64,000 nt of DNA from NCBI GenBank assembly GCA_964419495.1, contig CAYQQX010000006.1, positions 486 through 64,485 on the forward strand. Reading direction: 5' to 3'. The notes beneath the pieces were generated by a model. That model worked only from the letters and a program-made list of their open reading frames with translations, was not told the DNA's origin and did no database searches. The DNA comes from an uncultured Anaerolineales bacterium (GTDB lineage Bacteria > Chloroflexota > Anaerolineae > Anaerolineales > UBA11858). Made by a program: the position numbers and the translations under genes. Positions 1 through 64,000 of this stretch are shown here, in pieces (positions within the stretch are counted from its first letter, which is position 1; every line of letters starts with the position of its first letter).

Positions 1-785
1 GCAAACCAGCGATGGACAAAACCAACCGTTTTAGGCAGGACCAGCAAATTGATCGCTTTGTCAAATAGCCCGGGAGGCACCAGGGCCCCGAACATCAATG
101 GCCAGGTGGTGGATAGATATCCGGCCTTCAATCCGGCGGTAAACCCGCCGTAAGTGATTTGGAGCAACAATACTCCCATTCCAATAGCAGCCAGCTTCGA
201 GAGCCAAGACCACTTCTTTTGGCGCGCGCCCTCCAAAAATCCAAAGCGATGCCCCAGCGCCACCCACAGGCTAAGAGCTAGCAGCAGTAGTGCCAGCAGC
301 AGATGGGCGGTCAAGCGGAAATGACTGACCGAGGGACGATCGACCAATCCGCTGGCCACCATGAGCCAACCCATGAAAGCCTGCCCGATGAAGAGCAAAC
401 CCATTACAACGTAGATCCCAAACTCCTTGTGAGGGATAGCTCCATTGAACAAGAAATAAAATACAGGGATAGCATAGGCCAAACCGGCCAGGCGAGCGAT
501 CAAACGGTGGAGCCATTCGATGAAGAAGATATTCTTGAATCCTTCCAGGGACATGCCGTAGTTGATCTTCTGGAATTCAGGGGATTCCTGGTATTTTGCG
601 AACTCTTCCTCCCAGGCTTGTTCGCCTATGGGTGGCAGCACACCGGTGATCGGGTCCCACTCCACAATGGACAATCCCGAGCGCGTCAAGCGCACGAACC
701 CCCCAAATACAACCAGAAATCCAACAATGAAGGCGAAGATGAACAACCAGATCATAACAGCACGATTTTGGGTTTTGGGTATCAT
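1..785 (-). CDS. ctaA: heme A synthase (COX15/CtaA family), N-terminal part; ORF runs off the left edge
   Basis: Own minus-strand translation from ATG 785-783: MIPKTQNRAVMIWLFIFAFIVGFLVVFGGFVRLTRSGLSIVEWDPITGVLPPIGEQAWEEEFAKYQESPEFQKINYGMSLEGFKNIFFIEWLHRLIARL... It stays open to nt 1 and is multi-TM. RLTxSGLS..EW and EWxHR motifs are typical of COX15/CtaA. It is absent from the ORF track because there is no stop in the window. Confidence 0.8.
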   Translation of the reverse strand, partial: MIPKTQNRAVMIWLFIFAFIVGFLVVFGGFVRLTRSGLSIVEWDPITGVLPPIGEQAWEEEFAKYQESPEFQKINYGMSLEGFKNIFFIEWLHRLIARLAGLAYAIPVFYFLFNGAIPHKEFGIYVVMGLLFIGQAFMGWLMVASGLVDRPSVSHFRLTAHLLLALLLLALSLWVALGHRFGFLEGARQKKWSWLSKLAAIGMGVLLLQITYGGFTAGLKAGYLSTTWPLMFGALVPPGLFDKAINLLVLPKTVGFVHRWF

Positions 786-926
786 TTGAAAACTCCAGTT
801 CAATAGTTTTCCACCGCTGGGAATAGAGCATATTCTATCATTGTGGACATTTGTTTGATGGCGAGCAAAAGAATAACGAAGTAGTGATAATATAGCATTA
901 ATGCGCTAAAATTATTCGAGCAAAAA

Positions 927-1394
927 TTGGATCTTATATACCGCATGCATGATATGAAAAATATTCCACACATCACAATTTACACCGACGGCGCCTGCTC
1001 TGGCAACCCAGGTCCTGGTGGTTGGGCTGCCTTATTAAAATTTGGCACGCATGAGAAAGAGCTATCTGGCTCTGAACTGGAGACCACAAATAACCGCATG
1101 GAACTGACTGCCGCTTACGAAGCTTTGAAAGCCTTGAAAGAACCTTGTCAAATTGATTTCTATACTGACTCAGAATATCTTAAAAGAGGTATTAACGAGT
1201 GGATGGCGAACTGGAAGCGTAAAGGCTGGAAGACCGCTGCAAAGAAACCGGTAAAGAATCAAGATCTTTGGAAGGCTTTGGATGAGGTTGTTCAAAAACA
1301 TCAAGTTACCTGGCATTGGGTTCGTGGACATGCTGGTAACCGTTATAATGAGCGAGTAGATAAGCTTGCAAGACAGGCAATACTCAATTCGTAG
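927..1394 (+). CDS. rnhA: ribonuclease HI
   Basis: [22 protein letters not shown]...[11 protein letters not shown]...TDSEYL...[18 protein letters not shown]...[17 protein letters not shown] matches E. coli RNase HI along its length. The true start may be an ATG at 945 or 954 rather than the TTG at 927. Confidence 0.93.
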
Positions 1395-1408
1395 AAATTA
1401 CAAGAAAA

Positions 1409-1440
1409 GGCCCCGATGTTGCAACATCAGGGCCTTTTTT
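1409..1440 (+). terminator. intrinsic terminator after rnhA (possibly bidirectional, faces tRNA-Cys)
   Basis: GGCCCCGATG-TTGCAA-CATCAGGGCC stem (one mismatch) followed by TTTTTT. Confidence 0.7.
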
Positions 1441-1445
1441 GACAG

Positions 1446-1516
<71 letters not shown>

Positions 1517-1524
1517 AAAAAAAT

Positions 1525-1584
1525 GCTGATTGTTGACTGGAGATTATTGATTTTTATATCTACAATCTTCAATCTTCAATCAGC
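1525..1584 (-). other. long imperfect hairpin in the tRNA-Gly/tRNA-Cys spacer
   Basis: The arm gctgattgttgactggagattattgat pairs with atctacaatcttcaatcttcaatcagc (21 of 27 positions) around a ttttat loop. The right arm contains the tandem caatcttcaatcttcaatc. Confidence 0.6.
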
Positions 1585-1593
1585 AGTTTCTAG

Positions 1594-1665
1594 AGCGGGC
1601 GATGGGATTCGAACCCATGGCCTTCTCCTTGGCAAGGAGACGTTATACCACTTAACTACGCCCGC
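1594..1665 (-). tRNA. tRNA-Gly: tRNA-Gly (GCC)
   Basis: Minus strand reads GCGGGCGTAGTTAAGTGGTATAACGTCTCCTTGCCAAGGAGAAGGCCATGGGTTCGAATCCCATCGCCCGCT. The anticodon loop is TTGCCAA. Confidence 0.92.
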
Positions 1666-1693
1666 GAAATTCGGCCTTTTTTGAGACCGAGAG

Positions 1694-1766
1694 TGCCGAG
1701 AGCCAGAATCGAACTGGCGACACCACAATTTTCAGTCGTGTGCTCTACCAACTGAGCTATCTCGGC
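1694..1766 (-). tRNA. tRNA-Phe: tRNA-Phe (GAA)
   Basis: Minus strand reads GCCGAGATAGCTCAGTTGGTAGAGCACACGACTGAAAATTGTGGTGTCGCCAGTTCGATTCTGGCTCTCGGCA. The anticodon loop is CTGAAAA. Confidence 0.92.
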
Positions 1767-1797
1767 CTGAAAACACGTTTTCTCAAACGCAGGCAAG

Positions 1798-1826
1798 ATT
1801 TTACACGCGTCACTTTGGATTGTCAA
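1798..1826 (-). promoter_or_regulatory. candidate sigma70-type promoter for the tRNA-Phe/Gly/Cys cluster
   Basis: Minus strand reads TTGACA-17 nt-TAAAAT. The -10 ends about 30 nt upstream of tRNA-Phe. Confidence 0.55.
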
Positions 1827-1886
1827 GCGATGTGCGCGAAAAACCAGGTCATGTTTCTTCCTGATAAGACTATTATCACGGGCAAG

Positions 1887-1915
1887 TTGACGTTATCTCC
1901 AGGCCGTGCTATTAT
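1887..1915 (+). promoter_or_regulatory. candidate promoter upstream of the yacL-like gene
   Basis: TTGACG-17 nt-TATTAT. This would give a 5' UTR of about 200 nt. Confidence 0.45.
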
Positions 1916-2125
1916 CCAATCACGGCAATTAATGTGCTGCAGCCTGAAATATAGGATTTGAAACCGCATAGAATCGAGACGTTTGTCTCAAATCATATTG
2001 CAATTATTTATTTTCATTATTTGGGTTTCAGTCCTTTATCTTAGGGCCGAATCCCCTTTGTGGGGAGAAGAGCGCAGATTGTCATGCGCTCTATTTTTAT
2101 ACCTGGATTTATAGGAGCTAATATT

Positions 2126-3187
2126 ATGAGTTCTGATTTTGTTGCCCGTATTGTAGGCATGGTAGTGTTTGGCGTATTTGCCGGCTATCTTGGGGGAACC
2201 TGGGGGGAGTCTGTTTTCCCGGACCCAACCATTGTGTATTCGGTAGTTTTAACCTTGTCTGGTGTTTTGGTGGGATTAATTCTGACACCTTATCTCACCA
2301 CACGCCCAATGCGCACAATGCGTTCATTGTTGGGGCGGGTAGATGCGCAAACATTGGTGGCAGGTTTGGTTGGATTGATCGTTGGATTGGTTATAGCTGC
2401 ACTTCTGGCTTTTCCATTATCATTGTTGCCCGCACCCTTAGGGGAAATCTTGCCCTTCATTGGGGTATTGATAGTTAGCTATTTTGGGGTAGCTGTTTTC
2501 GTCATGCGCCAAAATGATATTTTTTCCATTTTCCGAGATCGATTGCCTCGCAGGAAAAGCGTGGATGGTTCTGATGATGATCTCACTGGCCGAAAAATAT
2601 TAGTGGATACCAGCGTTATCATTGATGGCCGCATCGCTGATATCGCGCGGACAGGTTTTCTCTCGGGCTCCCTGCTGATCCCGCGTTTCGTTCTCAATGA
2701 ACTCCAATACATTGCTGATTCTGCTGATGGATTACGTCGCCAGCGCGGCCGCCGTGGTATGGAAGTATTAGCTCAACTGCAAGATGAACCCGGTGTCCCC
2801 GTTCAAATCAGTGATATCGATGTCGAAGGGACTCGCGAAGTTGATGATAAATTGGTTATCCTGGCTCGACAACTCAAATCACCAGTACTGACCAATGATT
2901 ACAATCTCAACCGAATAGCTGAGTTACAGGGTGTTCCCGTTCTAAATATTAATGAACTGGCCAACTCGGTGAAGGCTGTCTTACTTCCTGGGGAACTTAT
3001 CAAAGTTGATATCATTCAAGAAGGCAAGGAAAGCGGCCAGGGGGTTGGTTATCTCGATGACGGAACCATGGTTGTAGTTGAGGATGGCGTTGAACATCTC
3101 AGCAAAGAAATCTATGTCACTGTGACCAAGGTTTTGCAAACAGCTGCAGGTCGTATGATTTTCGCAAGGCCGGAGGATAGATCCTGA
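2126..3187 (+). CDS. PIN/TRAM-domain membrane protein (YacL family)
   Basis: N-terminal TM helices are followed by a PIN domain ([16 protein letters not shown]...[15 protein letters not shown]...[20 protein letters not shown]) and a C-terminal TRAM-like beta domain. ATG 2126 is preceded by GGAG. The ORF is open from 2060. Confidence 0.85.
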
Positions 3188-4578
3188 TGACGATAAAAAT
3201 CTACAACACTCTCTCTAGAAAAAAAGAAGAATTTGAAACCTTAGAACCTCATAAGGCCTCCATGTATGTCTGTGGCCCTACTGTTTATGATAAGGCGCAT
3301 GTTGGCCATGCTATGTCGGTTTTGGTGTTCGATATTATCCGTCGTTACTTGGAATACCGTGGCTACGAAGTCACGCACGCAATGAATTACACAGACGTAG
3401 ACGACAAGATCATCAACCGCGCCAATATCGAGAATATTGATCCTTTTGAATTAGCCGAAAGATATATACAAGAATTTCGAGAGCATTTGGATGATCTAAA
3501 TGTTCTGCCGGCAACCATCTATCCACGCGCTACCGAAGAAATCGGCCATATTATTGAAATGGTTCAAGGCTTGATCGAGAAAGGTAACGCCTATGAGTCT
3601 GAAGGTGACGTTTATTTCTTCGTCAGCAGTGATGATGATTATGGAAAACTCTCAGGCCGAAAATTGGAAGATATGCAATCAGGTTTCCGCATTGATGTGG
3701 ATGATCGTAAAGAAACCCCTATGGATTTCGCTTTGTGGAAATCTTCTAAGTCCGGCGAACCTGCCTGGGATAGCCCTTGGGGACAAGGTCGCCCCGGCTG
3801 GCATATCGAATGCTCTGCGATGAGTTATTACCATCTCGGCGAGCAGATTGATATTCATGGGGGTGGGAATGATCTTGTTTTCCCGCATCATGAGAATGAA
3901 ATCGCCCAGACCGAGAGCCTGACTGGCAAGCCCTTTGCCCGTTATTGGGTTCACAATGGTATGCTTCAATTAGCTGGCGAGAAGATGTCCAAATCGCTGG
4001 GTAATTTGGTGACCGTTGAAGATTTCCTTGAAGATAACGACGCTGATGTGCTGCGCATGTTGGTGCTTAACTCCAGCTACCGCAGCCCGCTGAAATTCAG
4101 TGATGAAACCGTAGGGCACGCCAAGAAAGCCATCGAGCGTTTGCGCTCTGCCCTGCGCCCCGCAGCTCAAGGAGCCACAGGCGAGATGCCTGAATCGCTG
4201 GAAGCGCAAATTGCAGCCACACGCCAGGGGTTCGAAGAATCCATGGCTGATGACTTCAATACCGCAGGCGCCTTGGGGTATCTCTTTGAACTGGTGCGTG
4301 CCATCAATCACGCGCGGGATAAGGGTGCTGGTCCCGAAGCTTTGGCTGAGGCCCAGAATCTGATTCTGGAGTTTACGGGCATCATGGGCTTGACGTTGGA
4401 GCACGTAGTGACCAGTGCTGGTGAGGCCGCCCCATTTGTGGACCTGCTCATTGAGGTGCGCACCGAATTACGCAACCAAAAGCTTTGGGCACTCACCGAT
4501 AAGATCCGTGACACCCTGGCCGAACTGGGCGTCGTGATCGAAGATGGCAAGGACGGCACCACCTGGAGATGGAGTTAG
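3187..4578 (+). CDS. cysS: cysteine--tRNA ligase
   Basis: Class I signatures HVGH and KMSKS are present, together with CGPTVYD and GWHIECSAM motifs. Length is 463 aa. Confidence 0.96.
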
Positions 4579-4585
4579 TTTGAAT

Positions 4586-4630
4586 GTTGGTTAGTTTATT
4601 AGTCAGTTGATAACCAACTAACTAACCAAC
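4586..4630 (+). other. GT-arm/AC-arm hairpin between cysS and rlmB
   Basis: gttggttag (4586-4594) pairs perfectly with ctaaccaac (4622-4630). An inner stem agttg/caact is also present. No U-tract follows. Confidence 0.55.
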
Positions 4631-4651
4631 CAATCACGAACCAACTATACA

Positions 4652-5392
4652 ATGAAAGAATGGATCGTTGGTCGTAATCCGGTATACGAAGTACTCAGAG
4701 CGGAACGTCGTAAGGTGTTCCGCCTTTGGGTTGCGCAAAAATCCGATCAGAAGCGTCATTTAGCTGATGCGATGAATTTGGCTGCCAAGCGAGGCATACC
4801 AGTGGAGTTTGTGTCCCGTCAGCAAATGGACTCGCGTTGGGAGAACCATCAAGGTGTGGGGTTGGAAGTAGGCGAGTATCCTTACAGCGCAATATTTGAT
4901 ATCCTGGATCGAGCTGAGCAGCGAGGTGAGCAGCCTTTCCTTTTAATACTTGATACCGTCCAAGATCCCCATAACCTGGGTGCACTATTGCGTACGGCCG
5001 AAGTTGTTGGAGTACATGGGGTGCTGCTTCCCTTACGGCGCACGGCCACCGTAACCCCAGCGGTAGTTAGTACCTCCTCAGGAGCAAGTGAACACCTCCT
5101 AGTAGCACAGACCAACCTCGCCCGAGCCATCGAAGATTTGAAAAAAGAGGGGGTGTGGGTGTATGGATTGGAGGGAGCCGCAGAATCCCAATCCTTCCCC
5201 GATGTAAATCTCAGCGGACCGCTTGCATTAGTTGTGGGCAACGAGGCTAAAGGGATGCGTTCCCTTGTGCGAGATTCATGTGATGTATTACTACGGTTGC
5301 CCATGCGCGGCAAAGTTGATTCCTTAAACGCTGCTGTGGCTGGATCTATTGCCTTGTATTTTGCTTGGAATGCTCGCGGGTTTTCTGAGTAA
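4652..5392 (+). CDS. rlmB: 23S rRNA (guanosine-2'-O)-methyltransferase, SpoU/TrmH family
   Basis: LILDTVQDPHNLGALLRTAE, LVVGNEAKGMR and IPMRGKVDSLNAAVAGSIALY are the three SPOUT motifs. The N-terminal substrate-binding domain is present. Confidence 0.9.
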   Translation: MKEWIVGRNPVYEVLRAERRKVFRLWVAQKSDQKRHLADAMNLAAKRGIPVEFVSRQQMDSRWENHQGVGLEVGEYPYSAIFDILDRAEQRGEQPFLLILDTVQDPHNLGALLRTAEVVGVHGVLLPLRRTATVTPAVVSTSSGASEHLLVAQTNLARAIEDLKKEGVWVYGLEGAAESQSFPDVNLSGPLALVVGNEAKGMRSLVRDSCDVLLRLPMRGKVDSLNAAVAGSIALYFAWNARGFSE

Positions 5393-5463
5393 ACTATTGA
5401 CGGGGAATTTGAATCCTGATAGACTCCTGCCCCGTTGGCACTCCCCCGAAGCGAGTGTTAACC

Positions 5464-5492
5464 TTGCTCGTGAGGAATCACTCTGGTATAAT
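5464..5492 (+). promoter_or_regulatory. candidate strong promoter of the tRNA-tuf operon
   Basis: TTGCTC-17 nt-TGgTATAAT (extended -10), about 85 nt upstream of tRNA-Thr. Confidence 0.55.
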
Positions 5493-5578
5493 GCTCCCGC
5501 TCTTTTTGCGAAGCATTTAGAGTTTGGAACGTTTCAAAGATATTGCGCGAACAATTCGATGATATTTCGAAGAATTGC

Positions 5579-5650
5579 GCCGACGTAGCTCAACGGTAGA
5601 GCAGCCGCCTTGTAAGCGGCAGGTTATGGGTTCGATTCCCATCGTCGGCT
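5579..5650 (+). tRNA. tRNA-Thr: tRNA-Thr (UGU)
   Basis: GCCGACGTAGCTCAACGGTAGAGCAGCCGCCTTGTAAGCGGCAGGTTATGGGTTCGATTCCCATCGTCGGCT. The anticodon loop is CTTGTAA. Confidence 0.92.
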
Positions 5651-5718
5651 CCTGTTGATAGTTGGCGATCAATGCTTACGCAAGTGGCCTTGATCTCGAA
5701 CTGGCAACAGTCTCGTGC

Positions 5719-5801
5719 GGGCGGATACCCAAGTGGCCAAAGGGAGCTGACTGTAAATCAGTTGTCAAACGACTTCGGCGGTTCGAATCCGTCTCCGCCC
5801 A
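5719..5801 (+). tRNA. tRNA-Tyr: tRNA-Tyr (GUA), long variable arm
   Basis: GGGCGGATACCCAAGTGGCCAAAGGGAGCTGACTGTAAATCAGT...GGCGGTTCGAATCCGTCTCCGCCCA. The anticodon loop is CTGTAAA and the extra arm is 14 nt. Confidence 0.9.
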
Positions 5802-5862
5802 CCTGCACTCGCTGATCGGTACAGACCATGTGCTTATCAGCGGGTAGTTATGTAAGAGACTA

Positions 5863-5935
<73 letters not shown>

Positions 5936-5993
5936 CTTCTCAAAGTTTTGTAAGAACCGTAAGGTTGAATTTATTATCGAGGAGATAGTAAAC

Positions 5994-7196
5994 ATGGCAA
6001 AGGAAACATTTGTAAGAGACAAACCGCACTTGAATGTTGGCACCATGGGGCACATTGACCATGGTAAGACGACGTTGACTGCGGCGATCACGAAGTACTG
6101 TGCGCTGGCAGGGCAGGCTGAATTTCGTGCCTTTGACACGATCGACAATGCCCCCGAAGAGCGCGAACGTGGTATCACGATCAATATTGCGCACGTGGAA
6201 TACGAGACGGAGAATCGTCACTACGCCCACGTGGACATGCCTGGACACCGTGACTACATCAAGAACATGATCACGGGTGCAGCGCAGGTTGATGGAGCGA
6301 TCTTGGTAGTGGCAGCTCCCGATGGAGCGATGCCGCAGACGAGAGAGCACGTGTTGTTGGCTCGCCAGGTGGAAGTGCCCAGCATCGTTGTGTACCTGAA
6401 CAAGGTCGACATGATGGACGATCCTGAGCTGTTGGAACTGGTGGAGCTGGAACTGCGCGAGTTGCTGGACGAGTACGGCTTCCCTGGGGATGAGATTCCC
6501 ATTGTGAAGGGCAGTGCCTTAGCGGCCTTGGAGAGCGACAGCATGGATGCGAATGCTGAAGAGTATGAGAGCATCAAAGAACTCTTGCGAGTGGTGGATG
6601 AGTACATCCCCGAGCCTGAGCGCGAGCTGGACAAGCCGTTCATGATGCCGGTTGAGGATGTGTTCTCGATCAAGGGTCGCGGCACAGTTGTGACCGGTCG
6701 TATCGAGCGCGGTGTGGTGAAGGTTGGCGAGGCTGCGGATATCGTTGGATTGCAGGATGAGATCGGCGCCACGACCATCACCGGTGTGGAGATGTTCCAC
6801 AAGCTGTTGGATCAGGGTCAGGCAGGAGACAACGTTGGGTTGCTGCTGCGAGGCGTTGACCGAGACGACGTAGAGCGAGGCATGGTGATTGCCAAGAAAG
6901 GCAGCATCGAGCCGCACACAAAGTTCAATGCACAGGTATATGTGTTGAAAGCTGATGAAGGTGGACGACACAAGCCGTTCTTCCCTGGGTATCGACCGCA
7001 GTTCTACATCAAGACGATTGATGTGACGGGTGCGATCGAGCTGCCTGAGGGCGTAGAGATGGTCATGCCTGGAGACGATGTGAACATGGTAGTTGAATTG
7101 ATAGTGCCGGTAGCTTTGGAGCAGGGACAGAACTTCGCCATCCGCGAAGGCGGCCTGACCGTTGGTGCTGGTGTTGTCACCAAAATCATTGAGTAG
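5994..7196 (+). CDS. tuf: elongation factor Tu
   Basis: [18 protein letters not shown] and NKVD G-domain motifs. Full-length 400 aa. Confidence 0.98.
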
Positions 7197-7203
7197 GTAA
7201 ATA

Positions 7204-7371
7204 ATGGCTGGTAAGAAAGGTATTCGTCACGTTGTGACTATGTCTTGCACCGAGTGCAAGGAAAGAAATTACCTGACGGAGAAAAATCGCCGTAATGACT
7301 CCGGTAGGCTGGAGTTAAACAAATTCTGTCGGCGCTGTCGCAAGCATACGTTGCACCGCGAGGTGAGGTAG
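7204..7371 (+). CDS. rpmG: 50S ribosomal protein L33
   Basis: Own translation: [55 protein letters not shown]. It has a CxxC...CxxC zinc ribbon and sits in the canonical position before secE. At 55 aa it falls below the ORF-track cutoff. Confidence 0.93.
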
Positions 7372-7443
7372 TAGTCTGATAGTCAAATGGTCTGGTAGTC
7401 AAATCACACACAATACGACTAACATCAAGTGACTATCAGACTA
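7372..7443 (+). other. long hairpin between rpmG and tRNA-Trp
   Basis: tagtctgatagtca (7372-7385) is perfectly complementary to tgactatcagacta (7430-7443). Internally there are 14-nt direct repeats tctgatagtcaaat and tctggtagtcaaat. Confidence 0.65.
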
Positions 7444-7447
7444 ATGA

Positions 7448-7526
<79 letters not shown>

Positions 7527-7533
7527 GAAATCA

Positions 7534-7576
7534 CGCCGTCCTCCGCCCTACTCAAGGGATTCGGAGGCGGCGTTTT
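7534..7576 (+). terminator. terminator-like hairpin after tRNA-Trp
   Basis: The CGCCGTCCTCCG...CGGAGGCGGCG stem is followed by TTTTC. Confidence 0.55.
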
Positions 7577-7647
7577 CGCCGAAAGTGCGAAGTTATTTCT
7601 GCCACCGATATTCGTTATATGGCGTGATATCGGAAAAGGAGATCTGA

Positions 7648-7857
7648 GTGGCCAAGAAAAAAACAACTCGCGGGAACGCGATCACACGATTTTATCGTGA
7701 GACGACTGGCGAACTTAAGAAAGTTACCTGGCCCACGCGCCAGGAAGCAATCAACTTGACCAAAATTGTACTCATTGTAATTGTTGGAATGAGCTTATTT
7801 CTTGGTGTGTTGGATTATCTGTTTGCCCAACTCTTTAGGTTGATCTTAGGTATATAG
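7648..7857 (+). CDS. secE: preprotein translocase subunit SecE
   Basis: FYRETTGELKKVTWPTRQEAINLTKIVLIVIV... has a single C-terminal TM helix. GTG start after GGAG. Canonical position before nusG. Confidence 0.9.
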   Translation: MAKKKTTRGNAITRFYRETTGELKKVTWPTRQEAINLTKIVLIVIVGMSLFLGVLDYLFAQLFRLILGI

Positions 7858-7904
7858 ACGTATACCCTAGATTGCCCTCCGCGGCATCTGGCTGTTAGGA
7901 AGTA

Positions 7905-8762
7905 GTGGCTATGTTCGAACAAGATCAGGAAAATAATCTGATAGAAGAGCCTGAAGAATCTCAAATCGTGGAAGAGGCAGATACGAGTGAAGTATCTGCT
8001 GACACTGAGGTTTTAAACGAAGTGGAGATTCCAGCCGAGATTGAAGACTCAACTGAGATTGAAGAGTCTACTGGTGACGAAGTAGAAGATGATATTGAGA
8101 AAGAAGTTGATCCTGAAAATTTAGTTGATGCTGATAGCGTGGCGGATGTCGATTCTGAACCCGCAATCGAAGCTGATACAGATCAGATGCCTGAAACTCA
8201 GGATGATGATGTTGCCAGCGATGCCTATGCAGAGATCGATGACAAAAACTGGTATGTTGTGCATTGCTACTCTGGATACGAGAACAAAGTTCATCACAAC
8301 CTGATGCAGCGCATCGAGTCCATGGGTATGCAGGACAAGATCTTCGATGTCGTAGTTCCTACTGAGGAAGAGATCGAGGTCAAAGAAGGTAAGCGCCGCA
8401 CAGTTGAGAGACGAGTCTTCCCCGGCTACATTCTAGTTAACATGTTGCTATCAGAAGAATCGTGGTATGTAGTTCGCAACACGCCCGGTGTGACGGGATT
8501 TGTCGGCATGGGCAATACGCCCATTCCTTTGCGCCCTGAAGAGGTCGCCCATATCGTCAAGCGTATGGAAGCTGATGCCCCGCGCATCAAGGTCACCTTC
8601 CGCTTGGATGAGCGTGTGCGTATCATTGAGGGCCCCTTCAAAGATTTCCATGGCACGGTCTCCGAACTGGACATGGAACGCGCAAAAGTACGCGTTATGG
8701 TGAATTTCTTCGGCCGGGAAACCCCGGTTGAATTGGATTTCTTACAAGTAGAAAAAATGTAA
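7905..8762 (+). CDS. nusG: transcription termination/antitermination factor NusG with an acidic N-terminal extension of about 110 aa
   Basis: The core runs from WYVVHCYSGYENKV (NGN domain) to the KOW motif (GPFKDFHGTVSELD). It is preceded by a D/E-rich low-complexity tract. The start could be GTG 7905 or ATG 7911. Confidence 0.9.
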   Translation: MAMFEQDQENNLIEEPEESQIVEEADTSEVSADTEVLNEVEIPAEIEDSTEIEESTGDEVEDDIEKEVDPENLVDADSVADVDSEPAIEADTDQMPETQDDDVASDAYAEIDDKNWYVVHCYSGYENKVHHNLMQRIESMGMQDKIFDVVVPTEEEIEVKEGKRRTVERRVFPGYILVNMLLSEESWYVVRNTPGVTGFVGMGNTPIPLRPEEVAHIVKRMEADAPRIKVTFRLDERVRIIEGPFKDFHGTVSELDMERAKVRVMVNFFGRETPVELDFLQVEKM

Positions 8763-8770
8763 TAACCCAC

Positions 8771-8822
8771 GTGGGAGGACTAACCAGTCCGCCAAGCGAA
8801 TTTAACAAAATTCGCCTACCAC
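8771..8822 (+). promoter_or_regulatory. candidate L1-binding mRNA leader (23S L1-stalk mimic) before rplK
   Basis: GUGGGAGG-hairpin GGAC/GUCC-hairpin GCGAAU/AUUCGC-CUACCAC, immediately 5' of the SD AAGGAG. It is paralogous to 9266..9315 with a compensatory stem change. Confidence 0.55.
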
Positions 8823-8834
8823 CAAGGAGAAAAA

Positions 8835-9260
8835 ATGACAAAGAAACTAAAAGCAATTGTAAAACTTCAAATAGAAGCCGGGAAAGCCAACCCCGCGCCC
8901 CCCATTGGGCCTGCGCTGGCTGCCCATGGTATCAACCTGATGCAGTTCTGCAAAGAGTATAACGCTCGAACCCAGAGCCGCATGGGAGATATCATTCCGG
9001 CTGAAATCAGCATCTTTTCAGATGGTTCTTTCAAGTTTATCTTAAAGAGCCCCCCAGCATCTGCCTTACTTAAGAAAGCCGCTGGCGTGGATAAAGGTTC
9101 CTCTGAGCCCAACCGAGAAAAGGTTGCCACAGTGACCCGCGACCAACTGCGCGAGATCGCTGAGATCAAAATGAAAGACTTGAATGCCATCGATATCGAA
9201 GGCGCCATGCGCCAAATCGCGGGCACAGCCCGAAATATGGGTTTCTTAATAGAAGACTAA
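8835..9260 (+). CDS. rplK: 50S ribosomal protein L11
   Basis: [35 protein letters not shown] matches the L11 N-terminal domain. Length is 141 aa. Confidence 0.97.
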
Positions 9261-9265
9261 CTCTC

Positions 9266-9315
9266 GTGGGAGGGCAAACATGCCCGCTAGCGAATGACCT
9301 AAATTCGCCCACCAC
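9266..9315 (+). promoter_or_regulatory. second copy of the candidate L1-binding leader, before rplA
   Basis: GUGGGAGG-hairpin GGGC/GCCC-hairpin GCGAAU/AUUCGC-CCACCAC, followed by the SD AAGGAG. Confidence 0.55.
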
Positions 9316-9328
9316 CAAGGAGTAAATA

Positions 9329-10048
9329 ATGGCTAAGCACGGAAAGAAATTTAAAGAAGCTTCAGAAAAAATCGATCGATACAAGAATTACGATCCCGAA
9401 GAGGCCATCGCAATGGCCAAAGATTTGGCATTTGCCAAATTCGATGAAACTGTTGAACTGCATGTCCGACTGGGCGTAGACCCTCGCCACGCTGATCAAC
9501 AGGTTCGTGACGTGGTTGTTCTGCCCCATGGCCTTGGAAAATCTGTCCGGGTGTTGGTATTTGCCCAGGGTGAAGATGCCATGAAGGCGCGCGATGCTGG
9601 CGCAGACTACGTGGCTGATGATGACGAGATGATCCAGAAAATCCAAGATGGCTGGACCGAGTTTGATGTGGCCATCTCAACCCCGAGCATGATGGGGAAG
9701 GTGGGACGCCTGGGACGGGTACTCGGCCCTCGTGGTTTGATGCCCAACCCTAAAGCTGGTACTGTTGCCCAAGGTGATGATCTCGCCAATGCCATCGATG
9801 AGACCAAAGCCGGTCGTGTGGAATTCCGCGTTGACAAAACTGCAAATCTCCACGTGCCAATTGGTAAAATCTCTTTTGAAGGCGATAAATTGTACGATAA
9901 TATGGCCGCTCTGATGGGTGCTGTCAAGAAAGCCCGCCCTGCGGCTGCAAAAGGCGCTTATATCCGCCGAATTACCTTGAGTTCAACTATGGGTCCTGGC
10001 ATTCGCATTGATATTGCCAAAGCCCGTGCAATGGAAGTGAATCAGTAG
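9329..10048 (+). CDS. rplA: 50S ribosomal protein L1
   Basis: [34 protein letters not shown]...[21 protein letters not shown] are L1 signatures. Confidence 0.97.
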
Positions 10049-10187
10049 TATAATTCCGCCGTTCATAAACACTTCGCCAAAGACAGCAGGTGCTTTTGCC
10101 CTTCGACATTGCTCAGGGTTACAGCTTAATTTCCTGCCGAGGTGAGGCTTGATGCCCATAATCGGGCAATTCCTGATGGAAAATTGA

Positions 10188-10219
10188 GTCTTTACCTCGT
10201 TGCGAGGTAAAGACTTTTT
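10188..10219 (+). terminator. intrinsic terminator/attenuator between rplA and rplJ
   Basis: A perfect 12-bp stem GTCTTTACCTCG-TTG-CGAGGTAAAGAC is followed by TTTTT. Confidence 0.7.
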
Positions 10220-10222
10220 GCG

Positions 10223-10385
10223 TAAGAGAGCGTCCCTTTGGGTGTCCGTTCGCTCTCTTACCACTCCGACGCATGAGCGTCGGAGCTAGGCGTAGGTGTC
10301 ATATCGCCATACCGCCACTCCGGTTCAGGAGAACCGGAGTACAAAATTTCTAATAGCAAACTCTCGAAGAAAGGAGGACGTTTCT
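10223..10385 (+). promoter_or_regulatory. structured rplJ 5' leader (candidate L10(L12)4 autoregulatory leader)
   Basis: Three perfect 9-bp hairpins are present: AAGAGAGCG...CGCTCTCTT, CTCCGACGC-ATGA-GCGTCGGAG and CTCCGGTTC-AGGA-GAACCGGAG. The region ends at the SD AAAGGAGG. The position matches known L10 leaders, but the fold was not compared with a covariance model. Confidence 0.45.
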
Positions 10386-10922
10386 TTGGCTATTTCAAAA
10401 GAACAAAAACAAGATCTCGTCAAACAGTACGGCGAATGGATTGATGAAAGTGAAGCCATTGTTTTAACCAAATACATTGGCCTCTCAGTTCCCGAACTGC
10501 AGCAACTGCGCGCCGATATCCGCGAAGCCGGAGGTGAGTTCCACATTGTCAAGAATACACTGGCGAAACTTGCTCTGAAAAATGCTGGAAAAGAGATAGA
10601 GAACGAGCATTTCTTAGGCGATACCGCTATCGGTTTCGCATTCGAAGACGGGCCCGGTTTAGCAAAGGCTATCGTTGATTTCGCTGACAAGTCAGATTTC
10701 CTTGATGTCAAAGCTGGCTATCTTGGCGAAAACCTGGTTAGCTCTGCTGAGATCGTTGCCTTGTCTAAGGTGCCGCCGTTGCCTGTGCTTCGCGCCCAAT
10801 TGATGAGTGCGATACTGGCCCCCGCGACCAAGCTGTCGCAAATTTTGGCCGAGCCTGGACGTCAGGTTGCTGGCGTACTCAAGGCGTATTCAGAAAAGGA
10901 TGCAGCTCCTGAAGCTGCCTAA
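10386..10922 (+). CDS. rplJ: 50S ribosomal protein L10
   Basis: (M)AISKEQKQDLVKQYGEWIDESEAIVLTKYIGLSVPELQQLRADIREAGGEFHIVKNTLAKLAL. A TTG start at 10386 lies 9 nt after AAGGAGG. The ORF is open from 10296, but that stretch is the leader. Confidence 0.9.
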   Translation: MAISKEQKQDLVKQYGEWIDESEAIVLTKYIGLSVPELQQLRADIREAGGEFHIVKNTLAKLALKNAGKEIENEHFLGDTAIGFAFEDGPGLAKAIVDFADKSDFLDVKAGYLGENLVSSAEIVALSKVPPLPVLRAQLMSAILAPATKLSQILAEPGRQVAGVLKAYSEKDAAPEAA

Positions 10923-11019
10923 ATAAGTGCACTCTCTGAGTGCAGCAAAAAATGAAATTAAAACTTAGCGAACGTAAAACGAAAATATTACGTTCAACGA
11001 AATTTGAAGGAGCAATAAA

Positions 11020-11400
11020 ATGGCTGATCTAAAGAAAATTATGGAACAACTGAGCGAGCTTTCTGTACTCGAGGCTGCTGAGCTGGTTACGATGTTAGAA
11101 GAAGAATGGGGCGTTTCCGCAGCTTCCCCTGTTGCTGTGGCTGCTGCCCCTGGCGCCGCCGCTGCTGCTGGAGAACCCGCCGAAGAGAAGACCGAGTTTG
11201 ATGTCGTTCTCAAAGATGCTGGTGCCAAGAAGATCCAGGTCATCAAGGTTATCCGCCAACTGACAAGCTTGGGCTTGGCTGACTCCAAAGAGTTGGCTGA
11301 GACTGCTGGTTCCAAGATCATGGAAGGTGTTAGCAAAGAAGCTGCTGAAGATGCCAAGGCAAAGATCGAAGAAGCCGGTGGCGTTGTCGAGCTTGCCTGA
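11020..11400 (+). CDS. rplL: 50S ribosomal protein L7/L12
   Basis: [19 protein letters not shown], an Ala/Pro hinge, then [35 protein letters not shown]. Confidence 0.97.
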
Positions 11401-11431
11401 GTTCTGTAATTAGAATCTAGGCGAATATAAG

Positions 11432-11507
11432 AGGATGCAATTAGTGCTATGCACTATGTTGCATCCTTTTTTGGCCCAAAGAGCGTATCCACATAGCTCT
11501 TTGGGCC
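11432..11507 (+). terminator. tandem hairpins after rplL (terminator plus second 12-bp hairpin)
   Basis: AGGATGCAA...TTGCATCCT followed by TTTTTT (11432-11472), then GGCCCAAAGAGC-11 nt-GCTCTTTGGGCC (11473-11507). Confidence 0.75.
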
Positions 11508-11623
11508 ACTCCAATTCATGACCATTGGTATTCCGTTTGGGTGGAATATAATCATGGCATGTTGGTAAATTTTTGTCACTAATGCCCATCTAAGGTACAA
11601 CTGTGGGAACAGGTGTGACATAC

Positions 11624-11651
11624 TTTACAATTGCTTGGCCTGTGGTATAGT
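11624..11651 (+). promoter_or_regulatory. candidate promoter of the two-component operon
   Basis: TTTACA-16 nt-TGgTATAGT, about 20 nt before the ATG at 11672. Confidence 0.4.
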
Positions 11652-11671
11652 TTTCGATGTTGGAGGTTGTT

Positions 11672-12352
11672 ATGAGTGCTCGAATTTTGATAATCGAAGA
11701 TGATGAAGGAATACTGACCTTTTTGCGCCGGAGTCTGGCGTATGAAGGCTACGAAGTCGATGTGGCTACAGATGGACGCTCCGGTCTTGATGTTGCCCGA
11801 GATAATCCTCCCGATCTAGTTGTCCTCGATCTTATGCTGCCTGGGATAGATGGCTTAGAGGTTTGTCGTCGGCTGCGCGCGGGTGGGGATGTACCCATTC
11901 TGATTCTCACCGCCAAAGATGGTGTCACTGACCGCGTCGTTGGCCTGGATATGGGCGCGGATGACTATATGGTCAAACCCTTCGATCTTGATGAAGTCCT
12001 GGCGCGTATTCGCGCCCTCTTACGGAGAATACAGCCTACCAACCGTCCAAAGGTGTTCCAATTTGCTGATTTAACCCTGGATACAGGCACCCGTCAGGCG
12101 AAGCGGGGAGATCGAATGATCACCCTGACTGCCAAGGAATATGAACTATTAGAGTTATTCCTGCGTCATCCCCGGCAGGTACTCACCAGGGATGTAATTT
12201 ATGATTCCGTATGGGGGTATGACTTTGGTGGAGAGAGCAATATCATCGAAGTATATGTCCGTTATCTACGCCAAAAACTCGAACATGGAGAAGAAGAACG
12301 CTTGCTCCATACAGTGCGCGGTGTGGGGTACGTGCTGCGCCAATCATCCTAA
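11672..12352 (+). CDS. OmpR/PhoB-family response regulator
   Basis: The receiver domain has [21 protein letters not shown] and MVKPF. The winged-helix output domain has [23 protein letters not shown]...[11 protein letters not shown] 11672 follows GGAGG. Confidence 0.93.
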
Positions 12353-13750
12353 ATGTCTTTGCGCGTTAGACTGACCTTGCTTTATACCTCCCTGGTTGGG
12401 GGGATCCTATTATTATTTGGCATTGTTGTCTATCAATTAGTGAGTATCAATCTGGTCGATCAGATCGATGATTTGCTGGCGCGCACTGCCAGCGATCTGG
12501 TCGATAGTATGAGGCTGAACGCAGTGGGGGCATTAGACATGGAATTAGCCCCAAATCTAGAGTTGGCTACAAATGTCTATGTGCAGCTTTGGGAGCGCAA
12601 TACTGGTTTGCGGTTCGCTTCAGCAAGTATTAGCCACCTACGGGAGCCCTTAGACCCCCTCGATCAACTTCCCGCAGAACCTGTTTACCGCGCCACCAAG
12701 GTTGGCGAAACTGATCTGCGTGTCTTGAGTGTACCGTTATCCTTAGGGAACCGCTTAGTTGGCACCTTGCAGGTCGGGGCTAGTCTGGCAATAGTTGAAG
12801 CTACTCAGCGCACGTTGCTCACAGTGTTGGCGGTTGGCACAGTAGCATCCATGGGTTTGGCGGCATTGGCTGTCTCACTGACAACATACCAGGCTTTGGC
12901 ATCGCTGGAACGCGTGACAAATGTTGCCTTGCAAATTACACGCGCCGATGATCTCTCTCGGCGCATCCCATATCAAGGACCACCTGAAGATGAGATAGGG
13001 CAGCTCATCCAAGCCTTCAACCAAACCCTCGGACGATTAGAAAATCTCTTCAATACACAGCGCCGCTTTGTGGCTGATGTTGGCCATGAGCTTCGCACCC
13101 CCCTTACCGTAATCAAGGGAAATGTCAATCTAATGCGGCGCTTAGATTGTGGGGATGATGAATCGCTTAGTAGCATTGACAGTGAAGTCGACCGCCTCAC
13201 ACGCATGATCGGTGATCTGCTTTTATTGGCGCGTGTCGAGTCTGGTAAGCTGCCCCTGGACAACCAAGTTGTCGAGATGGATACGCTAGTTCTCGAAGTT
13301 CTCCAGCAAACCAGCGTCCTAACGGCAGATCGCCTGCAAGTACGGCTGGGAGAAATTGATCAGGTGTTAGTGTGCGGTGATCGAGATCGTCTGAAGCAGG
13401 TATTATTGAATTTGGTCGAAAATGCTATTAAATACACTCCCGCGGATGGCGAAGTAGTTGTCGATTTGGGGAAGTCTGATGAGCAGGCGCGAATTGTTAT
13501 CTCCGATTCCGGCCCTGGGATTCCGTCTGAAGATTTGCCTCACATATTCGAACGGTTCTACCGGGCTGAGAAATCGCGTACCCGCACTAAGGATGGCAAG
13601 GGATTTGGATTGGGGTTATCAATTGCTTATTGGATTGTGCGTAATCATGGAGGGCAAATCGAGGTACAGTCCGAAATGGGGGAGGGAACCACTTTTTCTG
13701 TGTGGTTGCCCTTAGCTGAGGCGGAAGCTGATTGCCAACCCGAAATATAG
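12353..13750 (+). CDS. sensor histidine kinase (TM-sensor-HAMP-HisKA-HATPase_c)
   Basis: H-box FVADVGHELRTPLT, N-box LLNLVENAIKYT and G-boxes DSGPGI and GFGLGLSIA. Two TM segments flank a periplasmic domain. Confidence 0.93.
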   Translation: MSLRVRLTLLYTSLVGGILLLFGIVVYQLVSINLVDQIDDLLARTASDLVDSMRLNAVGALDMELAPNLELATNVYVQLWERNTGLRFASASISHLREPLDPLDQLPAEPVYRATKVGETDLRVLSVPLSLGNRLVGTLQVGASLAIVEATQRTLLTVLAVGTVASMGLAALAVSLTTYQALASLERVTNVALQITRADDLSRRIPYQGPPEDEIGQLIQAFNQTLGRLENLFNTQRRFVADVGHELRTPLTVIKGNVNLMRRLDCGDDESLSSIDSEVDRLTRMIGDLLLLARVESGKLPLDNQVVEMDTLVLEVLQQTSVLTADRLQVRLGEIDQVLVCGDRDRLKQVLLNLVENAIKYTPADGEVVVDLGKSDEQARIVISDSGPGIPSEDLPHIFERFYRAEKSRTRTKDGKGFGLGLSIAYWIVRNHGGQIEVQSEMGEGTTFSVWLPLAEAEADCQPEI

Positions 13751-13765
13751 CTCTGCCCCCAAACA

Positions 13766-14497
13766 TTATCGCGAAATTCCCAAACGGTTTCCAGCCTGCT
13801 TGCATAAACTCGCTCCCCCAAAGGCCAACCATTCATCTAGACGATCACTGTGCTCTTTGCCGTTTTTGGCATCGGCATAAATTCCCGTTCCCCAATACAC
13901 ATATCGATCCATCTCATTCGACCAGACATTTTCAGGTCGCTTGGCTCCGGTGATTCCACCGTTATACCCCGCAAGCCCATATTTGATGCTGCCTTCTCGG
14001 GCCTCGAGCGCGTTTTTAAGATAGGATAACCCTCTTAGGGCATTAGTCCCTGGTTGAAATGGATCCTCCCCGGAGACAAAATGATACGGCATGACTTGGA
14101 ACAACCCCATAGCCCCCGCGCGGGATACCGCTTGCGGGTCACCGCATGATTCGATTTGCATCACGGTTGCAACCAGGTTTGGGTCTAATCCCCACTTCTG
14201 GCTCCAGTTGGCAATATCTGCCTCCCAATACTGGATTTGGGCCGTGAAGAGAGGCGCGATGCGCGATCCACCTGAAAGCTTCTTTTCTTGTACCTGTTGG
14301 GCTTGTTCAAAGCTGGAGAGATCAGCGGTTTGAGTATTGGTATCATTCCACTCAACTCTGGTGAGAAACAGCGCTAAAATCAAACCTACCACGATGACTA
14401 AGAGTGGTGGAAGTGCAAAAAAAGGCAAGCAGCCCCCGGTGGAGAATTCCACCATGGGAGCCTCGTCTGAATAATAATCGTTGTAAGCGCGAGACAT
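13766..14497 (-). CDS. membrane-anchored lytic transglycosylase (SLT domain)
   Basis: MQIESCGDPQAVSRAGAMGLFQVMP is the SLT catalytic motif. The N-terminal anchor carries GGCLPFFALPPL. Confidence 0.88.
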   Translation of the reverse strand: MSRAYNDYYSDEAPMVEFSTGGCLPFFALPPLLVIVVGLILALFLTRVEWNDTNTQTADLSSFEQAQQVQEKKLSGGSRIAPLFTAQIQYWEADIANWSQKWGLDPNLVATVMQIESCGDPQAVSRAGAMGLFQVMPYHFVSGEDPFQPGTNALRGLSYLKNALEAREGSIKYGLAGYNGGITGAKRPENVWSNEMDRYVYWGTGIYADAKNGKEHSDRLDEWLAFGGASLCKQAGNRLGISR

Positions 14498-14514
14498 TTG
14501 ATAATGGGAAATTA

Positions 14515-15132
14515 TTAATTGTTGATTAGATTAAGGGGATTTACATTTGTTCCCAAGTTTTTATCAAACACATTCAGGTGGGTATGATAGCCGCAGTTTC
14601 GACCCTGACAGGGTCTGCCTTGCATATCTAATGTGTACCCCAAATTACTTTCGGTGCCAATGACCTGACCAATGGACAGCTTTTCGCCCTTTGAAACGGA
14701 ATATTTACCATGCAGCATCGTCACCCGAAACCTATCGTTTTCGATGACCAATGTTGGATTCCCATATTGGTCGGTATATTTTTCTGTTACCCTACCATTG
14801 ATTGGCGATTTGATCTTTGCCCCTTTGCCCGCTGCCAAATCTATGGCCATGTGACCATATGAAGCACCATGCACCCCTTGGGTGATTGTGTATTCTTCAT
14901 AGGGCGCGATAAACGATTTATGATCTTCAATTTCAATCTCGAATGAGTTTGGTTCTTCAATTTCACTGGCGAGCGATGTGCTGATGTTTACTCGGCTGAG
15001 CACAAGCGCCATGATCAGACCCACTACAACTACAGCGAGTGGGGGAAGGGCGAAAAAAGGCAGGCAGCCCCCGGAAGAATAGTCCTCGAGGGCTGCCAGG
15101 TCGGCATAATGTTGAGTGTCGATGCGTGCCAT
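14515..15132 (-). CDS. membrane-anchored M23 (LytM-type) peptidase
   Basis: HxxxD (HMAID) and HxH (HTH) zinc motifs. The N-terminal anchor is 75% identical to that of the adjacent SLT protein. Confidence 0.85.
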   Translation of the reverse strand: MARIDTQHYADLAALEDYSSGGCLPFFALPPLAVVVVGLIMALVLSRVNISTSLASEIEEPNSFEIEIEDHKSFIAPYEEYTITQGVHGASYGHMAIDLAAGKGAKIKSPINGRVTEKYTDQYGNPTLVIENDRFRVTMLHGKYSVSKGEKLSIGQVIGTESNLGYTLDMQGRPCQGRNCGYHTHLNVFDKNLGTNVNPLNLINN

Positions 15133-15159
15133 TGGAGTAAGGAAACACGTAGTTGAATT

Positions 15160-15948
15160 CTAGAATTGAGGTCTTTGGCCCTCCCGGTTACCATTGTAAT
15201 TACGGGAAGCGGGATGATAAGTGGGCTCTTGTGAACCATAGTCGCTATCGACGTAGGTTGGCTTCGGTGCTGGGCTGAACGAAGAACGCGCCCGAGCCGT
15301 GCGGTCAATGGGAGCGTTACGGCGATTTGAGCTGTTAGGCCGAATGCGATTCGATGGCTTACGTGATGTACTGCGGCTGGTTCTTGAGTTGCTGCGCTTG
15401 GATCTGCTCAAGTTAGCCTCGCTGAAGAGGCGATCCCCGGCGACAGATATGGTGCCGATAATCAATACTCGGATCAGCCAGACCATGATTGCCACGAATA
15501 TAGGCACCACTTTGAGCATTGTGCCCCTGGCCACCACGGCATTACCAAGCGTATCGTGGTTGAGAATTGCAATAGAAACGCCCCACCAGGTCAGCATTGC
15601 GTTCATCAGGGCGGCCAGCATCCAGGCCCCGAAGAGGTACCAGACCTCGGCAGGCTCATCGCGCCCCTGTTCAGGTGTGAACAAGCGGGCGATGCCTGCG
15701 AAATCGATACCGCAGAAGGCGATAGACAGGATCGTTGCCCAGCGGACACCCACGAATTTGAGTTCGCCGAGCACATCGGTGAGGGCAAAATCGGTCGTCG
15801 AGTAGTTGAAGACCTCGAAAGCCAACAGGGCAGTGACGATCAGCATGCCAAACAACAGGCCGCGGCGCATTTGCATCTTTCCCCTAAAAATTGACATTTG
15901 CGATAACATGGTAAACCTCCTCCAGGTACTATTAAGGTCAACTGTCAT
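15160..15948 (-). CDS. polytopic membrane protein with an Arg/Ser-rich C-terminal tail, function unknown
   Basis: About 5 predicted TM helices are followed by SRSKRSNSRTSRSTSRKPSNRIRPNSSNRRN. It heads the operon with the M23 and SLT genes. The start is uncertain because several in-frame Met codons are available. Confidence 0.6.
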   Translation of the reverse strand: MTVDLNSTWRRFTMLSQMSIFRGKMQMRRGLLFGMLIVTALLAFEVFNYSTTDFALTDVLGELKFVGVRWATILSIAFCGIDFAGIARLFTPEQGRDEPAEVWYLFGAWMLAALMNAMLTWWGVSIAILNHDTLGNAVVARGTMLKVVPIFVAIMVWLIRVLIIGTISVAGDRLFSEANLSRSKRSNSRTSRSTSRKPSNRIRPNSSNRRNAPIDRTARARSSFSPAPKPTYVDSDYGSQEPTYHPASRNYNGNREGQRPQF

Positions 15949-15977
15949 CTGATAGAATTAGAACATGCGTTCTGCAG

Positions 15978-16436
15978 TTAACTATAGAACAACTGTTCTA
16001 AAAAGTCAAGAGGCAATTCGAAATTTCCTTTTTCAATGGTCGTTGATAAGGTTGCGGTGAACAAGATCAAACTGTGAATGGTCTGGCTGACTGAGTCATG
16101 TAAGTTGCGTGCCATGCGTTGTCGCTCCTCGTTTTTTGCCAACTCGCGTTGTTGTTTTACAACCTGTTCCTGCGTCTATCGCAGGCTGTCATTCAACGCT
16201 TCAATTTCTGATAAGCGCTGTTCTAAGGCAATTTCAGCCTCGTAGCCCCTGGTGATATTTCTAGATATGATAAGCTTGCCGTATAACTGGTCGTGATTAA
16301 CTTTTAACAATGTTATTCGAGAAATTAGGATAATCATCCATTCATTGTGCCTTGAAACTCTGCTACAATACTGACCACAGGGGCTGTTATTGATCGAGAT
16401 AATTACCAATTCAATAGCTAAGTTTAGGAGGTTCAT
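15978..16436 (-). pseudogene. relic of a PAS/HisKA_3 sensor histidine kinase (in-frame TAG, no ATPase domain)
   Basis: Own translation: ...GKLIISRNITRGYEAEIALEQRLSEIEALNDSLR*(TAG 16178-16176)TQEQVVKQQRELAKNEERQRMARNLHDSVSQTIHSLILF...FYS*. It contains a PAS-end/coiled-coil/H-box (RxARxLHDxxxQ), then stops 45 aa after the H-box. Its 5' side abuts the thiolase gene. Confidence 0.65.
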
Positions 16437-16438
16437 TT

Positions 16439-17644
16439 ATGTCCGATAAAAACACCGCTGCCGTCATTCTGAGTGCTGTTCGTACCCCATCAGGTAGATT
16501 CCAGGGTAGTTTGAGTGGTTTCACCGCCCCAAAATTGGGCGCTATCGTTGTAGAAGAAGCCGTAAAACGCGCAGATATCCCTGATCCTAAAGATATCGAT
16601 GAAGTATTTATGGGTAATGTGGTCTCGGCCGGTTTAGGACAGAACCCAGCCCGGCAGGCAGCCATTTTTGGGGGGCTGCCCGTTGAAGTTGGCGCCACCA
16701 CCCTGAACAAAGTCTGTGGTTCTGGTTTGAAAGCAGTAATGCTCTCAGCCCAGGCGATTCGCGCCGGAGATGGCGATCTCTTCGTAGCTGGCGGATTCGA
16801 AAGTATGAGTCGCGCTCCATATTTTGTGCGTGGACGTTCTGGTGAACTGCGCTTCGGACATGCTGAGTTTACGGATGCTTTGCTCCACGATGGTCTATGG
16901 GATCCTTTCGAAAATTGGGGTATGGGCAATGCGGCTGAATTTATTGCCGAAGAGTTCGACGTCACGCGTGAGGCCATGGATGAACTGGCATACAACAGCC
17001 ATAAGAGAGCCATAGCGGCGATCGATGCGGGGAAATTCGAAGCTGAGATCGTTCCGATAGAGGTCAAAGGTCGCAAAGGCGCGGTGACAATGTTCGACAC
17101 CGATGAAGCCCCTCGCCGCGATACCACTCTGGAAGCGTTGGGCAAGCTGCGCCCGGCCTTTGTCAAGGATGGTAAAGTCACCGCGGGGAATGCCCCAGGC
17201 CTCAATGATGGCGCCGCGGCATTGGTGGTCTCTTCCAGGGCCAAGGCTGAAGAAATGGGCAGTAAGATCCTGGCACGCATTGTCGGTTACGGCCAGGCAG
17301 CCGTAGAGCCTAAATACTTGTTTTATGCCCCTGCTAAAGCGATCCCGATTGTGCTGGAGAAGATTGGTTGGACCTTGGCAGATGTCGATTTGATCGAACT
17401 CAATGAAGCCTTTGCTGCTCAGGTTTTAGCCGATGGCTACGCTTTAGCCGATCAGGGTTGGGATTGGGATAAGGTCAATGTGCATGGTGGGGCAATCGCT
17501 TTGGGACACCCGATTGGGGCCAGCGGAGCGCGCGTGGTTGTGACCTTGATCCACACTCTCAAAGATCGCGGTCTAAAACGCGGCTTAGCATCTCTGTGCC
17601 TGGGCGGCGCAGAGGCGGTTGCATTAGCAGTGGAAATTGAGTAG
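16439..17644 (+). CDS. acetyl-CoA C-acetyltransferase (thiolase II)
   Basis: [11 protein letters not shown] contains the active-site Cys. [29 protein letters not shown] and CLGGAEAVA are the C-terminal thiolase signatures. Confidence 0.95.
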
Positions 17645-17649
17645 TATCT

Positions 17650-17692
17650 AAATAGCATGTCAAACGTTATATGTTTAAACATGCTATTTTTT
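17650..17692 (+). terminator. terminator-like hairpin after the thiolase gene
   Basis: AAATAGCATGTCAAAC...GTTTAAACATGCTATTT followed by TTTTT. The SD AGGAGG of the next gene follows directly. Confidence 0.55.
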
Positions 17693-17703
17693 AGGAGGTT
17701 GGT

Positions 17704-18132
17704 ATGGGTGTTGAGATACGCGAGATGACGATCACAGATTATGAACCGGTCTACGCCCTGTGGAAGGATAGTGAGGGTATTGGCCTGAGCGACGCCGATT
17801 CAAAGGAAGGGATCAAACGCTTCATGGCTCGCAACCCAGGCTTCAGCTTTGTGGCAGTGGATGAAGGCAAAATTGTAGGGGCTGCACTTTGTGGGCATGA
17901 TGGCCGCAGAGGCTATATTCACCACTTGTCGACTGCTAAATCACACCGCTGTCAGGGGATTGGACGCTCTTTGGTGGGACGCTGCATGTATGCCTTGATG
18001 CGCGTAGGGATTGGTAAATGCCATCTGTTTGTCTTTGGTGATAACCAGGGTGCAATCGATTTTTGGGAGAAGGTCGGGTATGACAAGCGGGTTGAACTGG
18101 TGATGATGTCACAACAGATCGCTGGGGAGTGA
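17704..18132 (+). CDS. GNAT-family N-acetyltransferase
   Basis: The acetyl-CoA binding motif region [11 protein letters not shown] lies within a GNAT-length protein of 142 aa. Confidence 0.85.
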
Positions 18133-18144
18133 ACTGAAATAAAA

Positions 18145-18220
18145 CCGCAGATGAATACAGATAAACGCTGATAGAAGAATAATATCAGTGTTCATCCTAT
18201 TCATCTGTGGCACCTTTTTT
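18145..18220 (+). repeat. REP-like imperfect palindrome built from CAGAT(G/A)AA words; acts as a terminator
   Basis: ccgcagatgaatacagataaacgctgat / atcagtgttcatcctattcatctgtgg arms are followed by CACCTTTTTT. The same word family occurs at 21328..21386. Confidence 0.6.
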
Positions 18221-18247
18221 AGTGAATAGGAAGTACGGGCACAAAAA

Positions 18248-19147
18248 GTGAAACATCAGGAATTCGTTACCACATCTCGCGGATTGCGCTGGGATTCGCC
18301 CCCGATGCGCTTATATGAGAAAGCCAAAAAGTTAGGTATCTGGAACCCCAGCGATATTAATTTTGAGAAAGATAAAACTGATTGGGGTGGTTTGACTGGC
18401 GAGGAACGAGATCTGATCTTGAGACTCACGGTCATGTTTCAAGCTGGTGAGGAAGCAGTCACGCTGGATCTACTCCCGTTGATCATGGTGATTGCTAAAG
18501 AAGGCCGTCTCGAGGAAGAACTTTTCCTCACGACTTTCCTCTTTGAAGAGGCCAAGCATACCGAATTTTTCAGACGTTTTCTTGATCAGGTCACTGGGCA
18601 CGATGGGGATTTGGGGCATTATCACACAGAGAACTACGAAGAAGTTTTTTATCATGCGCTGCCAGAGGCGTTAAGCAACCTTGAAAATGACTCATCCCCT
18701 TTAGCCCAGGTCAGAGCCTCGGTGACCTATAACATGATCGTCGAGGGGGTGCTGGCTGAGACAGGTTATCATGCCTTCTACACCATGTTGGAAGAGAATG
18801 ATTTGATGCCTGGACTGCGTCGAGGGATTGGCTTGCTCAAACAGGATGAATCCCGCCACATTGCATATGGTATCTTCTTGCTTTCGCGCCTGGTTGCCGC
18901 GGACGACACTCTTTGGGAGCCGTTGGAGAACACCATGAATGCGCTGCTGGTCCCGGCGGTGGGTGTGATTGGAGATGCATTTGCTTGCTATGATCCGGTT
19001 CCCTTTGGCTTGGTGGAAGATGTCTTCATGGAATATGCCATGGATCAGTTCAGCAAGAGGTTTGCCCGCTTGGAGAAAGCCCGCGGCTCGACCTTAGAAG
19101 AGATCGAACATGTTACTCGCGATGTGATTGAAAAAGATGATGGCTAA
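18248..19147 (+). CDS. R2-like ligand-binding oxidase (ferritin-like Mn/Fe protein, RNR-R2 superfamily)
   Basis: Metal ligands are E (FQAGEEAV), ExxH (EEAKHTEF), E (IVEGVLAETG) and ExxH (DESRHIAYG). The N-terminus W.SPP.RLY...WNPSDINFEKDKTDW resembles Mtb Rv0233-type R2lox. Length is 299 aa, and no RNR alpha subunit gene is adjacent. Confidence 0.75.
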   Translation: MKHQEFVTTSRGLRWDSPPMRLYEKAKKLGIWNPSDINFEKDKTDWGGLTGEERDLILRLTVMFQAGEEAVTLDLLPLIMVIAKEGRLEEELFLTTFLFEEAKHTEFFRRFLDQVTGHDGDLGHYHTENYEEVFYHALPEALSNLENDSSPLAQVRASVTYNMIVEGVLAETGYHAFYTMLEENDLMPGLRRGIGLLKQDESRHIAYGIFLLSRLVAADDTLWEPLENTMNALLVPAVGVIGDAFACYDPVPFGLVEDVFMEYAMDQFSKRFARLEKARGSTLEEIEHVTRDVIEKDDG

Positions 19148-19179
19148 AGGTAACTGATAGCCATTATTATGGAGGATAG

Positions 19180-20787
19180 ATGAAAGAAGTTTACGATTAT
19201 GTGGTGATTGGCTCTGGATTTGGGGGCAGCGTCTCAGCCATGCGTCTGGCGGAGAAAGGGTATTCGGTTTTGGTTTTGGAGCGTGGCAAGCGCTATGAAG
19301 ATGAAGATTTGCCCAAGACAAACTGGAATATCTTTAAGTTTCTGTGGCTGCCGGCACTGCGCTGCTTCGGTTTCTTCGAGATGACTTTTCTAAACGGGCT
19401 GCTGGCCTTGCATGGCAGCGGCGTTGGCGGTGGCAGCCTGACCTATGCCAATGTGTTGATGGAGCCGGACGAGCGTATGTTCCAGGCCCCAGGCTGGCAT
19501 CATTTAGCGGATTGGCAGACAGTTCTTGCTCCTCACTATAAAACTGCCCGTCATATGCTTGGTGTGGCTACCAATCCTAAACTGTGGTTTTCCGATGAGA
19601 AGATGAAAGAAATCGCTGATGAATTGGGGTATGGAGATACATTTATTCCCACCGAGGTTGGCGTTTTCTTTTCGGAACCCGAGATGGAGGGGGTAACTGT
19701 CCCCGACCCCTATTTTGGTGGTGATGGTCCTGAGCGGGCTGGATGCACTCATTGTGGGGGATGTATGGTTGGCTGCCGGGAAAATGCCAAAAATACGCTT
19801 TTGAAGAATTACCTGTACTTTGCCGAAAAGTGGGGCGCAGAGATCTTCCCTGAAGTCAAAGTCAGCGATATACGACCACTTTCCGAAGAACAAACTGACG
19901 GCGCTAATTTCGAGATTGAAATTCGCAGTTCAACGGCCTGGTTTGTGAAACCTGCCGGTCAGGTGCGCGCTCGAAATGTGGTCGTTTCGGCGGGATCATT
20001 GGGTACGTTGGAGTTGCTACTAAAGTGTCGCGATCAATCCAAATCGCTGCCTGATCTATCCCCTCGATTGGGAGATCACGTGCGTACCAACAGTGAAAAC
20101 ATCTTAGGGGTGACCACGCGCGACAAACATATTGATCACTCCCAAGGAATTGCCATAACATCCATTTTCCAAGCCGACGATGTCACTCGCGTGGAGCCGG
20201 TACGTTATTCGGATGGTTCATCATTTATCCGCACCCTGACGATGCCCTTAGTAGATGGCGAATCGAATATCATGGGCCAGTTCCTGAAAACATTTTGGGA
20301 GATCATTCGTCACCCCATTGATTTTCTGTACGCCAAGTTCTTTTCTCGTTGGGCGAAATTCACAACAATTTTGCTGGTGATGCAGGTTACGGAGAATCTT
20401 ACTCACGTGCGCTTAGGGAGAAATTTCTTCACTTTTTTTCGTAAAGGCGTTGTGCTTCAAGAAGATAAGGATAAACCTATCCCGCGCCAACTCCCTATAG
20501 GCAATAGTGTCACGCGCGCTTTGGCAGAAAAGGCTAACGGAATATCTCAAGCAGCTTTCACCGATAGCTTGTTTAATTTCCCCACTACGGCGCACTTTAT
20601 GGGTGGTGTTCCCTTTGGGCAGGATGATCAAGAAGGGGTGATCGGATTGGACTGTCAGGTGCACAATTACCCTGGGCTTTATGTGGTTGATGGCTCGATG
20701 ATGCCGGCCAACCCCGGTGTGAATCCCAGCTTGACGATCACGGCTTTGGCAGAATATGCCATGAGCCAGGTGCCAGAAAAGCGATAG
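19180..20787 (+). CDS. GMC-family FAD oxidoreductase (cholesterol-oxidase / long-chain-alcohol-oxidase-like)
   Basis: N-terminal DYVVIGSGFGGSVSAMRLAEKGYSVLVLERG (FAD GxGxxG). The C-terminus reads HFMGGVPFG...VVDGSMMPANPGVNPSLTITALAE. Confidence 0.85.
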   Translation: MKEVYDYVVIGSGFGGSVSAMRLAEKGYSVLVLERGKRYEDEDLPKTNWNIFKFLWLPALRCFGFFEMTFLNGLLALHGSGVGGGSLTYANVLMEPDERMFQAPGWHHLADWQTVLAPHYKTARHMLGVATNPKLWFSDEKMKEIADELGYGDTFIPTEVGVFFSEPEMEGVTVPDPYFGGDGPERAGCTHCGGCMVGCRENAKNTLLKNYLYFAEKWGAEIFPEVKVSDIRPLSEEQTDGANFEIEIRSSTAWFVKPAGQVRARNVVVSAGSLGTLELLLKCRDQSKSLPDLSPRLGDHVRTNSENILGVTTRDKHIDHSQGIAITSIFQADDVTRVEPVRYSDGSSFIRTLTMPLVDGESNIMGQFLKTFWEIIRHPIDFLYAKFFSRWAKFTTILLVMQVTENLTHVRLGRNFFTFFRKGVVLQEDKDKPIPRQLPIGNSVTRALAEKANGISQAAFTDSLFNFPTTAHFMGGVPFGQDDQEGVIGLDCQVHNYPGLYVVDGSMMPANPGVNPSLTITALAEYAMSQVPEKR

Positions 20788-20845
20788 CTCACTTCGACAT
20801 ATCTTCGAACGCAAAGCAGGCTGTTAACCATTTGAACGTGAGCGT

Positions 20846-20872
20846 GCAACTTGCAACTTGTAACTTGTTAAC
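20846..20872. repeat. 7-nt tandem repeat (GCAACTT)n in the convergent intergenic region
   Basis: gcaactt gcaactt gtaactt gttaac. The same heptamer array occurs inside a CDS at 30533..30564. Confidence 0.8.
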
Positions 20873-21308
20873 GTCCCATAACCAGCAGCGTTTCCCCCTC
20901 TTTACGCAAAATTTCGATAATACTCGAAAGCTTGGAGACGCGCTGAAAATATCTGGGCATCTCATCGAATTCCAGGGCGCGAAAACCGAATTTTTCATAG
21001 AGTGAACCAAGTGCTGAACGGCACATCAGGTACAGGGGTCCCTGTTTGGAAGCAACGAGCTCTTCGATGATGCCACGCGCCACCCCCCGGCCTCGCCAAG
21101 TATGATCCACTGCAATAGATGCTAATTCATGTGAACCATCGCGATGAGGCTTAATCTGACCACATCCAATGACCTTTCCATGTTCGTCAATTGCTACAAT
21201 GAAGCGCTTCCAATCTAAACCAGTAGGGTTGATATGGCCGGCAATTACCAAAGATCGAATGCGGGGAATATCAGCAGCAGTCGCAGGTCTAAGAGAAAAA
21301 AGTTTCAT
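20868..21308 (-). CDS. GNAT-family N-acetyltransferase
   Basis: GCGQIKPHRDGSHELASIAVDHTWRGRGVARGIIEEL is GNAT motif A. Length is 146 aa. Confidence 0.85.
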   Translation of the reverse strand: MKLFSLRPATAADIPRIRSLVIAGHINPTGLDWKRFIVAIDEHGKVIGCGQIKPHRDGSHELASIAVDHTWRGRGVARGIIEELVASKQGPLYLMCRSALGSLYEKFGFRALEFDEMPRYFQRVSKLSSIIEILRKEGETLLVMGR

Positions 21309-21327
21309 TTGAGTCGTAATATAATAA

Positions 21328-21386
21328 CCGCAGATGAACTCTGATTTTATCGATTCTTATCTGCGTTTATCTGTGTGTTTCGGCAG
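21328..21386. repeat. second REP-like element of the CAGAT(G/A)AA family
   Basis: ccgcagatgaactctgat...ttatctgcgtttatctgtgtgtttcgg shares aaccgcagatgaa with 18143..18155. Confidence 0.5.
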
Positions 21387-21468
21387 TTTCGATTAACTGT
21401 TGAGTAAGAAAGGCATGCTATAATTTTGGATGCAATTCAGCGATTATACTGCATCCATGGAGGATAAA

Positions 21469-22641
21469 ATGACATCTGTTGGCCCAAATTTCACGCTTTC
21501 TGAAGAACACGAAATGCTTCGTATGGCGGCGCGCGATTTCGCTGAAAAAGAAATTTCCCCCATCGCTGCCGAGTTTGATGAAACGGGAGATTTCCCACTC
21601 GAGACCATCAAAAAGATGGGCGAGATGGGGTTTATGGGGATCGAGGTGCCAGAAGAGTATGGTGGGGCGGAGATGGATACGCTGTCATATGTGCTGGCGT
21701 TGGAAGAGATTTGTAAAGTTGATGCTTCGCACGGCACGATTATGTCAGTGAACAATTCCTTATTCAATTACGGCATACTCAAGTTTGGCACAGAAGAACA
21801 GAAACAAAAATTCCTTACTCCAGTAGCTTCAGGCGAAAAAATTGGTGCTTATTCGCTGACCGAGCCCATGTCGGGGTCTGATGCGGCCACCATGCGCAGC
21901 CGGGCAGTGCGGGATGGGGATGAGTATATTATCAATGGTCGCAAATCCTGGGTGACCAGCGGGCCGGTGGCTGATTTCATAGTGCTTTTCACCATGACCG
22001 ACCCCGAACAAGGGCACAAAGGGATCACTGCCTTTTTGATCGACGCTGAAAACGCTGGTTATTCACGGGGCAAGAAAGAGCCCAAATTGGGTATCCGTGC
22101 TTCATCCACCAGCGAGATTCTGTTTGAAGATTATCGTTGCTCAGTAGAAGATCGCCTGGGTGAAGAAGGCCAGGGTTTCAAAATTGCCATGACAGTCTTG
22201 GATGCCGGCCGCATCGGCATCGCCTCTCAGGGATTGGGTATCGCTGAGGCAGCCTATCAGGCCAGCATTGATTATGTCCGCGAACGTGAGGCATTTGGCA
22301 AGAAGATAGGTCAATTCCAGGGCACTTCTTTCAAACTGGCTGATATGAAAACGCGCATTGAAGCGTCGCGTTTGTTGATCTATCAGGCGGCTTTGGCCAA
22401 GGAAGAAAACAAGAAAACGGGCAAACGTTACACTTTGGAAGCGGCCATGGCAAAATTATTCGCTGCTGAAACGGCCATGTTCTGTGCCCATCATGCGGTA
22501 CAGATCCACGGCGGCATGGGGTACTCCAAGGAATACCCTGTGGAACGCTACTTCCGCGATGCCAAGATCACCGAGATATACGAAGGAACCAGCGAAATCC
22601 AACGCCTGGTGATCTCGCGTATGGAAACAGGATTGCGCTAA
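21469..22641 (+). CDS. acyl-CoA dehydrogenase (short/medium-chain type)
   Basis: GAYSLTEPMSGSDAA, a catalytic region ending YEGTSEIQRLVISR, and QIHGGMGY. ATG 21469 follows GGAGG. Confidence 0.94.
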   Translation: MTSVGPNFTLSEEHEMLRMAARDFAEKEISPIAAEFDETGDFPLETIKKMGEMGFMGIEVPEEYGGAEMDTLSYVLALEEICKVDASHGTIMSVNNSLFNYGILKFGTEEQKQKFLTPVASGEKIGAYSLTEPMSGSDAATMRSRAVRDGDEYIINGRKSWVTSGPVADFIVLFTMTDPEQGHKGITAFLIDAENAGYSRGKKEPKLGIRASSTSEILFEDYRCSVEDRLGEEGQGFKIAMTVLDAGRIGIASQGLGIAEAAYQASIDYVREREAFGKKIGQFQGTSFKLADMKTRIEASRLLIYQAALAKEENKKTGKRYTLEAAMAKLFAAETAMFCAHHAVQIHGGMGYSKEYPVERYFRDAKITEIYEGTSEIQRLVISRMETGLR

Positions 22642-22781
22642 ATATCAATCCATGAAACATGCTAAGGTCGGTCTGACCGAGCCGAACACGGCCGGGTACC
22701 CCAAGGGCATGCTTCGCGAAGACCGGTTCAAGCAATTATAGTTAGATACTAAAATCTCCCTTAAACGGGGGATGGGGAACT

Positions 22782-24935
22782 ATGGAAAACTTTGCACTCT
22801 GGATGCTTTTGCTGCCATTCGTAGTGGCGGCGCTTTGTTGGATTTGGCTGTTTTGGGCGCGCTTCAAAGGCTATGAGAAGGGCCTTAAGGAGCAGGAACC
22901 CCCTGAAGAAAAATCCAGCAGCACTGAAGGGGATGAATCGCAGACCCCTTGGTATATGTCTCTTTGGGGAGAAAAATGGCGATTAGCCCTGGTTGTTCTG
23001 CTTATCGTTGGCGCGCTCTACTTGATCCTTTTTGCTCCACCGCGTCTGGGGGGTGAAATTCCTATTCTTCCAAATCAAGCCGGAAGGCCTTTCTTCAGCC
23101 TGCATTGGCTGCGAGATTATCTGCATAAGAATGATAACCACGTTGGGCTGGCAATCTCATTAGCAGGAAGTATTTCCAGTCTGCTTGCCCTGGGGTGGGC
23201 GCAATTTCGAAAACAGCGCTACGTCGGTGAGGTCGCCCTGCTGATTGCGTCTCTGACCTTAGCCGGGATGGGCCAGTGGGTGCTCAGTTTTGAATCTCTG
23301 ACCATGGGGGCCTTGCTCTATGGTCTGGCAATTCTGGGATTCATCTCGTGGGCTGTGACAGCGCGCCAGCGACTGAAAACTGATCTGGAAACCACCCGGC
23401 AATGGCCTTCTCGCACGGAGTGGATCGTTTTAGCAGTCATCTTCGCCTTGGCTGCCTTCGGAAGGTTTTATACGCTGCCACATGTGCCCTATGGGGTCGA
23501 GGGAGATGAATCCAAATGGATCTATGAAGTGGTAGCCATGATGGTTGACGGTCATTATGACTCCAGTGGCGAGTACCATCGTGATGCACTGCCGGTGAGT
23601 TTTTACATGCAAGCGCCGTTCCAACGTCTTGGTGATATAGGCATCCTCTCTGCGCGCGTGGGGGTAGTGCTCTACAGCTTGTTGGGAACGCTGGCTTTTT
23701 ACTGGCTGCTGCGACAAATTGCGCCTCTCCCGCTGGCTGCCTTGGGGACATTTTTCTTGAGCATTTCGGTGATGGACATCAGCGCCAGCCGCCTGGCCAA
23801 CGTCGAGAGTCATGTCAAGCTATGGCCGATCCTGGCATTGGCGCTGTTGGCCCTGGCTTTGCACAAGCTGCGCTGGGAGATCTTCGCACTGAGTGGCATA
23901 TCGCTGGCTTTAGGTTTGCTGACCTATGACACTGTACTGCCCATTTTCCTGGCGATGTTTTTGCTCCTGATCATTGAACAAATTCAGCAGCGTGAAGGCT
24001 TGAAGAAAAGCATCACCAATTTGGCCGCTTTTCTGCTGCCCCCTTTGCTCACCATCCCACTGTTGGTGCCCTATTTTTCAAGCCGCCTGAGTTATTACAA
24101 GATCAACGAGAAGGGTTGGGATGGCGAGTGGTGGCTGACGCTCGGGGAGAACCTGGGAGAAGTCGTTCAATCGATATTCGTGGCAACGCGTTTTGATTTC
24201 ATTTACAACCGCCAGGGTCCTTTCTTCAATGCTGCTTTGCTACCTTTGCTGGCCTTCGGTTTGTTAATCGCAATTTCTACCTTGCGCCGCCGTGTTTCTC
24301 TGTGGCTGCTTCTGTGGGCGTTTTTGCTATGGATCCCTGTGCCCGTGCTGACCGCTTCGCCCTTTGGGCGCGTCTACTATCCCGGTGTGCCGGCCATGTA
24401 TGGGTTAATCGCTCTGGGTGGATTCATCCTGACCAAAGAGGTAGGACGCCTATTGGGATCGAACCTGCGATCTTTGGGCTGGATCGTCGGGGCCGCCCTT
24501 TTGGCGTGGTTGCCGCTTTATAACTTTTATCTATACTTCAACGGGGTTGGCGAACCCGCCGATCGGCAGATCCGCCGTGAGATTGGCGAATTAGCCCTGG
24601 ATGCTGCTGAAAATGATGCCCATCTCTTCATGCCCTATTGGCCCGGAGCCGATGAACCTTTGTCATATGAGTGGCAAATCGCTGAGCTGTATATGCGCCA
24701 GGAATTGGGTGCGGAAGAGGTTTATCAGACCTATACACAGATTCCGATTGAAGATTTCTTGCCCCATCTGGCAGAGCAATCCCAGCGCTGGGAGCGCGTG
24801 GATATTCTCCTTGATCAGGAGACATCATCTCAACGTGAACAATGGGATGCCCTGCGCGAGACACTCTTCCGCTGCTACCCTGGGGGCAGTTTCAAGGGAA
24901 GGCCATTTCTTCGATCGCTATCGTCTCGATGCTGA
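22782..24935 (+). CDS. GT-C-fold (GT39/ArnT/PMT-like) polytopic membrane glycosyltransferase, N-terminal reading frame
   Basis: More than 12 TM helices. The first-loop acidic motif is VPYGVEGDESKWIYE. The last 15 or so residues (KGRPFLRSLSSRC) look out of frame. Confidence 0.7.
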   Translation: MENFALWMLLLPFVVAALCWIWLFWARFKGYEKGLKEQEPPEEKSSSTEGDESQTPWYMSLWGEKWRLALVVLLIVGALYLILFAPPRLGGEIPILPNQAGRPFFSLHWLRDYLHKNDNHVGLAISLAGSISSLLALGWAQFRKQRYVGEVALLIASLTLAGMGQWVLSFESLTMGALLYGLAILGFISWAVTARQRLKTDLETTRQWPSRTEWIVLAVIFALAAFGRFYTLPHVPYGVEGDESKWIYEVVAMMVDGHYDSSGEYHRDALPVSFYMQAPFQRLGDIGILSARVGVVLYSLLGTLAFYWLLRQIAPLPLAALGTFFLSISVMDISASRLANVESHVKLWPILALALLALALHKLRWEIFALSGISLALGLLTYDTVLPIFLAMFLLLIIEQIQQREGLKKSITNLAAFLLPPLLTIPLLVPYFSSRLSYYKINEKGWDGEWWLTLGENLGEVVQSIFVATRFDFIYNRQGPFFNAALLPLLAFGLLIAISTLRRRVSLWLLLWAFLLWIPVPVLTASPFGRVYYPGVPAMYGLIALGGFILTKEVGRLLGSNLRSLGWIVGAALLAWLPLYNFYLYFNGVGEPADRQIRREIGELALDAAENDAHLFMPYWPGADEPLSYEWQIAELYMRQELGAEEVYQTYTQIPIEDFLPHLAEQSQRWERVDILLDQETSSQREQWDALRETLFRCYPGGSFKGRPFLRSLSSRC

Positions 24936-25692
24936 AGTGCTATCTCGGCCATCATGTGTTCCGGTTCGTCTACAGTTAGCGTATTCCGATGAAGAGAACC
25001 CTTCGCCAGAATTAGCCTGGCAATTGAGCGGTGGAACAACATCGTCACTGCGCGTAGCCTGTGAACAAGATCGTGAAGGAATCATCTGGATTGAGGCTGA
25101 AAAATTCTCCTGGGGTCCTGGATGGGGCGCTGACGTGGCTTTTGTCAGCGGGTGGGATGGAGAAGGATATCTGGTCGATAGTTATGGCAGCCAGGCCGCG
25201 CAATATCGCACAGATTTTCTCGTGGGGGAAAATGTTTATGCATGGATTAGATACTACAAGCGTGTGGTTGATGAATCGCCTGGATATCTACAGTTGATGG
25301 ATACAGCCTTGAACTTTGCAAATACGCCTGAAGAGAATACCAACCAATGGGTCTGGGAGCGCATCGGCCCATTTGCAGTTTTCGAAGGCGATCAGCTTTG
25401 GAGCATCACCCGCCCCTATGATCAAGTCCCATTAGGCTTTATGGCGCTTTTCATTGATAGTGTTGTCTTCACCACAGATGCAGATTTCTCCCCAACGGTG
25501 AGTGATTATCGACAAGTTGTCTATCAAGAGACATACCCGCTTGCCACCCCCGCCCAGCAGGGAATCGTCAATTTCAACCTGCCTTCAGGGCGCTATTTCT
25601 GCCGCTTGGGTGTCCAGTCTGATCAACCCCTGGTTGATGCTTATGGTCAGCCGGATGTGTGGTCTGAAGATCTGGAGATTGAGATTCCCTAG
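24895..25692 (+). CDS. C-terminal extracytoplasmic beta-rich domain of the same protein, in the +1 frame
   Basis: REGHFFDRYRLDAEVLSRP...WIEAEKFSWGPGWGADVAFVSGWDGEGYLVDSYG... looks like a lectin or CBM domain. The frame is open from 24601, but the upstream part overlaps the real frame. Confidence 0.6.
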   Translation, partial: REGHFFDRYRLDAEVLSRPSCVPVRLQLAYSDEENPSPELAWQLSGGTTSSLRVACEQDREGIIWIEAEKFSWGPGWGADVAFVSGWDGEGYLVDSYGSQAAQYRTDFLVGENVYAWIRYYKRVVDESPGYLQLMDTALNFANTPEENTNQWVWERIGPFAVFEGDQLWSITRPYDQVPLGFMALFIDSVVFTTDADFSPTVSDYRQVVYQETYPLATPAQQGIVNFNLPSGRYFCRLGVQSDQPLVDAYGQPDVWSEDLEIEIP

Positions 25693-25696
25693 TATT

Positions 25697-25764
25697 GTTT
25701 GTAGTGACGCACGCTAGTGCGTCATGTAGGTAATCTACGGGCACTCTCGTGCCCTACTACAAAC
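25697..25764. other. compact multi-hairpin (cloverleaf-shaped) intergenic element
   Basis: The outer stem gtttgtagt/actacaaac encloses three hairpins: gacgcac-gcta-gtgcgtc, gtag-gtaat-ctac and gggcac-tctc-gtgccc. Confidence 0.6.
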
Positions 25765-25785
25765 CGTATCAGTTATTGGAGTAAT

Positions 25786-26820
25786 ATGAAAGCAATCATC
25801 TTTCACGAACACTGTGGTCCTGAAGTTCTCCAATATTCTGACTTCCCCACACCCGAACCCGGACCGGGAGAAGTGTTAGTCAGGCTCAAAGCCGTGGCCC
25901 TGAATCGACTTGATTTATGGGTGCGTGAGGGCTGGCCGGGCATCAAGCTCGAATATCCTCATATCCCAGGCGCGGATGGCGCTGGAGAAGTTGCTACCTT
26001 AGGCGAGGGCGTTGAAAGTTAGAAAGTTGGAGATCGTGTTGTGATCAACTCCAATATGGGTTGCGGTGTGTGCGATTATTGCCGCAATGGCAAAGATAAT
26101 CTGTGCAACAAATGGCACTTATTAGGAGAAACCATCCGCGGTACCTATGCCGAATACGTGGTCGTTCCCGAACATCAACTGCACCCCTTGCCCGATAATT
26201 TTGATGCCGCCACCGCCGCGGCAGCCGCGCTGGTCTTTCACACGGCCTGGCATTCCCTGATCACTCGTGGGGGTTTGCGCATGGGCGAGAAAGTGTTGAT
26301 TGTGGGCGCTTCGGGTGGAGTCAACACTGCCTGCGTTCAGATTGCCAAATTCACTGGCGCGCTGGTTTACGTGATTGGTACCAACCCCGAGAAATTAGCT
26401 GTTGCCGAAAGGTTGGGCGCGGATTATTTGATCGACCGCAGTAAAGAAGAGAATTGGTCGAAGGCCATATACCGCATGACGGAGAGACGCGGCGTGGACG
26501 TGGTCGTTGATAATGTGGGAACGACTTTCCCTTTGAGTTTCCGCGCTGTTTGTAAAGGGGGGCGAATCCTAACGGTAGGCAATACTGGCGGACCCCAATT
26601 TGAGATCGATAACCGATATATATTTAGCAAGCATCTTTCATTAATCGGTTCGACCATGGGCACCAGGGTAGATTTTGCGACGGTGATGGATTTGGTCTTT
26701 GCTGGTAAACTCAGCGTTGCCATGGACAAAACCTTTCCATTGAAAGACGCCGCCGCCGCACAGTCTCGGCTAGAGAACGGGAAGCAATTGGGCAAGATAA
26801 CTCTAATGATTAGCGATTGA
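25786..26820 (+). pseudogene. zinc-dependent alcohol dehydrogenase / quinone oxidoreductase interrupted by an in-frame TAG (26020-26022)
   Basis: MKAIIFHEH...GADGAGEVATLGEGVES*KVGDRVVINSNMGCGVCDYCRNGKDNLC...VGASGGVNT. Both halves are in one frame. The stop sits where homologues usually have W, F or L before KVGDRV. Confidence 0.7.
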
Positions 26821-26833
26821 TGATTGAAGATCG

Positions 26834-28018
26834 ATGAATAGAAGAATTGTGTTCCTGATATTAGTTTTATTCATTTTGTTGGCATGTAATCTGTTTGCCG
26901 CAACCTCAACGCCAACAGCTATTCCACCAGATACTGTAACACCTATTTCCACCGAAGTGCCAACCGATGTTCCAACCTCGACCCCAGAACCAACAGCCAC
27001 AACTGAACCCTCCCCGACTACCGCGCCACCTCCGGCTTCACAAATACCCATCCCTGAAGCTGACACCATAGCCTATGATTTTGTGGCCAATGTCTGTGAA
27101 GCACAATGGGCCAACAGCATCAGCAATATCTCACCTTGCCCCAGCAATTTAGATGAAATCGAGCAGGGCTATATCACCAACACACATTTAGCTTTTGCTG
27201 AGAGCAATACGGCTGTCGAAGTTCCATCACTAATCGTTGTGCCCCAGCAAGGGGGCGGGGGGACGGCCATCTTTGGCATTTACCCTGAATTTGTGATTTG
27301 GCCAGGCGATCAATTCCGCGCTACGCTAGCCTGTCAGGGCGATGCTGCCTGCAATGTGGAATATTCGCTTGAATATTTTGATGCTGCGGGCAAATATCAG
27401 ACTCCCAATTGGGTTTGGGATCACCAAGTTGGTGATGGCCCACAAACGGTGGCCATTGATCTAAGTTCATTAGCCGGGCAAACCGTCAAGCTTGTGCTGG
27501 CCGTACGTGATGCCGATAAAGATCCCTCAACCGATTACGCCTTGTGGATCGCGCCGCACATTTACCGTTCACCGGATGCCCAGCCACCGGCCGCATTGCC
27601 TGATGCGGGCGCGGATAACACTCCTGGTGTGATCTCGGGAGTGGTGGATATGTCCTCAGCGCCGCCTTACATGAATGATCCCGTAGTTGAAAACAGCATG
27701 CCCGTGGTAGTTGTCTTCTTCAACCTGGGTGATGGCACCTATTGGTGGATTCAAACATCCTTAACCGGGCATCCTAATTATCAGATGACGGTGTATCCAG
27801 GCAAGTATCATGTGGTGGCTTATGGTCAGGGGGTAGGGGGAGAACCCTATGTCGCCGCAGGCTATACCGGGCAGGTGCCCTCATGTGGGCAACCTTTGGT
27901 TGAAGTTCTCGTTGCGCCCAATGCCAAAGTTGAGAATATCACCATCGCCGACTGGAATTGGTCTTGCAGTGGGGATGCCTATCGCCCCGAAAAGCCAGCT
28001 GATGTGCCGCTCCCTTGA
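26834..28018 (+). CDS. secreted lipoprotein with a Thr/Pro linker, function unknown
   Basis: Signal peptide with the lipobox-like LLAC, then a TPTAIPPDTVTPISTEVPTDVPTSTPEPTATTEP linker and beta-rich domains. Confidence 0.65.
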   Translation: MNRRIVFLILVLFILLACNLFAATSTPTAIPPDTVTPISTEVPTDVPTSTPEPTATTEPSPTTAPPPASQIPIPEADTIAYDFVANVCEAQWANSISNISPCPSNLDEIEQGYITNTHLAFAESNTAVEVPSLIVVPQQGGGGTAIFGIYPEFVIWPGDQFRATLACQGDAACNVEYSLEYFDAAGKYQTPNWVWDHQVGDGPQTVAIDLSSLAGQTVKLVLAVRDADKDPSTDYALWIAPHIYRSPDAQPPAALPDAGADNTPGVISGVVDMSSAPPYMNDPVVENSMPVVVVFFNLGDGTYWWIQTSLTGHPNYQMTVYPGKYHVVAYGQGVGGEPYVAAGYTGQVPSCGQPLVEVLVAPNAKVENITIADWNWSCSGDAYRPEKPADVPLP

Positions 28019-28482
28019 CCTCAATGGCAACTGATACCCATAACTCAATATCCAATATCCAACACCCAAAATCCAAACCAAAACGCCCCATTCTCGTAAC
28101 GGCGCTAATCCTATTGGTGTTAAGTTATACATCCCTGGGCTGGTTTGGTTTCCTGGAAGCTCAGCGCAACTGGCAGTTCTTGAATGATCTACCTCTGGCT
28201 GTCCCACCGCAATACCTGGCCTTGAGGAACTTGTTTTGGGGCCTGGCAGGAATTCCCCTGGTGTGGGGATTGTGGGTTGGCCGCCATTGGGCTTGGAGTG
28301 CTACCCAGATTGCTGCGATTTCATATGCTAGCTACTACTGGCTGGATCGATTGTTTTTAGCCGATCCTTCGGCTATCGCTGGTCGCTGGCCCTTTGTGCT
28401 GGGCCTGACACTTATTTGTTTGCTGTACACTTTTGTTGTTTTGCGGCTTCCTGTAAGCCGCCGATTTTTCAAAAAAGATTGA
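28015..28482 (+). CDS. small 4-TM membrane protein, function unknown
   Basis: Hydrophobic helices are present. The alternative ATG is at 28024. The N-terminus is encoded by the low-complexity atatccaatatccaacacccaaaatccaaaccaaaac. Confidence 0.5.
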   Translation: MTSMATDTHNSISNIQHPKSKPKRPILVTALILLVLSYTSLGWFGFLEAQRNWQFLNDLPLAVPPQYLALRNLFWGLAGIPLVWGLWVGRHWAWSATQIAAISYASYYWLDRLFLADPSAIAGRWPFVLGLTLICLLYTFVVLRLPVSRRFFKKD

Positions 28483-28543
28483 AACTGCCCCGTGACTGGT
28501 ATATGGTTCAATTAAGAACTCATAACGAATTTATGGTTCTTTG

Positions 28544-28645
28544 GGAATTGCCGTGAGAGACCTCACATTTGGGGGTAGGGGTCGTACTCCGTAACCCCTA
28601 CCCCCAAATGTGGCCCCTACCTAGGGCCCTTACCACGGCGATTCC
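28544..28645. repeat. about 100-nt extended palindrome upstream of the carboxyltransferase gene
   Basis: A perfect 19-bp stem cacatttgggggtaggggt (28564-28582) / acccctacccccaaatgtg (28594-28612) with an 11-nt loop. The outer stem is ggaattgccgtg / cacggcgattcc. Confidence 0.75.
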
Positions 28646-28683
28646 TTGAGACCCGAATTTATTTCTTTATTTGGGAGAACTTC

Positions 28684-30234
28684 ATGTCTGAGAATCCAAA
28701 GATTGATCGCTTACGCGAATTGAAAGCTGAAGCACGCTTAGGAGGCGGTGAAAAGCGCATAGAACAGCAGCACCAAAAAGGTCGTCTGACTGCCCGCGAA
28801 CGTATCGATATCTTTCTTGATAAAGGTTCCTTTCGAGAAGTCGATGCTTTTGTCACTCACCGAACTTCAGATTTCGGTTTAGATCAACGCAAAGTATTAA
28901 GCGACAGTGTCGTCACTGGATGGGGGACGGTCAATGATCGCTTGGTATATGTGTTCGCACAAGATTTTACTGTTTTTGGGGGCAGCCTGGGAGAAGTGCA
29001 TGCCGCGAAAATCGTCAAAATTCTGGATATGGCCATGAAAAATGGAGCGCCTGTAATTGGTTTGAATGATTCAGGTGGTGCACGTATTCAAGAGGGAGTG
29101 GTATCTCTGGGTGGATATGCCGATATCTTTTTGCGCAATACACTGGCCTCGGGTGTTGTGCCCCAAATTAGTGTCATTATGGGTCCTTGCGCCGGAGGTG
29201 CCGTTTACTCTCCAGCAATCACTGATTTCATCTTCATGGTGCGCGGCTCATCCTACATGTTCATCACTGGGCCCAATGTGGTCAAGACGGTTACGCATGA
29301 AGAGGTCTCCTTTGAAGAGTTGGGCGGTGCTGATGTGCACGCCGAAACATCGGGCGTCTGCCATGTGGCCGCAGATAGCGAAGCCGATGCTCTTTTCCTG
29401 GTGCAGAAACTGCTTAGTTACCTGCCGCAGAATAACATGGAAGATCCCCCCTTCATTGATACGGGAGATGATCCCTTGCGCCGTGAAGAGGGGCTGGACG
29501 AAATCATTCCAGATGACCCCAGCAAGCCGTATGATATTAAAGATGTCGTCAGCCTGATTGTCGATAACGGCGAGTTCTTCGAAACCCATGCCTCTTATGC
29601 CCAAAATATCGTGGTTGGATTTGCCCGTTTAGGCGGACACAGTGTTGGGATCGTTGCCAACCAGCCATCGGTGCTGGCCGGCGTTTTGGATATCGATTCC
29701 TCGGAGAAAGGCGGACGCTTTGTGCGTTTCTGTGATGCCTTTAATATTCCAATATTGACTTTTGTTGACGTACCCGGTTTCCTGCCTGGTACTGATCAAG
29801 AGCATGGCGGTATTATTCGCTCTGGGGCGAAGCTGCTCTATGCATATTGTGAGGCTACTGTTCCCAAGCTGACCGTCATCACCCGCAAGGCTTACGGTGG
29901 TGCCTACGACGTGATGAGCAGCAAACACATCCGCGGCGATGTCAACTTAGCCTGGCCTTCTGCCGAATTGGCTGTGATGGGCCCTGAAGGCGCGGTTGAG
30001 ATCATCTTCCGTCATGAACTCAAAGAAGCCGATGACCCTGTAGCTCGCAAAGATGAGCTTGTGGCCGACTATCGTGAAAAGTTTGCCAACCCCTATGTAG
30101 CCGCCTCACGAGGCTATATCGATGATGTCATCGAACCGCGCGACACGCGTCCCCGGCTGATCAATGCCCTGGAGATGCTGGCCAACAAGCGAGATACCAA
30201 CCCGCCCAAGAAGCACGGTTGTATCCCGTTGTAG
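28684..30234 (+). CDS. acyl-CoA carboxylase carboxyltransferase subunit (propionyl-CoA carboxylase beta / methylmalonyl-CoA carboxyltransferase 12S type)
   Basis: 516 aa. [10 protein letters not shown]-like N-terminus, [28 protein letters not shown] and AYGGAYDVM motifs. Confidence 0.94.
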
Positions 30235-30293
30235 TCGAATAGACTGTTTCCCCAACTATAAGACCATGAGACTATGCGACTAGCAGATTTGAA

Positions 30294-31067
30294 ATGAAAG
30301 TCCACAACCACTATCTCCACATCGAAACCCACGGCCCCGAGGGCGCCCCGGTAGTTGTTTTTCTCCATCATGGGCTTGGTTCGACTCGTGCCTGGCGGGG
30401 ACAGGTGCCTGCGTTCGTCGAAGCAGGCTATCGTGTGATTGTATATGATCGTTGGGGTTATGGCCAATCCGAATCGCGCCCGCATCTGGATGTACCTGGT
30501 TTCGAAGATGATCTGGCTGATTTGAACTCCATACTTGCAACTTGCAACTTACAACTTGCAACTTTAGTTGGTCATAGCGATGGCGGCACCCTGGCGCTTT
30601 ATTTCGCTGAGAAATATCCTGAGAAGGTTGCGTGTCTGGTCACCATTGCCGCGCATATTTACCTCGAGCCAAAGATGGAACCTGGGATTCTGGGCATTAA
30701 AGCTGCTTTTGAGGGAGATGAGCGTTTTCGTAACGGTATGCGGCGTGCTCATGGTGATAAGTTTGAGTTTGTTTTCAATAACTGGTTCGATGGCTGGCAT
30801 ATGCCCGAAGCGTTGAGTTGGGATATGCGTCCTCTGCTTGCAAATATATCTTGCCCTGCGCTTGTTATACAAGGCGAAGATGATGAGCATGCTAAACCCC
30901 AACACGCCATTGATATTGCCAATTCGATACCCGACGCTGAATTGTGGTTAGAACCGGGTGCTGGGCATATGCTGCCGCAAGATGAACCTGAGAAATTCAA
31001 TACAAGACTCCTTAGATTTTTACATGCTACGTACGAAGTGCGGAGTGCGAGAGAGGTTCGCACATAG
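30294..31067 (+). CDS. alpha/beta-fold hydrolase
   Basis: HG oxyanion motif (FLHHGLGS), nucleophile elbow GHSDGG, and a late GAGHMLPQDEP His motif. Confidence 0.85.
   Translation: MKVHNHYLHIETHGPEGAPVVVFLHHGLGSTRAWRGQVPAFVEAGYRVIVYDRWGYGQSESRPHLDVPGFEDDLADLNSILATCNLQLATLVGHSDGGTLALYFAEKYPEKVACLVTIAAHIYLEPKMEPGILGIKAAFEGDERFRNGMRRAHGDKFEFVFNNWFDGWHMPEALSWDMRPLLANISCPALVIQGEDDEHAKPQHAIDIANSIPDAELWLEPGAGHMLPQDEPEKFNTRLLRFLHATYEVRSAREVRT
30533..30564 (+). repeat. 4.5 copies of the heptamer ACTTGCA inside the hydrolase CDS
   Basis: acttgca acttgca acttaca acttgca actt encodes LATCNLQLATL directly before the GHSDGG elbow. Confidence 0.85.
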
Positions 31068-31093
31068 CACGCAACACCTTAGTAGGAGAATTT

Positions 31094-32602
31094 ATGTTCA
31101 ATAAAGTTTTAATAGCAAATCGCGGTGAGATTGCCGTCCGTATTTTGCGAGCTTGCCGTGAACTGGGCTTAGAGACTGTCGCCGTCTACTCCGATGCGGA
31201 TCGCAAAGCGCTGCATGTGCGTTATGCCGATGAAGCTTATCTGCTAGGCCCGGCTCCTTCACGCGATTCTTATCTTCGCGGCGACAAGATCATCGAGATT
31301 GCCAAAAAGAGTGGCGCTTCGGCGATCCATCCTGGATATGGCTTCCTGGCTGAGCGCGCGGATTTTGCCCAGGCCGTCATTGATGAAGGCATTGCTTTCA
31401 TCGGGCCGAAACCATCCTCGATAGCAGCCATGGGGGATAAGGGTGTTGCCAGGGCGACGGTCACTGCCGCGGGTGTGCCCGTGGTACCCGGCACCGAAGC
31501 TGAAGGAGCCCTGAGTGATGAAGATTTACTCAAGATCGCGCCAGAGATTGGCTTCCCACTATTGATCAAGGCCACAGCTGGCGGCGGTGGCAAGGGTATG
31601 CGCGAAGTTAATTATTTGGAAGAAATGCCTGAATTGTTGGCATCAGCACGAAGGGAAGCGGAATCCGCTTTTGGGGACGGAAATGTTTACCTTGAGAAAC
31701 TGGTTGAAGGCGCGCGCCACATCGAATTCCAGATCCTGGCAGATACACACGGTAATGTAATCCACCTCGGGGAACGCGAATGCTCGCTGCAGCGCCGTCA
31801 TCAAAAACTACTCGAAGAATCTCCTTCTCCGTTTGTGGATGAAGAATTACGTCAAAAGATGGGCGAAGTTGCCGTGCGGGCTGCCCAATCGGTGGAGTAT
31901 GTCAATGCCGGCACGATTGAGTTTTTGGTCGATAGCGAGAAGAATTTCTACTTCTTGGAAATGAACACCCGTCTGCAAGTGGAGCACCCTATCACCGAAG
32001 CTGTTACTGGCGTTGATATTGTCAAGGAGCAGATCCGCATAGCTCGAGGTAGAACACTGAGTCACAAGCAAGGTGAAATTCAGATGAATGGTTGGGCGAT
32101 TGAATGCCGGGTCAACGCGGAGGATCCATACAGCAATTTTATGCCTTCTACTGGCTACATTTCGCATGTACTGCTTCCTACAGGACCTGGGGTTCGGGTA
32201 GATACGGGAGTTTATCCTGGCTTTGAAATTTCCCCATACTATGACTCCTTGATTTCGAAATTGATTGTTTTTGGCGAAACGCGCGCTGAGGTTATTTTGC
32301 GCATGCGCAGGGCATTGGAAGAATACAAAATCGTCGGAGTGCGCACTAATATCCCCTTTCATCAGAGCATGATGGATTCTCATCGATTCATGGCTGGTCA
32401 ATTTGATACGCAGTTTGTAGAGAAGCGTTTTTCCATGGAAAAGACTCGCAAGGGGCAGGAAGCGCATCCTCATATAGCCGCTATCTTGGCCACCCTGGTG
32501 GCTCACCAGCACACCCAACGCTCCGCGCATGTCATCCAGCGCAACGAACGTGATACCAGCAACTGGAAGTGGATGGGTCGCTGGGAACGCATTCACCGCT
32601 AA
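31094..32602 (+). CDS. accC: biotin carboxylase subunit
   Basis: KVLIANRGEIAVRI, GYGFLAE, GGGGKGMR and EMNTRLQVEHPITE. Confidence 0.96.
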   Translation: MFNKVLIANRGEIAVRILRACRELGLETVAVYSDADRKALHVRYADEAYLLGPAPSRDSYLRGDKIIEIAKKSGASAIHPGYGFLAERADFAQAVIDEGIAFIGPKPSSIAAMGDKGVARATVTAAGVPVVPGTEAEGALSDEDLLKIAPEIGFPLLIKATAGGGGKGMREVNYLEEMPELLASARREAESAFGDGNVYLEKLVEGARHIEFQILADTHGNVIHLGERECSLQRRHQKLLEESPSPFVDEELRQKMGEVAVRAAQSVEYVNAGTIEFLVDSEKNFYFLEMNTRLQVEHPITEAVTGVDIVKEQIRIARGRTLSHKQGEIQMNGWAIECRVNAEDPYSNFMPSTGYISHVLLPTGPGVRVDTGVYPGFEISPYYDSLISKLIVFGETRAEVILRMRRALEEYKIVGVRTNIPFHQSMMDSHRFMAGQFDTQFVEKRFSMEKTRKGQEAHPHIAAILATLVAHQHTQRSAHVIQRNERDTSNWKWMGRWERIHR

Positions 32603-32616
32603 GGCGAGATAAAACT

Positions 32617-33114
32617 ATGAAATATATTACAACCATTGGCGAGAGAGAGTTTGTCATCGAAGTCATTGATGAAGAAAATATTGTCGTTGACGGTGTGGCG
32701 TGCAAAGTGAATTTTGAATCAGTCAGCGGAGAGCCATTGTATTCTATGTTAATTGATGGCCAATCCCACGAAGCCTATGTCTATGAAGACGATGACGGCT
32801 GGGAAGTCCTGCTGCAAGGTTCGCTTTATCCTGCTACGGTGGTGGATGAGCGCGAGCATCGTTTGCGATCGGCATTTGGCAGTGGACCGGTACAAGGTGG
32901 GGAATTCTATTTGAAAGCGCCTATGCCTGGATTGGTAGTTGCGATTCCTGTTGAAGATGGTCAGGAAGTTGAAGAGGGGGATGTGTTGATTATCTTGGAA
33001 TCGATGAAAATGCAAAATGAGCTGAAATCGCCGCGCGCCGGCACGATTGCCCGCATTCGTGTTGGGATTGGCGACAACGTTGAGCGTCGGCAGACTATCT
33101 TGAGTGTAGTGTAA
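32617..33114 (+). CDS. biotin carboxyl carrier (biotinyl-domain) protein
   Basis: The C-terminal VLIILESMKMQNELKSPRAGTI contains the MKM biotinylation motif. Confidence 0.88.
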   Translation: MKYITTIGEREFVIEVIDEENIVVDGVACKVNFESVSGEPLYSMLIDGQSHEAYVYEDDDGWEVLLQGSLYPATVVDEREHRLRSAFGSGPVQGGEFYLKAPMPGLVVAIPVEDGQEVEEGDVLIILESMKMQNELKSPRAGTIARIRVGIGDNVERRQTILSVV

Positions 33115-33122
33115 TACTGAAA

Positions 33123-33158
33123 AAGGGTGCTGCTGATTATAATAGTGTGCACCCTTTC
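33123..33158 (+). terminator. weak terminator-like hairpin after the carboxylase genes
   Basis: AAGGGTGC...GCACCCTT followed by TCTC. Confidence 0.4.
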
Positions 33159-33235
33159 TCAGCTTAACCTTAGTTGCGCCCCTATATTCCACGTGTTAGA
33201 ATAATTTTCAATAACTCAATCAATGAGCTTTGAAT

Positions 33236-33306
33236 TGCTCTAAGACCCGACACTTCGGCTTTGCTCAGTGCAGGCTCCGGGTCGCCCGAGGATGGGCTTT
33301 AGAGCA
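33236..33306. other. structured intergenic element (outer stem plus inner GC hairpins)
   Basis: tgctctaag...ctttagagca encloses gacccg...cgggtc and gccc-gagga-tgggc. Confidence 0.45.
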
Positions 33307-33363
33307 AGGGTGTACAAGGAATTTTTCCGATGACCCAATCATTGAGCGTACGTGGAGTACTCT

Positions 33364-33906
33364 ATGTCTGAGATGGTAGAAGTTGTTATTGATAGTATTC
33401 GAGTCAGCCTGATGAACCAACAGCGCATTGTCATTTTGCGCGAGTTGGAGGCAGAACGATATTTGGCGATTTGGATTGGCGTGTATGAAGCAGAACACCT
33501 GACGATCGCGCTGCAAGATGTCGAAGTCTCTCGCCCGTTGACTTATGATCTTTTCACGAAGGTGATCGATGAACTAAACGCCGAGGTTTCTCATATTGAA
33601 GTAGTTTCGCTGCGTGATGAAACCTTTTATGGCAATGTGGTCATCAACGTGAATGGTAGTGTGCTCAATATAGACTCACGTCCGTCGGATGCGATGAATT
33701 TGGCTGTGCGCAGCGGAGTGCCGATCCTGGTCTCTCGTGAAGTGATGGAAAGCGCAGGCATTGTCCCCGATGAAGATGATATCTCTATTGACGATATGGA
33801 TGATGTTGAGGCTGCGGCAGGCAAAGAGGATGCCCGTCTCTCTATTTTCAAGGATTTTCTGGAAGGATTAGATATCGACGAAGATGCCGAGGAAGAGGAT
33901 GACTAA
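33364..33906 (+). CDS. bifunctional nuclease (BFN/DUF151) domain protein with an acidic tail
   Basis: VILRELEAERYLAIWIGVYEAEHLTIAL...RPLTYDLF...DSRPSDAMNLAVRSGVPILV. The ORF is open from GTG 33352. Confidence 0.8.
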   Translation: MSEMVEVVIDSIRVSLMNQQRIVILRELEAERYLAIWIGVYEAEHLTIALQDVEVSRPLTYDLFTKVIDELNAEVSHIEVVSLRDETFYGNVVINVNGSVLNIDSRPSDAMNLAVRSGVPILVSREVMESAGIVPDEDDISIDDMDDVEAAAGKEDARLSIFKDFLEGLDIDEDAEEEDD

Positions 33907-33932
33907 GTAGTACTGTGTAATTCTGGAACCAG

Positions 33933-33969
33933 ACCGCTGACCAGAGCTAGCCAATGGTCAGCGGTTTTT
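33933..33969 (+). terminator. intrinsic terminator
   Basis: ACCGCTGACC-13 nt-GGTCAGCGGT followed by TTTT. Confidence 0.75.
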
Positions 33970-34077
33970 GTTCTGTGAAATTTTTAAGTTTAAAGATATA
34001 TGCTTTTCGACTCGGAAGCACGTTGATATGATATAAACGTACCTACATTTCTTTGAGTTGCTACCCCACTTTGTACT

Positions 34078-36750
34078 ATGAGTATTCACACCATTCCCGA
34101 TACTGAAAGTCAGACGGCTGGCCCCCAGGTTGTACCCCACAGCAGGGAGGCAGAAGAAGCTGTCATCGGTTCGATTCTCATCAACCCTGAAGCCTATTAC
34201 GATGTTGCTGAGTTTTTGCAGGGTGAGGATTTCTATATCCACCGTCATCGCTGGATCTGGCAGTCCTTTGCTCGCTTGCAGCAGAACCGTACCCCAATTG
34301 ATTCACTGACCGTGATGGAAGATCTAGATCAACAAGGCCAATTGGCCGAAATTGGCGGAGCTTCCTATATCACTTCGCTGATCAACAGTGTTCCGTCGTC
34401 GCTGCATGCTATTTCTTATGGTCGTATCGTTGAAGAGACAGCCGTACGCAGGCGCATGTTAGAAGCAGCCAACAAAATTGCCAAGTTGGCCTATGAGGAA
34501 GAAACCGGCCTAGAAGCGGTCATGGATGACGCGGAGAAGGCTGTTTTCGGAGTCAGTGAGCGCCGCTTGACGCGCGACCTGGCACCTATTCAACAGGTGC
34601 TCAGCGAGTATTATGATGAGATCAGCGAATTGGCTGGCAAGGATGAAGAAATTCGCGGCGTGCCCACCGGTTTCATCGATATCGACAATTTACTTGGCGG
34701 TCTGCAGCCTTCAGATCTGCTCATAATTGCTGGACGTCCCGGTATGGGTAAAACTGGTTTCGCCCTCTCCCTGGCAAAAAATGCTGCCCTGACTCACAAA
34801 AAACACGTCGCCATATTCTCTTTGGAGATGGGCAATGATCAATTGGTGCAGCGCTTGCTCTCCCAAGAGACTGGGATCGATTCGCAGCGCTTGCGCATGG
34901 GCAAGCTCAAGGAAGACGAATGGTCTTTGTTTACTCACGCCATCGAGGTGCTTAGTGACACGACCATCTTTCTGGACGATACGCCAGGAATCACTCCGCT
35001 GCAGCTGCGCACCAAGTGCCGGCGCCTGCACCTCGAGCACCGCCTCGACTTGGTCATTGTCGATTATTTACAGTTGATGTCTGGGGATACTCGCAATGAA
35101 AATCGCGTGCAAGAGGTGTCATATATCTCACGCCAGATGAAGATTCTGGCGCGCGAGCTCAGGGTGCCGGTGCTGGCTGCGGCTCAGCTCTCTCGTGCCG
35201 TTGAGCAGCGTGGTGATAAACGCCCGGTGTTGTCTGACCTCAGGGAAAGTGGATGTCTTACTGGTGATACGCTTGTGCAACTGGCGGATGGATGTCGAGT
35301 GCCAATCCGGTCCTTAGCTGAAAATAACGTAAATGCCAAAATCATGGCGCTCAATGAAGAGACATGGAAAATTGAACTGACTGATTTTCGTAAAGCATGG
35401 TTCACTGGTACGAAGCCTGTATTTCGTTTGCGAACAAGCTTAGGTAGAGAAATACGTGCCACAGGAAACCATAAATTCCGTACCATTGATGGTTGGAAAA
35501 GACTGGATGAACTGAGTCCAGGTGATCATATTTCATTACCGCGCACATTGGAGCAACTACCTTCGGAAGAATCGTCTCTCTCCCTGGCTGAAGCTGCTTT
35601 ACTTGGCCATCTGATTGGTGATGGATGCACGCTTCCCAGACATGCAGTTCAATATACGACGAATAATGGTGAATTAGCCAGGCTTGTTGCTGATCTGGCA
35701 GTTGAAATTTTTGGCGATGATATCGTTCCACGTATCAAGGCAGAACGCCAATGGATACAAGTTTATCTGAGTGCCGCTCAACATTTGACACATAAGACGC
35801 GTAATCCTATTGCCGCGTGGTTGGATGATTTAAGCATCTGGGGATATCGCTCATATGAGAAGCGTGTGCCAGATATTATGTTTGAGCAGCCCGCGGAGAT
35901 CATTCGCCATTTCTTGCGACATTTATGGGCAACAGACGGGACATTGGGTGTGTTTGGGCGCAAGAAACCTCGCGCCACGATCAGATTTATGACCAGCAGT
36001 AATCTGTTGGCTTCGAATGTTCAACATTTATTATTGAGAGTGGGTATTGTTGCCCGCTTGAGTCGAGTTCCACAGCCGGGTAAAGGTAGAGACCAATGGC
36101 ATGTAACCATAACTGGCAAACCTGATGTACTCAAATTCGCGGACTTCATTGGGGTTGTCGGTCCAAAAGAAGATCGTTTGGAAGCATTGCAAACGTTTTA
36201 TCAGAATCGCACCCATATCACGAACAAAGATATCATTCCTAAGCAGACGTGGCATTCAATTGTAGAGCCAACCCGTTATGCTTTGGGACTAAGTCAGCGT
36301 GAATTTCAGGCTTCGATTGGAACGCAATATTGTGGAACGGCTCTTTACAAATCGAATTTGAGCCGGAAAAGGGCTTTTCGTGTGGGAAATGTGTTGCAAA
36401 GTGATCCACTACTGGCTCTCAGCCAGAGTGATGTTTTTTGGGACAAAATTGTTGCCATCGAAAACGATGGTGTTGAAAATGTTTACGATCTGGAAGTTCC
36501 CGGCTACCATAATTTTGTTGCCAACGATATCGTTGTTCATAATTCTTTGGAGCAGGATGCTGACATAGTTATGTTCATCTATCGCCCTGAGATGTATGAA
36601 GACGACCCTGCCAAGCAGAACCTGGCTGAGGTGATTGTGGCGAAACACCGTAATGGCCCCATTGGCAGCGTGCAGTTGATCTTCCGTAAAAATTTGGCTA
36701 AATTTGAGAACGCTGCTACTCGAGTTGTGGATCTGCAGCAGGTGACCTGA
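34078..36750 (+). CDS. dnaB: replicative DNA helicase DnaB, interrupted by a 430-aa intein
   Basis: The exteins total 460 aa. Motifs: PHSREAEEAVIGSIL, GRPGMGKTGFAL (Walker A), VIVDYLQLM (Walker B), LSDLRESG|...|SLEQDADIVMFIYR. Confidence 0.96.
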   Translation: MSIHTIPDTESQTAGPQVVPHSREAEEAVIGSILINPEAYYDVAEFLQGEDFYIHRHRWIWQSFARLQQNRTPIDSLTVMEDLDQQGQLAEIGGASYITSLINSVPSSLHAISYGRIVEETAVRRRMLEAANKIAKLAYEEETGLEAVMDDAEKAVFGVSERRLTRDLAPIQQVLSEYYDEISELAGKDEEIRGVPTGFIDIDNLLGGLQPSDLLIIAGRPGMGKTGFALSLAKNAALTHKKHVAIFSLEMGNDQLVQRLLSQETGIDSQRLRMGKLKEDEWSLFTHAIEVLSDTTIFLDDTPGITPLQLRTKCRRLHLEHRLDLVIVDYLQLMSGDTRNENRVQEVSYISRQMKILARELRVPVLAAAQLSRAVEQRGDKRPVLSDLRESGCLTGDTLVQLADGCRVPIRSLAENNVNAKIMALNEETWKIELTDFRKAWFTGTKPVFRLRTSLGREIRATGNHKFRTIDGWKRLDELSPGDHISLPRTLEQLPSEESSLSLAEAALLGHLIGDGCTLPRHAVQYTTNNGELARLVADLAVEIFGDDIVPRIKAERQWIQVYLSAAQHLTHKTRNPIAAWLDDLSIWGYRSYEKRVPDIMFEQPAEIIRHFLRHLWATDGTLGVFGRKKPRATIRFMTSSNLLASNVQHLLLRVGIVARLSRVPQPGKGRDQWHVTITGKPDVLKFADFIGVVGPKEDRLEALQTFYQNRTHITNKDIIPKQTWHSIVEPTRYALGLSQREFQASIGTQYCGTALYKSNLSRKRAFRVGNVLQSDPLLALSQSDVFWDKIVAIENDGVENVYDLEVPGYHNFVANDIVVHNSLEQDADIVMFIYRPEMYEDDPAKQNLAEVIVAKHRNGPIGSVQLIFRKNLAKFENAATRVVDLQQVT
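35254..36543 (+). mobile_element. DnaB intein with a LAGLIDADG homing-endonuclease domain
   Basis: It starts CLTGDTLV (block A) and has ATGNH (block B). The two dodecapeptide motifs are LLGHLIGDGC and FLRHLWATDGTL. It ends VYDLEVPGYHNFVANDIVVHN, followed by the +1 Ser. This is the same insertion point as the Ssp/Rma DnaB inteins. Confidence 0.92.
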
Positions 36751-37433
36751 TGACTTTTGCGGGATTCCCTGATGGGAAAGTGAGATTCACGCCAATCCCT
36801 GAGCCGTTTTTCAGTGAGTTACTTCCCCAGGTCGATGATATCGGGGAACTCAAAGTGACGCTATATGCTCTGTGGCGGTTGGAACGCATGGAGGGGAATT
36901 TCCTTTATTTGAAGGAATCTGATTTTCGAGCGGATGAGCGCTTTATGTTTGGGTTGGCCCCCACGCCCGAGGAGGCTGAATCAACCCTGAGCGAATCCCT
37001 TGAGCGCGCTGTGGACCGAGGTATTTTCCTGCAAGTAGAGGTCGAAGCGCAAGAGGATGTACTTTTCTTCCTGAATACTACTAAGGGGAGAGCCGCTGTA
37101 GAGGCAATCCAAAAAGGCAATTGGCAGCCCGGAGATTCTCCCCAAGCTACGTCGGTTCTATCCCAAGAACGACCTACGATTTACCATCTCTATGAGCAAA
37201 ATATTGGGCTGATCACGCCGCTGCTTTCGGAGACGCTTCAGGAAGCTGAAGATTCGTATCCGGCCGAGTGGATTGAGGAAGCCTTCCGCATTGCGGTTCA
37301 AAAGAACATTCGAAACTGGCGTTATATCGAGGCAATTTTACGACGCTGGCAAGAAAGAGGTTATGATGTCCGAAAAGATCGACGAGACCCTGAAGAACAT
37401 CGCCGACAATACGCCGACTGGGAAGAAGACTGA
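36750..37433 (+). CDS. DnaD-domain replication/primosome protein
   Basis: The C-terminal IYHLYEQNIGLITPLLSETLQEAEDSYPAEWIEEAFRIAVQKNIRNWRYIEAILRRWQERG is a DnaD/DnaB_2 C-terminal domain. Its ATG overlaps the dnaB TGA. Confidence 0.8.
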   Translation: MTFAGFPDGKVRFTPIPEPFFSELLPQVDDIGELKVTLYALWRLERMEGNFLYLKESDFRADERFMFGLAPTPEEAESTLSESLERAVDRGIFLQVEVEAQEDVLFFLNTTKGRAAVEAIQKGNWQPGDSPQATSVLSQERPTIYHLYEQNIGLITPLLSETLQEAEDSYPAEWIEEAFRIAVQKNIRNWRYIEAILRRWQERGYDVRKDRRDPEEHRRQYADWEED

Positions 37434-38769
37434 AAATTCGTCGGAAGCTCCAATCCGGGATTTGCCTGGGGATCCGTCATGCCCTATTTGTGGGGGTTTA
37501 GGATTTATTCGGCAAGACGTGCCCATTGGCCATCCGGAATTTGGCAAGATGCATATCTGTTCTTGTCGAAAAGTGGATCTTGACCGGCGCATGCACAAGC
37601 GTCTTTTTGCACTCAGTCGTCTGGAAGAGCTGCAGCATTTGAATTTCGACAACTTTCGGCCGCGCGGCCGAGTTGGGCTAAGGCCAGCGCTGGCTGACTC
37701 TCTGGAACAGGCATTCAACCAGGCGCAGATGTTTGCGCGCACACACCAGGGGTGGTTGTTGATGTATGGTGGTTATGGCTGTGGAAAAACACATCTGGCC
37801 GCAGCAATTGCCAATTTTGCAGTCGATATGGGCATCGCTACTTTATTTATTACTGTACCTGATCTTCTAGACAGTTTGCGCTTTTCCTATGATGATCCCA
37901 ATGCCACCTTTGAACAACGCTTCGAAGAAATTCGCACCGCACCCCTGTTGATCATGGATGATTTCGGCACACAGAATGCCACCGAATGGGCGCAAGAGAA
38001 ATTATTCCAAATATTGAACTATCGCTATATTAATAAGCTGCCGCTGGTAGTGACAACAAATTTGCTCATTGAAGAGATGGAACCGCGTATCCGATCGCGT
38101 CTAGACGACCCCGATTTAGTGACGCGAGTTATTATTAAAGCGCAAGATTACCGCCGTCCCGAAAACGATCGGCTGGGTCATTCGACTCTCTCTGCCTCGA
38201 TGGATTTTTTGCATAAGCTGACTTTTACGGCCATTGACTTCAGAGAGAAAGAAAATCTTCAGGGTGATCAAGTTGAAAGCCTTAAGCGTGCCTTTGACGA
38301 GGCGCGTGAATTTGCGGAACAGCCTGAGGGTTGGCTGGTGTTGACTGGCCCCTATGGTTGTGGCAAAACCCATTTGGCCGCCGCGATTGCTAATTTCCGC
38401 GCCAACCAGGGCCATATGCCCATGTTTGTAGTCGTGCCTGATTTGATGGATCATTTGCGGGCCACTTTTGGGCCGCGCAGTTCGGTAAGCATGGATCGTC
38501 TCTTTGAGGATGTCAAACGGGCGCAGCTTTTGGTCTTGGATGATTTGGGAACCCAAAACATGACTCCCTGGGCTAGGGAAAAACTGTACCAGCTATTCAA
38601 TTATCGGTACAACGCCGAACTGCCCACAGTGATCACGACACCAGAACTGAAGGATGAGATGGACCCACGTTTGCTCAGCCGCATGCGGGATACGCGCCTA
38701 AGCGTGATTTGTGCCATTACTGCGCCTTCATATAGGGGGGCAAAGAAGAAAAGAAAAAAGAAACGATAA
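37363..38769 (+). CDS. tandem-duplicated DnaC/DnaI-like AAA+ helicase loader with an N-terminal zinc-binding motif
   Basis: CPICGG...HICSC is followed by two modules: GWLLMYGGYGCGKTHLAAAIANF...LLIMDDFG...LVVTTN...RIRSRL and GWLVLTGPYGCGKTHLAAAIANF...LLVLDDLG...VITT...RLLSRM. There is a poly-Lys tail. The start is uncertain: ATG 37363 or 37366 (overlapping the upstream gene by about 70 nt) or TTG 37462. Confidence 0.85.
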   Translation: MMSEKIDETLKNIADNTPTGKKTENSSEAPIRDLPGDPSCPICGGLGFIRQDVPIGHPEFGKMHICSCRKVDLDRRMHKRLFALSRLEELQHLNFDNFRPRGRVGLRPALADSLEQAFNQAQMFARTHQGWLLMYGGYGCGKTHLAAAIANFAVDMGIATLFITVPDLLDSLRFSYDDPNATFEQRFEEIRTAPLLIMDDFGTQNATEWAQEKLFQILNYRYINKLPLVVTTNLLIEEMEPRIRSRLDDPDLVTRVIIKAQDYRRPENDRLGHSTLSASMDFLHKLTFTAIDFREKENLQGDQVESLKRAFDEAREFAEQPEGWLVLTGPYGCGKTHLAAAIANFRANQGHMPMFVVVPDLMDHLRATFGPRSSVSMDRLFEDVKRAQLLVLDDLGTQNMTPWAREKLYQLFNYRYNAELPTVITTPELKDEMDPRLLSRMRDTRLSVICAITAPSYRGAKKKRKKKR

Positions 38770-38967
38770 TATTATTTCACCAGTAATGTGATTCGAAGGG
38801 CATGCCCTATGGTGTGCCTTTTTATTTTAATAGTTTTTGTGTGTCAAGCGTCATTTTCCTTCGTAACAATTAACTTGGAAAAATTGATAAAAATTACATT
38901 GTGGCGTGACCTTTCGACTGATACAATTGTGTAACAAGACTAAATTTATCTAAATTCAGGAGAAAAT

Positions 38968-39789
38968 ATGTTTCCTAGTTATTTATTGGCTTTACGAGAA
39001 GGACTTGAAGCTGCCCTGATTATTGGTATCGTATTGGGCGTGCTTCGAAAGGTCAACCGGACACAATTGAAGTCTGTAGTTTGGATGGGCTTAGGCAGTG
39101 CTGTATTGGTTAGCATATTGGGGGCTGTTTTGCTCAATGCTGTAGGTGCAACATTTGAAGGCGAAGCTGAGGAAATCTTCGAAGGATTTACGATGCTCAT
39201 CGCTGCCGGGGTGCTTACATGGATGATCTTTTGGATGCAGCGTCAGGCGCATACGATGCAGGCCGAACTTGAAGTTGATGTTCGTCGAGCGGCGATAGGT
39301 GGAGGGCAGAAAGCCCTTTTCTTGCTCTCTTTTGTCGCTGTGGTTCGGGAAGGGATTGAATTAGCGCTTTTTCTCACCGCAGCATCAATAACTACTTCAG
39401 TTCAACAAACGCTGATTGGTGCGATTTTGGGTTTAGGCACTGCTGTGCTGTTAGGCTGGTTGCTTTTTGCCAGCACAATCCGTCTGAATTTAAAACGTTT
39501 CTTCCAGGTGACAGGTGTTTTATTAATCTTGTTTGCGGCGGGCTTGGTGGCACATGGGATTCACGAGTTCAACGAAGTGGGTTGGGTTCCTTCAATTATC
39601 GAGCATGTTTGGGATATCAACCATGTTGTGAATGAGAAATCAACCTTTGGGTTGGTGCTCAAATCGCTGTTTGGCTATAACGGTAATCCATCGCTGACGG
39701 AAGTCTTGGGTTACTTACTCTATTTTATTGCCATCGGATTTGGCCTCCGGCGCGCCAATCAAGCATTTCCAGCAGTCCAGAACGCTTGA
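38968..39789 (+). CDS. FTR1/EfeU-family high-affinity iron permease
   Basis: Two REGLE-type motifs (LREGLEAAL and VREGIELAL) in a 7-TM protein. Confidence 0.9.
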   Translation: MFPSYLLALREGLEAALIIGIVLGVLRKVNRTQLKSVVWMGLGSAVLVSILGAVLLNAVGATFEGEAEEIFEGFTMLIAAGVLTWMIFWMQRQAHTMQAELEVDVRRAAIGGGQKALFLLSFVAVVREGIELALFLTAASITTSVQQTLIGAILGLGTAVLLGWLLFASTIRLNLKRFFQVTGVLLILFAAGLVAHGIHEFNEVGWVPSIIEHVWDINHVVNEKSTFGLVLKSLFGYNGNPSLTEVLGYLLYFIAIGFGLRRANQAFPAVQNA

Positions 39790-39809
39790 ACTAAACTCCG
39801 TTGATAATC

Positions 39810-39846
39810 AAAAAACCTGGCTTCAATTTGCGATGCCAGGCTTTTT
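39810..39846. terminator. bidirectional terminator between convergent genes
   Basis: AAAAAACCTGGC-13 nt-GCCAGGCTTTTT. Confidence 0.7.
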
Positions 39847-39879
39847 GATTTGTGATATTCCACTGAGGATAATAACTCG

Positions 39880-41556
39880 TTATGGATCTTGAAAATTGAA
39901 TACAAGAAAGTTACCGAACCTTTGTTGATAGACGAAGTTGTCATTGATGAATGAACTCAATTGGGGAAAATCGTCTAATGTTCTTCCAGTGTGGAACCAG
40001 GATTGCTCTTCGATGATGATAATGCCAACCTGGTTTTCTTGTAATTCTTCAACGATCCAGGAATCGAGCATGGGATCATATGATTTTGAATAGGTGAGTC
40101 CGCTGTGGAACCACAGCAGAGGTTGGGGAGATGGAGCACCGACAATTCCATATAGCATGGTGAAATCAGGAAATACGAAGAAATTTTCTCCCTGAGTTTC
40201 AAGGCAATTCACTACGTCATTGACATCTTGAGCAGTAATGAGATTTCCTACTCGTGTGGGCACGGCCCAACGGAGTGCAGCGAGTCTTTCAGATTCGAGG
40301 GGGTGGCCAAAGACAGACTCGCTGAAAATGTTATGAACTTGACGGGAGGAGGCAACACTCAGTCCATATACCGAGACAATTACCATCATTATCGTGAGAA
40401 TGCCCCCAACGATCAGCTTCAAGCTCGTGGCAAGCTTTGAAGATTGGCTTGGGGTTGATCCATTTTGCGATTTGGCTGGCAGCAATAATCCAAAACCAAT
40501 TGCTGATATTACTCCGATGAAAGGAATGGCATTCTCTGGTTGGTTATTTGAAGTGATCAGGTAGGCATTTTGATAGAGAAATAGCGATGGTATTAATACT
40601 GCTGCTACCCTTCGAGTTGGAGAAGATTTTGCACCCTTATTGAACAATACGATTGTAATGGCGATTAGAGATGATAGTAGTGAAAGAACGATGATCGTAA
40701 TTGGCGCTTTCCCCACAAAGATCAATTGCACCAATTCAAGGAAGCTTTCTGGTAAGCGGAAATCACTAACCTCTTGAGCAGGGATCTCAAAGAAATATCT
40801 CAATAATAACGAAAAATCAGATCGGAGAAAGAGCCAAAGTGCAAATGAAATCAATCCCATCAACCACCCCAAAGAGAAAATAATGAAATCGATAACACCT
40901 TTCGAGATTTCTTCGATGTTTGTGATGATGAAAAGGATCGCAAATACAGGCACAATGAAAGCCCCGGCATTCTGTTTGCTGATGAACGCGCCAAAAGTGA
41001 CCATGCCAGATACTAAAAACAGTGCTCGCTGCCATTTTCTTGGTAGGTTGTGATTCAACAGTCCGATGGATATTCCGAGCATACCAATGAAGGCAAAGAA
41101 AAAGGCGGTTTGTTCAGGCCAGGGGGTTCCAAAAGGTGGGTAAAACCAAATCGCTGTCAGGATACCTCCTAACCAGGCAACTGGTTTACTGTTGGGGAAA
41201 ATAATTCGTAGTATCCAAAAGCATATTCCCGTTACAAGTGAGTTGATGACTGCGGCCCCAAAAATATAGCTCGCATAACTTGCCCCAAAGAGCTTGAAAA
41301 TCCCCCCTTGAAGCCAAAAAGTCATCGGCCCGAAGGGAATCACGAAGTCCTTGAACGGAATTTGTCCTGTGGATACCCGATAGCTGCCATCGAAGACAAT
41401 CGATTGATCAAATGGGAAAAATCCCCTTCTCCCCACGAAGAGTGTGAAAAAGAAAGCAAAGGCCAGGATACAAAGCAAAACACATATATCGATTAGCTTT
41501 TGATATTTGTGTAAATGTGATGGTATGGCCTTGTATATTTTGGAAAAAGGACTCAC
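39880..41556 (-). CDS. large polytopic membrane protein, GT-C-like, with a C-terminal soluble domain
   Basis: About 13 TM helices. The first loop has FPFDQSIVFDGSYR. It is the last gene of the minus-strand cluster 45706..39880. The functional call is inference only. Confidence 0.55.
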   Translation of the reverse strand: MSPFSKIYKAIPSHLHKYQKLIDICVLLCILAFAFFFTLFVGRRGFFPFDQSIVFDGSYRVSTGQIPFKDFVIPFGPMTFWLQGGIFKLFGASYASYIFGAAVINSLVTGICFWILRIIFPNSKPVAWLGGILTAIWFYPPFGTPWPEQTAFFFAFIGMLGISIGLLNHNLPRKWQRALFLVSGMVTFGAFISKQNAGAFIVPVFAILFIITNIEEISKGVIDFIIFSLGWLMGLISFALWLFLRSDFSLLLRYFFEIPAQEVSDFRLPESFLELVQLIFVGKAPITIIVLSLLSSLIAITIVLFNKGAKSSPTRRVAAVLIPSLFLYQNAYLITSNNQPENAIPFIGVISAIGFGLLLPAKSQNGSTPSQSSKLATSLKLIVGGILTIMMVIVSVYGLSVASSRQVHNIFSESVFGHPLESERLAALRWAVPTRVGNLITAQDVNDVVNCLETQGENFFVFPDFTMLYGIVGAPSPQPLLWFHSGLTYSKSYDPMLDSWIVEELQENQVGIIIIEEQSWFHTGRTLDDFPQLSSFINDNFVYQQRFGNFLVFNFQDP

Positions 41557-41576
41557 TTGAGAATTCCGGGACGAGA

Positions 41577-43109
41577 TTATTGGTATGACTGATTGAGCAC
41601 TTGGAGCTTTCCTTTGAGAGTTCCTAAGAGCTCATTGGTAATATTTTTGTGAGATGGATAAAGGTTTTGTTTTTCTTCGGGATCATTGGCGAGATCATAA
41701 AGCTCGATATACTGGCGATCGTTTTCCAGTAGCTCATAGCCGAAATACCACATCAATTTGTAATCTCCCCTCACCAGCATCGCGCTGGCTGTTTCAATTT
41801 GCCCATTTGAATCTCTCTTCTCAACTTGGATGGTGGAGATATCACGGTCAGCGTTGGGTATTGATCTGTCAAATGGGGGTATGACAACCCCTTCAGCCCA
41901 GCTAGGAATATCCTGTTTGGTTAGTTGTAGGAGTGTTGGCAATAAGTCGATGGCTTCTGTTTTCTCGAAAATATCTACACGCTGTTTTTGTCCTGGTGGA
42001 AAAATCATCAATGGAATATGTACAATGGGTTGGTGAAAGAGCGGCGCAGTGTGTCCGAGAATGCCCCGCTCGAACATTTCGCCGTGATCGGAAGTCAGGA
42101 TCAACCAGGTGTTATCAAGAATACCATTTTGCTCTAATTGATTGTAGAGCCGCGCAAATTCGGCATCTACATACAGGATGAATTCATCGTACCAGCGGTG
42201 ATTGTCGGTCATTCTATCATCAGGGATAGTTTGATCCAAAAGATGTATTGGCTTATCAGACAGTTGATAATCTTCACTTGCAAAATTGTCCATGAAATCC
42301 CGCCGGGTATTGTATGGATCATGAGGCGGCAGGAAATGGTAATATCCCAAGAAAGGTTGGGGCGCTTTGTTAAGTGAACTGGACAACCAATCAATGCCTT
42401 GCTCGAGAGTGAAATAGTTCAAGCCTAATTCGCTGTAATTAGGGATGCCGCGCGGAAAGTTCGGCGCGATATCGGCGACTTTTTTAGTGATGAAATATTC
42501 GTATATTTGTGAGAGAAAAAGCGAATACGCATGCCCGGCTTCGAGTCGCTTCATCCCGCGCCGCCATCCTAGCGATGCAATGTCTTGATCATTCTTGAAT
42601 AGGGTGAAATTTAAAGGATCTTTTTGGAAGTATTGATCCGGCCAGGGTGTGTACTCTTCCATGTCCGACATGAATTGATGGAGCAGCGTATCGGCAAGCG
42701 GGTTGTGCGTGTATGCCAGACGATGATATCCACTGAAGGCGTTGAAGATGTTATTCTCAGCCAAGGCATTCACGACTTCATTATGTTTGAAGGCGCGATG
42801 CGTCCAGGATGTTGTGCCCGTTAGCAGAGATGCTGTTCCTGGGGTGGTGAAGTGACCCCCGGCGAAATGATTGTGGTACACAATAGCCTTTTCCGCCAAT
42901 CTCTCCAAGTTGGGAGTGGTGCGACGGTTATAGCCATACAGGGAAATATTTAATGCCGACCAGGCATCGAATACTACAATGAGAAAGTTAATGCCGTTTG
43001 AATTATCGTTTGTAACACTCGCCCTCGAAATCGAAGGTGGAATGGAATAGCTCATCGAGAGGAGCCCGGCCAGTTTTAGAAATTCGCGTCGAGAGAGGGA
43101 TGATTTCAT
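41577..43109 (-). CDS. Tat-exported sulfatase-fold (alkaline-phosphatase superfamily) enzyme lacking the formylglycine motif
   Basis: Twin-arginine signal SRREFLKLAG. Sulfatase core VVFDAW..., LTSDHGEMFERGILGH. The signature reads TTPGTASLLTG instead of (C/S)xPxRxxxLTG. Confidence 0.8.
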   Translation of the reverse strand: MKSSLSRREFLKLAGLLSMSYSIPPSISRASVTNDNSNGINFLIVVFDAWSALNISLYGYNRRTTPNLERLAEKAIVYHNHFAGGHFTTPGTASLLTGTTSWTHRAFKHNEVVNALAENNIFNAFSGYHRLAYTHNPLADTLLHQFMSDMEEYTPWPDQYFQKDPLNFTLFKNDQDIASLGWRRGMKRLEAGHAYSLFLSQIYEYFITKKVADIAPNFPRGIPNYSELGLNYFTLEQGIDWLSSSLNKAPQPFLGYYHFLPPHDPYNTRRDFMDNFASEDYQLSDKPIHLLDQTIPDDRMTDNHRWYDEFILYVDAEFARLYNQLEQNGILDNTWLILTSDHGEMFERGILGHTAPLFHQPIVHIPLMIFPPGQKQRVDIFEKTEAIDLLPTLLQLTKQDIPSWAEGVVIPPFDRSIPNADRDISTIQVEKRDSNGQIETASAMLVRGDYKLMWYFGYELLENDRQYIELYDLANDPEEKQNLYPSHKNITNELLGTLKGKLQVLNQSYQ

Positions 43110-43113
43110 GAGA

Positions 43114-43704
43114 TTAGATGTTGCGAAACAGCACAATGACCAAACCCCCGATATCGAGGATTAAGTAGAGGGTCATTAACAATGAAAGTCGCTCTATGAT
43201 GTTGAGACAGATCTTCAGCACTTTATCTGAGGTGAGTATAAAATATGCAGGAAGAATGCTAGTTGTGGCAACAAGGAAAAAACTTATGGCATAGATTACA
43301 CGCAACGGACGAGATGTGATAATCAGAAATTGGGAGAGGCTGGCTGGTAATACTCCATCTGATAAGAAGTAAAGCTGGTTGATAATTCCCCAGATACCTA
43401 CCAATACCACTAAAGTGGATAACAAGGCAACTCGCTGATCTTCATTCCATAATTTGGGTACGAGGATGCTCAAGAGCATGAGCACCCCAAAAGCAAACAA
43501 ACCCTCCACAAAGGCGATCAATAGTCCGTAAGCGCCTACGCCGATGGCGTCCCATGAATTATTGCGTTCGGTAATCCAGGCATAATCCTGAAGAACCAGA
43601 ATAATCGTCCACACATGAGTGGGGAGCGAAGCCATCAGGAATAACGTCCACAAATTCTTTTTGGAGAATTTGAAAATGTTGAAAGGGAATTTATAAGTAT
43701 CCAA
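43114..43704 (-). CDS. 6-TM membrane protein, function unknown
   Basis: Hydrophobic throughout. It is tightly packed between the two AP-superfamily genes, with a 14-nt overlap upstream and a 4-nt gap downstream. Confidence 0.6.
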   Translation of the reverse strand: MDTYKFPFNIFKFSKKNLWTLFLMASLPTHVWTIILVLQDYAWITERNNSWDAIGVGAYGLLIAFVEGLFAFGVLMLLSILVPKLWNEDQRVALLSTLVVLVGIWGIINQLYFLSDGVLPASLSQFLIITSRPLRVIYAISFFLVATTSILPAYFILTSDKVLKICLNIIERLSLLMTLYLILDIGGLVIVLFRNI

Positions 43705-45520
43705 GGCCTTTCAATCTCTCTTCGATATCTGCTTGCTCTTGATCATCGATTGTGGGGGGTGGGACGGTATCCTGAATTTTTGGTGTCATGCCAATGGCAA
43801 GTTCCGGAAATTCCTTGTAGGAAGGCTGAGTAATTTCACCAAAGCCTCGGTTTGAAAAAAGAACCCCTGGAACAAGCTGTGGATCGATACAATGATCGGC
43901 ATGCCAATGATCGTTGTTTACTTCAAGAGTATCTGTGCCCCATTTCCCTAGACCCGTGTCAGCAGAGGCGCGGAACCCATCGGAGAAACCTAGAATGAGA
44001 TCGGGAGCATATTTGGCGTAAGGGCCGTCGTCTAGCTCTGAGCTGGGTATGATGGCATTGAGCACAGCCTTGCCATCAGGGCTTTTCCACTCAGCCATTT
44101 CGCGTTGAAGTTCTTCTAAAATTGCATCTTTTTGATCGTCATTGACGCAGCCCTGACCTTCTCTGCCAGAGAGATTTAGGTAAAGGCTGTTCAACCCAAT
44201 GGCGTAGGCCTGACTTTTAGACCAATCGACATCAAATAGGCTCTTTTTGGCCGGAGTTGAGCTGGTGGTCACTAAATAACCTTTTTCTTCCAACCAACGG
44301 TTGACGTGGATCTTGTGATTGAAATTTGCGAATCCGTGGTCAGAGACGACCATTAAGTGTAAGTTTTTCGCTTCAGTAAATTCGTTCACCTGCCCTACAA
44401 GCGTATCGAGCTTGATGCACCACTCTTCGACAATGTCGGGACGGTCGTGCCAGAACATGTGCTGAACACGGTCCAACGTATCGAAGACGCAAGCCAAAAG
44501 TCCTTCGTTGAAGCGGTCCAGGTTATTGAGAAAAACCCGTTTCCTGGTTTCAAATATCTGATGACACAAATCCAGGAATTGATTATCTGAAATCAGGCCT
44601 TCTTCAAGAGCAGTTGTATCTTGCGGCCATCCCAGGGATAAGAAGCCACCCGAATCGCCCCAGGCTTGCTTGACGAATCCGCGCGGCGAAGCATATCGCC
44701 ATGGTGAGTGCAGGGGATGGATTTGCAGTGGCAAGAAGTACAGTTTTGGAGAAGGTAAACCATGGGTCAGGATTACTCTGGTGATTGCGCTCACTGAAAC
44801 CATCAGCCCCATTTTGAATTTCAATTCAATAATTGGACTCCAATGGCCAAGTTTGATCTCGAATTTTTGATTGCCAATGGACAAGATAGCGAGATTATCA
44901 TCCAAAAAGGAGACTTGAAATTCCAGGGAAGTCTTTTGTGCCTGGTTCGATTTTTGGCGGGATGGGCCAGTCAGATCACCTGTGAAATCATTTTGGCCAA
45001 TGGCAGCTAGCTTATGGATGGGAACCTTCTGATCCTCTTGGGGAGAATCTGGATCGCTGGCAAAACCCACCCCTACGCCCAATTTCCCGTGGATGTCTGG
45101 TGTGCCTAAACCGGGAATATTTCTGATGGGAGAATCCAACCGAGCAGGAAACATCGCCGGCCACCAGAGTGCTGTGGCAGGATAACCCTGATCGATGGCT
45201 TCATCGAAGATGGTATGGCTGGTATATGGACGAGCGAATTCAGTGCCTAAGCGGGTGGATTTCGTCGGGAGTAGAGAAACATAGAGATTATAGCTCTCTG
45301 GATTTCTGTGGACGAAATCGAACATGCCATGCCCAGAAGGGCTCAAACCCGTTGCAATGCTTGTCCAAGAAACTTCGCTCTGTGGGGGATTGGAAACGGC
45401 AAAACGCGCATAACCACCTTGGGTTGCAAGCTTCGTCAGCGCTGGTAGCTTATTTTGCTCACTTATAGACTCGAAAACCTTGGGATCAAAGGCATCAAGT
45501 CCCAAAATGACTGTATTCAT
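43691..45520 (-). CDS. type I phosphodiesterase / nucleotide pyrophosphatase-family (AP superfamily) protein
   Basis: VILGLDAFDP (metal-site Asp), NPPQSEVSWTSIATGLSPSGHGMF, VVSDHGF and HWHADH. Confidence 0.8.
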   Translation of the reverse strand: MNTVILGLDAFDPKVFESISEQNKLPALTKLATQGGYARFAVSNPPQSEVSWTSIATGLSPSGHGMFDFVHRNPESYNLYVSLLPTKSTRLGTEFARPYTSHTIFDEAIDQGYPATALWWPAMFPARLDSPIRNIPGLGTPDIHGKLGVGVGFASDPDSPQEDQKVPIHKLAAIGQNDFTGDLTGPSRQKSNQAQKTSLEFQVSFLDDNLAILSIGNQKFEIKLGHWSPIIELKFKMGLMVSVSAITRVILTHGLPSPKLYFLPLQIHPLHSPWRYASPRGFVKQAWGDSGGFLSLGWPQDTTALEEGLISDNQFLDLCHQIFETRKRVFLNNLDRFNEGLLACVFDTLDRVQHMFWHDRPDIVEEWCIKLDTLVGQVNEFTEAKNLHLMVVSDHGFANFNHKIHVNRWLEEKGYLVTTSSTPAKKSLFDVDWSKSQAYAIGLNSLYLNLSGREGQGCVNDDQKDAILEELQREMAEWKSPDGKAVLNAIIPSSELDDGPYAKYAPDLILGFSDGFRASADTGLGKWGTDTLEVNNDHWHADHCIDPQLVPGVLFSNRGFGEITQPSYKEFPELAIGMTPKIQDTVPPPTIDDQEQADIEERLKGLGYL

Positions 45521-45526
45521 ATGCGC

Positions 45527-45706
45527 TTATTCTTCAGTACTGAGTTCGCTGGATTCTTCTTGGCCTCGTTCTCGGATGTATCGCAGAAAGCGCCGATACC
45601 CCATTTTAATTTTGCTCGAGAATAAGAGGATGATGCCCGAAATTGCCCCAAACAAAACAGCTAGTATTTGGAAAAGCATTCCTCCGGTGGAAGGGTCAAT
45701 ATACAT
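45527..45706 (-). CDS. small (59 aa) single-TM protein heading the AP-superfamily cluster
   Basis: Own translation: MYIDPSTGGMLFQILAVLFGAISGIILLFSSKIKMGYRRFLRYIRERGQEESSELSTEE*. The SD AGGAG lies 7 nt upstream and the gene ends 6 nt before the next ATG. It is below the ORF-track cutoff. Confidence 0.65.
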   Translation of the reverse strand: MYIDPSTGGMLFQILAVLFGAISGIILLFSSKIKMGYRRFLRYIRERGQEESSELSTEE

Positions 45707-45813
45707 TTAGATTAACTCCTGACTTATTTCGTATTCATTTGAAAGCAGGTTTACACACCGACCATGAACACGAACCAAATTTTATCATTTAACATCCTTC
45801 TGGGCTGCCGGGT

Positions 45814-45851
45814 TTTAAAAATAAAACTCCCCGACGGTGATCAGGGAGTTT
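45814..45851 (-). terminator. intrinsic terminator after the YceI-like gene
   Basis: Minus strand reads AAACTCCC-11 nt-GGGGAGTTT followed by TATTTTT. Confidence 0.65.
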
Positions 45852-45874
45852 GGGGCATAAAAGATTTTAATTGA

Positions 45875-46675
45875 TCAATTTCCAACAGGTACAGCGACAA
45901 ACTCGATTTCCAGCAGTACTTCTTCATCCACATCAGCGACTTGCTGCACTTCGGGAATGGTTATGTTGTAGTCTGCGTGGGCCACGATAGTAGACGCATA
46001 GCCTTCCAGGCGTGTATTGGAAACCGGTGTTACCTTCGCTTCGAAGGTTACCTGGTTGGTAACATCCTTTATGTTCAGGTCACCAATAATTGTGAAAGAA
46101 ATAGCCTCGCCAAAAGTGATGCTTTCGGGCAACCCTACAATTGATGTTGGGGTAAAGGTAATGTATTCATATTGGCTGGTTTCAAGGACAAATTTTTGGA
46201 TGGCCCCATTACGGAAATTGTTGTCTGTAGTCAATGTATCGGCGTTAATTTGAATTGCCCCAATTTGAGAATTCATTGGGTTATCGTAATCAACTTGTAA
46301 ATCACCAGTTACTTGGTCTGTTACCCCGACCACAGTCTTGGGATTGCCGCGCAATAACTCGCCTAGTGAGAAGCGAGATTCGGATTCAGCTTGTGCGATT
46401 TCAAAAGCAACCACGCCTGAAACGCTGGATTCTTCCATTGGCTGCTCAGCGTCTGATTCTGTATCTGCTTCGGCAGTTTCCTCTCCCATTTCATCAGAGT
46501 GTGCGGCTGTGTTCTCTTCGGCCATCTCTTCGTCGGCTTCTTCGATCTCTTCTGTTTCGACGGCAACGGGTTCCGTAGGAATACTTGTTTCCTCAGATGT
46601 TTGGGGTGAACAGGCCGCGATAATTGCGGTCAAGAGAATAAAAATTCCTATACTAATGAAAGCTTTCTTCGACAT
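45875..46675 (-). CDS. YceI-like domain lipoprotein with an acidic linker
   Basis: MSKKAFISIGIFILLTAIIAAC is a lipoprotein signal with SD GGAG upstream. An E/D-rich linker precedes the YceI-like core (...TGDLQVDYDN...TDNNFRNGAIQKFVLETSQYEYITFTP). The ORF-track N-terminal extension to 46873 reads through a repeat element. Confidence 0.75.
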   Translation of the reverse strand: MSKKAFISIGIFILLTAIIAACSPQTSEETSIPTEPVAVETEEIEEADEEMAEENTAAHSDEMGEETAEADTESDAEQPMEESSVSGVVAFEIAQAESESRFSLGELLRGNPKTVVGVTDQVTGDLQVDYDNPMNSQIGAIQINADTLTTDNNFRNGAIQKFVLETSQYEYITFTPTSIVGLPESITFGEAISFTIIGDLNIKDVTNQVTFEAKVTPVSNTRLEGYASTIVAHADYNITIPEVQQVADVDEEVLLEIEFVAVPVGN

Positions 46676-46752
46676 TATTTTCTCCTTCAATTTCGATTTC
46701 AGCTTAGACTGGATTAAGGCATGTGTTCTTACCTGACTTGCCCTTTTTTTGT

Positions 46753-46960
46753 AAAAGTTGAATATACTGTAATGGGGGATAACACTTTGAACACTTATGT
46801 CATTCTGAGCGGAGCGAAGAATCCCTGATACGTTCAATTCAATTGAGCCAATGCAGGTATAAATTAGCTCCACCTTGCAGGGATTCTTCGTCGCTGCGCT
46901 TCTCGGAATGACAAGACGAAATGTTCAACATCAATTTACCCATTACAAAAAGTTGAATAT
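46753..46960. mobile_element. MITE-like insertion: 13-bp direct repeats, about 9-bp terminal inverted repeats, internal long palindrome
   Basis: AAAAGTTGAATAT occurs at 46753-46765 and 46948-46960. TGTAATGGG (46768-46776) is inverted to CCCATTACA (39-47). The core is the palindrome gtcattctgagcggagcgaagaatccctg (46799-46827) / cagggattcttcgtcgctgcgcttctcggaatgac (46878-46912). Confidence 0.6.
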
Positions 46961-47098
46961 CATAAAAAAATTCCCAAAATAGAAAGACATCACACACCCC
47001 GAATCTAATAATCTAGGTGTGTCTTATTTTTTTATCCCCATCCCCCCACTTCGCGTCCCCCTTTCCCCATTTCTGTGGAACCCTATTTTTGCGAGTAA

Positions 47099-47133
47099 CA
47101 GCGAGAGAGTGAGTTCCTTGCACTCTCTCGCTG
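47099..47133. other. perfect 13-bp hairpin
   Basis: cagcgagagagtg-agttccttg-cactctctcgctg. No U-tract on either side. It is preceded by a C-rich tract at 47030-47075. Confidence 0.7.
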
Positions 47134-47242
47134 CCCCGACATAAGAGTGCCGGGAGTTATTTTCTACTTAAAATCTATATATTTCTTAAATATGGGGTGC
47201 TTCATGTTTGTAAAAGTGTCGTTGATGAACCAGCGATTACTG

Positions 47243-48283
47243 CTATTGGACGTTGACCGTGATTGTCATATCATTATTACTTTCGTCATTTTCATCAATG
47301 GTCCCGGTAGCGTCAGCTAATGCTCTAGATGAATACGTTCCGGCATTATCATAACATTCACAAGTATGTTCGAGTGTCTTGGTTGTGCCGGCGGCCAACC
47401 CAGAAACATTCCAGACTTTCTTGGTGTCCGCATTATCATTATTAGTATCAGACCACCACTCAACCACGAATGAGCCCGCGTCTGTACCGCCTTTGTTTTG
47501 AACTTCAACTCGAACGGTAAATGTCTTGCCTCTCTCGGGGGAAGGATCAAAGGCCATACTGGTTATAGACAAATCTGCCTTGCCTGTACCTGGGGCAATT
47601 GTTTGACTTGGTGTGCTAGTTGGGCCTGTGGCTGTTGCTGTGGGGGTGGTATTGCTATTGCCTTTGACAACAATTTGAACATAGAAACTATGCCCGAAGA
47701 GTTCCCCGGCGGGATTTTTAAGGCGCCAATACCCCGTGTAGGTGCCAGGAGTTTTTGGAGCAACAAGGTCAATAGAGATTTCGCGCGATGATCCTGGACC
47801 AGTATCGAATGTCAGGGCTTGGGGACTGATACCGCTCATGGCCTCTCCGCTAACAAAAACTACCGAGTATCCCGAGTTCCAAGTGCAAGAGCCGGTGTTG
47901 GACAATCGCCAGGTTTTGGTGAATGGGGTTTCAGAATCGAATTGTGTGCCGTCCGGGATGGTTACATCACCAGCGAAGGCGGCATTATCACAGCCGGAAG
48001 CCTGCCCATCTGTGAACTCGTTGGCAGAGTCAGCGACTTGAATTGTAGAACTGGCTGTTGCACTGGGGGTAAAAGTGGCTGTTGCCGTCGCTGTGTTCGT
48101 TGCTGTCGAGGTAGACGTGCTTGTAGGTTGCGGCGTTAAAGACAGCGCCGCTTCCACCGTTTGGAAAACAGCCGTAAGTGCCTCTTCGGGTGAAACTTCA
48201 TCATTTCCACCAAAGAGCACGTCACAGCTAGTGAGCGACAAGGTGAAAATAATAAATAATAGGATTGTAATTTTTGTTTTCAT
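47243..48283 (-). CDS. secreted lipoprotein with Nbr1-FW-like and CARDB-like domains
   Basis: Signal peptide with the LTSC lipobox and a Thr/Ser/Ala linker. TKTWRLSNTGSCTWNSGYSVVFVSGE resembles Nbr1_FW. DLSITSMAFDPSPERGKTFTVRVEVQNKGGTDAG resembles CARDB. Confidence 0.7.
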   Translation of the reverse strand: MKTKITILLFIIFTLSLTSCDVLFGGNDEVSPEEALTAVFQTVEAALSLTPQPTSTSTSTATNTATATATFTPSATASSTIQVADSANEFTDGQASGCDNAAFAGDVTIPDGTQFDSETPFTKTWRLSNTGSCTWNSGYSVVFVSGEAMSGISPQALTFDTGPGSSREISIDLVAPKTPGTYTGYWRLKNPAGELFGHSFYVQIVVKGNSNTTPTATATGPTSTPSQTIAPGTGKADLSITSMAFDPSPERGKTFTVRVEVQNKGGTDAGSFVVEWWSDTNNDNADTKKVWNVSGLAAGTTKTLEHTCECYDNAGTYSSRALADATGTIDENDESNNDMTITVNVQ

Positions 48284-48381
48284 GGGCTAACTCAACTTTA
48301 GTAGTTTTGATTGTTACACCAAATTGTAACCGCAAAACTGAAACACGGCATGCTAAAGTATTGTTGATTATTCAGCACAAA

Positions 48382-49092
48382 TTATTGAGTTTTGGCTTCT
48401 AGAAATTCAATGACAGCATCGATGAGCACGGGATTTATGCCCGGTGAAGCATTATTCCTTTCCGGTTGCAAATCCTGTTGATTGTCAGTATTACTCTTCT
48501 CTTGGCTTCCCGGTTGATCGCCAGTAGACTTCCCTCCGACACCTGGTGTATTGCCAGCTTGATTCCGGCCAGCTAAACCACCAGCCATTTCCAAACCTAA
48601 TGTCTGTGAAACACTGATGAGATCATCTTTTGTTAGCTGCATGGCAGAAATCGTTGATATTTGTTCCAGGCTCATTGTATTGATAATTTGTACGGCCTGG
48701 GATGAGATCATCACCTGGTCGTTTCCAGCGTCGATCATACTGCGCAGTGCCTGCCACATTGGAAGGAGCAGCGAGGCCTGATCTGAAGAGATATCCTGAG
48801 CAGTTTCACTGAGTTTGAGTGTACCAAGGATCAATTGCACTTCAACATGAAGTGCATTTTCATAGTTGGTGGTTATCATCGCTGGATCCCCTGTAAGTTC
48901 AAGAATTGGCGTAGCAGTATTGTTGGTCTCAGGCGTTGGTGTCCCAATTTCAGCGACTGAAGCACCTAATGTCAGTGCCCCGGAAGTGGGGGTTTTATTT
49001 GATGCTCCTGTAGATTCATTCGAGACTGGAATACTGCTGCAGCCTGTCAATATGAAAGATGCGAGGATGAAAATGAATTGTTTTTTCTGCAT
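48382..49092 (-). CDS. lipoprotein, unknown family (paralogue A)
   Basis: LTGC lipobox. Helical motifs LLLPMWQALRSM and EQISTISAMQLTKDDL, a Gly/Asn/Gln-rich linker, and the C-terminal VLIDAVIEFLEAK. Confidence 0.7.
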   Translation of the reverse strand: MQKKQFIFILASFILTGCSSIPVSNESTGASNKTPTSGALTLGASVAEIGTPTPETNNTATPILELTGDPAMITTNYENALHVEVQLILGTLKLSETAQDISSDQASLLLPMWQALRSMIDAGNDQVMISSQAVQIINTMSLEQISTISAMQLTKDDLISVSQTLGLEMAGGLAGRNQAGNTPGVGGKSTGDQPGSQEKSNTDNQQDLQPERNNASPGINPVLIDAVIEFLEAKTQ

Positions 49093-49210
49093 TGTATACC
49101 TTGCTGATGAGCAGGAAAACCTGCCAAAATGTAGTGTAATTTGATTTATCAGAGGAACCCAGAAAACGATTGGTTTTCCGGATTCCTCAATTGTTGCCGG
49201 GCAGGCGATA

Positions 49211-49879
49211 TTATTTAATCTTGGCCTCTAATAACTCGATGATGACATCGAAGAATTGAGAATTGATCACAGAAGCTGCACCGCGGCGTCCCTGCTCTTT
49301 TGCCGGCGAGGCACCGACCGGAACGTCTCCGGCTGGCGCACCGCCGCCGGGGCCGTTACCCTGACCAAGATCCCCACCTTGGGTGCCGGATCTGTCGTTA
49401 GATTCTTGTCCGCTCTCGCGCATGGCCTGGGCAGTAGCCTGCATCTCAGGGGTCATGTCGCCAAACTTGCTGTTGTTGCTTATCTCAATCCCCAGGCTTT
49501 GAGCCAGGTTGGCAAAATCGTTTTGCGAAAGTTGCATCGCCGTGATAGCTGCAACTTGCTCGGGGGTCAACGTGTTTTTAATCTGGTCGAAGATGGCTTC
49601 CAACTCCGCAGTGGCGACGGTTTCGCTCTCGCTCAGGCTGCGGGCTGCTTTCCATAACGGAAGCATTTCCGATGCCTGGGCCGCGTCGATGGGGTACTTG
49701 GTTTCGTCGAGTTTGAAGGTTCCCATCAATAATGTGATTTCATGGGGCATCGAGGGGCCAGCCCCTTCATCGTTGCCGATCGCCGAAACGGGCGCGCTCT
49801 CTTCGGAGGCAGAACCAGCACAGGCGGCGAGGATCAACACGAAGGTAAGTAAAATGAGGGTTAATATTGTTTTTTTCAT
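49211..49879 (-). CDS. lipoprotein, unknown family (paralogue B)
   Basis: LAAC lipobox. MLPLWKAARSL, EQVAAITAMQLSQNDF, a Gly-rich linker and FFDVIIELLEAK. ATG 49879 follows GGAG. Confidence 0.7.
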   Translation of the reverse strand: MKKTILTLILLTFVLILAACAGSASEESAPVSAIGNDEGAGPSMPHEITLLMGTFKLDETKYPIDAAQASEMLPLWKAARSLSESETVATAELEAIFDQIKNTLTPEQVAAITAMQLSQNDFANLAQSLGIEISNNSKFGDMTPEMQATAQAMRESGQESNDRSGTQGGDLGQGNGPGGGAPAGDVPVGASPAKEQGRRGAASVINSQFFDVIIELLEAKIK

Positions 49880-49903
49880 GATTATCTCCATAATATTTCT
49901 CTA

Positions 49904-49984
49904 AGACCTTCAAGATCTGGCTCCTGCGCTGGCCGCAGGACCGTCTTCGACGCGCTCGGAGTGCTTCGCAAAGACCTTGAAGGT
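49904..49984. other. structured intergenic element between lipoprotein B and the ABC permease
   Basis: The outer stem accttcaag (49906-14) / cttgaaggt (49976-84) encloses cctgcg-ctggc-cgcagg. aagacctt appears as a direct repeat at both ends. Confidence 0.5.
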
Positions 49985-49994
49985 TTATTATTCA

Positions 49995-51227
49995 CTATTC
50001 ATGCCGCAGTGCTTCGATGGGGTCGAGTTGTGCGGCTTTATCTGCCGGGTAGTAGCCGAAGAAGATGCCCACTGCGGCGGCTGACCCGAAGGCTAATAAG
50101 ATTGAACTGGGGACGACGACAGTGCGCATCCCACCGGTTAAGTTGAAGATCCAAGATCCGCCCACGCCGACGATAACGCCTAGCAACCCGCCGACCAGGC
50201 TGAGCAGCAGAGCTTCGGTGAGGAACTGCATGCGGACGTCGTTTGGGCTGGCTCCCACCGATTGGCGGATACCAATTTCCCGAGTTCTTTCTGTGACGCT
50301 GACCATCATGATATTCATGATGCCGATGCCGCCCACCAGAAGGGAAACAGCTGCTACCCAAGCCAACAAGTTGCGGAATGCTTCGGTGGTAGCTTCTTGG
50401 GTTTGGATGATGTCGTCTTGGGTTTGGATGGCGAAATCCGGCTCTTCCAGGCTGACATTGTGACGCTTGGCCAGCAGCAGTTCGATTTGCAGGATGACAT
50501 TTTCCTGATCGGCGTCCTCGGCCAATTCAACATAGATCATGCGCACGCGGTCGCCAGCGAACTTGGCAATCTGTGAGGGTGTGAACTTCTGGAAGACAAC
50601 GGTGATAGGCATATAGATGCGCGAGTCGTAGTCAACATCGCCGACCAAACCTTTGTCGTCAAAGACTCCGATCACGGTGAACTTGGTGCTGCCCACGGTG
50701 ACAGTTTGACCAACCGGAGGTTCGTCCCCGAAGAGTTCTTCTGCCAGGCTGGAACCCAGAACAATTACTTTTTGATCACGATCAATCTCAGCCTGATTGA
50801 AGTAGCGGCCCTCAGCGAGTGTCATATCACGCACGGAGGGGAAATCCTGGGTTGTCCCCAAGATGGCGACATCCTCAATGGTGACATTCCCCGCTTTGAT
50901 AGTCTGCGTACTGGATTGCTCGACGACCACGCCGGTCACGCCGTTGACTTCATCAAAGATGGCAAAGGCATCGTTATAGACCAACCCACCAGATGAGCCT
51001 CCCTGGCTGCTGAATCCAGCCCGGCTGAAGCTTGACTGGACAAAGACCAGGTTTGTACCCAGACTGGTGATTTCATCTGCGATGGTGGCTTCTGCCCCGG
51101 CGCTGATGGCAATCATGATAATCACAGCCGAGACGCCGATGATCACGCCCAGCATGGTCAGCAGCGAGCGCAACTTGTTGCGCACTAACCCTTGCGAGGC
51201 GATTTTGATTATTTTTTCAGGTTTCAT
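49995..51227 (-). CDS. MacB-type ABC transporter permease (FtsX fold with a periplasmic domain)
   Basis: An N-terminal TM helix, a periplasmic MacB_PCD of about 230 aa, then three C-terminal TMs containing TERTREIGIRQSVGA. Confidence 0.9.
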   Translation of the reverse strand: MKPEKIIKIASQGLVRNKLRSLLTMLGVIIGVSAVIIMIAISAGAEATIADEITSLGTNLVFVQSSFSRAGFSSQGGSSGGLVYNDAFAIFDEVNGVTGVVVEQSSTQTIKAGNVTIEDVAILGTTQDFPSVRDMTLAEGRYFNQAEIDRDQKVIVLGSSLAEELFGDEPPVGQTVTVGSTKFTVIGVFDDKGLVGDVDYDSRIYMPITVVFQKFTPSQIAKFAGDRVRMIYVELAEDADQENVILQIELLLAKRHNVSLEEPDFAIQTQDDIIQTQEATTEAFRNLLAWVAAVSLLVGGIGIMNIMMVSVTERTREIGIRQSVGASPNDVRMQFLTEALLLSLVGGLLGVIVGVGGSWIFNLTGGMRTVVVPSSILLAFGSAAAVGIFFGYYPADKAAQLDPIEALRHE

Positions 51228-51979
51228 TATTCTTTCTCTTTCTGAATGCTAACGGCTAACTGCTGACCGTTCTTTTTCCCATTTAGTTTGTCTGTGTCGA
51301 TGCGCCCATCTAAGAAGCGGATCACGCGCTGGGCGTAAGCGGCAATTTCATCTTCGTGGGTGACCATTACGATCGTACTGCCGTTGCGGTGCAGATCGGT
51401 CATTAGGCCCATGATCTCCCGGCCGGATTTCGAATCCAGGTTTCCGGTGGGTTCATCGGCCAGGATCAGCACTGGATCGTTGACCAGGGCACGTGCAATC
51501 GCCACGCGTTGCACCTGTCCACCGGAAAGTTCATGGGGCTGGTGATCCACTCGGTCGGCCAAGCCAACCGCCTTTAGCGCTTCGAGCCCCTTTTGCTTGT
51601 GTTCAAGTTCCGATAAATTCCCATTGCGGTTGTAAAGCAGTGGCAACAGCACATTTTCCAGGGCTGACGTACGCGCCAGCAAGTTGAAACTCTGAAAGAC
51701 AAACCCGATGCGCTGATTGCGAATAACGGCCAGCTGGGTTTTATCCAGGTCACTGACATCCTCACCAGCCAGAAAGTATTGACCGGAAGTAGGGCGATCC
51801 AGGCATCCGATGATATTCATCAGTGTGCTTTTTCCAGAACCTGATGGTCCCATGATGGCGACAAACTCGTTCTCTTCGATCTCCACGCTGATCTCATCCA
51901 GTGCTCTGACCTGGGCATCGCCTATGCCGTATACTTTGGTTAGTTCTCTGGTTTGGATGATTGCTTGTTGTTTGTTCAT
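51227..51979 (-). CDS. ABC transporter ATP-binding protein (MacB/LolD type)
   Basis: Walker [10 protein letters not shown], signature [15 protein letters not shown] and Walker [12 protein letters not shown]. Confidence 0.95.
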
Positions 51980-52068
51980 TAGTTATTCCTTGGATATTCC
52001 ATTATGAATATTATTAAATCTACACTCTTTAGCTAAATTCCATGTACAAATCTACTTTGATGACTTGT

Positions 52069-52272
52069 TTAGATCACTTTCAGTCCAGCCAATTGGATTA
52101 CGCTCATCATGTAACAATACGTTTCCCAATCGACTCCATGAACCACGATGGATGTTGAATTATTCTCATTATGGTTGAATTCAGCTCCATCGAATTCACT
52201 GGTGAAGTCAGCTTGCCCACGAACGTTAATCTCAATATCAAACACTCTTTTCATTTTTAGGGCACCATCCAA
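52069..52272 (-). CDS. small hypothetical protein inside the efflux operon
   Basis: A 67-aa ORF fills the gap between the adaptor and ATPase genes on the same strand. It is visibly more AT-rich than its neighbours and has no recognisable motif. Confidence 0.35.
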   Translation of the reverse strand: MDGALKMKRVFDIEINVRGQADFTSEFDGAEFNHNENNSTSIVVHGVDWETYCYMMSVIQLAGLKVI

Positions 52273-52291
52273 AAGCGACTACCCAGCATTT

Positions 52292-53902
52292 TCACTGTGT
52301 CTCTACAATTCCCGTTGTTACAATCTCACCAGCTTCAAGCCCTGAGATGATTTCCGCCGAGGTGAAGTCCATCAAGCCGACTTCCACCACCCGCAGCCTG
52401 GGTTCGTCATCTTCTACAACGAAGACTCCATATTCATCGGGGCTTAGCTCACGTACTGCCTCCACGGGTACCAACACTGCATCATCTGCTCTTCCACCGA
52501 TCACATCCACAGATGCGGTCAGGCCCACAGGCAGAGTGTGCGGCTTGGCGAAAGAGTTAGCGTCCAGTATGACCAAGGTCTTGATAGCTGCAACGCCAGA
52601 AACCGACTCTAGTTGAGGATCAACCTGGATAATATGTCCGGTGAACATGTCATCAGGGTAAGCATCAAAGACGACTTCGACCTCATAGCCAACCGCGACC
52701 TTGTCGAGATCGGTTTCGTCGAGATAAACGACCAAAAGCGGTTGGCTCAGATCTGCCAGTGTAATGAAAGAATTTGAACTGAGGGATTCGCCAACATCGG
52801 CAGTGATATCCAGGATAGTGCCGTTTATGGGGGCGATCAGATCAATTACGGCTTGATCTTCCAGGGCTAAGGCAAGATTGGCCTGGGCATTTACGAATTC
52901 AGCTTCTGCTAGTGCAATCTCATCAGGGTCGGGGCCATCTTGGAGCGCTACCCATTGAGCTTGGGCTGCGGCCAGTTCCGCCTCGGCCAGCGCGATTTCA
53001 CCGAGAGATGGTCCGTCTTTGACTCGATCCCATTCGCTTAGCGCATCAGCTAACTGTGCCTGAGCAGTGGCAAGTTCGGCTGCGGCCACTGATTGATCCA
53101 ACTCGCTTCCTGTGCCAGACATAGCGTTGTAGTCACGCACGGCTTCATCGTAATCTTGCTGCGCCGCGGATAGCTGTGCCTGGAAATTAGCTTTGGTGAG
53201 ATCATCATCAGGTCTGTTGGCGTAGGGTGCAAAATTCTCTTGGGCTTGCTCCAGAGCATCTTCGGCCAAAATAACTTGTGCCCAGGCAGCATCGATATCT
53301 GCCTGGTTAGCTGTAGAATGGGTGAAGTTGTGGTTGCGTTCGGCATCGTAAAGAGCATCTTCTGCTGCAGCAACCGCCTCCCACGCTTGAGCCTGTTGGA
53401 GTTCGGAGTTCATCAGATTATCGAGTGCAGCTTGCGCATCTTCAACAGCTTTCAACGCCTCTGCTGCATCCATCTGAGCATTCTCGTAGAGTGTGTCGAG
53501 ATCTAGCTGCGCCTGGAGCACATTAAGTTCAGCCTGGGCAACGGCGGCCATAATCGCTTCGACTGTGTCATTGGTTTGCAAGCGTGCCAGCACATCTTCT
53601 CTTTGCACTTCATCCCCTACTTGAACTAGCAGCTCATTGAGAGTGCCACTTTCATCAAAGCCCAATTCGATTTCTGTGGCTGCGACAACTTCTCCGGCCG
53701 CGCTGGCAAAAACGATCATGTCACCTCTACGGGCGATCGCGGTTTGCAAGGGCGTATCTTCGAGCGCTTCTGCTGGGGTCGCGGTGAGCGCGACAGCGTA
53801 ATTCCCGCCGATTGCCAAAACAACAACAGCAGCAATCGCCAGGACTAATCCCTTTTTATTCCACAGGTTTTTGTTGATAAAGAACGACTTGATTTTTTGC
53901 AT
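52292..53902 (-). CDS. HlyD/MacA-type periplasmic adaptor with a very long coiled-coil hairpin
   Basis: An N-terminal TM helix, a lipoyl-like domain (GDMIVFASAAGEVV...), about 250 aa of Ala/Gln/Glu/Leu-rich heptad sequence, then a beta-barrel and MP domain. The ATG at 53902 is preferred over the TTG at 53989. Confidence 0.85.
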   Translation of the reverse strand: MQKIKSFFINKNLWNKKGLVLAIAAVVVLAIGGNYAVALTATPAEALEDTPLQTAIARRGDMIVFASAAGEVVAATEIELGFDESGTLNELLVQVGDEVQREDVLARLQTNDTVEAIMAAVAQAELNVLQAQLDLDTLYENAQMDAAEALKAVEDAQAALDNLMNSELQQAQAWEAVAAAEDALYDAERNHNFTHSTANQADIDAAWAQVILAEDALEQAQENFAPYANRPDDDLTKANFQAQLSAAQQDYDEAVRDYNAMSGTGSELDQSVAAAELATAQAQLADALSEWDRVKDGPSLGEIALAEAELAAAQAQWVALQDGPDPDEIALAEAEFVNAQANLALALEDQAVIDLIAPINGTILDITADVGESLSSNSFITLADLSQPLLVVYLDETDLDKVAVGYEVEVVFDAYPDDMFTGHIIQVDPQLESVSGVAAIKTLVILDANSFAKPHTLPVGLTASVDVIGGRADDAVLVPVEAVRELSPDEYGVFVVEDDEPRLRVVEVGLMDFTSAEIISGLEAGEIVTTGIVETQ

Positions 53903-54056
53903 TGGAAACACCTCTTTGGTTTTATTTTTGTTTGATAAGCTGCCCAAAGATAACAATCCCGAGTATTTTCTGGTAGTGAGCGGGGTCAAATACTAGGCTC
54001 AGGACATATGACCGCGGTCATATTCCAACTGTGACTGTGGTACATACATGACCTAA

Positions 54057-55346
54057 TTGGTTTTGTGCTATGATGGTGGTGTGAAAGAATCGAAACTTGA
54101 ACCTGGACTGCTGAGGGTTTTCCGCTGGTATGTAATTGTGCGGGGAATCTTTTTGGCGATCAGTATTTCTTGGAATATCTTTTTTGGGGATGTTTGGGAA
54201 GACAAGAGAGGGATCTTGGGTGTTGATGATTTAGGGCTTTTCGCCCTAGCGACTTCGATTGAGCTCATTCTGTTGTTCTTCTATCTTTCATGGCCCCCTT
54301 TCAGACGTGTCTTGGGAAGATACTTTCTTCCTATTGCATTAACCTTTTCGGCCGCAGGATTGATTCTGGAACAGTATTTATTCTCCAGTTTTTTCCGGCT
54401 TTGGCAGCCACTGCCTTTTTTATATATTTTGTTGATCCTTGTAGCCTGGCAATATCGTTTTTCAGCTGTGCTTATTTTTGGGATTGGTGCTACCTTACTT
54501 GAAATATTCTTAGCTCGCTTATTCATGACAAGAATACGAGGGCTTCCCCCCTTTGATATAGATATGATCGTTATATACGGTCGTCTTGCAGCCAGCGTGG
54601 CTTCATATCTGGTGCTGGGTTATGTAGTCAATCGTTTGGTGCAGGCTCAAAGGGAACAGCACCAGGCACTTGCTGATGCTAACCTCAAGCTGGTTCAACA
54701 TGCCAGCACCGTTGAGCAGTTGTCCACCAGCCGCGAGCGGCTTCGCATCTCACGAGAACTGCATGACACTCTGGCACACACCCTCAGCGCTCTGGCAGTT
54801 CAATTCGATGCCCTTGCGACGGTTTGGGGGTCGATCCCTGAAAAGGCCCAGGAGATGGTGGAGCAGATGCAGTCAACCACGCGCTCGGGGCTTGATGAAA
54901 CCCGTCGTTCCTTGCGCGCTCTGCGAGCATCGCCGCTCAAAGAGGTTGGACTGGTATTAGCACTTCAGGGTTTAGCAAAAGATTTCGCCGCCCGCCATAA
55001 CCTGGCTTTGCAGATTGATTTGCCTGAGAACTTAGATGGTTTTCCCCCAGAAGTGGAGCAGTGCTATTACCGTGTGGCCCAGGAGTCTTTGGAGAATATC
55101 GCCCGGCATGCGGCCGCCAAAGTGTTGACCATCCAAATGACTAAAGATAGCTCTGGTTTGACGATGACTATCTCTGATGACGGCCGAGGGTTTGATGTTT
55201 TGGGGGATGTAACCAAAGAACATCTTGGCCTTCAGGGGATGCAGGAAAGAGCGGGTTTGATCAATGCCGGTCTCGAGGTGGAGAGCAGCCCTGGAGAGGG
55301 TACGACCGTTCGACTGCGCTTGCTAATGGAGAATGAAGCATCATGA
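54057..55346 (+). CDS. intramembrane-sensing histidine kinase (HisKA_3 / NarL-partner type)
   Basis: About 6 TM helices with no large loop. H-box RISRELHDTLAHTLSAL, then HATPase (ENIARHA..., DDGRGF, GLQGMQERA). The start is uncertain (TTG 54057 or GTG 54081). Confidence 0.9.
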   Translation: MVLCYDGGVKESKLEPGLLRVFRWYVIVRGIFLAISISWNIFFGDVWEDKRGILGVDDLGLFALATSIELILLFFYLSWPPFRRVLGRYFLPIALTFSAAGLILEQYLFSSFFRLWQPLPFLYILLILVAWQYRFSAVLIFGIGATLLEIFLARLFMTRIRGLPPFDIDMIVIYGRLAASVASYLVLGYVVNRLVQAQREQHQALADANLKLVQHASTVEQLSTSRERLRISRELHDTLAHTLSALAVQFDALATVWGSIPEKAQEMVEQMQSTTRSGLDETRRSLRALRASPLKEVGLVLALQGLAKDFAARHNLALQIDLPENLDGFPPEVEQCYYRVAQESLENIARHAAAKVLTIQMTKDSSGLTMTISDDGRGFDVLGDVTKEHLGLQGMQERAGLINAGLEVESSPGEGTTVRLRLLMENEAS

Positions 55347-55990
55347 TCCGAGTGCTGGTCTGTGACGATCAGGCAGTGGTAGCTGATGGCTTAGAGATGA
55401 TCCTCAGCGCTGATGCTGAGATAGAAGTCGTTGACTTGGCTTATGGCGGTGACGAGGTCATTGAAAAAGCCGCTCAATCCAAACCCGATGTAATCCTGAT
55501 GGATCTGAAGATGCCAGGGGTCAATGGTATTCAAGCCACCCGTGAAATCCATAAAGCCCACCCGGAGATCAAGATTATAGTTTTGACAACCTTTGGGGAT
55601 GACGAATGGGTTTTCGACGCTGTGCGCAGCGGCGCGGCGGGGTATTTGCTCAAAGGCACTCCCCGCGTAGAGTTGATCAAAGCCGTCAAAGGTACGGCAG
55701 CGGGGGAATCCTATATCGACCCGGCAGTAGGGAGCAAGATTTTGGCTCAAGTTGCTCGGAGTGCTTCCGCCCAGGAAACTACGGTCGCCAAGGATCTCAG
55801 TGATCGTGAGATGGACGTGCTGCGCTTGTTAGCCCAGGGGTTTTCAAATGCTGAAATCGCGCAGAAACTCTATCTCACCAAGGGAACAGTGCGCAATTAT
55901 GTCAGTTCGATTTTAGCAAAACTTGAAGTTGAAGATCGCACGCAGGCGGCAATATTGGCTATCCGTCACGGATTGGTGGAATCGGAATAA
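55343..55990 (+). CDS. NarL/LuxR-family response regulator
   Basis: Receiver VLVCDDQ, DVILMDLKMPG and the conserved Lys in YLLKG. The LuxR HTH reads LSDREMDVLRLLAQGFSNAEIAQKLYLTKGTVRNYVSSIL. There is a 4-nt overlap with the kinase gene. Confidence 0.94.
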   Translation: MIRVLVCDDQAVVADGLEMILSADAEIEVVDLAYGGDEVIEKAAQSKPDVILMDLKMPGVNGIQATREIHKAHPEIKIIVLTTFGDDEWVFDAVRSGAAGYLLKGTPRVELIKAVKGTAAGESYIDPAVGSKILAQVARSASAQETTVAKDLSDREMDVLRLLAQGFSNAEIAQKLYLTKGTVRNYVSSILAKLEVEDRTQAAILAIRHGLVESE

Positions 55991-56031
55991 GGGATTAGTT
56001 TATTCACCGCTGCTTCTTTGGAGTTAATAGT

Positions 56032-56739
56032 TTGGATAACCAGTCGACAGGAATTGGGACGATAAACGAGAAACCCCTTCACGCTGCTTTGAAAACCTGG
56101 TGTGCACGACCTGGAGATCTTCTGGAGTTTAAGGTTGACGGTTATGTAATCGATATCGTTAGGGAAGATACCCTAATAGAAATCCAAACCGCCAATTTTT
56201 CTGGTATCAAAAGCAAACTAAAAAACTTGACAACCAACCACAAATTGCGACTGGTTTACCCCCTCGCAGTTGAGCTTTGGATTTTGAAATTACCTAGAGA
56301 GGGAGAAAATAAACCAACTCGCCGCAAATCTCCCAAACGAGGCAAAATAACACACCTTTTCAGGGAGCTCGTCAGTTTTCCAGAATTGGCACAAAACCCC
56401 AATTTTTCTCTAGATATTGTGTTGATCCAGGAAGAGGTTGTCCGGCGTTTTGCCGGCAAGACTCATTGGCGCAGACGAGGTTGGGCAACTCAGGAGAGAA
56501 GATTGTTGAAGGTCTTAGACCATCGTTTATTCTCCAAGCCAATGGATTACATCGAATTGACCCCACCTGGATTGCCTGATAGGTTTACGACCGCTGACCT
56601 TGCCTCCCAGTTAGCGATCCCACGTAGACTTGCTCAGCAAATGGCTTATTGCTTGCGAAAAATGAAGGCAATTGAAAAAGTGGGCACAAGAAAAAGATCG
56701 AACATATACACCATTGGGGACGCGTTTACGGATGTATAA
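56032..56739 (+). CDS. PD-(D/E)xK (CoiA-like core) nuclease-fold protein with a C-terminal winged-helix domain
   Basis: EKPLHAALKTW...GYVIDIVREDTLIEIQTANF gives a D...ExQ catalytic-type motif. The C-terminus ADLASQLAIPRRLAQQMAYCLRKMKAIEKVG is wHTH-like. TTG start. Confidence 0.6.
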   Translation: MDNQSTGIGTINEKPLHAALKTWCARPGDLLEFKVDGYVIDIVREDTLIEIQTANFSGIKSKLKNLTTNHKLRLVYPLAVELWILKLPREGENKPTRRKSPKRGKITHLFRELVSFPELAQNPNFSLDIVLIQEEVVRRFAGKTHWRRRGWATQERRLLKVLDHRLFSKPMDYIELTPPGLPDRFTTADLASQLAIPRRLAQQMAYCLRKMKAIEKVGTRKRSNIYTIGDAFTDV

Positions 56740-57775
56740 AGTTCTTCATAAATTATGCGGTCAAGAGATCACCATCTTGGATTCGCGTTGGAGGGCACAG
56801 ATTGAATACCTAAGATCACTGGATAAACAGGATGACTTGATTTGTCCAGGCTGCGAACAGCCAGTAAGGGTGCGCGCCGGGAAAGTTTGCCGCTGGCATT
56901 TTGCCCACAAACACCTGCAAAATTGTCCCTTTGAGACAGAATCGCCGTTATTACTCCAGAACCGGGCGGTTCTTTATAATTTCTTAGCCAGTAAATTTGG
57001 TGATGATCACGTTACAGTTGAAAAGAAGCTGGATTTACCAGAACTCCCACGGCATGTCGATTGTTGGGTGGAAAAGGATGGCTATTGTTTTGCAATTTGG
57101 ATATTCGACCAGCGCATGCCCCCAGATGAACGATCGAATCTGAAATCATGTTTCAGAAAGATGGAAACAGTGGTGAATTGGGTGTTTGCCGCCGAAATGC
57201 TGCGAGTGGATGTTATCCAGTCAAATCGCGTTCACTTAACCACAACTGAACGGGCTTTTATCAACCGCTCCGATTACGATCTGGCCTGGCAGACTCATCA
57301 CAAACAGATGGGCGGTTCGCTGCATTATTTTGATGTCGATGGTGAGCGTCTAATCACCTATCGGAATTTAGAATTGAGTCATGCTCCCCAGCTTTTTGTT
57401 GGGAAAAGAATCGAGACCGAATTATCTGATATGCTGGTATCTCTCAGCCACGGCGAGTTTGTTCACCCTGGTGAACAAGAGAAACTGAGCCAGCGCAAAA
57501 GCAAAATATCCACTGAAAAGAAAATTGCCGATCAACGGCTGCGCCAAGCGGAAGAATTTCTCAATCAGATCTCAGGCAAACAGCTAAAATCATATCCGAA
57601 AAAAAGCGATAGTTCTTATGGCGAAGAAAATCCAAAAATCGTTGATGCCAGTGGACCTTTTGCGCGTGAAGGGGTCTGCAAATTCTGCGGAACTGTCACA
57701 GCAGATTGGTTTTTTTTTGATGGCAAAACGAATAGTTGTATCTGCCGCCAATGCAAAGATCAAGCGGATTATTAA
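56732..57775 (+). CDS. CoiA-like protein with a degenerate nuclease core and a C-terminal zinc ribbon
   Basis: LICPGCEQPVRVRAGKVCRWHFAHKHLQNCPFETESPLLLQNRAVLYNFL parallels the CoiA N-terminus. The expected aDV...EvQ core reads VDCWV...AIWIFDQ. The C-terminus has CKFCG...CICRQC. The ATG overlaps the upstream stop (ATGTATAA). Confidence 0.6.
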   Translation: MYKVLHKLCGQEITILDSRWRAQIEYLRSLDKQDDLICPGCEQPVRVRAGKVCRWHFAHKHLQNCPFETESPLLLQNRAVLYNFLASKFGDDHVTVEKKLDLPELPRHVDCWVEKDGYCFAIWIFDQRMPPDERSNLKSCFRKMETVVNWVFAAEMLRVDVIQSNRVHLTTTERAFINRSDYDLAWQTHHKQMGGSLHYFDVDGERLITYRNLELSHAPQLFVGKRIETELSDMLVSLSHGEFVHPGEQEKLSQRKSKISTEKKIADQRLRQAEEFLNQISGKQLKSYPKKSDSSYGEENPKIVDASGPFAREGVCKFCGTVTADWFFFDGKTNSCICRQCKDQADY

Positions 57776-57819
57776 TCAGGGGAACTAGGTGTAATTCCTA
57801 CACACCCTAAATGTTATTC

Positions 57820-58866
57820 TTAGATTAACTCCTGCGCAACCAACAATTCAGCATTTTGCAGTGACCCTCCGGCCGCACCTTTGACGGTGTTGTGGGAAAG
57901 CACGATATATCGTAAATCAAAGATCGGGTCTGGGCGTACGCGGCCTATGACGGTGGTCATGCCATTTCCAGCATCTCGGTCGCGGCGTGGTTGAGGGCGG
58001 TTAGGTTCGCGACGTACTTTGATGGTCCGCAGGGGGGAGCTGGGTAAAGCGCGCACCACCTCGGGAGGCAGGAAAGACTCCCATACAGCGATAGCCTCTT
58101 CTGGGGTAGCCGATTTTTCTAATTCAATCGAAACACAAACGGTATGTCCATCTACAACCGGGACGCGATTGGTATGGGCCGAGATAGGTATGTTTGTATA
58201 GTCGATGTGATCATCCTTCAATTTTCCGAGCATTTTATTCGGCTCATCTTCGAGTTTCTTTTCTTCTCCCCCAATATAGGGCACAACGTTATCAAGTAGA
58301 TCTAGAGAAGGCACACCGGGATACCCGGCCCCGGATAGCGCTTGCATTGAGACAGCAAAGATACGTTTGACGCTAAAGGCATCGAATAAGGGTTTGAGTG
58401 CTACAGTGAACCCAGTGGATGTGCAGTTGCAACTAGTCACGATGCAACCGCTCCAGGCGCGTTTTTTGCGTTGCGCTTCGATGAGGTAGGCGTGTTCGGG
58501 GTTTACTTCAGGGATGATCAGGGGCACATCTTCTGTCATGCGGTAGGATGATGCGTTCGAGAAAACCTGGTAACCGGCTTGAGCAAAAGTGGGTTCTAGT
58601 TCTTTCGCCAAGCCAGAAGGCAGGGCGCTGAATACTATTTCTGCATCCAAGTTAGCTTTGGTTTCTAATACGGGCATGTCTTTGGCCCATTCGGGCATGT
58701 CTCCAGGAATTACCCAGCGGCAGCCATCTATGTAACTGCCGCCTATCGTGCGGTCTGAGCCGGTCAGGGCTGTGACTTCGAACCAAGGATGACCACTTAG
58801 CAATTGTACAAATCTCTGCCCAACGGTACCGGTGGCGCCTAGGATAGCTACGTTTCGTTTTTGCAT
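57820..58866 (-). CDS. asd: aspartate-semialdehyde dehydrogenase
   Basis: VAILGATGTVGQRF (NADP binding) and the active-site SCNCTSTG. Confidence 0.95.
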   Translation of the reverse strand: MQKRNVAILGATGTVGQRFVQLLSGHPWFEVTALTGSDRTIGGSYIDGCRWVIPGDMPEWAKDMPVLETKANLDAEIVFSALPSGLAKELEPTFAQAGYQVFSNASSYRMTEDVPLIIPEVNPEHAYLIEAQRKKRAWSGCIVTSCNCTSTGFTVALKPLFDAFSVKRIFAVSMQALSGAGYPGVPSLDLLDNVVPYIGGEEKKLEDEPNKMLGKLKDDHIDYTNIPISAHTNRVPVVDGHTVCVSIELEKSATPEEAIAVWESFLPPEVVRALPSSPLRTIKVRREPNRPQPRRDRDAGNGMTTVIGRVRPDPIFDLRYIVLSHNTVKGAAGGSLQNAELLVAQELI

Positions 58867-58912
58867 GACTTCTTCTCCTTTGATTGCTTTGGTTTGACTG
58901 GTTACGCATAGA

Positions 58913-60328
58913 TCATTTTATGATCAGCTTGTGGATTGAACGAATGCTTTCGTCTACATCTGATGCAGCTACAACCATGCTAATGCTGACTTCTGATGAG
59001 CCTTGTGCAATAGCGATTACATTGATCCCGGTATCCCCCAGGGCGCTGAAAATACGCCCGGCGATACCGGGGGTGTGACGCATTCCTACACCCACAGCAG
59101 TTACAATGACCACATTTTCCATTGCCCAAATGTGATCGATATCTTGGCGTCCCAACTCAGCTTGGAACTCACTTTTTAACGAGGAAATCACTACAGCGGT
59201 AGCTGATGAAGGCAGTGTGAAGCAGATGCTTTGTTCTGAAGATGCCTGGGATATCAAAGACACGCTGGTATCTGTTCGGGCTACCGCGCTGAATGCGCGA
59301 CCGGCGATTCCTTGTACACCGATCATGCCGCGCCCTTCAATGGTGATCAGGGATTGATTTTTTATCGCAGTAACAGCGCGAATATTGCCAACGACATTCT
59401 TGTTTTGATCGTTATTGGCAATTATTTGCGTGGCAGGTCCTTGTGGGTTAAAGGTGTTTTTGATCCACAAAGAGATATCTTGTTCGATGACGGGACGGAT
59501 TGTCTTGGGATGGAGCACTTTTGCTCCGAAATAGGCAAGCTCAGATATTTCCCTGTAAGTGACAGTTTCGAGGGTGCGGGCATTAGGAACCAAGCGTGGA
59601 TCGGAGGTCATCACGCCATCTACATCAGTCCAGATCCATACTTCATCTGCATTAAGAGCGGTACCAATAATCGCTGCACTGAAATCACTGCCGCCGCGCC
59701 CCAATGTTGTTGTGACGCCATCTTCGGTTGAACCAACGAAACCAGTTATGACCGGCAGAATCCTATCTTCTAAAAGGGGTTCCAATCGTGATTGACAAAG
59801 ATCTCTTGTCGATTCTATATCGGGGTAAGCAGATTGAAAAACAGCATCCGTACGGATAAGTTTGCTGGCATGTACACCCTCAGCAGTGCAGCCCGTTTCC
59901 CTCAGGTATGCGGCCAGTAAGGGCATAGACATGGTTTCCCCTAAGGATGAGATGGCATCCAATGCTTTAGGGGAGAGTTCGTTTAGCACACGGATTGCCT
60001 GACATAGATTGAGAAATTCGTTGACCTTTTCCTCTATGATGGCATGGATGCATTTCTTTTCGTCGGGTGATTCCAATAGCTCTGAAATTGCAGAGAAGTG
60101 TTTTTGGCGGATTTTTTCTGCCAACTTAGTGTAGCGCGCAGTCTGATTATCGGAGGCTGCATAAGCCCCTTTGATGAGCATATCTGTCACACCGCTCATG
60201 GCTGAAACGACCGCTAAAATACGTACCCAATTATCCCGGGCTTCCAGAATAACAGCAGCTGCTTGCCTGATTGCGATGGCATCACCCATTGATGTCCCCC
60301 CAAATTTCATTACCAGTGTTTTTTGCAT
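58913..60328 (-). CDS. lysC: aspartate kinase (monofunctional, two ACT domains)
   Basis: LVMKFGGTSMGDA, TLGRGGSDFSAA and VWIWTDVDGVMTSDPR, with C-terminal ACT repeats. The ATG at 60328 follows AGGAGC. Confidence 0.95.
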   Translation of the reverse strand: MQKTLVMKFGGTSMGDAIAIRQAAAVILEARDNWVRILAVVSAMSGVTDMLIKGAYAASDNQTARYTKLAEKIRQKHFSAISELLESPDEKKCIHAIIEEKVNEFLNLCQAIRVLNELSPKALDAISSLGETMSMPLLAAYLRETGCTAEGVHASKLIRTDAVFQSAYPDIESTRDLCQSRLEPLLEDRILPVITGFVGSTEDGVTTTLGRGGSDFSAAIIGTALNADEVWIWTDVDGVMTSDPRLVPNARTLETVTYREISELAYFGAKVLHPKTIRPVIEQDISLWIKNTFNPQGPATQIIANNDQNKNVVGNIRAVTAIKNQSLITIEGRGMIGVQGIAGRAFSAVARTDTSVSLISQASSEQSICFTLPSSATAVVISSLKSEFQAELGRQDIDHIWAMENVVIVTAVGVGMRHTPGIAGRIFSALGDTGINVIAIAQGSSEVSISMVVAASDVDESIRSIHKLIIK

Positions 60329-60372
60329 GTCGTTGCTCCTTTCAAATTGCAAGATAACAAATGTGCAGAATC

Positions 60373-60400
60373 AAAAACGCGAAGCCGTTGGCTTCGCGCT
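60373..60400 (-). terminator. attenuator terminator 44 nt upstream of lysC
   Basis: Minus strand reads CGCGAAGCC-AAC-GGCTTCGCG followed by TTTTT. Confidence 0.75.
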
Positions 60401-60425
60401 GGGTAAACAAAACTAAAAAAACTAC

Positions 60426-60506
60426 TTAACCACTCTGAAGCAACGGCGGAGGGATCTCCGGCATTGTAGTCATCATTGTAGTGGTAGTAGTTTTTTGCTT
60501 CAACAT
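60426..60506 (-). CDS. candidate leader peptide MLKQKTTTTTMMTTMPEIPPPLLQSG
   Basis: Own translation. 7 Thr and 3 internal Met codons lie within codons 6-15. Its 3' part is complementary to the 5' half of the terminator. Confidence 0.6.
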   Translation of the reverse strand: MLKQKTTTTTMMTTMPEIPPPLLQSG

Positions 60507-60521
60507 AAATTTATTCTGGGG

Positions 60522-60550
60522 ATGGTAGCATAGCATCCAGAAGGAGTCAA
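60522..60550 (-). promoter_or_regulatory. candidate promoter of the lysC leader
   Basis: Minus strand reads TTGACT-17 nt-TGcTACCAT, ending about 15 nt before the leader ATG. Confidence 0.4.
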
Positions 60551-60566
60551 CCGGAAGATATCTGCG

Positions 60567-62867
60567 CTACGGCAGCAATACGGTAGGACTAACTTTATCG
60601 AAATAGATCATAGCGTCAAAGGTTTTGAGTAGATCGAGTTCGATGAAATAGTCTTCGGCCAGGGCAGGAGCATACTGGCTGCCGATCAGGCGTGTAGGGA
60701 TCGGCTCGGCCAACCATTCAAAGCCAAGCTCTTGGGTGTTGGATTGATCAAGAAAAAGTATGAAGGCAGGATAACCCGCATAATGGGCAAGCCACTCAAA
60801 GCTTTGGTTTGGTGTTGGTGGAACGCTGATCGCTTCAAGTTGCGGAGGCTCAACGCAGGTATTGAGAGCCACAATCTCACCCGACCCAAAACTGAATCCG
60901 ATCGAAAATGGTTCTTCTCCAATAATGGGTCGAATGAGTCTACCCATGGTAAATTGATAGAAGTAGATTTGGTGTTGCGTGTTTGTGATCCCAAGGGTCG
61001 AATTTCGCCCCCATAAAAGAAATTTGGCGCCATCTCCACGCTGCTGAACGACCCAACGTAGATTTTCCTCGATGAACAGTATTACGGAATTATAGGCCCT
61101 GTAGGCCTCTTCTGCTTGCTGAACGCCCCGCATGGTTTTGAGAGCGAGAGTAAATTCCTGCTGAGAAGATGCTGCTGTGTAGCTTTCCTGGCGGTTGCTG
61201 ATGAAATCATAGGCCTGCTGGATATTGTCCCGGCATTCCCCCCTCGAACTGAGATAGGCGTATGCGTATTCGCCCCAATCATCTTCAAAACTCCGGAAGC
61301 AGGCAAAGAGTTTTTCCATTCGCTCTCTTTGTTCTGGATCGACCCGTTCTAGATAAGCAAGCACTTCATCCATTGACTGGGATGGATTAGGGATCATCAC
61401 CCCAAAAACGCGGATGGTTGGGGAATCTCCGGGGTTCTGATTGTGCGCTCGCAATCCTTCGATCAAGTTGAGGGCTTCCTGACTTCCCCAGCGCGGGTCT
61501 GGGAATTCTGCCAGGACCTGGGCGGGATCGCCCTCCCCAGTGAGGAGATATTCATCTAATTTAAGTCCCAGCAGCCAGTCGATATCGAAGATTAGGGTGT
61601 CAAAGCCCTTTTCTGTCACCAGGGAATTAATGAGTTCTTTCTGAATTTGGAGAGATTCGTTAACTCCAACAAAAGGATTGCCGATATCAACTGAGCGCGC
61701 CTCCCCAATGCTTTCAACCAAGAGTGCAAGAGCTGTGTTCTCTGACGCTGATTTGGCAATATCCAGGGGAATAGCATTCTTTTGCATCCATGAGACGATT
61801 TCTGGGTCGGGAGCAGGTAGAAAGCCACTCTCCTCTGGCTCGAAGGAGATCGATATGGATGATATATCTGGTTCAGTTGGCTGCCAGGCTGGGAAGCCAT
61901 CGAAGTTGTAGTGATCTGTCAATTGAGTTAATTCAGAGCTGTCGGATCGCATGGTGAAAATTTCGTAGTTGCCTTCTCTCATCGAGTAGAAAGCGATCCG
62001 TTCACCGTCGGGTGACCAGGTTGGATAGGTATCTTTATCAACCTGGTATGTTAGGCGGTGAGGGTTTGAGCCGTCGGCGTTCATGACATATATTTCTTCA
62101 TTGCCGTCCCGGTCAGAAACGAAAGCGATTTGTGATCCATCTGGCGACCAGGCTGGGTCAACATCGCTGGCAGGGTGTTGAGTTAGATTGCGCTGCCCCG
62201 AGCCATCCGGGTTCATGATGAAGATCTCATTATTCTCTCCCACATCAGATCGATATAAGATCTTGCTCCCATCGGGTGACCACTTTGGCGAGCTGTTCCA
62301 AATATGATTGCCATTGTGATGATCTTGAGTTAACTGCATACGTCTGGAGCCGTTGGTGCCCATTACCCAGATATGCATAATTCCCGAACGATTGGAAGTA
62401 AAAGCGATCTGGGTTCCGTCTGGAGACCAATCCGGTTCGACGTCCAGAGCGCTCGAGTGCGTCAGGCGGACCAGAGAAGGAACGGGATTCTCAACTTGGT
62501 TTTTGTTCAACGGCATCACCATGATTTCCGAATTGATGCCGTCAAAGCGCTGAACGAAGGCGACCCACTGCCCATCGGGGGACCAGGCTGGCTGATTGAC
62601 CCGCTCTTCTATGTCGGTCAGGCGAGTGATGTTAGAGCCATCAGCGCTCATGGTATAAAGCTCTGATTCGCCATCGCGATAGGATGAGAAAAGGATTAGA
62701 TCGCTTGGGGCATTGGTGGATGCAGACACTGTGGTTGGAATCGATGTTGGTTGGGCAGTGATGTCTGGGGTGGTGGTTGCTGTACCCTGGGTTTGACATG
62801 CCCCCAGTGAAAGGGCCAATAATGATAGCCAAAAGATGAATACCAATCCCTTAGGTTTTTTAGACAT
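60567..62867 (-). CDS. lipoprotein: TolB-like beta-propeller fused to an erythromycin-esterase/ChaN-like C-terminal domain
   Basis: LSLGAC lipobox and a Thr-rich linker. About 6 PD40 repeats (SPDGxxIAF...). The C-terminal half (...KGFDTLIFDIDW...) resembles the EreA family, but the usual GExxHG reads GNPFVG. The ATG at 62867 is preferred. Confidence 0.7.
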   Translation of the reverse strand: MSKKPKGLVFIFWLSLLALSLGACQTQGTATTTPDITAQPTSIPTTVSASTNAPSDLILFSSYRDGESELYTMSADGSNITRLTDIEERVNQPAWSPDGQWVAFVQRFDGINSEIMVMPLNKNQVENPVPSLVRLTHSSALDVEPDWSPDGTQIAFTSNRSGIMHIWVMGTNGSRRMQLTQDHHNGNHIWNSSPKWSPDGSKILYRSDVGENNEIFIMNPDGSGQRNLTQHPASDVDPAWSPDGSQIAFVSDRDGNEEIYVMNADGSNPHRLTYQVDKDTYPTWSPDGERIAFYSMREGNYEIFTMRSDSSELTQLTDHYNFDGFPAWQPTEPDISSISISFEPEESGFLPAPDPEIVSWMQKNAIPLDIAKSASENTALALLVESIGEARSVDIGNPFVGVNESLQIQKELINSLVTEKGFDTLIFDIDWLLGLKLDEYLLTGEGDPAQVLAEFPDPRWGSQEALNLIEGLRAHNQNPGDSPTIRVFGVMIPNPSQSMDEVLAYLERVDPEQRERMEKLFACFRSFEDDWGEYAYAYLSSRGECRDNIQQAYDFISNRQESYTAASSQQEFTLALKTMRGVQQAEEAYRAYNSVILFIEENLRWVVQQRGDGAKFLLWGRNSTLGITNTQHQIYFYQFTMGRLIRPIIGEEPFSIGFSFGSGEIVALNTCVEPPQLEAISVPPTPNQSFEWLAHYAGYPAFILFLDQSNTQELGFEWLAEPIPTRLIGSQYAPALAEDYFIELDLLKTFDAMIYFDKVSPTVLLP

Positions 62868-63072
62868 GATGTTACCCTTTGAACTTCCTTGGTGTTCAGA
62901 TAATGCAGATTTTGCGCTGCCTAGAAGTATATTGCATATTGCAATCACTAAACCAGGATTATATAGGTTTTCCCAGGATAATCGCCTATAGAGTTGGCAG
63001 AGAATAACTTCACAAATAAGTTGTCATTCCGAGTGATGTAGATGCCAAGTACCTAAATGCGATTACCCTGTA

Positions 63073-63106
63073 GGTATTCCTGTCCGGTATTCAACTCCGG
63101 TATTCA
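63073..63106. repeat. three phased GGTATTC repeats (13-nt spacing) in a promoter region
   Basis: ggtattcctgtcc ggtattcaactcc ggtattcagc, about 70 nt upstream of the ATG at 63173. Confidence 0.6.
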
Positions 63107-63172
63107 GCATTCCAGGTTGATATGGTATATTCACAACGATAGACAATAGTACTTAAGGAGGATCAACGGGTT

Positions 63173-63637
63173 ATGAGTGGAATTCAAGCAAGGATCGAAA
63201 AAGCCGCCCAAAGCATTCTAGAAAATGAAAAGTTAACTGCAGATTTGGACGATAATGCTGCACAAGTTCTCTTGGATTGGGGAATTGCCAGTGCCAAACA
63301 GATCGTTCAGGGCACCCTGGGGTTGGACGATATGGAAGCGGAAGTCACTATGTATCAGCCTATGCGTGCCAACCGCAGACTGATGCGTGGAGTCAACAAA
63401 TTAGTATCTCGATATGACATGCTCGGGGAAGAAGGGCAAGTCGAAGCGCTGGAAAAAATCATCTCGCAGGCCGGGGTGATCTACGGCTCCGAGTATGTAC
63501 CTCCGTCATCCGACCATCAAAGTGACTTCTTGTCTGAAACAAAAGAAATAATCACAGATATTCCGCAATGGATTGCGAAATTACGCAGTTTTGTTGAAGG
63601 CCAAAAACCTTCAGCTCCCAGTTCATTATTCTCATAA
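63173..63637 (+). CDS. hypothetical protein (154 aa, helical, cytoplasmic)
   Basis: Good SD (AAGGAGG) 8 nt upstream. No recognisable motif. Confidence 0.6.
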   Translation: MSGIQARIEKAAQSILENEKLTADLDDNAAQVLLDWGIASAKQIVQGTLGLDDMEAEVTMYQPMRANRRLMRGVNKLVSRYDMLGEEGQVEALEKIISQAGVIYGSEYVPPSSDHQSDFLSETKEIITDIPQWIAKLRSFVEGQKPSAPSSLFS

Positions 63638-63652
63638 CATAAGGAGATCGTC

Positions 63653-64000
63653 ATGGCCAGGAAGAAGAGCTCAAAAAAATCGAGTGGTGCATTTCGAGTG
63701 TTAATGATTCTGTTAATCGTTGCTGCGGGAGCACTCTACATATTTACTGGTTCTGATCCTTTGGGATTATTTACTGAATTAGAAGAAGTCCCTGTAGCTG
63801 AAGAACAAGTTGAACCGGTAGAAGCAGTCGGCGGTGGTGGGGATTGGTGGCAGGTATATTTCACCGACCCGGCGACGATCAACGATTCTGAAAATCTGGC
63901 TGGGTCTATCCCCGAGAAGCTGATCGCGCTCATTGACAGTGCCCAACAATCGATCCACATCGCTTCATTCGAGTTTAATCTCACCCCAGTGGCCGAGGCG
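63653..64000 (+). CDS. membrane-anchored phospholipase-D-superfamily protein, N-terminal fragment (runs off the right edge)
   Basis: MARKKSSKKSSGAFRVLMILLIVAAGALYIF is the anchor. IPEKLIALIDSAQQSIHIASFEFN is typical of the first PLD-like repeat. The SD AAGGAG is upstream. Confidence 0.6.
   Translation, partial: MARKKSSKKSSGAFRVLMILLIVAAGALYIFTGSDPLGLFTELEEVPVAEEQVEPVEAVGGGGDWWQVYFTDPATINDSENLAGSIPEKLIALIDSAQQSIHIASFEFNLTPVAEA

What the first reader, a model, noticed from the sequence alone, without database searches (positions are those of the whole stretch)
36750..38769. Covalently duplicated DnaC/DnaI-like helicase loader next to a DnaD-like gene and the intein-containing dnaB
One ORF carries an N-terminal Cys/His cluster (CPICGG...HICSC) like the DnaI helicase-binding zinc domain. 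It then has two complete AAA+ loader modules. Each has its own Walker A (G[GP]YGCGKTHLAAAIANF), Walker B (LL[IV][ML]DD[FL]G), sensor I region and Arg (RIRSRL / RLLSRM). The two halves are clearly paralogous at both the protein and DNA level, about 75% identical around the P-loop. Known loaders (DnaC, DnaI) are single-module proteins that oligomerise on DnaB, so a fused dimer implies a trimer-of-dimers or an asymmetric loader. The gene is translationally linked to a DnaD-domain gene, and that gene's ATG overlaps the dnaB stop. The result is a compact helicase / co-loader / loader operon. A poly-Lys tail (KKKRKKKR) ends the protein.
Basis: partly seen in the sequence, partly recalled or inferred. 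Interest (0 to 1): 0.7.

Follow-up and report, generated by a model that had tools for sequence, protein, structure and literature searches.

The report
Two-in-one helicase loader of Anaerolineae
The gene next to the replicative helicase encodes a DnaC/DnaI-type helicase loader with two ATPase modules in one chain; this layout is standard in Anaerolineae and appears undescribed, and rare relatives carry four or six modules in one chain.

Summary
ORF 37366..38769 (+) encodes a 467-aa protein: an N-terminal helix, a CxxCxGxG...CxC zinc knuckle, two DnaC/DnaI/IstB-type AAA+ modules (45% identical to each other, E 1e-54) and a basic tail. It is not an assembly artefact. The same uninterrupted two-module gene lies downstream of dnaB and a DnaD-domain gene in at least 80 species-level Chloroflexota genomes. 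In nearly all of them a 65-95 nt out-of-frame overlap with the DnaD-domain gene is conserved, which settles the start codon. It is not IS21 IstB: it scores below the curated cut-off and no IstA is nearby. Both modules keep the Walker A Lys, Walker B Asp, arginine finger and the initiator-specific helical insert. The second module has lost the sensor-I Asn (TTP here; Asn in only 8 of 94 representatives, against 52 of 94 for module 1). The N-terminal domain is not recognisably DnaI_N. Relatives in the same genomic position have four modules (three lineages, one seen in two independent assemblies) or six modules (1224 aa, one contig). Their last module is always the divergent one and carries the tail. 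Most likely this is the chromosomal DnaB loader, with three chains supplying six AAA+ positions (inferred). I found no paper describing this. Verdict: a new variant of a known kind.

The parts
33352..33906 (+). BFN (bifunctional nuclease) domain gene, the conserved upstream neighbour of dnaB
   Evidence: Pfam BFN_dom, E 8e-36. Found upstream of dnaB in about 73 of 80 related loci and in L085.
34078..36750 (+). dnaB replicative helicase (890 aa; 460 aa once the intein is removed)
   Evidence: NCBIfam PRK07773, 1128 bits (cut-off 780). Pfam DnaB, DnaB_C, Intein_splicing and LAGLIDADG_3.
35254..36543 (+). 430-aa intein with a LAGLIDADG homing endonuclease, inserted in dnaB at RESG/C...HN/SLEQD
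   Evidence: Sequence boundaries; Pfam hits. Most relatives lack it: dnaB is about 1.4 kb in most loci.
36750..37433 (+). DnaD-domain protein (227 aa). Its ATG shares one base with the dnaB stop codon.
   Evidence: Pfam DnaB_2, E 5e-13. TIGR01446 DnaD_dom, 53.7 bits (cut-off 24.95). A family profile hits B. subtilis DnaD 8OJJ in its C-terminal domain, E 5e-9. The N-terminal 140 aa have no Pfam match.
37354..37360 (+). Shine-Dalgarno-like AAAGAGG upstream of the loader start codon
   Evidence: Read from the sequence. A GGAGG/AAGGAG-like motif sits at the same place in most of 74 related loci.
37366..38769 (+). Two-module AAA+ helicase loader gene (467 aa from ATG 37366; an alternative ATG lies at 37363)
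37366..37433 (+). Out-of-frame overlap between the 3' end of the DnaD-domain gene and the 5' end of the loader gene
   Evidence: Overlaps of 65-95 nt in 67 of 74 related loci.
37369..37407 (+). Conserved N-terminal helix (SEKIDETLKNIAD)
   Evidence: AF2 predicts a helix at residues 3-15 with low confidence. The motif is conserved in two-module and single-module relatives.
37480..37566 (+). Zinc knuckle, CPICGGLG...(22 aa)...CSC
   Evidence: C39, C42 and C65 are invariant and C67 is at least 90% conserved in alignment A2. No Pfam family matches. The CxxCxGxG part resembles the UvrA and DnaJ zinc knuckles only.
37585..38172 (+). Module 1: linker plus AAA+ core. Walker A 37768-37791, two-helix insert 37855-37935, Walker B 37945-37968, sensor I TTN 38053-38061, box VII RIRSR 38086-38100, sensor II DYR 38146-38154.
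38173..38742 (+). Module 2: linker plus AAA+ core. Walker A 38347-38370, two-helix insert 38434-38517, Walker B 38527-38550, TTP in place of sensor I 38635-38643, box VII RLLSR 38668-38682, sensor II SYR 38728-38736.
38737..38766 (+). Basic C-terminal tail, GAKKKRKKKR
   Evidence: Read from the sequence. A basic tail is also present in the family consensus and in most single-, four- and six-module relatives inspected.

Best explanation
This is the chromosomal replicative-helicase loader of an Anaerolineales bacterium (Chloroflexota). It is a DnaC/DnaI-type AAA+ protein of the initiator/loader clade in which the linker-plus-ATPase unit was duplicated inside the gene long ago.

Shown by the analyses:
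- The domain order is N-terminal helix, zinc knuckle, AAA+ module 1, AAA+ module 2, basic tail.
- Both modules keep their nucleotide-binding and arginine-finger residues and the two-helix insert typical of initiator/loader AAA+ proteins.
- Module 2 has lost the sensor-I Asn.
- The gene lies in a fixed dnaB / DnaD-domain / loader arrangement with overlapping reading frames.
- The layout is the norm in Anaerolineae and also occurs in Dehalococcoidia.

Inferred:
- The three proteins are made together from one transcript.
- The single N-terminal domain docks on DnaB.
- The AAA+ modules line up head to tail, as DnaC protomers do, with ATP held at module-module interfaces. One interface per chain is therefore hard-wired within the chain.
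- Three chains would supply the six AAA+ positions that six DnaC or DnaI chains supply in E. coli or Bacillus.
- Module 2 binds ATP but hydrolyses it poorly. It acts as the asymmetric end of each pair and carries a basic tail that may touch DNA.
- The DnaD-domain protein prepares the origin, as DnaD does in Bacillus.
For: Family assignment:
- IstB_IS21 matches twice and PRK08116 scores above its cut-off.
- The nearest solved proteins are DnaI 2W58 and 5HE8, DnaC 6QEL and 3ECC, and then IstB.
- Per-module Foldseek matches: DnaC 6QEM_G (target TM-score 0.64), DnaI 2W58 (0.71), IstB 8Q3W.
- AF2 (mean pLDDT 78) places two helices between strands 2 and 3 in both modules and predicts no lid domain, as in DnaC and DnaI.

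Reality of the fusion:
- The halves match at E 1e-54.
- More than 100 full-length homologues are 63-92% identical.
- 174 stretches in species-level genomes encode a relative; the best 80 are near-full-length Chloroflexota matches.
- 94 of the best 150 representatives at 50% clustering have two modules.

Link to replication:
- dnaB, the DnaD-domain gene and the loader are adjacent in about 78 of 80 loci, with a conserved 65-95 nt overlap.
- Brezellec et al. 2016 (PMC5109545, supplementary table) list one dna[CI] gene and no dciA for Anaerolinea thermophila.

Active sites across 94 two-module representatives, module 1 against module 2:
- Walker A Lys: 94 and 93.
- Walker B Asp: 94 and 91.
- Arginine finger: 90 and 88.
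- Sensor-I Asn: 52 and 8.

Support for six positions:
- A relative in the same genomic slot has six modules and one N-terminal domain in one 1224-aa chain.
Against: - No stoichiometry or interaction data exist. AF2 pTM is only 0.56, so the relative placement of the two modules is not confidently predicted. I could not inspect the model coordinates or run a multimer prediction.
- Four-module relatives in three lineages do not divide evenly into six. The number of AAA+ positions per helicase may therefore not be fixed at six, or these forms may serve two helicases.
- The N-terminal domain shows no detectable homology to the helicase-binding domains of DnaI or DnaC, so its docking role is assumed by analogy.
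- I could not scan the rest of this genome for a second loader or for DciA.
- Loss of the sensor-I Asn does not prove loss of hydrolysis; several single-module relatives also lack it.
Confidence: 0.7

Rival explanations
1. It is the helicase loader, but the two modules do not sit side by side in one six-position spiral. Six chains bind one DnaB hexamer through six N-terminal domains. This gives twelve modules in two tiers or an extended filament, or allows one assembly to handle two helicases for bidirectional replication.
For: - Known loaders bind DnaB 6:6 through their N-terminal domains (established knowledge of DnaC in 6QEL and of DnaI).
- Four-module relatives fit 12 positions (3 x 4) better than 6.
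- IstB, a relative, works as a decamer (8Q3W and 8Q4D appear among the hits).
Against: - The six-module, single-N-terminal-domain relative argues that one N-terminal domain per six modules can suffice.
- Whole-chain Foldseek matches to stacked two-ring AAA+ proteins (p97, NSF) have rmsd of 12-22 A, so the stacked geometry is not supported.
Confidence: 0.17
2. Module 2 is a degenerate pseudo-ATPase. It serves only as a scaffold or regulatory domain, for example a built-in inhibitor or DNA-binding adaptor, and module 1 does all the loader chemistry.
For: - The sensor-I Asn is lost in module 2 in 86 of 94 representatives.
- C-terminal modules are less conserved across the family (mean identity C to C about 0.38, N to N about 0.43).
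- The basic tail is attached to this module.
Against: The Walker A Lys (93 of 94), Walker B Asp (91 of 94) and arginine finger (88 of 94) of module 2 are as conserved as in module 1. That is not expected for a dead site.
Confidence: 0.08
3. It is a helper ATPase of a mobile element (IS21 IstB type) or of a prophage replication module, and not the host's own loader.
For: - Pfam names the domain IstB_IS21.
- The IS21 helper model gives 152 bits.
- dna[CI] genes are thought to derive from phages (PMC5109545).
Against: - The score is below the curated cut-off of 200.
- No transposase or phage genes flank the gene. The neighbours are BFN, dnaB, the DnaD-domain gene, an FTR1 iron permease, a membrane protein and a sulfatase-like ORF.
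- The position next to dnaB is fixed across about 80 species.
- The best phage matches (786 of 50,697 records matched) each span about 570-750 nt, the length of one module.
Confidence: 0.03
4. It is an assembly or annotation artefact: two adjacent loader genes read as one because a stop codon was missed.
For: None found.
Against: The reading frame is open throughout. The same fused ORF is present in independent assemblies from many projects. The modules are only 51% identical at the DNA level, so repeat collapse is not plausible.
Confidence: 0.01

Closest known systems
DnaI of Bacillota (B. subtilis, G. kaustophilus 2W58, S. aureus 5HE8)
   Same: - Best sequence match among solved structures (E 8e-16) and a per-module fold match (target TM-score 0.71).
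- DD-type Walker B.
- An N-terminal cysteine-rich domain precedes the ATPase.
- It works in a system that also has a DnaD-domain protein.
   Different: - DnaI has one AAA+ module per chain; this protein has two.
- The DnaI model PRK08939 scores 146 bits against a cut-off of 228.
- The N-terminal domain matches neither Pfam DnaI_N nor DnaI chains in the PDB.
- Here the gene lies directly downstream of dnaB. From my own knowledge, in B. subtilis dnaI sits in a dnaB(Bsu)-dnaI operon away from the helicase gene.
DnaC of E. coli (6QEL, 6QEM) and of Aquifex aeolicus (3ECC)
   Same: AAA+ loader of the initiator clade with the two-helix insert, a box VII arginine, an SYR sensor II motif and no full lid domain. 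In that system six modules form a spiral on the DnaB hexamer.
   Different: DnaC has a single module and a short helical N-terminal domain without zinc. The DnaC model scores 123 bits against a cut-off of 357. DnaC uses no DnaD partner.
NCBIfam PRK08116 / PRK06835 'ATP-binding protein' subfamilies (uncharacterised DnaC-like proteins)
   Same: PRK08116 is the only curated model passed (231 bits, cut-off 189). The PRK06835 match also extends over the N-terminal cysteine region.
   Different: The models are 269-330 positions long, the size of a single module. This protein matches them twice.
IstB, the IS21 transposition helper (5BQ5, 8Q3W)
   Same: Same Pfam domain and AAA+ clade. It oligomerises on DNA.
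   Different: The score is below the IstB cut-off, there is no IstA partner, the gene has a fixed chromosomal position next to dnaB, and it has two modules.
Two-module (type II) AAA+ proteins such as p97, NSF and ClpB
   Same: Two AAA+ modules in one chain. They are the top whole-chain Foldseek hits.
   Different: Those matches have rmsd of 12-22 A and 13-19% identity. They belong to the classic clade, form stacked rings and have lid domains; the present modules belong to the loader clade and have no lid.

Membership tests
DnaC/DnaI-type AAA+ helicase loaders (initiator/loader clade) | AAA+ core with Walker A and Walker B motifs that matches the IstB_IS21/DnaC models | tested here: met
   PF01695 matches in 2 stretches, E 1e-36. 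PRK08116 gives 231 bits, above its cut-off of 189. The motifs were read from the sequence.
DnaC/DnaI-type AAA+ helicase loaders (initiator/loader clade) | Two-helix initiator-specific insert between strands 2 and 3, and a truncated lid | tested here: met
   AF2 secondary structure gives helices 165-177 and 183-191 in module 1 and helices 358-367 and 377-385 in module 2. No helical bundle follows strand 5. This rests on a model, not on a solved structure.
DnaC/DnaI-type AAA+ helicase loaders (initiator/loader clade) | Box VII arginine finger and sensor II arginine | tested here: met
   RIRSR with DYR in module 1 and RLLSR with SYR in module 2. The arginine finger is kept in 90 and 88 of 94 representatives.
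DnaC/DnaI-type AAA+ helicase loaders (initiator/loader clade) | Sensor I polar residue (Asn) after strand 4 | tested here: inconclusive
   Module 1 has TTN. Module 2 has TTP. Asn is present in 52 of 94 N-terminal modules but only 8 of 94 C-terminal modules.
DnaC/DnaI-type AAA+ helicase loaders (initiator/loader clade) | Functional association with the replicative helicase DnaB | tested here: met
   The association is genetic only. The gene is adjacent to dnaB in about 78 of 80 related genomes and in L081-L085. Physical binding and loading cannot be tested with these tools.
DnaC/DnaI-type AAA+ helicase loaders (initiator/loader clade) | One AAA+ module per polypeptide (true of all characterised members) | tested here: not met
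   Two modules are present. This is the point of difference, which is why I file it as a variant.
DnaI proper (Bacillota) | Passes the DnaI equivalog model and has the DnaI_N zinc domain | tested here: not met
   PRK08939 gives 146 bits, below its cut-off of 228. The N-terminal 105 aa have no Pfam hit. A family profile does not find DnaI chains in the PDB.
DnaC proper (Enterobacteria) | Passes the DnaC equivalog model | tested here: not met
   PRK07952 gives 123 bits, below its cut-off of 357.
IS21 IstB helper ATPase | Passes the IstB equivalog model and lies next to an IstA transposase | tested here: not met
   NF038214 gives 152 bits, below its cut-off of 200. No transposase-like ORF lies within 33-43 kb of the window.
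DnaD family (neighbouring gene 36750-37433) | C-terminal DnaD/DnaB_2 (DDBH2) domain | tested here: met
   TIGR01446 gives 53.7 bits, above its cut-off of 24.95. PF07261 matches at E 5e-13. A family profile hits DnaD 8OJJ, 2I5U and 2ZC2.
DnaD family (neighbouring gene 36750-37433) | N-terminal winged-helix oligomerisation domain (DDBH1) | tested here: inconclusive
   Residues 1-140 have no Pfam hit, and the PDB profile match covers the C-terminal domain only. The fold was not modelled.

The most novel reading that the evidence does not exclude
Chloroflexota carry a family of concatenated helicase loaders. The AAA+ positions that other bacteria fill with separate DnaC or DnaI chains are here written into one polypeptide: N-terminal helix and zinc knuckle, then 0, 1, 3 or 5 'N-type' modules, then one divergent 'C-type' cap module with a basic tail. 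That gives 1, 2, 4 or 6 modules in total. The window's two-module protein would act as a trimer, with one ATP site per chain hard-wired within the chain. The 1224-aa relative would be a natural single-chain hexameric loader that needs only one helicase-docking domain. If so, only one to three docking contacts per DnaB hexamer are needed, and the ATP sites around the loader spiral are not equivalent by design.
Probability: 0.35. Interest if true: 0.8.

Novelty: new variant of a known kind. Interest (0 to 1): 0.6.

Why it matters
How many loader subunits and how many ATP sites are really needed to open or assemble a DnaB ring is still debated (DnaC 6:6, lambda P 5:6, DciA without an ATPase). A natural loader with two ATPase modules tied together fixes the order of the modules. 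It halves the number of helicase-docking domains and makes the two ATP sites different, because one lacks the sensor-I Asn. That gives a ready-made system for asking which sites must bind ATP, which must hydrolyse it, and how many docking contacts are needed. The four- and six-module relatives extend this series. It also shows that a large, abundant bacterial class (Anaerolineae) uses a replication-initiation set unlike either textbook model: DnaB, a DnaD-domain protein and a tandem loader, with overlapping genes. Databases label the protein only as 'ATP-binding protein' or 'DnaC'.

Tried and rejected
- Assembly artefact: rejected. The frame is open, the modules are only 51% identical at the DNA level, and the same ORF appears in many independent assemblies.
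- IS21 IstB or a phage module: rejected on the curated cut-off, the neighbouring genes and the conserved synteny. The best phage matches each span one module's length.
- Homology of the N-terminal zinc region to DnaI_N: not found, either by Pfam at E up to 5 or by a family profile against all PDB sequences. Only generic CxxCxGxG knuckles of UvrA and DnaJ matched.
- TTG 37462 as the start: rejected. The upstream peptide and the ribosome-binding site are conserved.
- DNA-level direct repeat inside the gene: none found with the repeat finder.
- Single origin of the duplication: unresolved. By best hit, 63 of 94 proteins show positional orthology (N to N and C to C). A crude neighbour-joining tree on 161 columns does not separate N and C modules cleanly. 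Recent re-duplications clearly occur (modules 79-88% identical in P0124, P0134, P0341, P0376 and P0321).
- Whole-chain Foldseek hits to p97 and NSF: these arise only because both proteins have two AAA+ domains (rmsd 12-22 A).
- Relative geometry of the two modules: could not be examined, because model coordinates are not exposed and no multimer prediction is available.
- P0124 and P0134 have odd C-terminal ends (a repeated tail in P0124, a frameshift-like end in P0134). I did not count them as reliable three-module forms.
- Six literature searches found no description of a tandem or concatenated loader. The library lacks most subscription journals, so this is not proof of absence.

Full report
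**What is there.** The window has one uninterrupted ORF at 37273..38769 on the + strand. Pfam matches IstB_IS21 in two separate stretches (E 1e-36). NCBIfam subfamily PRK08116 also matches in two stretches and passes its curated cut-off (231 bits against 189). The equivalog models all fall below their cut-offs: DnaI 146/228, DnaC 123/357, IS21 IstB 152/200. BLASTP of the two halves against each other gives 44% identity over 192 aa, E 1e-54.

The duplicated unit is about 190 aa. It comprises a linker, a helix and the ATPase core, but not the N-terminal cysteine motif. Over the whole codon-aligned modules it is only 51%, and the repeat finder sees no direct DNA repeat. This is an old duplication, not a recent repeat.

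**Start codon and operon.**
- Upstream lie dnaB (34078..36750, with a 430-aa LAGLIDADG intein at 35254..36543) and a 227-aa DnaD-domain gene (36750..37433). TIGR01446 and PF07261 both pass their cut-offs for that gene.
- A profile of the DnaD-domain protein's relatives hits B. subtilis DnaD (8OJJ) in its C-terminal domain, E 5e-9.
- The DnaD-domain ATG shares one base with the dnaB stop codon (TGATG).
- The loader starts at ATG 37366 (or 37363), preceded by AAAGAGG. It therefore overlaps the end of the DnaD-domain gene by 68-71 nt in another frame.
- In 74 related loci the equivalent overlap is 65-95 nt in 67 cases. A GGAGG-like motif sits upstream, and the N-terminal peptide M(S/T)EKIDxTLKK is conserved. 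The TTG at 37462 is not the start.

**Not an artefact, not a mobile element.**
- A search of 5.8 billion proteins returned more than 100 full-length homologues of about 470 aa at 63-92% identity. They are named only 'ATP-binding protein' or 'DnaC', from Chloroflexi/Anaerolineales bins.
- A scan of one genome per GTDB species found 174 stretches that encode a relative. The best 80 are near-full-length matches (most cover at least residues 5-457 of the query), and nearly all are labelled Anaerolineae, Anaerolineales or Chloroflexota. The best is a Black Sea Anaerolineales MAG at 95% identity.
- In about 78 of those 80 loci the order is BFN-domain gene, dnaB, DnaD-domain gene, loader.
- No transposase or phage gene lies nearby. 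Downstream are an FTR1 iron permease and membrane or sulfatase-like ORFs.
- Of 50,697 phage records, 786 match. In the best of them both query modules align to one stretch of about 570-750 nt, the length of a single module.

**How wide the architecture is.**
- An exhaustive HMMER search of 1.84 billion representatives clustered at 50% identity gave 27,433 hits at E up to 0.001.
- Of the best 150, 94 have two modules, 48 have one (some of these are fragments), one has three and one has four.
- Every two-module member that carries a taxon name is from Chloroflexota: Anaerolineae, Aggregatilineales, Phototrophicales and Dehalococcoidia, including marine Tara sequences.
- Single-module relatives of about 280 aa in Dehalococcoidia have the same N-terminal helix, zinc knuckle and basic tail. 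The ancestor was therefore helix, zinc knuckle, linker, AAA+ module, tail, and the linker-plus-AAA+ unit was duplicated internally.
- Identity between the two modules of one protein has a median of 38%.
- Whether there was one duplication or several is unresolved. Best hits show positional orthology in 63 of 94 proteins, but a crude neighbour-joining tree does not separate N-terminal from C-terminal modules.

**Active sites.** On a module-level alignment of 94 two-module representatives, N-terminal against C-terminal module:
- Walker A Lys: 94 and 93.
- First Walker B Asp: 94 and 91.
- Box VII arginine finger: 90 and 88.
- Sensor II Arg: 54 and 52 (many gaps at this alignment edge).
- Sensor-I Asn: 52 and 8.

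In the window the two sensor-I positions read TTN and TTP. Both modules are thus under selection as nucleotide-binding, interface-forming units. The second has a systematically altered catalytic pocket.

**Structure.** AF2 run on a 78-sequence alignment gives mean pLDDT 78 and pTM 0.56. Each module has the strand order of an AAA+ core, two helices between strands 2 and 3 (the initiator-specific insert of DnaA, DnaC and Orc), and no lid bundle. Residues 16-32 and the inter-module segment 268-276 are low-confidence. Per-module Foldseek matches are E. coli DnaC in the DnaB-DnaC complex (6QEM_G), DnaI (2W58, 5HE8) and IstB (8Q3W). Whole-chain matches to p97 and NSF have rmsd of 12-22 A and reflect only the presence of two AAA+ domains. 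By sequence, the nearest solved proteins are DnaI, then DnaC, then IstB, then DnaA.

**N-terminal domain.** The cysteines of CxxCxGxG...CxC are invariant or nearly so, so metal binding is plausible. The region has no Pfam match, including DnaI_N. A family profile finds only the zinc knuckles of UvrA and DnaJ in the PDB, not DnaI. 'DnaI-like' is therefore an analogy of position, not demonstrated homology.

**Relatives with more modules.** These turned up while I surveyed the family.
- P0121 (827 aa) has four modules.
- P0321 (1224 aa, 84% identical to P0121) has six modules, all with an intact Walker A, and a single N-terminal zinc knuckle.
- P0341 (839 aa) and P0376 (845 aa), from other lineages (36-38% identical to P0121), have three near-identical modules (82-87%) followed by one divergent module.
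- All of them sit directly downstream of dnaB. In three of the four contexts (L081, L082, L085) a DnaB_2 (DnaD-like) gene was called in between.
- P0376 occurs as an identical protein in two independent assemblies.
- In every case the last module is the outlier. In P0121, P0321 and P0341 it alone lacks the sensor-I Asn. P0121, P0321 and P0376 end in a basic tail.
- The general plan is helix, zinc knuckle, n copies of an N-type module, one C-type module, tail. The window's gene is the common n = 1 form.
- The six-module form rests on one contig. Its extra modules are 56-79% identical to the other N-type modules, which argues against a simple assembly chimera.

**Mechanism.**
- Shown: the architecture, the conservation of the sites, the synteny and the gene overlap.
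- Inferred from what is known of DnaC (6QEL, 6QEM) and DnaI: the N-terminal region docks on DnaB; the modules line up head to tail with ATP at the interfaces; one interface per chain is intramolecular; three chains fill six positions; module 2 is a slow or non-hydrolysing site; the basic tail may contact DNA; the DnaD-domain protein acts at the origin.
- The six-module relative supports six positions served by one docking domain. The four-module forms do not fit six neatly and keep open a twelve-position or flexible-number model.

**Known or new.** Brezellec et al. 2016 (PMC5109545) counted one dna[CI] gene and no dciA in Anaerolinea thermophila and inferred one domestication event in Chloroflexi. 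The words tandem, fused and duplicat- do not occur in the text or the supplements held. Six full-text searches found no description of a tandem or concatenated loader. The proteins are in public databases under generic names. I therefore rate this as a new variant of a known kind. It is moderately to highly interesting for the replication field, and most of the added interest comes from the module-number series.

Noticed in passing
L082:4518-8192 (JGI 3300037755); L081:6001-8484; L085:6001-8520; L083:6001-8538 and L084:1644-4181: Relatives of the loader have six (1224 aa) or four (827-845 aa) AAA+ modules in one chain, all directly downstream of dnaB. The last module is always the divergent one. 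The four-module layout arose in at least three lineages, and one four-module protein is identical in two independent assemblies.
   Followed up: partly
window 35254-36543: dnaB carries a 430-aa intein with a LAGLIDADG homing endonuclease at RESG/C...HN/SLEQD. From memory, this is the site of the Synechocystis DnaB intein. Only a few of the 80 related loci (L009, L016, L017) have a full-size insertion there; L081 and L082 have a shorter intein.
   Followed up: partly
window 37366-37433 and the equivalent place in L001-L080: The end of the DnaD-domain gene and the start of the loader gene overlap out of frame by 65-95 nt in most relatives. This is unusually long for bacterial gene overlaps. Both frames encode conserved peptide: the basic C-terminal end of the DnaD-domain protein and the N-terminal helix of the loader.
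   Followed up: partly
window 33352-33906: A BFN (bifunctional nuclease) domain gene sits immediately upstream of dnaB here and in most related Anaerolineae loci. It may belong to the same replication or repair gene neighbourhood.
   Followed up: no
L054 (CP070731.1, 1878636-1892018): A 2.6-Mb record titled 'Flavobacteriaceae bacterium isolate bin416 chromosome' encodes the Anaerolineae-type two-module loader (58% identity) with a DnaD-like gene upstream. The record is probably mislabelled taxonomically. Only a short dnaB match was seen next to it.
   Followed up: no
window 1446-1766 (-), 5579-5935 (+), 7448-7521 (+), 10059-10229 (+): There are two tRNA clusters (seven tRNAs in all) and a ribosomal protein L10 leader. 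This part of the window is core chromosomal, translation-related sequence, consistent with a chromosomal rather than mobile setting.
   Followed up: no
P0124 (792 aa) and P0134 (564 aa), database proteins: Two relatives have pairs of modules 88% identical and odd C-terminal ends: a repeated tail in P0124, and a third P-loop continuing out of frame in P0134. These are either very recent module amplifications or assembly or frameshift errors in repeated DNA.
   Followed up: no

Follow-up and report, generated by a model that had tools for sequence, protein, structure and literature searches.

Two overlapping genes on the forward strand of the window (the whole 64,000-nt stretch of Anaerolineales DNA analyzed here), gene 1 at positions 56032-56739 and gene 2 at 56732-57775, are organized as a predicted two-gene operon that is conserved within a single lineage of Anaerolineales. 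We propose, with a probability of about 0.4, that the pair is a facultative two-protein DNA-processing module in which the product of gene 1, a member of the DUF8091 family, would cut DNA and the product of gene 2, a divergent relative of the competence nuclease CoiA, would be its non-catalytic or re-tooled partner. The linkage of the two genes is not random, and neither protein needs the other.

Organization of the gene pair

Both genes are intact open reading frames. Gene 1 starts with TTG, 8 nt downstream of a GGAG motif (56020-56023, forward strand) that was read directly from the sequence and is a putative Shine-Dalgarno element, and encodes a protein of 235 aa; gene 2 starts with ATG and encodes a protein of 347 aa. 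The two reading frames overlap by 8 nt (56732-56739, ATGTATAA), with the ATG of gene 2 at 56732-56734 and the TAA stop codon of gene 1 at 56737-56739. The first-pass annotation of this DNA had placed the start of gene 2 within the stop region of gene 1; the overlap is real, and the start lies at 56732, not at the implied 56733. All gene 2 homologs begin with MYK or MFK. A scan for promoters and terminators yielded fewer sites than in shuffled sequence and none that delimits the operon.

The pair is flanked in the window by genes of a two-component system and of the aspartate pathway. It lies away from competence genes, as had been noted earlier: none is present between positions 50000 and 64000 of the window, and the DprA, ComEC and YraN genes of this genome are located on contigs other than that of the pair. 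The GC content of the pair (0.45-0.47) is somewhat below that of most of the flanks (0.49-0.54). The listed sequencing runs that contain this DNA are eight DNA runs from two studies, with no RNA run among them.

Gene 1 encodes a DUF8091 protein with a predicted nuclease fold

Gene 1 is a full-length member of the DUF8091 family: PF26351.1 is precomputed on an identical protein (P0001) and on all 120 listed homologs, and the nearest Atlas clusters are 100% DUF8091/PF26351, with scores of 0.97-0.98. At E ≤ 0.001, gene 1 has 2792 homologs. Residue conservation, the AF2 model (pLDDT 89.5) and VIA-align jointly point to a nuclease-like domain (approximately residues 12-168; 56065-56535, forward strand), which is followed by a winged helix-turn-helix (wHTH) domain (residues 168-235; 56533-56736, forward strand) recognized by VIA-align and Foldseek. 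In the model, the order of secondary structure elements is helix 15-24, strands 30-35, 38-44 and 47-51, helix 56-69 and strand 71-86, that is, the α-β-β-β-α-β core of the PD-(D/E)xK nucleases, in which the second strand carries D41 and the third E50-x-Q52. The motifs quoted in the first-pass annotation are all present, namely NEKPLHAALK (E13, H17, K21), IDIV (D41) and IEIQT (E50, Q52), and none of E13, H17, K21, E32, D41, E50, Q52 and K62 varies among the 72 homologs compared, which come from several phyla. Given these counts, together with those for gene 2 (e.g., D110 in 151 and W123 in 144 of 151 representatives; see below), the motifs of both proteins are conserved features rather than chance matches.

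The structural matches agree with this assignment. For the nuclease domain, VIA-align retrieved as the best matches YaeQ (2g3w_B; Z 7.2, 4.3 Å, 114 aligned residues) and SfsA (4dap_A; Z 7.1), both of which we take to be members of the PD-(D/E)xK superfamily, as well as AF2093 (2ph7_B; Z 7.1), and for the C-terminal domain 2cwe_A (Z 7.9, 2.3 Å, 66 aligned residues) along with many MarR/ArsR-type regulators; matches of this kind, in both gene 1 and gene 2, are middling (Z 5-8) and, as VIA-align itself warns, may reflect only a common arrangement. Foldseek matched the winged helix with eS25 and CadC (probability 1.00 in each case). At the threshold of E ≤ 0.001, Foldseek returned no PDB match for the models of either protein and no match for gene 1 among viral structures. 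Sequence searches with gene 1 yielded no PDB match, no match to the CoiA models PF06054 and PF25164 at E ≤ 1, and no tblastn match in plasmids and phages. NCBIfam contains no family for gene 1 or gene 2, PHROGs gave nothing meaningful for either protein (the only match, at 0.087, is that of a transcriptional-regulator family to the wHTH domain of gene 1), and our literature search found no paper naming DUF8091 and none for DUF7830.

The first-pass annotation had described gene 1 as a PD-(D/E)xK-type protein with a D...ExQ signature as in CoiA and a C-terminal winged helix. The CoiA-type constellation is indeed complete. A domain-only hhalign comparison of gene 1 with CoiA is not significant (P 0.07), and in it eight residues invariant in both families are aligned in order: E13/E71, H17/H75, K21/K79, E32/E98, D41/D109, E50/E123, Q52/Q125 and W83/W150 (gene 1/CoiA). 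Judged by sequence conservation and the structural model, gene 1 is probably an active DNA-cutting enzyme.

Gene 2 belongs to a divergent family related to CoiA

Gene 2 contains an N-terminal CoiA_N zinc finger (residues 23-67; 56798-56932, forward strand; C38, C41, H56 and H59, plus C65), which hmmscan identified with PF25164 at E = 3.1e-14 (52.6 bits, the cut-off being 26.3), in full agreement with the earlier statement that this protein reproduces the N-terminus of CoiA. An hhalign comparison with 11 bona fide CoiA proteins of Chloroflexota, defined as those passing both CoiA Pfam models, extended the similarity to residues 7-177 (probability 98.7%, E = 3.3e-16, 162 columns). The model of the CoiA nuclease domain (CoiA_nuc, PF06054), which detects the Chloroflexota CoiA proteins with E values of 1.8e-22 to 7.3e-10, has no match in gene 2 at E ≤ 1 and finds nothing anywhere in the genome even at E ≤ 10. 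The gene 2 family is large, with 332 clusters at 50% identity (E ≤ 1e-30), and its zinc finger is highly conserved (C38 in 147, C41 in 146, H56 in 144 and H59 in 149 of 151 representatives).

The hhalign, MAFFT and VIA-align comparisons point to a CoiA-type nuclease-fold core with a family-specific, β-rich extension in residues 70-245 (56939-57466, forward strand). For residues 70-242 of the AF2 model (pLDDT 89.2), nearly all top VIA-align matches belong to the PD-(D/E)xK superfamily, including AF1548 (Z 5.9), VC1899 (5.8), 9y1l_B (5.7), I-Bth0305I (5.5), BstEII (5.5), Bax1 (5.3), Can2 (5.0-5.1) and Vsr (4.9), and Foldseek added the resolvase Hjc (E 0.012, probability 0.96). These Z values are low and, therefore, the homology with CoiA is the stronger argument for the core fold. 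A PDB sequence search with gene 2 gave only chance-level RING and designed-protein matches.

PMC13663708 describes CoiA as a competence-induced structure-specific endonuclease that is the D-loop resolvase of Bacillota, a role only recently shown, and names D95 (the β-2 Asp) and E105 (the β-3 Glu) as the catalytic residues of the pneumococcal protein, the latter shown to be required by the E105A substitution. The motifs of gene 2 reported in the first-pass annotation, CPGC...WHFAH...C...ES, VDCWV (with D110) and AIWIFDQ, are found in the sequence. In the MAFFT alignment with the bona fide CoiA proteins, the CoiA segment A-V-E-F-Q stands opposite A-Y-W-I-F, such that the β-3 E-x-Q reads W123-I-F125 and the helix-1 His falls on Leu; this register agrees with the earlier reading that the catalytic Glu and Gln are replaced by Trp and Phe. 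Position 123 is W in 144 of the 151 representatives and never D or E. The hhalign register instead puts D126 on the CoiA Glu, and this position is occupied by D or E in 127/151. Several other polar residues are almost universally conserved in the family (D110, R174 and R211 in 151/151, E97 in 150/151 and E248 in 149/151). Taken at the level of sequence, gene 2 is probably an inactive relative of CoiA.

Downstream of the core, a long helix in the AF2 secondary structure (residues 248-283; 57473-57580, forward strand) is a candidate coiled coil; it is followed by a disordered linker (residues 285-309, pLDDT below 50) and by a predicted C-terminal 4-Cys zinc ribbon with a T-x-DW motif (C316, C319, C336/C338 and C341; 57668-57766, forward strand), which is conserved in 137-143 of the 151 representatives. 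The coiled-coil stretch and terminal Cys ribbon (CxxC...CxC..C) proposed in the first-pass annotation are thus both recovered. Its description of the two genes as an active and an inactive paralog did not hold up in that the two proteins are not detectable paralogs: hhalign assigns a probability of 0.1% to the comparison of gene 1 with gene 2, and of 0.2% to that of gene 1 with CoiA. The two genes, both intact, evolve separately.

Distribution and genomic linkage of the two families

In the genomes surveyed, the two genes are mostly found apart. Gene 2 follows gene 1 in four of 80 gene 1 loci (of the 80, four are uninformative in that their downstream sequence is shorter than 300 nt). Of the 44 gene 2 loci with at least 700 nt of upstream sequence, three have gene 1 ahead of gene 2. 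Neither gene 2 nor any ribbon-tailed protein is encoded anywhere in 45 of 50 gene 1 genomes; of the five genomes that hold both genes, four have them adjacent and one (G613) unlinked. Gene 1 is also absent from both Planctomycetota genomes with gene 2 (2/2), the completeness of which is uncertain. Among 401 sampled Chloroflexota genomes, gene 1 is present in 19 and gene 2 or CoiA-like proteins in 18, the window's own genome being the only one with both; full-length gene 2 was found in 1/401 Chloroflexota and 2/401 Planctomycetota genomes sampled. Since the gene 1 genomes were chosen by similarity to the gene in the window, these co-occurrence counts are not independent of phylogeny; the sample of gene 2 genomes is biased or tiny.

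The counts are at odds with an obligate heteromeric nuclease, for which co-occurrence would be the rule. The earlier proposal that the genes are encoded as a unit applies in one clade and fails to extend to the families at large; given that both are mostly solitary, the test attached to that proposal, namely that the two genes be found together in other genomes, came out half against it. Because each family usually occurs alone, the partnership, where it exists, is optional.

The order gene 1-gene 2 recurs at L002 (=L086), L003, L004, L039, L128 and L130, where the two genes overlap or are separated by no more than 15 nt, with junctions in the relatives of -20, +5, +15, about +10 and about +12 nt. 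The flanking genes differ between at least four of these contexts, and the two genes have co-diverged across them: the paired copies fall within an 18-row clade of the gene 1 tree (SH-aLRT 91) and within an 8-row clade of the gene 2 tree (SH-aLRT 96). At another locus, L094, the genes are reversed in order and lie 135 nt apart, the spacer containing a GC-rich inverted repeat; both genes come from distant clades, implying a second origin of the pair. Furthermore, at L060 and L080, an unrelated protein of 298/305 aa is encoded just upstream of a gene 1 homolog and resembles gene 2 in nothing but the zinc-ribbon tail (55% over 31 aa; hhalign 98.3%). A search for the ribbon motif in six frames of the 80 gene 1 loci located it in only six, beside gene 1 homologs that have either gene 2 or the L060/L080 protein as neighbor. 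A word-based search with the ribbon tail (residues 300-347) retrieved nothing beyond the query protein and its nearest relative.

Beyond this linkage, no neighbor family is conserved at the 80 gene 1 loci or the 68 gene 2 loci. Defense or toxin-antitoxin-type genes adjoin gene 2 at five of the 12 loci examined: type I restriction-modification (L101), PIN (L104), NOV_C (L112), AAA_21 with DUF4276 (L123) and SIR2 with RES (L131). The neighborhoods of gene 1 are of the housekeeping type, with only one PIN_2 and one transposase among 66 ORFs in 18 loci. The first-pass annotation had raised the possibility of a defense module; a check against PADLOC-DB 2.0 found no known defense system, with zero families at E ≤ 1 for both proteins.

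Alternative explanations and a tentative model of the pair

That both families are overwhelmingly solitary is what one would see if each gene had an autonomous, single-gene function and the two were merely neighbors, their adjacency reflecting inherited synteny or a common promoter and no partnership. The lack of a conserved neighbor family for either gene, the genome with both genes unlinked and the spacer with the inverted repeat that parts the genes at L094 speak for the same explanation. Against mere adjacency stand the retention of the overlap or short gap while all the flanks change and gene 2 diverges down to 49% identity, the second appearance of the pair in reverse order, and the third juxtaposition, in which the neighbor of the gene 1 homolog is another protein that ends in this ribbon. 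Moreover, both families are rare (gene 1 in 19/401 and full-length gene 2 in 1/401 Chloroflexota), so repeated chance adjacency is unlikely. We consider autonomy of the two genes a genuine possibility, somewhat less probable than the partnership proposed above.

We deem it unlikely that the pair is instead a module of two active enzymes, perhaps of anti-phage defense, in which the site of gene 2 would have been rebuilt from E97, D110, D/E126, H198, H245, E248, R174 and R211 and the protein would cleave or process nucleic acids on its own. The very strong conservation of polar residues outside the canonical motif (D110, E97, R174, R211 and E248) and the placement of D126 opposite the catalytic Glu of CoiA in the hhalign register argue for such a site; yet D or E at position 126 in only 127/151 is low for a catalytic residue, and the MAFFT register sets a Trp on the catalytic Glu. 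A role in defense would be in keeping with the neighbors at 5/12 gene 2 loci and the GC content of the pair, somewhat lower than in most flanks, but the blank PADLOC result, the housekeeping neighborhoods of gene 1, the two-component and aspartate-pathway genes that flank the pair, and the lack of plasmid or phage matches for gene 1 and of a meaningful PHROG match for either protein all run counter to it. The same residues weigh against our preferred reading as well, in that gene 2 may be active: D110, E97, R174 and R211 are fully or almost fully conserved, and the hhalign register sets an acidic residue, D/E in 127/151, on the CoiA Glu.

The CoiA_N domain and CoiA homology of gene 2, in a genome that encodes DprA and ComEC, might suggest that this protein is the canonical competence CoiA. 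We reject this identification as highly improbable: the catalytic Glu shown to be required in the pneumococcal protein (E105A; PMC13663708) has no in-register counterpart in gene 2, PF06054 matches neither gene 2 nor anything else in the genome, full-length gene 2 is very rare (1/401 Chloroflexota, 2/401 Planctomycetota), competence genes do not adjoin it, and the genome carries an alternative resolvase, YraN. A toxin-antitoxin reading was likewise rejected, on the grounds that the two proteins are of large size and usually occur singly.

Under the preferred reading, that of a facultative two-protein DNA-processing module, gene 1 would be the cutting subunit, with a predicted PD-(D/E)xK nuclease domain, the invariant residues of which mirror those of CoiA (E-x3-H-x3-K in helix 1, E in β-1, D in β-2 and E-x-Q in β-3), followed by a putative DNA-binding winged helix. 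Gene 2 is a member of an unnamed sister family of CoiA in which the fold and the C2H2 zinc finger are retained. The helix-1 His and, if the MAFFT alignment is followed, the β-3 Glu and Gln have given way to non-polar residues, and the conserved β-rich extension, the coiled coil and the terminal zinc ribbon have been gained. As a putative DNA-structure-binding partner, it may guide or regulate gene 1 where both co-occur, possibly docking through the zinc-ribbon tail; the process served by such contact could be DNA repair or recombination, or defense. A more speculative extension, which we offer as rather improbable, is that the 4-Cys ribbon, with its T-x-DW motif, serves as a transferable module by which proteins dock onto DUF8091 nucleases. 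Various ribbon-tailed sensor or recognition proteins would then recruit one highly conserved cutter (DUF8091), the recruiters being the inactivated CoiA-like gene 2, in two gene orders of independent origin, and the unrelated 300-aa protein of L060 and L080.

Implications and comparison with known systems

To our knowledge, the numerous CoiA relatives outside Bacillota have no assigned role. The locus described here documents a large sister family of CoiA (332 clusters) that kept the scaffold and, in the MAFFT register, lost the β-3 catalytic Glu-x-Gln. The CoiA-type constellation, the winged helix and the repeated juxtaposition with proteins that bear one particular kind of zinc-ribbon tail provide a first functional clue to DUF8091, a family both widespread and very conserved. 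If the partnership is real, the pair would be a simple system for studying how an active nuclease is directed by a partner whose own nuclease fold has been inactivated; if not, it illustrates that genes which lie close together, or even overlap, may be paired in a particular lineage without being obligate partners. Should the ribbon be a docking module, DUF8091 would serve as a common effector nuclease, on its own in most genomes and redirected in some by adaptors that carry the ribbon tail; we know of no description of such a modular adaptor-effector arrangement for CoiA-like proteins.

Compared with CoiA, gene 2 has the same N-terminal C2H2 finger, a collinear nuclease-fold domain, the β-1 Glu, the β-2 Asp and a long C-terminal extension; unlike CoiA, it has no PF06054 match, is devoid of the helix-1 His and, going by the MAFFT alignment, of the β-3 Glu and Gln, possesses a conserved extension, a coiled coil and a zinc ribbon of its own, and coexists with YraN in the same genome. 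Gene 1, in contrast, shares with CoiA the ordered invariant set E-x3-H-x3-K, E, D, E-x-Q and W, and differs from it in the absence of the zinc finger, the presence of a wHTH domain instead, and the lack of significant profile similarity. Within the DUF8091 family, the protein itself is typical, and what is unusual is the coupled CoiA-related downstream gene, seen in 4/80 loci.

Heteromers of active and inactive subunits with the same fold include XPF-ERCC1, Mus81-Eme1, the catalytic and structural subunits of the archaeal tRNA-splicing endonuclease, and the large and small subunits of R.BspD6I; such heteromeric examples are represented among our fold matches by 3if0_X and 2p14_A. The partners in these systems are obligate and mostly recognizable as paralogs, unlike gene 1 and gene 2, which have no profile similarity to each other and belong to families that mostly occur apart. 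What the pair shares with them is the adjacent encoding of two nuclease-fold proteins, one of them probably active and the other probably inactive, and in this respect the heteromeric nucleases provide a working model for the DUF8091-CoiA-like pair.

Gene layout and surroundings

The two genes are arranged head to tail on the + strand. Gene 1, which encodes a DUF8091 protein of 235 aa, extends from a TTG codon at 56032, with GGAG located 8 nt 5' of this start, to a TAA at 56737-56739, and gene 2, which encodes a CoiA-related protein of 347 aa, extends from an ATG at 56732 to 57775, so that the two overlap by 8 nt (ATGTATAA). Both ORFs and the overlap are read directly in the sequence, in agreement with the coupled pair described in the first-pass annotation. 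The start of gene 2 implied there (56733) is one base off and opens a frame with 12 stops; the ATG is at 56732, and MYK, MFK or MLK opens all 33 homologues aligned at this point.

Upstream of gene 1, on the same strand, are genes for a histidine kinase and a LuxR-type response regulator. The regulator gene ends only 41 nt before gene 1, and hence these four + strand genes could be a single transcript; consensus scans of the locus revealed no convincing promoter or terminator. The kinase stop and the regulator start overlap at 55343-55346, and the two genes follow a MacB-type ABC exporter set (permease, ATPase and HlyD-like adaptor; - strand), all within 49995-55990. Downstream of gene 2, genes for aspartate-semialdehyde dehydrogenase and aspartokinase occupy 57820-60352 on the - strand. 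The GC content of the gene pair (0.45-0.47) is slightly below that of most of the flanks (0.49-0.54). In a close relative, represented by two loci identical in sequence (L002 and L086), a TolB-like gene is located directly 3' of gene 2 and the two aspartate pathway genes are absent from this place; in the window, these genes separate gene 2 from the TolB-like gene.

Gene 1: a putative nuclease domain followed by a winged helix

Searches of local copies of the Pfam, NCBIfam and PADLOC libraries yielded no match for gene 1. The precomputed assignment to PF26351, which is named DUF8091 in the Atlas, is available for a protein identical to the gene 1 product and for 120 of 120 homologues among the matches listed (of 2792 with E<=0.001); a literature search found no mention of DUF8091. 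AF2 produced a confident model (pLDDT 89.5, pTM 0.84). Residues 168-235 form a winged helix, for which the top match is 2cwe_A (Z 7.9; 66 residues aligned at 2.3 A), with many MarR/ArsR-type regulators next in rank. For residues 3-168, the best structural matches, with middling Z values, are YaeQ (7.2), SfsA (7.1) and AF2093 (7.1), the first two of which we take to be members of the PD-(D/E)xK superfamily, and the secondary structure follows the canonical order of helix, three strands, helix and strand. The motifs noticed in the first pass hold across the family: E13, H17, K21, E32, D41, E50, Q52, K62 and W83 are invariant in all 72 homologues compared, from Chloroflexota, Planctomycetota, Cyanobacteriota, Gemmatimonadota, Acidobacteriota, other phyla and MAGs labelled archaeal, and the basic loop R98-K-S-P-K-R-G104 is nearly invariant in the same set. 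The identity across phyla is 51-63% and the non-Chloroflexota phyla are nested among Chloroflexota in the gene 1 tree, which points to strong constraint combined with horizontal spread. One homologue (G049:C26:1427-2098, - strand) contains a single in-frame TAA, which probably marks it as a pseudogene or reflects an error in sequencing.

The designation of this protein as CoiA-like applies to the catalytic constellation only. The gene 1 profile does not match that of CoiA (hhalign probability 0.2%) and, when limited to the nuclease domains, the comparison is non-significant (P 0.07) yet collinear, and in it eight residues that do not vary in either family coincide (gene 1/CoiA: E13/E71, H17/H75, K21/K79, E32/E98, D41/D109, E50/E123, Q52/Q125 and W83/W150). 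Relatedness between gene 1 and gene 2 is not detectable with hhalign (0.1%), and the proposal of a paralogue pair thus exceeds the evidence.

Gene 2: a CoiA relative with a probably altered active site

Residues 23-67 of gene 2 match CoiA_N (Pfam, 3.1e-14), and a DUF7830 match falls just below the Pfam cut-off. The CoiA nuclease model PF06054 has no match in gene 2 or anywhere else in the genome, and gene 1 matches neither CoiA model. Nevertheless, the gene 2 family profile aligned with that of eleven bona fide Chloroflexota CoiA proteins over gene 2 residues 7-177 (hhalign 98.7%, E 3.3e-16), which identifies gene 2 as a real CoiA relative across zinc finger and nuclease domain alike. The fold matches for residues 70-242 are in accord, in that nearly all the top ones are PD-(D/E)xK proteins, albeit with low Z values (4.9-5.9), and a Foldseek search with the gene 2 model retrieved Hjc (E 0.012). 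The nuclease-like folds proposed in the first-pass annotation are thus borne out by the models of both proteins. The family is sizeable: of the clusters formed at 50% identity, 332 reach E<=1e-30 and 1417, other CoiA relatives included, reach E<=0.001.

In a joint MAFFT L-INS-i alignment of the CoiA and gene 2 groups, the CoiA helix-1 motif E-S-x-R-H-x-x-G-K corresponds to E-S-P-L-L-L-Q-N-R in gene 2, with His replaced by Leu and Lys by Arg; the beta-1 Glu (E97) and the beta-2 Asp (D110) are retained, in 150 and 151 of the 151 family representatives, respectively; and the beta-3 motif A-V-E-F-Q becomes A-Y-W-I-F, the substitution that the first reading had proposed. Position 123 is Trp in 144 of these representatives and acidic in none, and a small or hydrophobic residue occupies position 125 in all of them. 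The local hhalign register differs, placing the CoiA Glu on D126, a position with D or E in 127/151. We favour the MAFFT register because it is gap-free and also agrees with the conserved Ala and with the pattern of hydrophobic residues. Further residues invariant among the representatives are T172-E173-R174, H198-Y199, R211, Q220, H245 and E248. A long helix (248-283) and a disordered linker lead to a C-terminal 4-Cys zinc ribbon, which together with CoiA_N accounts for the zinc modules initially reported.

The gene 2 homologues in five metagenome contigs (L136, L141, L142, L145 and L150) are split into two consecutive ORFs, with the C-terminal half in a frame of its own, a pattern suggestive of frameshifts or of errors in assembly.

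Association of the two genes

Gene 2 is directly 3' of gene 1 in four of the best 80 gene 1 loci from species-representative genomes (L002, L003, L004 and L039; four of the 80 had <300 nt downstream and could not be judged), and gene 1 is upstream in three (L086, L128 and L130) of the 44 metagenome gene 2 loci with at least 700 nt upstream, among 68 found; in one more of the gene 2 loci, L094, gene 1 is downstream. There is no other conserved neighbour of gene 1 in the 80 loci or of gene 2 in the 68. Among 50 whole genomes with gene 1, five encode gene 2 (adjacent in four, unlinked in G613) and the same five, with no others, encode the ribbon tail, counts that are not phylogenetically independent because the genomes were chosen by similarity to the gene 1 of the window. 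Gene 1 is present in 19 of 401 sampled Chloroflexota genomes, one of which is the genome of the window itself; the 18 others and the 17 with CoiA-like proteins show zero overlap, and of 401 Planctomycetota genomes two encode gene 2 and neither encodes gene 1. The notion that the genes are encoded as a unit hence holds for one clade but not as a general rule.

In the gene 1-gene 2 pairs, all junctions are tight: -8 nt in the window and, in the other pairs, -20, +5, +15 and roughly +10 to +12 nt. No flanking ORF of at least 100 aa is common to the window and any pair other than the near-identical L002/L086, and a single one is common to L003 and L128, with no others shared, so the pairs occupy at least four different contexts. 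In the gene 1 tree (72 of 84 candidate rows; the 12 missed by the ORF pattern include L039 and L128), an 18-row clade (SH-aLRT 91) contains all six gene 1-gene 2 rows and 12 unpaired ones; in the 43-row gene 2 tree, an 8-row clade (SH-aLRT 96) unites six paired rows with L111, which is genuinely unpaired, and L088, whose sequence is too short for a verdict. In the reversed pair of L094, the gene 2 homologue (280-1314) and the gene 1 homologue (1450-2148) are separated by a 135-nt spacer with a GC-rich inverted repeat, and both fall in clades far from the pair of the window, which makes this a second, independent juxtaposition.

The third kind of ribbon-tailed DUF8091 neighbour is a protein without a Pfam family, encoded just 5' of gene 1 homologues in L060 (4044-4940, + strand, 298 aa; gene 1 homologue at 4998-5672) and L080 (1358-2275, + strand, 305 aa; gene 1 homologue at 2478-3164). 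It has only the terminal ribbon in common with gene 2 (31 residues aligned at 55% identity; hhalign probability 98.3% across 40 columns) and also contains a stretch resembling a coiled coil and an N-terminal part rich in Cys and His. A six-frame search detected the ribbon pattern in six of the 80 gene 1 loci, namely the four with gene 2 and these two. It is hard to see chance behind three separate cases in which members of a rare family adjoin proteins that have one small module in common.

Two MAGs carry two DUF8091 copies each (L018, L019, L058 and L076), and the same ORF of ~220 aa is found 5' of all four, directly in L019, L058 and L076 and ~1 kb away in L018; this ORF is a subclade-specific neighbour.

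Functional implications

A function of gene 2 in canonical competence is unlikely: the beta-3 Glu, which pneumococcal CoiA has been shown to need (PMC13663708), lacks a counterpart in gene 2 in the MAFFT register, YraN, DprA and ComEC are encoded elsewhere in the genome, and gene 2 is very rare. A role in defence is possible for gene 2, given that 5 of 12 homologous loci adjoin restriction, PIN, NOV_C, AAA_21+DUF4276 or SIR2+RES genes, but is less likely for gene 1, which has ordinary neighbourhoods (a single PIN_2 and a single transposase among 66 ORFs in 18 loci) and no copies on plasmids or phages, both of which were searched; PADLOC recognized neither protein and does not support the defence module that the first pass named as one option. 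With competence unlikely and defence possible for gene 2 and less so for gene 1, we commit only to a role of the pair in DNA processing, with gene 1 as the likely cutter and gene 2 as a likely binder of DNA structures, non-catalytic or re-tooled.

Proteins of 360-400 aa with the appearance of bona fide CoiA are encoded in 17 of the 401 Chloroflexota genomes, all of one family, f79 (L154-L170; e.g., L155:727-1854, - strand); the two f79 proteins that were scanned, like a 188-aa protein from another genome of the class, pass CoiA_N as well as CoiA_nuc. YraN is also encoded in the 5/5 f79 genomes tested; a 2026 PNAS paper presents CoiA as confined to Bacillota and anticorrelated with YraN.

The concrete lead offered by this analysis, and a testable one, is the zinc-ribbon tail as a candidate adaptor for DUF8091 proteins. 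In comparison with known systems, the gene pair is a variant within known kinds, namely PD-(D/E)xK nucleases and CoiA relatives.

What the first reader, a model, noticed from the sequence alone, without database searches (positions are those of the whole stretch)
60373..60550. Thr/Met-rich leader peptide with mutually exclusive antiterminator and terminator upstream of aspartate kinase-asd
On the minus strand, 60506..60426 encodes MLKQKTTTTTMMTTMPEIPPPLLQSG*. It has 7 Thr and 3 internal Met codons packed into codons 6-15. A 9-bp GC-rich hairpin CGCGAAGCC-AAC-GGCUUCGCG plus UUUUU (60400..60373) lies 25 nt after its stop. The lysC ATG is 44 nt further on. Leader codons 20-23 (GCCGUUG-CUUC) are complementary to GAAGC(C)CAACGGC, which is the 5' arm, loop and start of the 3' arm of the terminator. 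That gives 7+4 bp with one bulge. A ribosome reaching the stop would mask this segment and let the terminator form. A ribosome stalled at the Thr/Met run would leave it free to antiterminate. Aspartate kinase and Asd are the common trunk for Thr, Met and Lys synthesis, so the codon choice fits the pathway, as with E. coli thrL. A PPP motif lies just before the pairing segment and might add EF-P dependence. I know of no description of such a peptide attenuator for lysC in this kind of organism. lysC is usually under an L-box riboswitch or T-box control.
Basis: partly seen in the sequence, partly recalled or inferred. Interest (0 to 1): 0.8.

Follow-up and report, generated by a model that had tools for sequence, protein, structure and literature searches.

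The report
Threonine/methionine leader-peptide attenuator of ask-asd
A tiny, unannotated gene rich in threonine and methionine codons sits in front of the aspartate kinase operon of this Anaerolineales bacterium and, with a switchable RNA terminator, most likely lets the cell turn the operon up when those two amino acids run short; it uses a classical mechanism that I did not find reported for this phylum.

Summary
The 26-codon ORF (60506..60426, minus strand) has 10 consecutive Thr/Met codons. An 11-bp terminator plus U5 follows at 60400..60373. An 11-bp alternative pairing links ORF codons 20-24 to the terminator's 5' arm and loop. No Rfam family matches.

Twenty-four related Anaerolineales genomes carry a short ORF with a Thr/Met run, a terminator and a matching antiterminator segment in front of the same ask-asd operon. 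Their sequences differ widely. Each ORF segment pairs better with its own terminator than with foreign ones (-19.5 vs -13.2 kcal/mol, 25/25 loci). Folding with a ribosome footprint gives the antiterminator only when the ribosome sits on the Thr/Met run.

Orthologous genes in other Chloroflexota carry a SAM-I riboswitch or a probably Thr-specific T-box instead, which fits the proposed signals.

A conserved anti-antiterminator hairpin is present. A conserved promoter lies 10-16 nt upstream of a start codon with no Shine-Dalgarno sequence, so the transcript is nearly leaderless.

One idea fails: the PPP/EF-P motif is not conserved.

Verdict: a classical ribosome-mediated attenuator and a new variant in an unstudied phylum.

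The parts
60522..60550 (-). Promoter-like site: TTGACT (60550..60545), 17-nt spacer, TG-extended TACCAT (60527..60522). The -10 box ends 15 nt before the leader ATG, so the 5' UTR is predicted to be only about 8-9 nt.
   Evidence: One search found the consensus match. One search found a TTGAC(A/T/G)-16/18-TAnnAT pair 10-18 nt upstream of the leader ATG in 22 of the 25 attenuator loci compared; the best pair is 29-32 nt upstream in L007 and L016, and the best-scoring -10 hexamer in L008 (GATACC) is not of that form. The function and the transcription start are inferred, not shown.
60426..60506 (-). Leader ORF of 26 codons plus TAA: MLKQKTTTTTMMTTMPEIPPPLLQSG. It has no Shine-Dalgarno sequence.
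   Evidence: Equivalent ORFs of 24-33 codons occur in 24 related loci. An SD-like motif precedes 1 of 25 leader ATGs, against 23 of 25 ask starts. No gene is called here in the public annotation.
60462..60491 (-). Regulatory codons 6-15: seven Thr (ACU x4, ACC, ACA x2) and three Met codons. This is the proposed stall site.
   Evidence: Over the 25 leaders Thr is 22.8% and Met 9.1% of residues, against 6.5% and 2.3% in the window's ask+asd. All four Thr codons are used.
60409..60501 (-). Anti-antiterminator (1:2) structure of the untranslated leader. The outer helix pairs the Thr codons AAAAAACUACUACCACU with AGUGGUUAAGUAGUUUUUU around the stop codon. The inner hairpin is CAAUGCCGGAG (60466..60456) with CUCCGCCGUUG (60451..60441), at -11.4 kcal/mol. 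Together they sequester segment 2.
   Evidence: The consensus fold of the five closest relatives keeps 28 pairs. Family B has an analogous CCUC:GAGG helix.
60437..60447 (-). Segment 2, GCCGUUGCUUC: the 5' strand of the antiterminator, inside codons 20-24 and 9 nt before the stop codon.
60384..60395 (-). Segment 3, GAAGCCAACGGC: the terminator 5' arm, the loop and the first 3 nt of the 3' arm. It is the partner of segment 2 in the antiterminator.
   Evidence: duplex -15.5 kcal/mol; conformer -20.2 kcal/mol, z = -2.6.
60373..60400 (-). Intrinsic terminator: an 11-bp stem (9 G/C-rich pairs plus A-U and G-U), a 3-nt loop and U5.
   Evidence: hairpin -16.2 kcal/mol. The sequence is unique in the window.
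58913..60328 (-). ask: monofunctional aspartate kinase of 471 aa (AA_kinase plus two ACT domains), with SD AGGAG at 60340..60336.
   Evidence: Pfam; TIGR00657 above its cut-off; scores closer to the ThrA-type than to the LysC-type model.
57820..58866 (-). asd: aspartate-semialdehyde dehydrogenase of 348 aa, the second and last gene of the operon. The next gene is convergent.
   Evidence: TIGR00978. The ask-asd pair is kept in every leader-bearing locus that extends far enough.

Best explanation
This is a ribosome-mediated (leader-peptide) transcription attenuator of the ask-asd operon. It senses the charging of tRNA-Thr and elongator tRNA-Met.

Proposed sequence of events:

1. Transcription starts a few nucleotides upstream of the leader AUG, from a conserved sigma-70-type promoter. 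The 26-codon leader is translated without a Shine-Dalgarno sequence.
2. When Thr and Met are plentiful, the ribosome runs through codons 6-15 and covers segment 2 (codons 20-24) while RNA polymerase makes the terminator. The 11-bp hairpin plus U5 forms and transcription stops at about 60373, 44 nt before ask.
3. When Thr-tRNA or Met-tRNA is scarce, the ribosome stalls in the run. This melts the anti-antiterminator that pairs the Thr codons and CAAUGCCGGAG with the segment 2 region, and leaves segment 2 just outside the ribosome's 3' edge.
4. Segment 2 then pairs with the terminator's 5' arm and loop as soon as they emerge. The terminator cannot form, and ask-asd is transcribed.
5. With no translation at all, the 1:2 structure holds segment 2 and termination is the default.

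Shown here by computation: the sequence elements, their energies, their mutual exclusivity, their geometry relative to a 30-nt footprint, and their conservation and co-variation in 24 other genomes.

Inferred, not shown: the transcription start, translation of the ORF, termination in vivo, and the response to Thr/Met.
For: **Anatomy.** establish the elements and their energies.

**Switch simulation in the window.** One search folded a transcript truncated just after segment 3. The full 11-bp antiterminator forms only with the ribosomal A site on codons 4-14. It never forms at codons 15 to stop, and never in free RNA.

**Conservation.** The window plus 24 loci from different Anaerolineales MAG species (aspartate kinase 51-78% identical) all have three things: an ATG ORF of 24-33 codons with a Thr/Met run, a terminator 20-45 nt after its stop, and a segment between the run and the stop (overlapping the stop in L005) that is complementary to that locus's own terminator 5' arm. 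L023 is the one locus where no clear segment stands out (z = -0.5).

**The terminators differ and the ORF segment follows them.**
- Window: CGCGAAGCC-AAC with GCCGUUGCUUC.
- L004: CGCGGAGCC-GGC with GCCGCUG..CUUUGCGU.
- L016: CGCGGAGC-AAAG with AGCC.UUGCUUCGUG.
- L014: CGCCUCACG with CCGUGAGGC.
- L019: CGCCUCGCG with CCGCGAGGCG.

**Swap test.** Own terminator -19.5 kcal/mol against -13.2 for foreign terminators. Own was better in 25 of 25 loci, Wilcoxon p = 6e-8. The loci are related, so this p-value overstates independence.

**Column counts in family B.** The terminator pair is GC:7 AU:6. The matching antiterminator pair is UA:6 UG:4 CG:3, with no mismatch.

**Geometry.** The last codon at which a stalled ribosome still allows the antiterminator lies at a median of 0 codons from the end of the Thr/Met run, and within -1 to +3 codons in 21 of 25 loci. 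With RNA behind the ribosome blocked, 0 of 25 loci form the antiterminator with the ribosome at the stop.

**Coding signature.** All four Thr codons are used (ACU 54, ACC 65, ACA 15, ACG 14). The order of Thr and Met varies between loci while the residue set stays the same.

**The element travels with ask-asd, not with the upstream gene.** The upstream 793-aa gene is shared by only 4 loci. The promoter is conserved 10-16 nt before the leader ATG.

**Sensor replacement.** Orthologous ask genes carry a SAM-I riboswitch in L009, L010, L012 and L031, at 81-88 bits. L026 carries a T-box at 101 bits in front of ask-asd. I read its specifier as ACC (Thr), followed by A. Its UGGA bulge fits the U73 discriminator of both tRNA-Thr genes in the window.

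**Same logic elsewhere in the phylum.** A Roseiflexaceae locus has a leader MNTCIQMTTTKTTTTRTMTG... plus a terminator before thrC-ask-GNAT-asd.
Against: - Nothing experimental is available: no transcription start, no 3' ends, no ribosome profiling.
- The leader ATG has no Shine-Dalgarno sequence. Translation therefore depends on near-leaderless initiation, which has not been demonstrated for this organism.
- At equilibrium the terminator always wins. The model therefore needs kinetic control and transcription-translation coupling, as in E. coli trp. Neither has been studied in Chloroflexota as far as I know.
- In family B, which does not include the window, segment 2 lies 11-24 nt before the stop. 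When only the footprint is blocked, the antiterminator can re-form once the ribosome reaches the stop (10 of 25 loci).
- The anti-antiterminator is not universal. In 17 of 25 loci the free truncated RNA forms the antiterminator.
- Column-wise covariation inside each subfamily is thin, with one covarying position in family B and none among the five closest relatives.
- A second consensus-level promoter match (TTGAAG-17-TACAAT, 60503..60475) lies inside the ORF.
- Lysine also depends on ask-asd and has no codon run here.
Confidence: 0.85

Rival explanations
1. The hairpin is simply the terminator of the upstream PD40/erythromycin-esterase-like gene (60567..62948). The short ORF and its complementarity to the hairpin are chance.
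For: The upstream gene is on the same strand and ends 167 nt before the hairpin. An ORF of 26 codons is not rare by itself.
Against: The ORF-plus-terminator unit stays with ask-asd in 20 loci that have different upstream genes. A conserved promoter lies between the upstream gene and the ORF. The Thr/Met-ORF-plus-terminator pattern was found nowhere else in about 1 Mb scanned. The complementarity tracks each locus's own terminator.
Confidence: 0.02
2. The leader is an untranslated RNA switch. The ACN/AUG-rich stretch would be a binding site for a protein, a small RNA or a ligand that decides between the antiterminator and the terminator, and the reading frame would be incidental.
For: There is no Shine-Dalgarno sequence before the ATG. 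In the window the Thr codons form a long helix with the stop-codon region, so an RNA-level constraint on that stretch does exist.
Against: - The frame is open from an ATG at a fixed distance from the promoter to a stop just past segment 2, or overlapping it in L005, in 25 of 25 loci, despite many length differences.
- The residue set {Thr, Met} is kept while codons and their order change.
- The end of the run coincides with the last footprint position that permits the antiterminator.
- No Rfam family matches.
- The sensors that replace it in other lineages report Thr-tRNA and SAM.
Confidence: 0.06
3. The ORF is translated and senses Thr/Met, but the output is not intrinsic termination. It could be control of ask translation or mRNA stability, or the peptide could have a function of its own.
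For: Some attenuators use sequestration of the ribosome-binding site instead of a terminator (general point stated in PMC9413887). Leaderless Cys-rich short ORFs in mycobacteria regulate downstream genes (bioRxiv 10.1101/834739).
Against: A canonical G/C-rich hairpin plus U5-U7 is present in every locus. The ask SD lies 33 nt beyond the U-tract and takes no part in the predicted structures. Outside the Thr/Met run the peptide sequence is not conserved between subfamilies, which argues against a peptide function.
Confidence: 0.05

Closest known systems
E. coli thrL, the thr operon attenuator (Rfam Thr_leader RF00506)
   Same: A short leader ORF with a run of codons for the pathway's products, alternative antiterminator and terminator hairpins, and control of an aspartate kinase gene (thrA) at the head of the threonine branch. 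This description of thrL is from my own knowledge.
   Different: There is no sequence or structure match: RF00506 does not appear even at E<=10. The regulatory codons are Thr+Met, not Thr+Ile; Ile is only 1.7% of leader residues. The regulated genes are a monofunctional ask plus asd, not thrABC. The start codon has no Shine-Dalgarno sequence and sits close to the promoter. The phylum is Chloroflexota.
Predicted thrA attenuator of Pasteurellales with Thr, Ile and Met codons (Vitreschak et al., FEMS Microbiol Lett 2004; recalled from memory, the paper is not held)
   Same: A precedent for one leader peptide combining Thr and Met codons in front of the sole aspartate kinase of the Thr/Met branch.
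   Different: It is a proteobacterial element and a relative of thrL, it includes Ile, and it has a bifunctional thrA. I could not re-read the paper, so this comparison is a lead, not a test.
E. coli trpL, the three-hairpin attenuator (1:2, 2:3, 3:4)
   Same: The window element has all three structures. The 1:2 structure imposes termination when the leader is not translated (free RNA gives 0 antiterminator pairs). As in trp, the terminator is more stable than the antiterminator, so the choice must be kinetic (the trp energies are from my own knowledge).
   Different: The amino acids, sequence and phylum all differ. The 1:2 element is not universal among the relatives.
Leaderless polycysteine short ORFs of mycobacteria (bioRxiv 10.1101/834739)
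   Same: An unannotated short ORF at or near the 5' end of the mRNA, without a Shine-Dalgarno sequence. It has a run of codons for one amino acid and controls downstream biosynthetic genes.
   Different: Leaderless status is only inferred here, from promoter spacing. The window's predicted UTR is about 8-9 nt rather than 0. Here a canonical intrinsic terminator with an antiterminator is present.
Lysine riboswitch (L-box), T-box and SAM-I riboswitch control of aspartate kinase genes
   Same: The same regulatory position and the same output (a terminator in the 5' leader). SAM-I and T-box elements actually replace the leader peptide at orthologous ask genes in other Chloroflexota. Such switching of sensors between lineages is a documented pattern (PMC2965389).
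   Different: None of these RNAs is present in the window. Here the sensor is the translating ribosome.

Membership tests
Ribosome-mediated (leader-peptide) transcription attenuators | A short ORF upstream of a biosynthetic operon, with clustered codons for the pathway's end product(s) | tested here: met
   Ten consecutive Thr/Met codons in a 26-codon ORF before ask-asd. The same holds in 24 relatives.
Ribosome-mediated (leader-peptide) transcription attenuators | An intrinsic terminator between the leader ORF and the first structural gene | tested here: met
   An 11-bp stem plus U5 at 60400..60373. Present in all relatives.
Ribosome-mediated (leader-peptide) transcription attenuators | An antiterminator that shares bases with the terminator and is mutually exclusive with it | tested here: met
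   GCCGUUGCUUC pairs with GAAG(C)CAACGGC at -15.5 kcal/mol. Complementarity to each locus's own terminator holds in 25 of 25 loci.
Ribosome-mediated (leader-peptide) transcription attenuators | Geometry: a ribosome on the regulatory codons frees the antiterminator strand, and a ribosome further on masks it | tested here: met
   Footprint-constrained folding. This is clean in the window's subfamily. In family B, 10 of 25 loci re-expose the strand when the ribosome is at the stop.
Ribosome-mediated (leader-peptide) transcription attenuators | The ORF is translated, and premature termination responds to supply of the amino acid | not testable with these tools
   No transcript, ribosome-profiling or reporter data are available. 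The lack of a Shine-Dalgarno sequence makes this the weakest link.
Rfam Thr_leader (RF00506, enterobacterial thrL) | A match to the covariance model | tested here: not met
   No hit at E<=10 in 60250..60700, and none at gathering score in the window.
Lysine riboswitch / T-box / SAM-I riboswitch | A match to the covariance model in the ask leader | tested here: not met
   No hit in the window. The same search finds SAM-I in L009, L010, L012 and L031 and a T-box in L026, so the method works on these genomes.
Leaderless short-ORF attenuators | The mRNA 5' end lies at or within a few nucleotides of the start codon | tested here: inconclusive
   The -10 box ends 10-16 nt before the ATG in most loci, and an SD-like motif is present in only 1 of 25. 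The transcription start itself is not known.

The most novel reading that the evidence does not exclude
Chloroflexota (Anaerolineales, and at least one Roseiflexaceae) possess their own family of leader-peptide attenuators. The family evolved independently and starts translation without a Shine-Dalgarno sequence on a nearly leaderless mRNA. It reads two amino acids at once (Thr and Met) to control the common trunk enzymes ask-asd. It is interchangeable in evolution with a SAM-I riboswitch and a Thr T-box at the same gene. If it functions, it would be the first evidence for ribosome-RNA polymerase coupling used for regulation in this phylum. It would also be a natural case in which near-leaderless initiation is fast enough to drive attenuation.
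Probability: 0.6. Interest if true: 0.6.

Novelty: new variant of a known kind. Interest (0 to 1): 0.5.

Why it matters
Leader-peptide attenuation is a textbook mechanism, but it is documented mainly in Proteobacteria, with further cases in Actinobacteria and Firmicutes. A survey based on Rfam found the amino-acid attenuator motifs concentrated in gamma-proteobacteria (PMC3766115; see also PMC2965389).

Chloroflexota are abundant in sludge, sediments and soils and have few cultured representatives, which makes this case useful in three ways:

- **Regulation.** A conserved Thr/Met attenuator shows how these organisms regulate entry into the aspartate family. It points to Thr and Met, not Lys, as the signals that set ask-asd transcription.
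- **Annotation.** It adds an unannotated translated ORF to genome annotation.
- **Evolution.** It gives a clean natural series in which one gene is controlled by a ribosome sensor, a tRNA sensor or a metabolite sensor. That series can be used to study how sensors are swapped on a fixed terminator platform.

The start codon close to the promoter and lacking a Shine-Dalgarno sequence also makes the element a compact test case for leaderless-type initiation coupled to transcription.

Tried and rejected
- **Rfam.** The permissive scan of the region and the gathering-score scan of the window found nothing relevant. The best hits were snoRNA models at E=0.2, which is noise.
- **Equilibrium folding with a ribosome footprint.** On the full-length leader the terminator always forms. 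This is uninformative for a kinetic switch, so I replaced it with truncated-transcript folding.
- **First multi-locus simulation.** Counting any pairing of the terminator arm was too noisy. I replaced it with region-specific counts.
- **Column-based covariation in the window's wider subfamily.** Alignment A1 could not be used. The antiterminator register shifts between loci, with the bulge on either strand and the loop included or not. I therefore used an alignment-free own-versus-foreign duplex test.
- **Column counts in family B.** These work but show only one covarying position.
- **PPP/EF-P.** Not conserved.
- **Repeat or mobile element.** The terminator sequence is unique in the window.
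- **Other leader-peptide-like attenuators in the 64-kb window.** None is convincing.
- **Second promoter-like site inside the ORF (60503..60475).** I judge it a by-product of the codons TTG AAG ... ACT ACA ATG. It is absent from family B, whereas the upstream promoter is conserved.
- **Literature.** Seven searches found no description of a Thr/Met leader peptide or any leader-peptide attenuator in Chloroflexi or Anaerolineae. The Vitreschak 2004 paper could not be opened.
- **T-box specifier.** I first read the T-box specifier in the wrong loop (Stem II). I corrected this using the Rfam alignment. AAC (Asn) remains a less likely reading of the specifier.
Full report
**1. The observation.**
Reading the minus strand confirms every stated element.
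- ATG at 60506, then 26 codons (MLKQKTTTTTMMTTMPEIPPPLLQSG), then TAA at 60428..60426.
- Codons 6-15 are ACT ACT ACC ACT ACA ATG ATG ACT ACA ATG.
- Twenty-five nt after the stop comes a hairpin: core CGCGAAGCC-AAC-GGCUUCGCG at 60398..60378, 11 pairs counted from 60400, followed by UUUUU to 60373. The isolated hairpin has -16.2 kcal/mol.
- After 44 more nt, and preceded by AGGAG, comes the ATG (60328) of a 471-aa protein with an amino-acid-kinase domain and two ACT domains. A 348-aa aspartate-semialdehyde dehydrogenase follows.
- The next gene is convergent, so the operon is ask-asd.
- GCCGUUGCUUC (60447..60437) pairs with GAAG(C)CAACGGC (60395..60384) as 7+4 bp with one bulge, at -15.5 kcal/mol.
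- The terminator sequence is unique in the window.

**2. Not a known RNA family.**
A permissive Rfam scan of 60250..60700 (E<=10) gives only noise. A gathering-score scan of the whole window gives tRNAs and an L10 leader, nothing here. The same library does find a T-box and SAM-I riboswitches in related genomes, so the negative result is meaningful.

**3. Structures in the window.**
The free leader folds into two domains, -48.3 kcal/mol in total, z = -5.97.
- *Domain 1* is a long hairpin spanning almost the whole ORF. Its outer helix pairs the Thr codons (AAAAAACUACUACCACU) with AGUGGUUAAGUAGUUUUUU around the stop codon. Its inner helix is CAAUGCCGGAG/CUCCGCCGUUG at -11.4 kcal/mol. This domain sequesters segment 2.
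- *Domain 2* is the terminator.

The element is therefore of the three-structure type: 1:2 anti-antiterminator, 2:3 antiterminator, 3:4 terminator.

At equilibrium the terminator forms wherever a 30-nt ribosome footprint is placed. This is expected for a kinetic switch. In E. coli trp the terminator is also the more stable structure (my own knowledge).

I then folded the transcript as it exists when RNA polymerase has just made segment 3. The complete 11-bp antiterminator is the minimum-energy structure only when the A site lies on codons 4-14. It never forms with the A site on codons 15 to stop, and never in untranslated RNA. The isolated antiterminator conformer has -20.2 kcal/mol, z = -2.6.

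**4. Relatives.**
A search of one genome per GTDB species with the kinase returned 57 loci, mostly Anaerolineales MAGs. Their upstream regions fall into classes.
- *Leader-peptide class.* Twenty-four loci (kinase 51-78% identical), plus L011 and a truncated L018, have the window's architecture: a short ATG ORF with a Thr/Met run, a terminator, then ask-asd. Example peptides are MINHITTTTMMTTTTENPLPLLLCG, MNYKMIVTTTTTGMMGMAMTGKIPP, MINLSGATTTTMTTTTTPVGEAAA, MFCMSMSTTTMMTMTLFQEPLLRAKW, MKLHFTLTMCTMTMTGLNDQWPLLLRE and MNSAHFHMTMTTTTSGTHREAFVHGKK.
- *What is conserved in the peptides.* Only the Thr/Met run is shared by all subfamilies. Thr is 22.8% and Met 9.1% of leader residues, against 6.5% and 2.3% in ask+asd. 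All four Thr codons occur. Ile is 1.7%.
- *Upstream neighbour.* The upstream gene of the window is shared by only four loci, so the element belongs to ask-asd.
- *Specificity of the pattern.* A scan of all fetched DNA and the window (about 1 Mb counting both strands) for a Thr/Met-run ORF plus terminator hit only these positions. The one further hit is an element before thrC-ask-GNAT-asd in a Roseiflexaceae MAG (L037).

**5. The antiterminator co-evolves with the terminator.**
- There are 16 distinct strings for the terminator 5' arm plus loop.
- In 24 of 25 loci the best partner of that string within the ORF region lies between the run and the stop, or overlaps the stop in L005. L023 is unclear (z = -0.5).
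- The partner changes together with the terminator. Examples are the window, L004, L008, L016, L014 and L019.
- Pairing each locus's ORF 3' part with its own terminator gives -19.5 kcal/mol on average. Pairing with terminators that differ at 3 or more arm positions gives -13.2. Own is better in 25 of 25 loci, Wilcoxon p = 6e-8. The loci are phylogenetically related, so the p-value is generous. The window's subfamily A and the second subfamily B (L013-L029), however, share no arm sequence.
- In the family B alignment the only variable stem position covaries three ways. The terminator pair is GC:7/AU:6. The antiterminator pair is UA:6/UG:4/CG:3 with no C-A mismatch.
- RNAalifold independently predicts a 1:2 helix (CCUC of the ACC-UCC codons with GAGG of segment 2) plus the terminator for family B. 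For the window and its four closest relatives it predicts the large 1:2 structure plus the terminator.

**6. Geometry is conserved.**
- With everything at and behind the ribosome blocked, the antiterminator (8 or more pairs) forms at 90% of Thr/Met codons and in 0 of 25 loci with the ribosome at the stop.
- The last permissive codon lies a median of 0 codons from the end of the run, and within -1..+3 in 21 of 25 loci. The run thus occupies the last positions from which a stalled ribosome still leaves segment 2 free.
- With only the footprint blocked, the window's subfamily behaves the same. In family B, though, segment 2 re-emerges behind a ribosome at the stop (10 of 25 loci). In those loci the decision must be taken while the ribosome crosses segment 2, or the 1:2 helix must re-form behind it.

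**7. Start of the leader.**
A TTGAC(A/T/G)-17-TAnnAT pair is conserved, with the -10 box ending 10-16 nt before the leader ATG. In the window this is TTGACT-17-TG-TACCAT at 60550..60522. Only 1 of 25 leader ATGs has an SD-like motif within 18 nt, against 23 of 25 ask starts. The leader is therefore probably translated from a very short or absent 5' UTR. This resembles the leaderless Cys-rich regulatory ORFs of mycobacteria (bioRxiv 10.1101/834739). It is an inference, because no transcription start is known.

**8. Independent support for the signal.**
- In Promineifilaceae and related MAGs the orthologous ask is preceded by a SAM-I riboswitch (81-88 bits).
- In L026, ask-asd is preceded by a T-box (101 bits).
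- From the Rfam alignment the specifier loop reads GAA-A-ACC-A. I take ACC (Thr) as the specifier because it is followed by the usual purine. AAC (Asn) is the alternative reading.
- The T-box bulge UGGA would pair with a U73 discriminator, which both tRNA-Thr genes of the window have.
- So the three sensors found at this gene in the phylum report Thr-tRNA, Met-tRNA or the methionine product SAM.
- The kinase scores higher against the ThrA-type aspartokinase I model than against lysine-sensitive aspartokinase III (452 vs 380 bits). This fits a Thr/Met-branch role. "lysC" is a loose name for it.

**9. What does not hold.**
PPP is present only in the window, L002, L003 and L006. It coincides with CCUCCGCCG, which is needed for the 1:2 and 2:3 pairings, so an EF-P role is unsupported.

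**10. Comparison with what is known.**
Mechanistically this is a classical leader-peptide attenuator of the trp/thr type.
- It is not a member of Rfam Thr_leader.
- It differs from thrL in codon set (Met instead of Ile), regulated genes, mode of initiation and phylum.
- Exchange of sensors (T-box, riboswitch, leader peptide) at the same gene is a known pattern (PMC2965389).
- A survey of cis-regulatory RNAs that included five Chloroflexi genomes found the amino-acid attenuator motifs restricted to the four Rfam families, and suggested they may have originated in gamma-proteobacteria (PMC3766115).
- Seven full-text searches found no description of leader-peptide attenuation in Chloroflexi or Anaerolineae.
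- The public gene calls on the source contig have nothing at the leader.

**11. Verdict.**
- My confidence that this is a functional Thr/Met-sensing ribosome-mediated attenuator is about 0.85. The remaining doubt is the complete absence of experimental data and the unproven initiation without a Shine-Dalgarno sequence.
- Novelty: a new variant of a well-known kind.
- Interest is moderate (0.5). The case is solid and, as far as I could find, undescribed and conserved in many species of an important phylum, but a specialist would not find the mechanism surprising.

Noticed in passing
L037:2775-2920 (+), with genes to 6987: A Roseiflexaceae MAG has a Thr-rich ORF close to its promoter (MNTCIQMTTTKTTTTRTMTGVGDSSWRGGCT), followed by the terminator CCCCCCUCCC-AAAAC-GGGAGGGGGG-U5. 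It lies upstream of thrC-ask-GNAT-asd. The same attenuator logic therefore occurs in a second class (Chloroflexia) and with a different operon.
   Followed up: partly
L009:3807-3932, L010:3816-3928, L012:3826-3930, L031:3820-3931: SAM-I riboswitches (81-88 bits) sit directly upstream of the orthologous aspartate kinase in Promineifilaceae-type MAGs. TPP riboswitches lie just downstream of the kinase gene in L009, L010 and L012, and several kb downstream in L031. In these loci asd does not follow ask.
   Followed up: partly
L026:3722-3959: A T-box leader (101 bits) lies upstream of ask-asd. The specifier is read as ACC (Thr), with AAC as the alternative. Its UGGA bulge matches the U73 of the window's two tRNA-Thr genes (5579-5652 and 5863-5936).
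   Followed up: partly
L041, about 3830-3960, upstream of ask at 4001: An Anaerolineaceae MAG has a Met-rich short ORF (MNDLKGCLSSWMVAMMSMVMWGFIYRAALLDK) followed by a strong terminator before ask. It may be a Met-only attenuator. The complementarity to the terminator is not convincing (z = -1.6).
   Followed up: no
L044 and L052, about 150-250 nt upstream of the kinase match: Bacteroidota loci have an ORF ending ...NVVTVTATITATAIKSTPWWG, rich in Thr, Ile, Val and Ala, upstream of the aspartate kinase homologue. It looks like the Bacteroidetes-type thr leader. My simple scan found no canonical terminator.
   Followed up: no
L011, L019, L021, L028 and L017, L018, L024, L027: the spacer between terminator and ask SD: The spacer between the attenuator terminator and the ask ribosome-binding site is expanded in several loci by small palindromic inserts: cccctctcc...ggagagggg, or cagacttccgaagtctgag-like repeats. 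These may be miniature repeat elements that have landed in this spacer.
   Followed up: no
window 60475-60503 (-) and 60530-60536 (-): A second promoter-like match (TTGAAG-17-TACAAT) lies inside the leader ORF and is built from its codons. Two in-frame ATGs at 60536 and 60530 lie inside the predicted promoter. None of these is conserved in family B.
   Followed up: partly
L013 and L029: Two contigs of the same MAG (SJ708) each carry a near-identical leader (MNSYFNNH(K/Q)YGLCGMTMTTTSGTTREA(L/F)VVG) plus ask. This could be strain heterogeneity in the bin or a true duplication.
   Followed up: no
window 5579-7523 and 10059-10229 (+): A tRNA-Thr/Tyr/Thr cluster, with tRNA-Trp further downstream, and an L10 leader (RF00557, 55.5 bits) mark the usual tuf/secE-nusG-rplKAJL region. 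Both tRNA-Thr genes have a U73 discriminator.
   Followed up: partly
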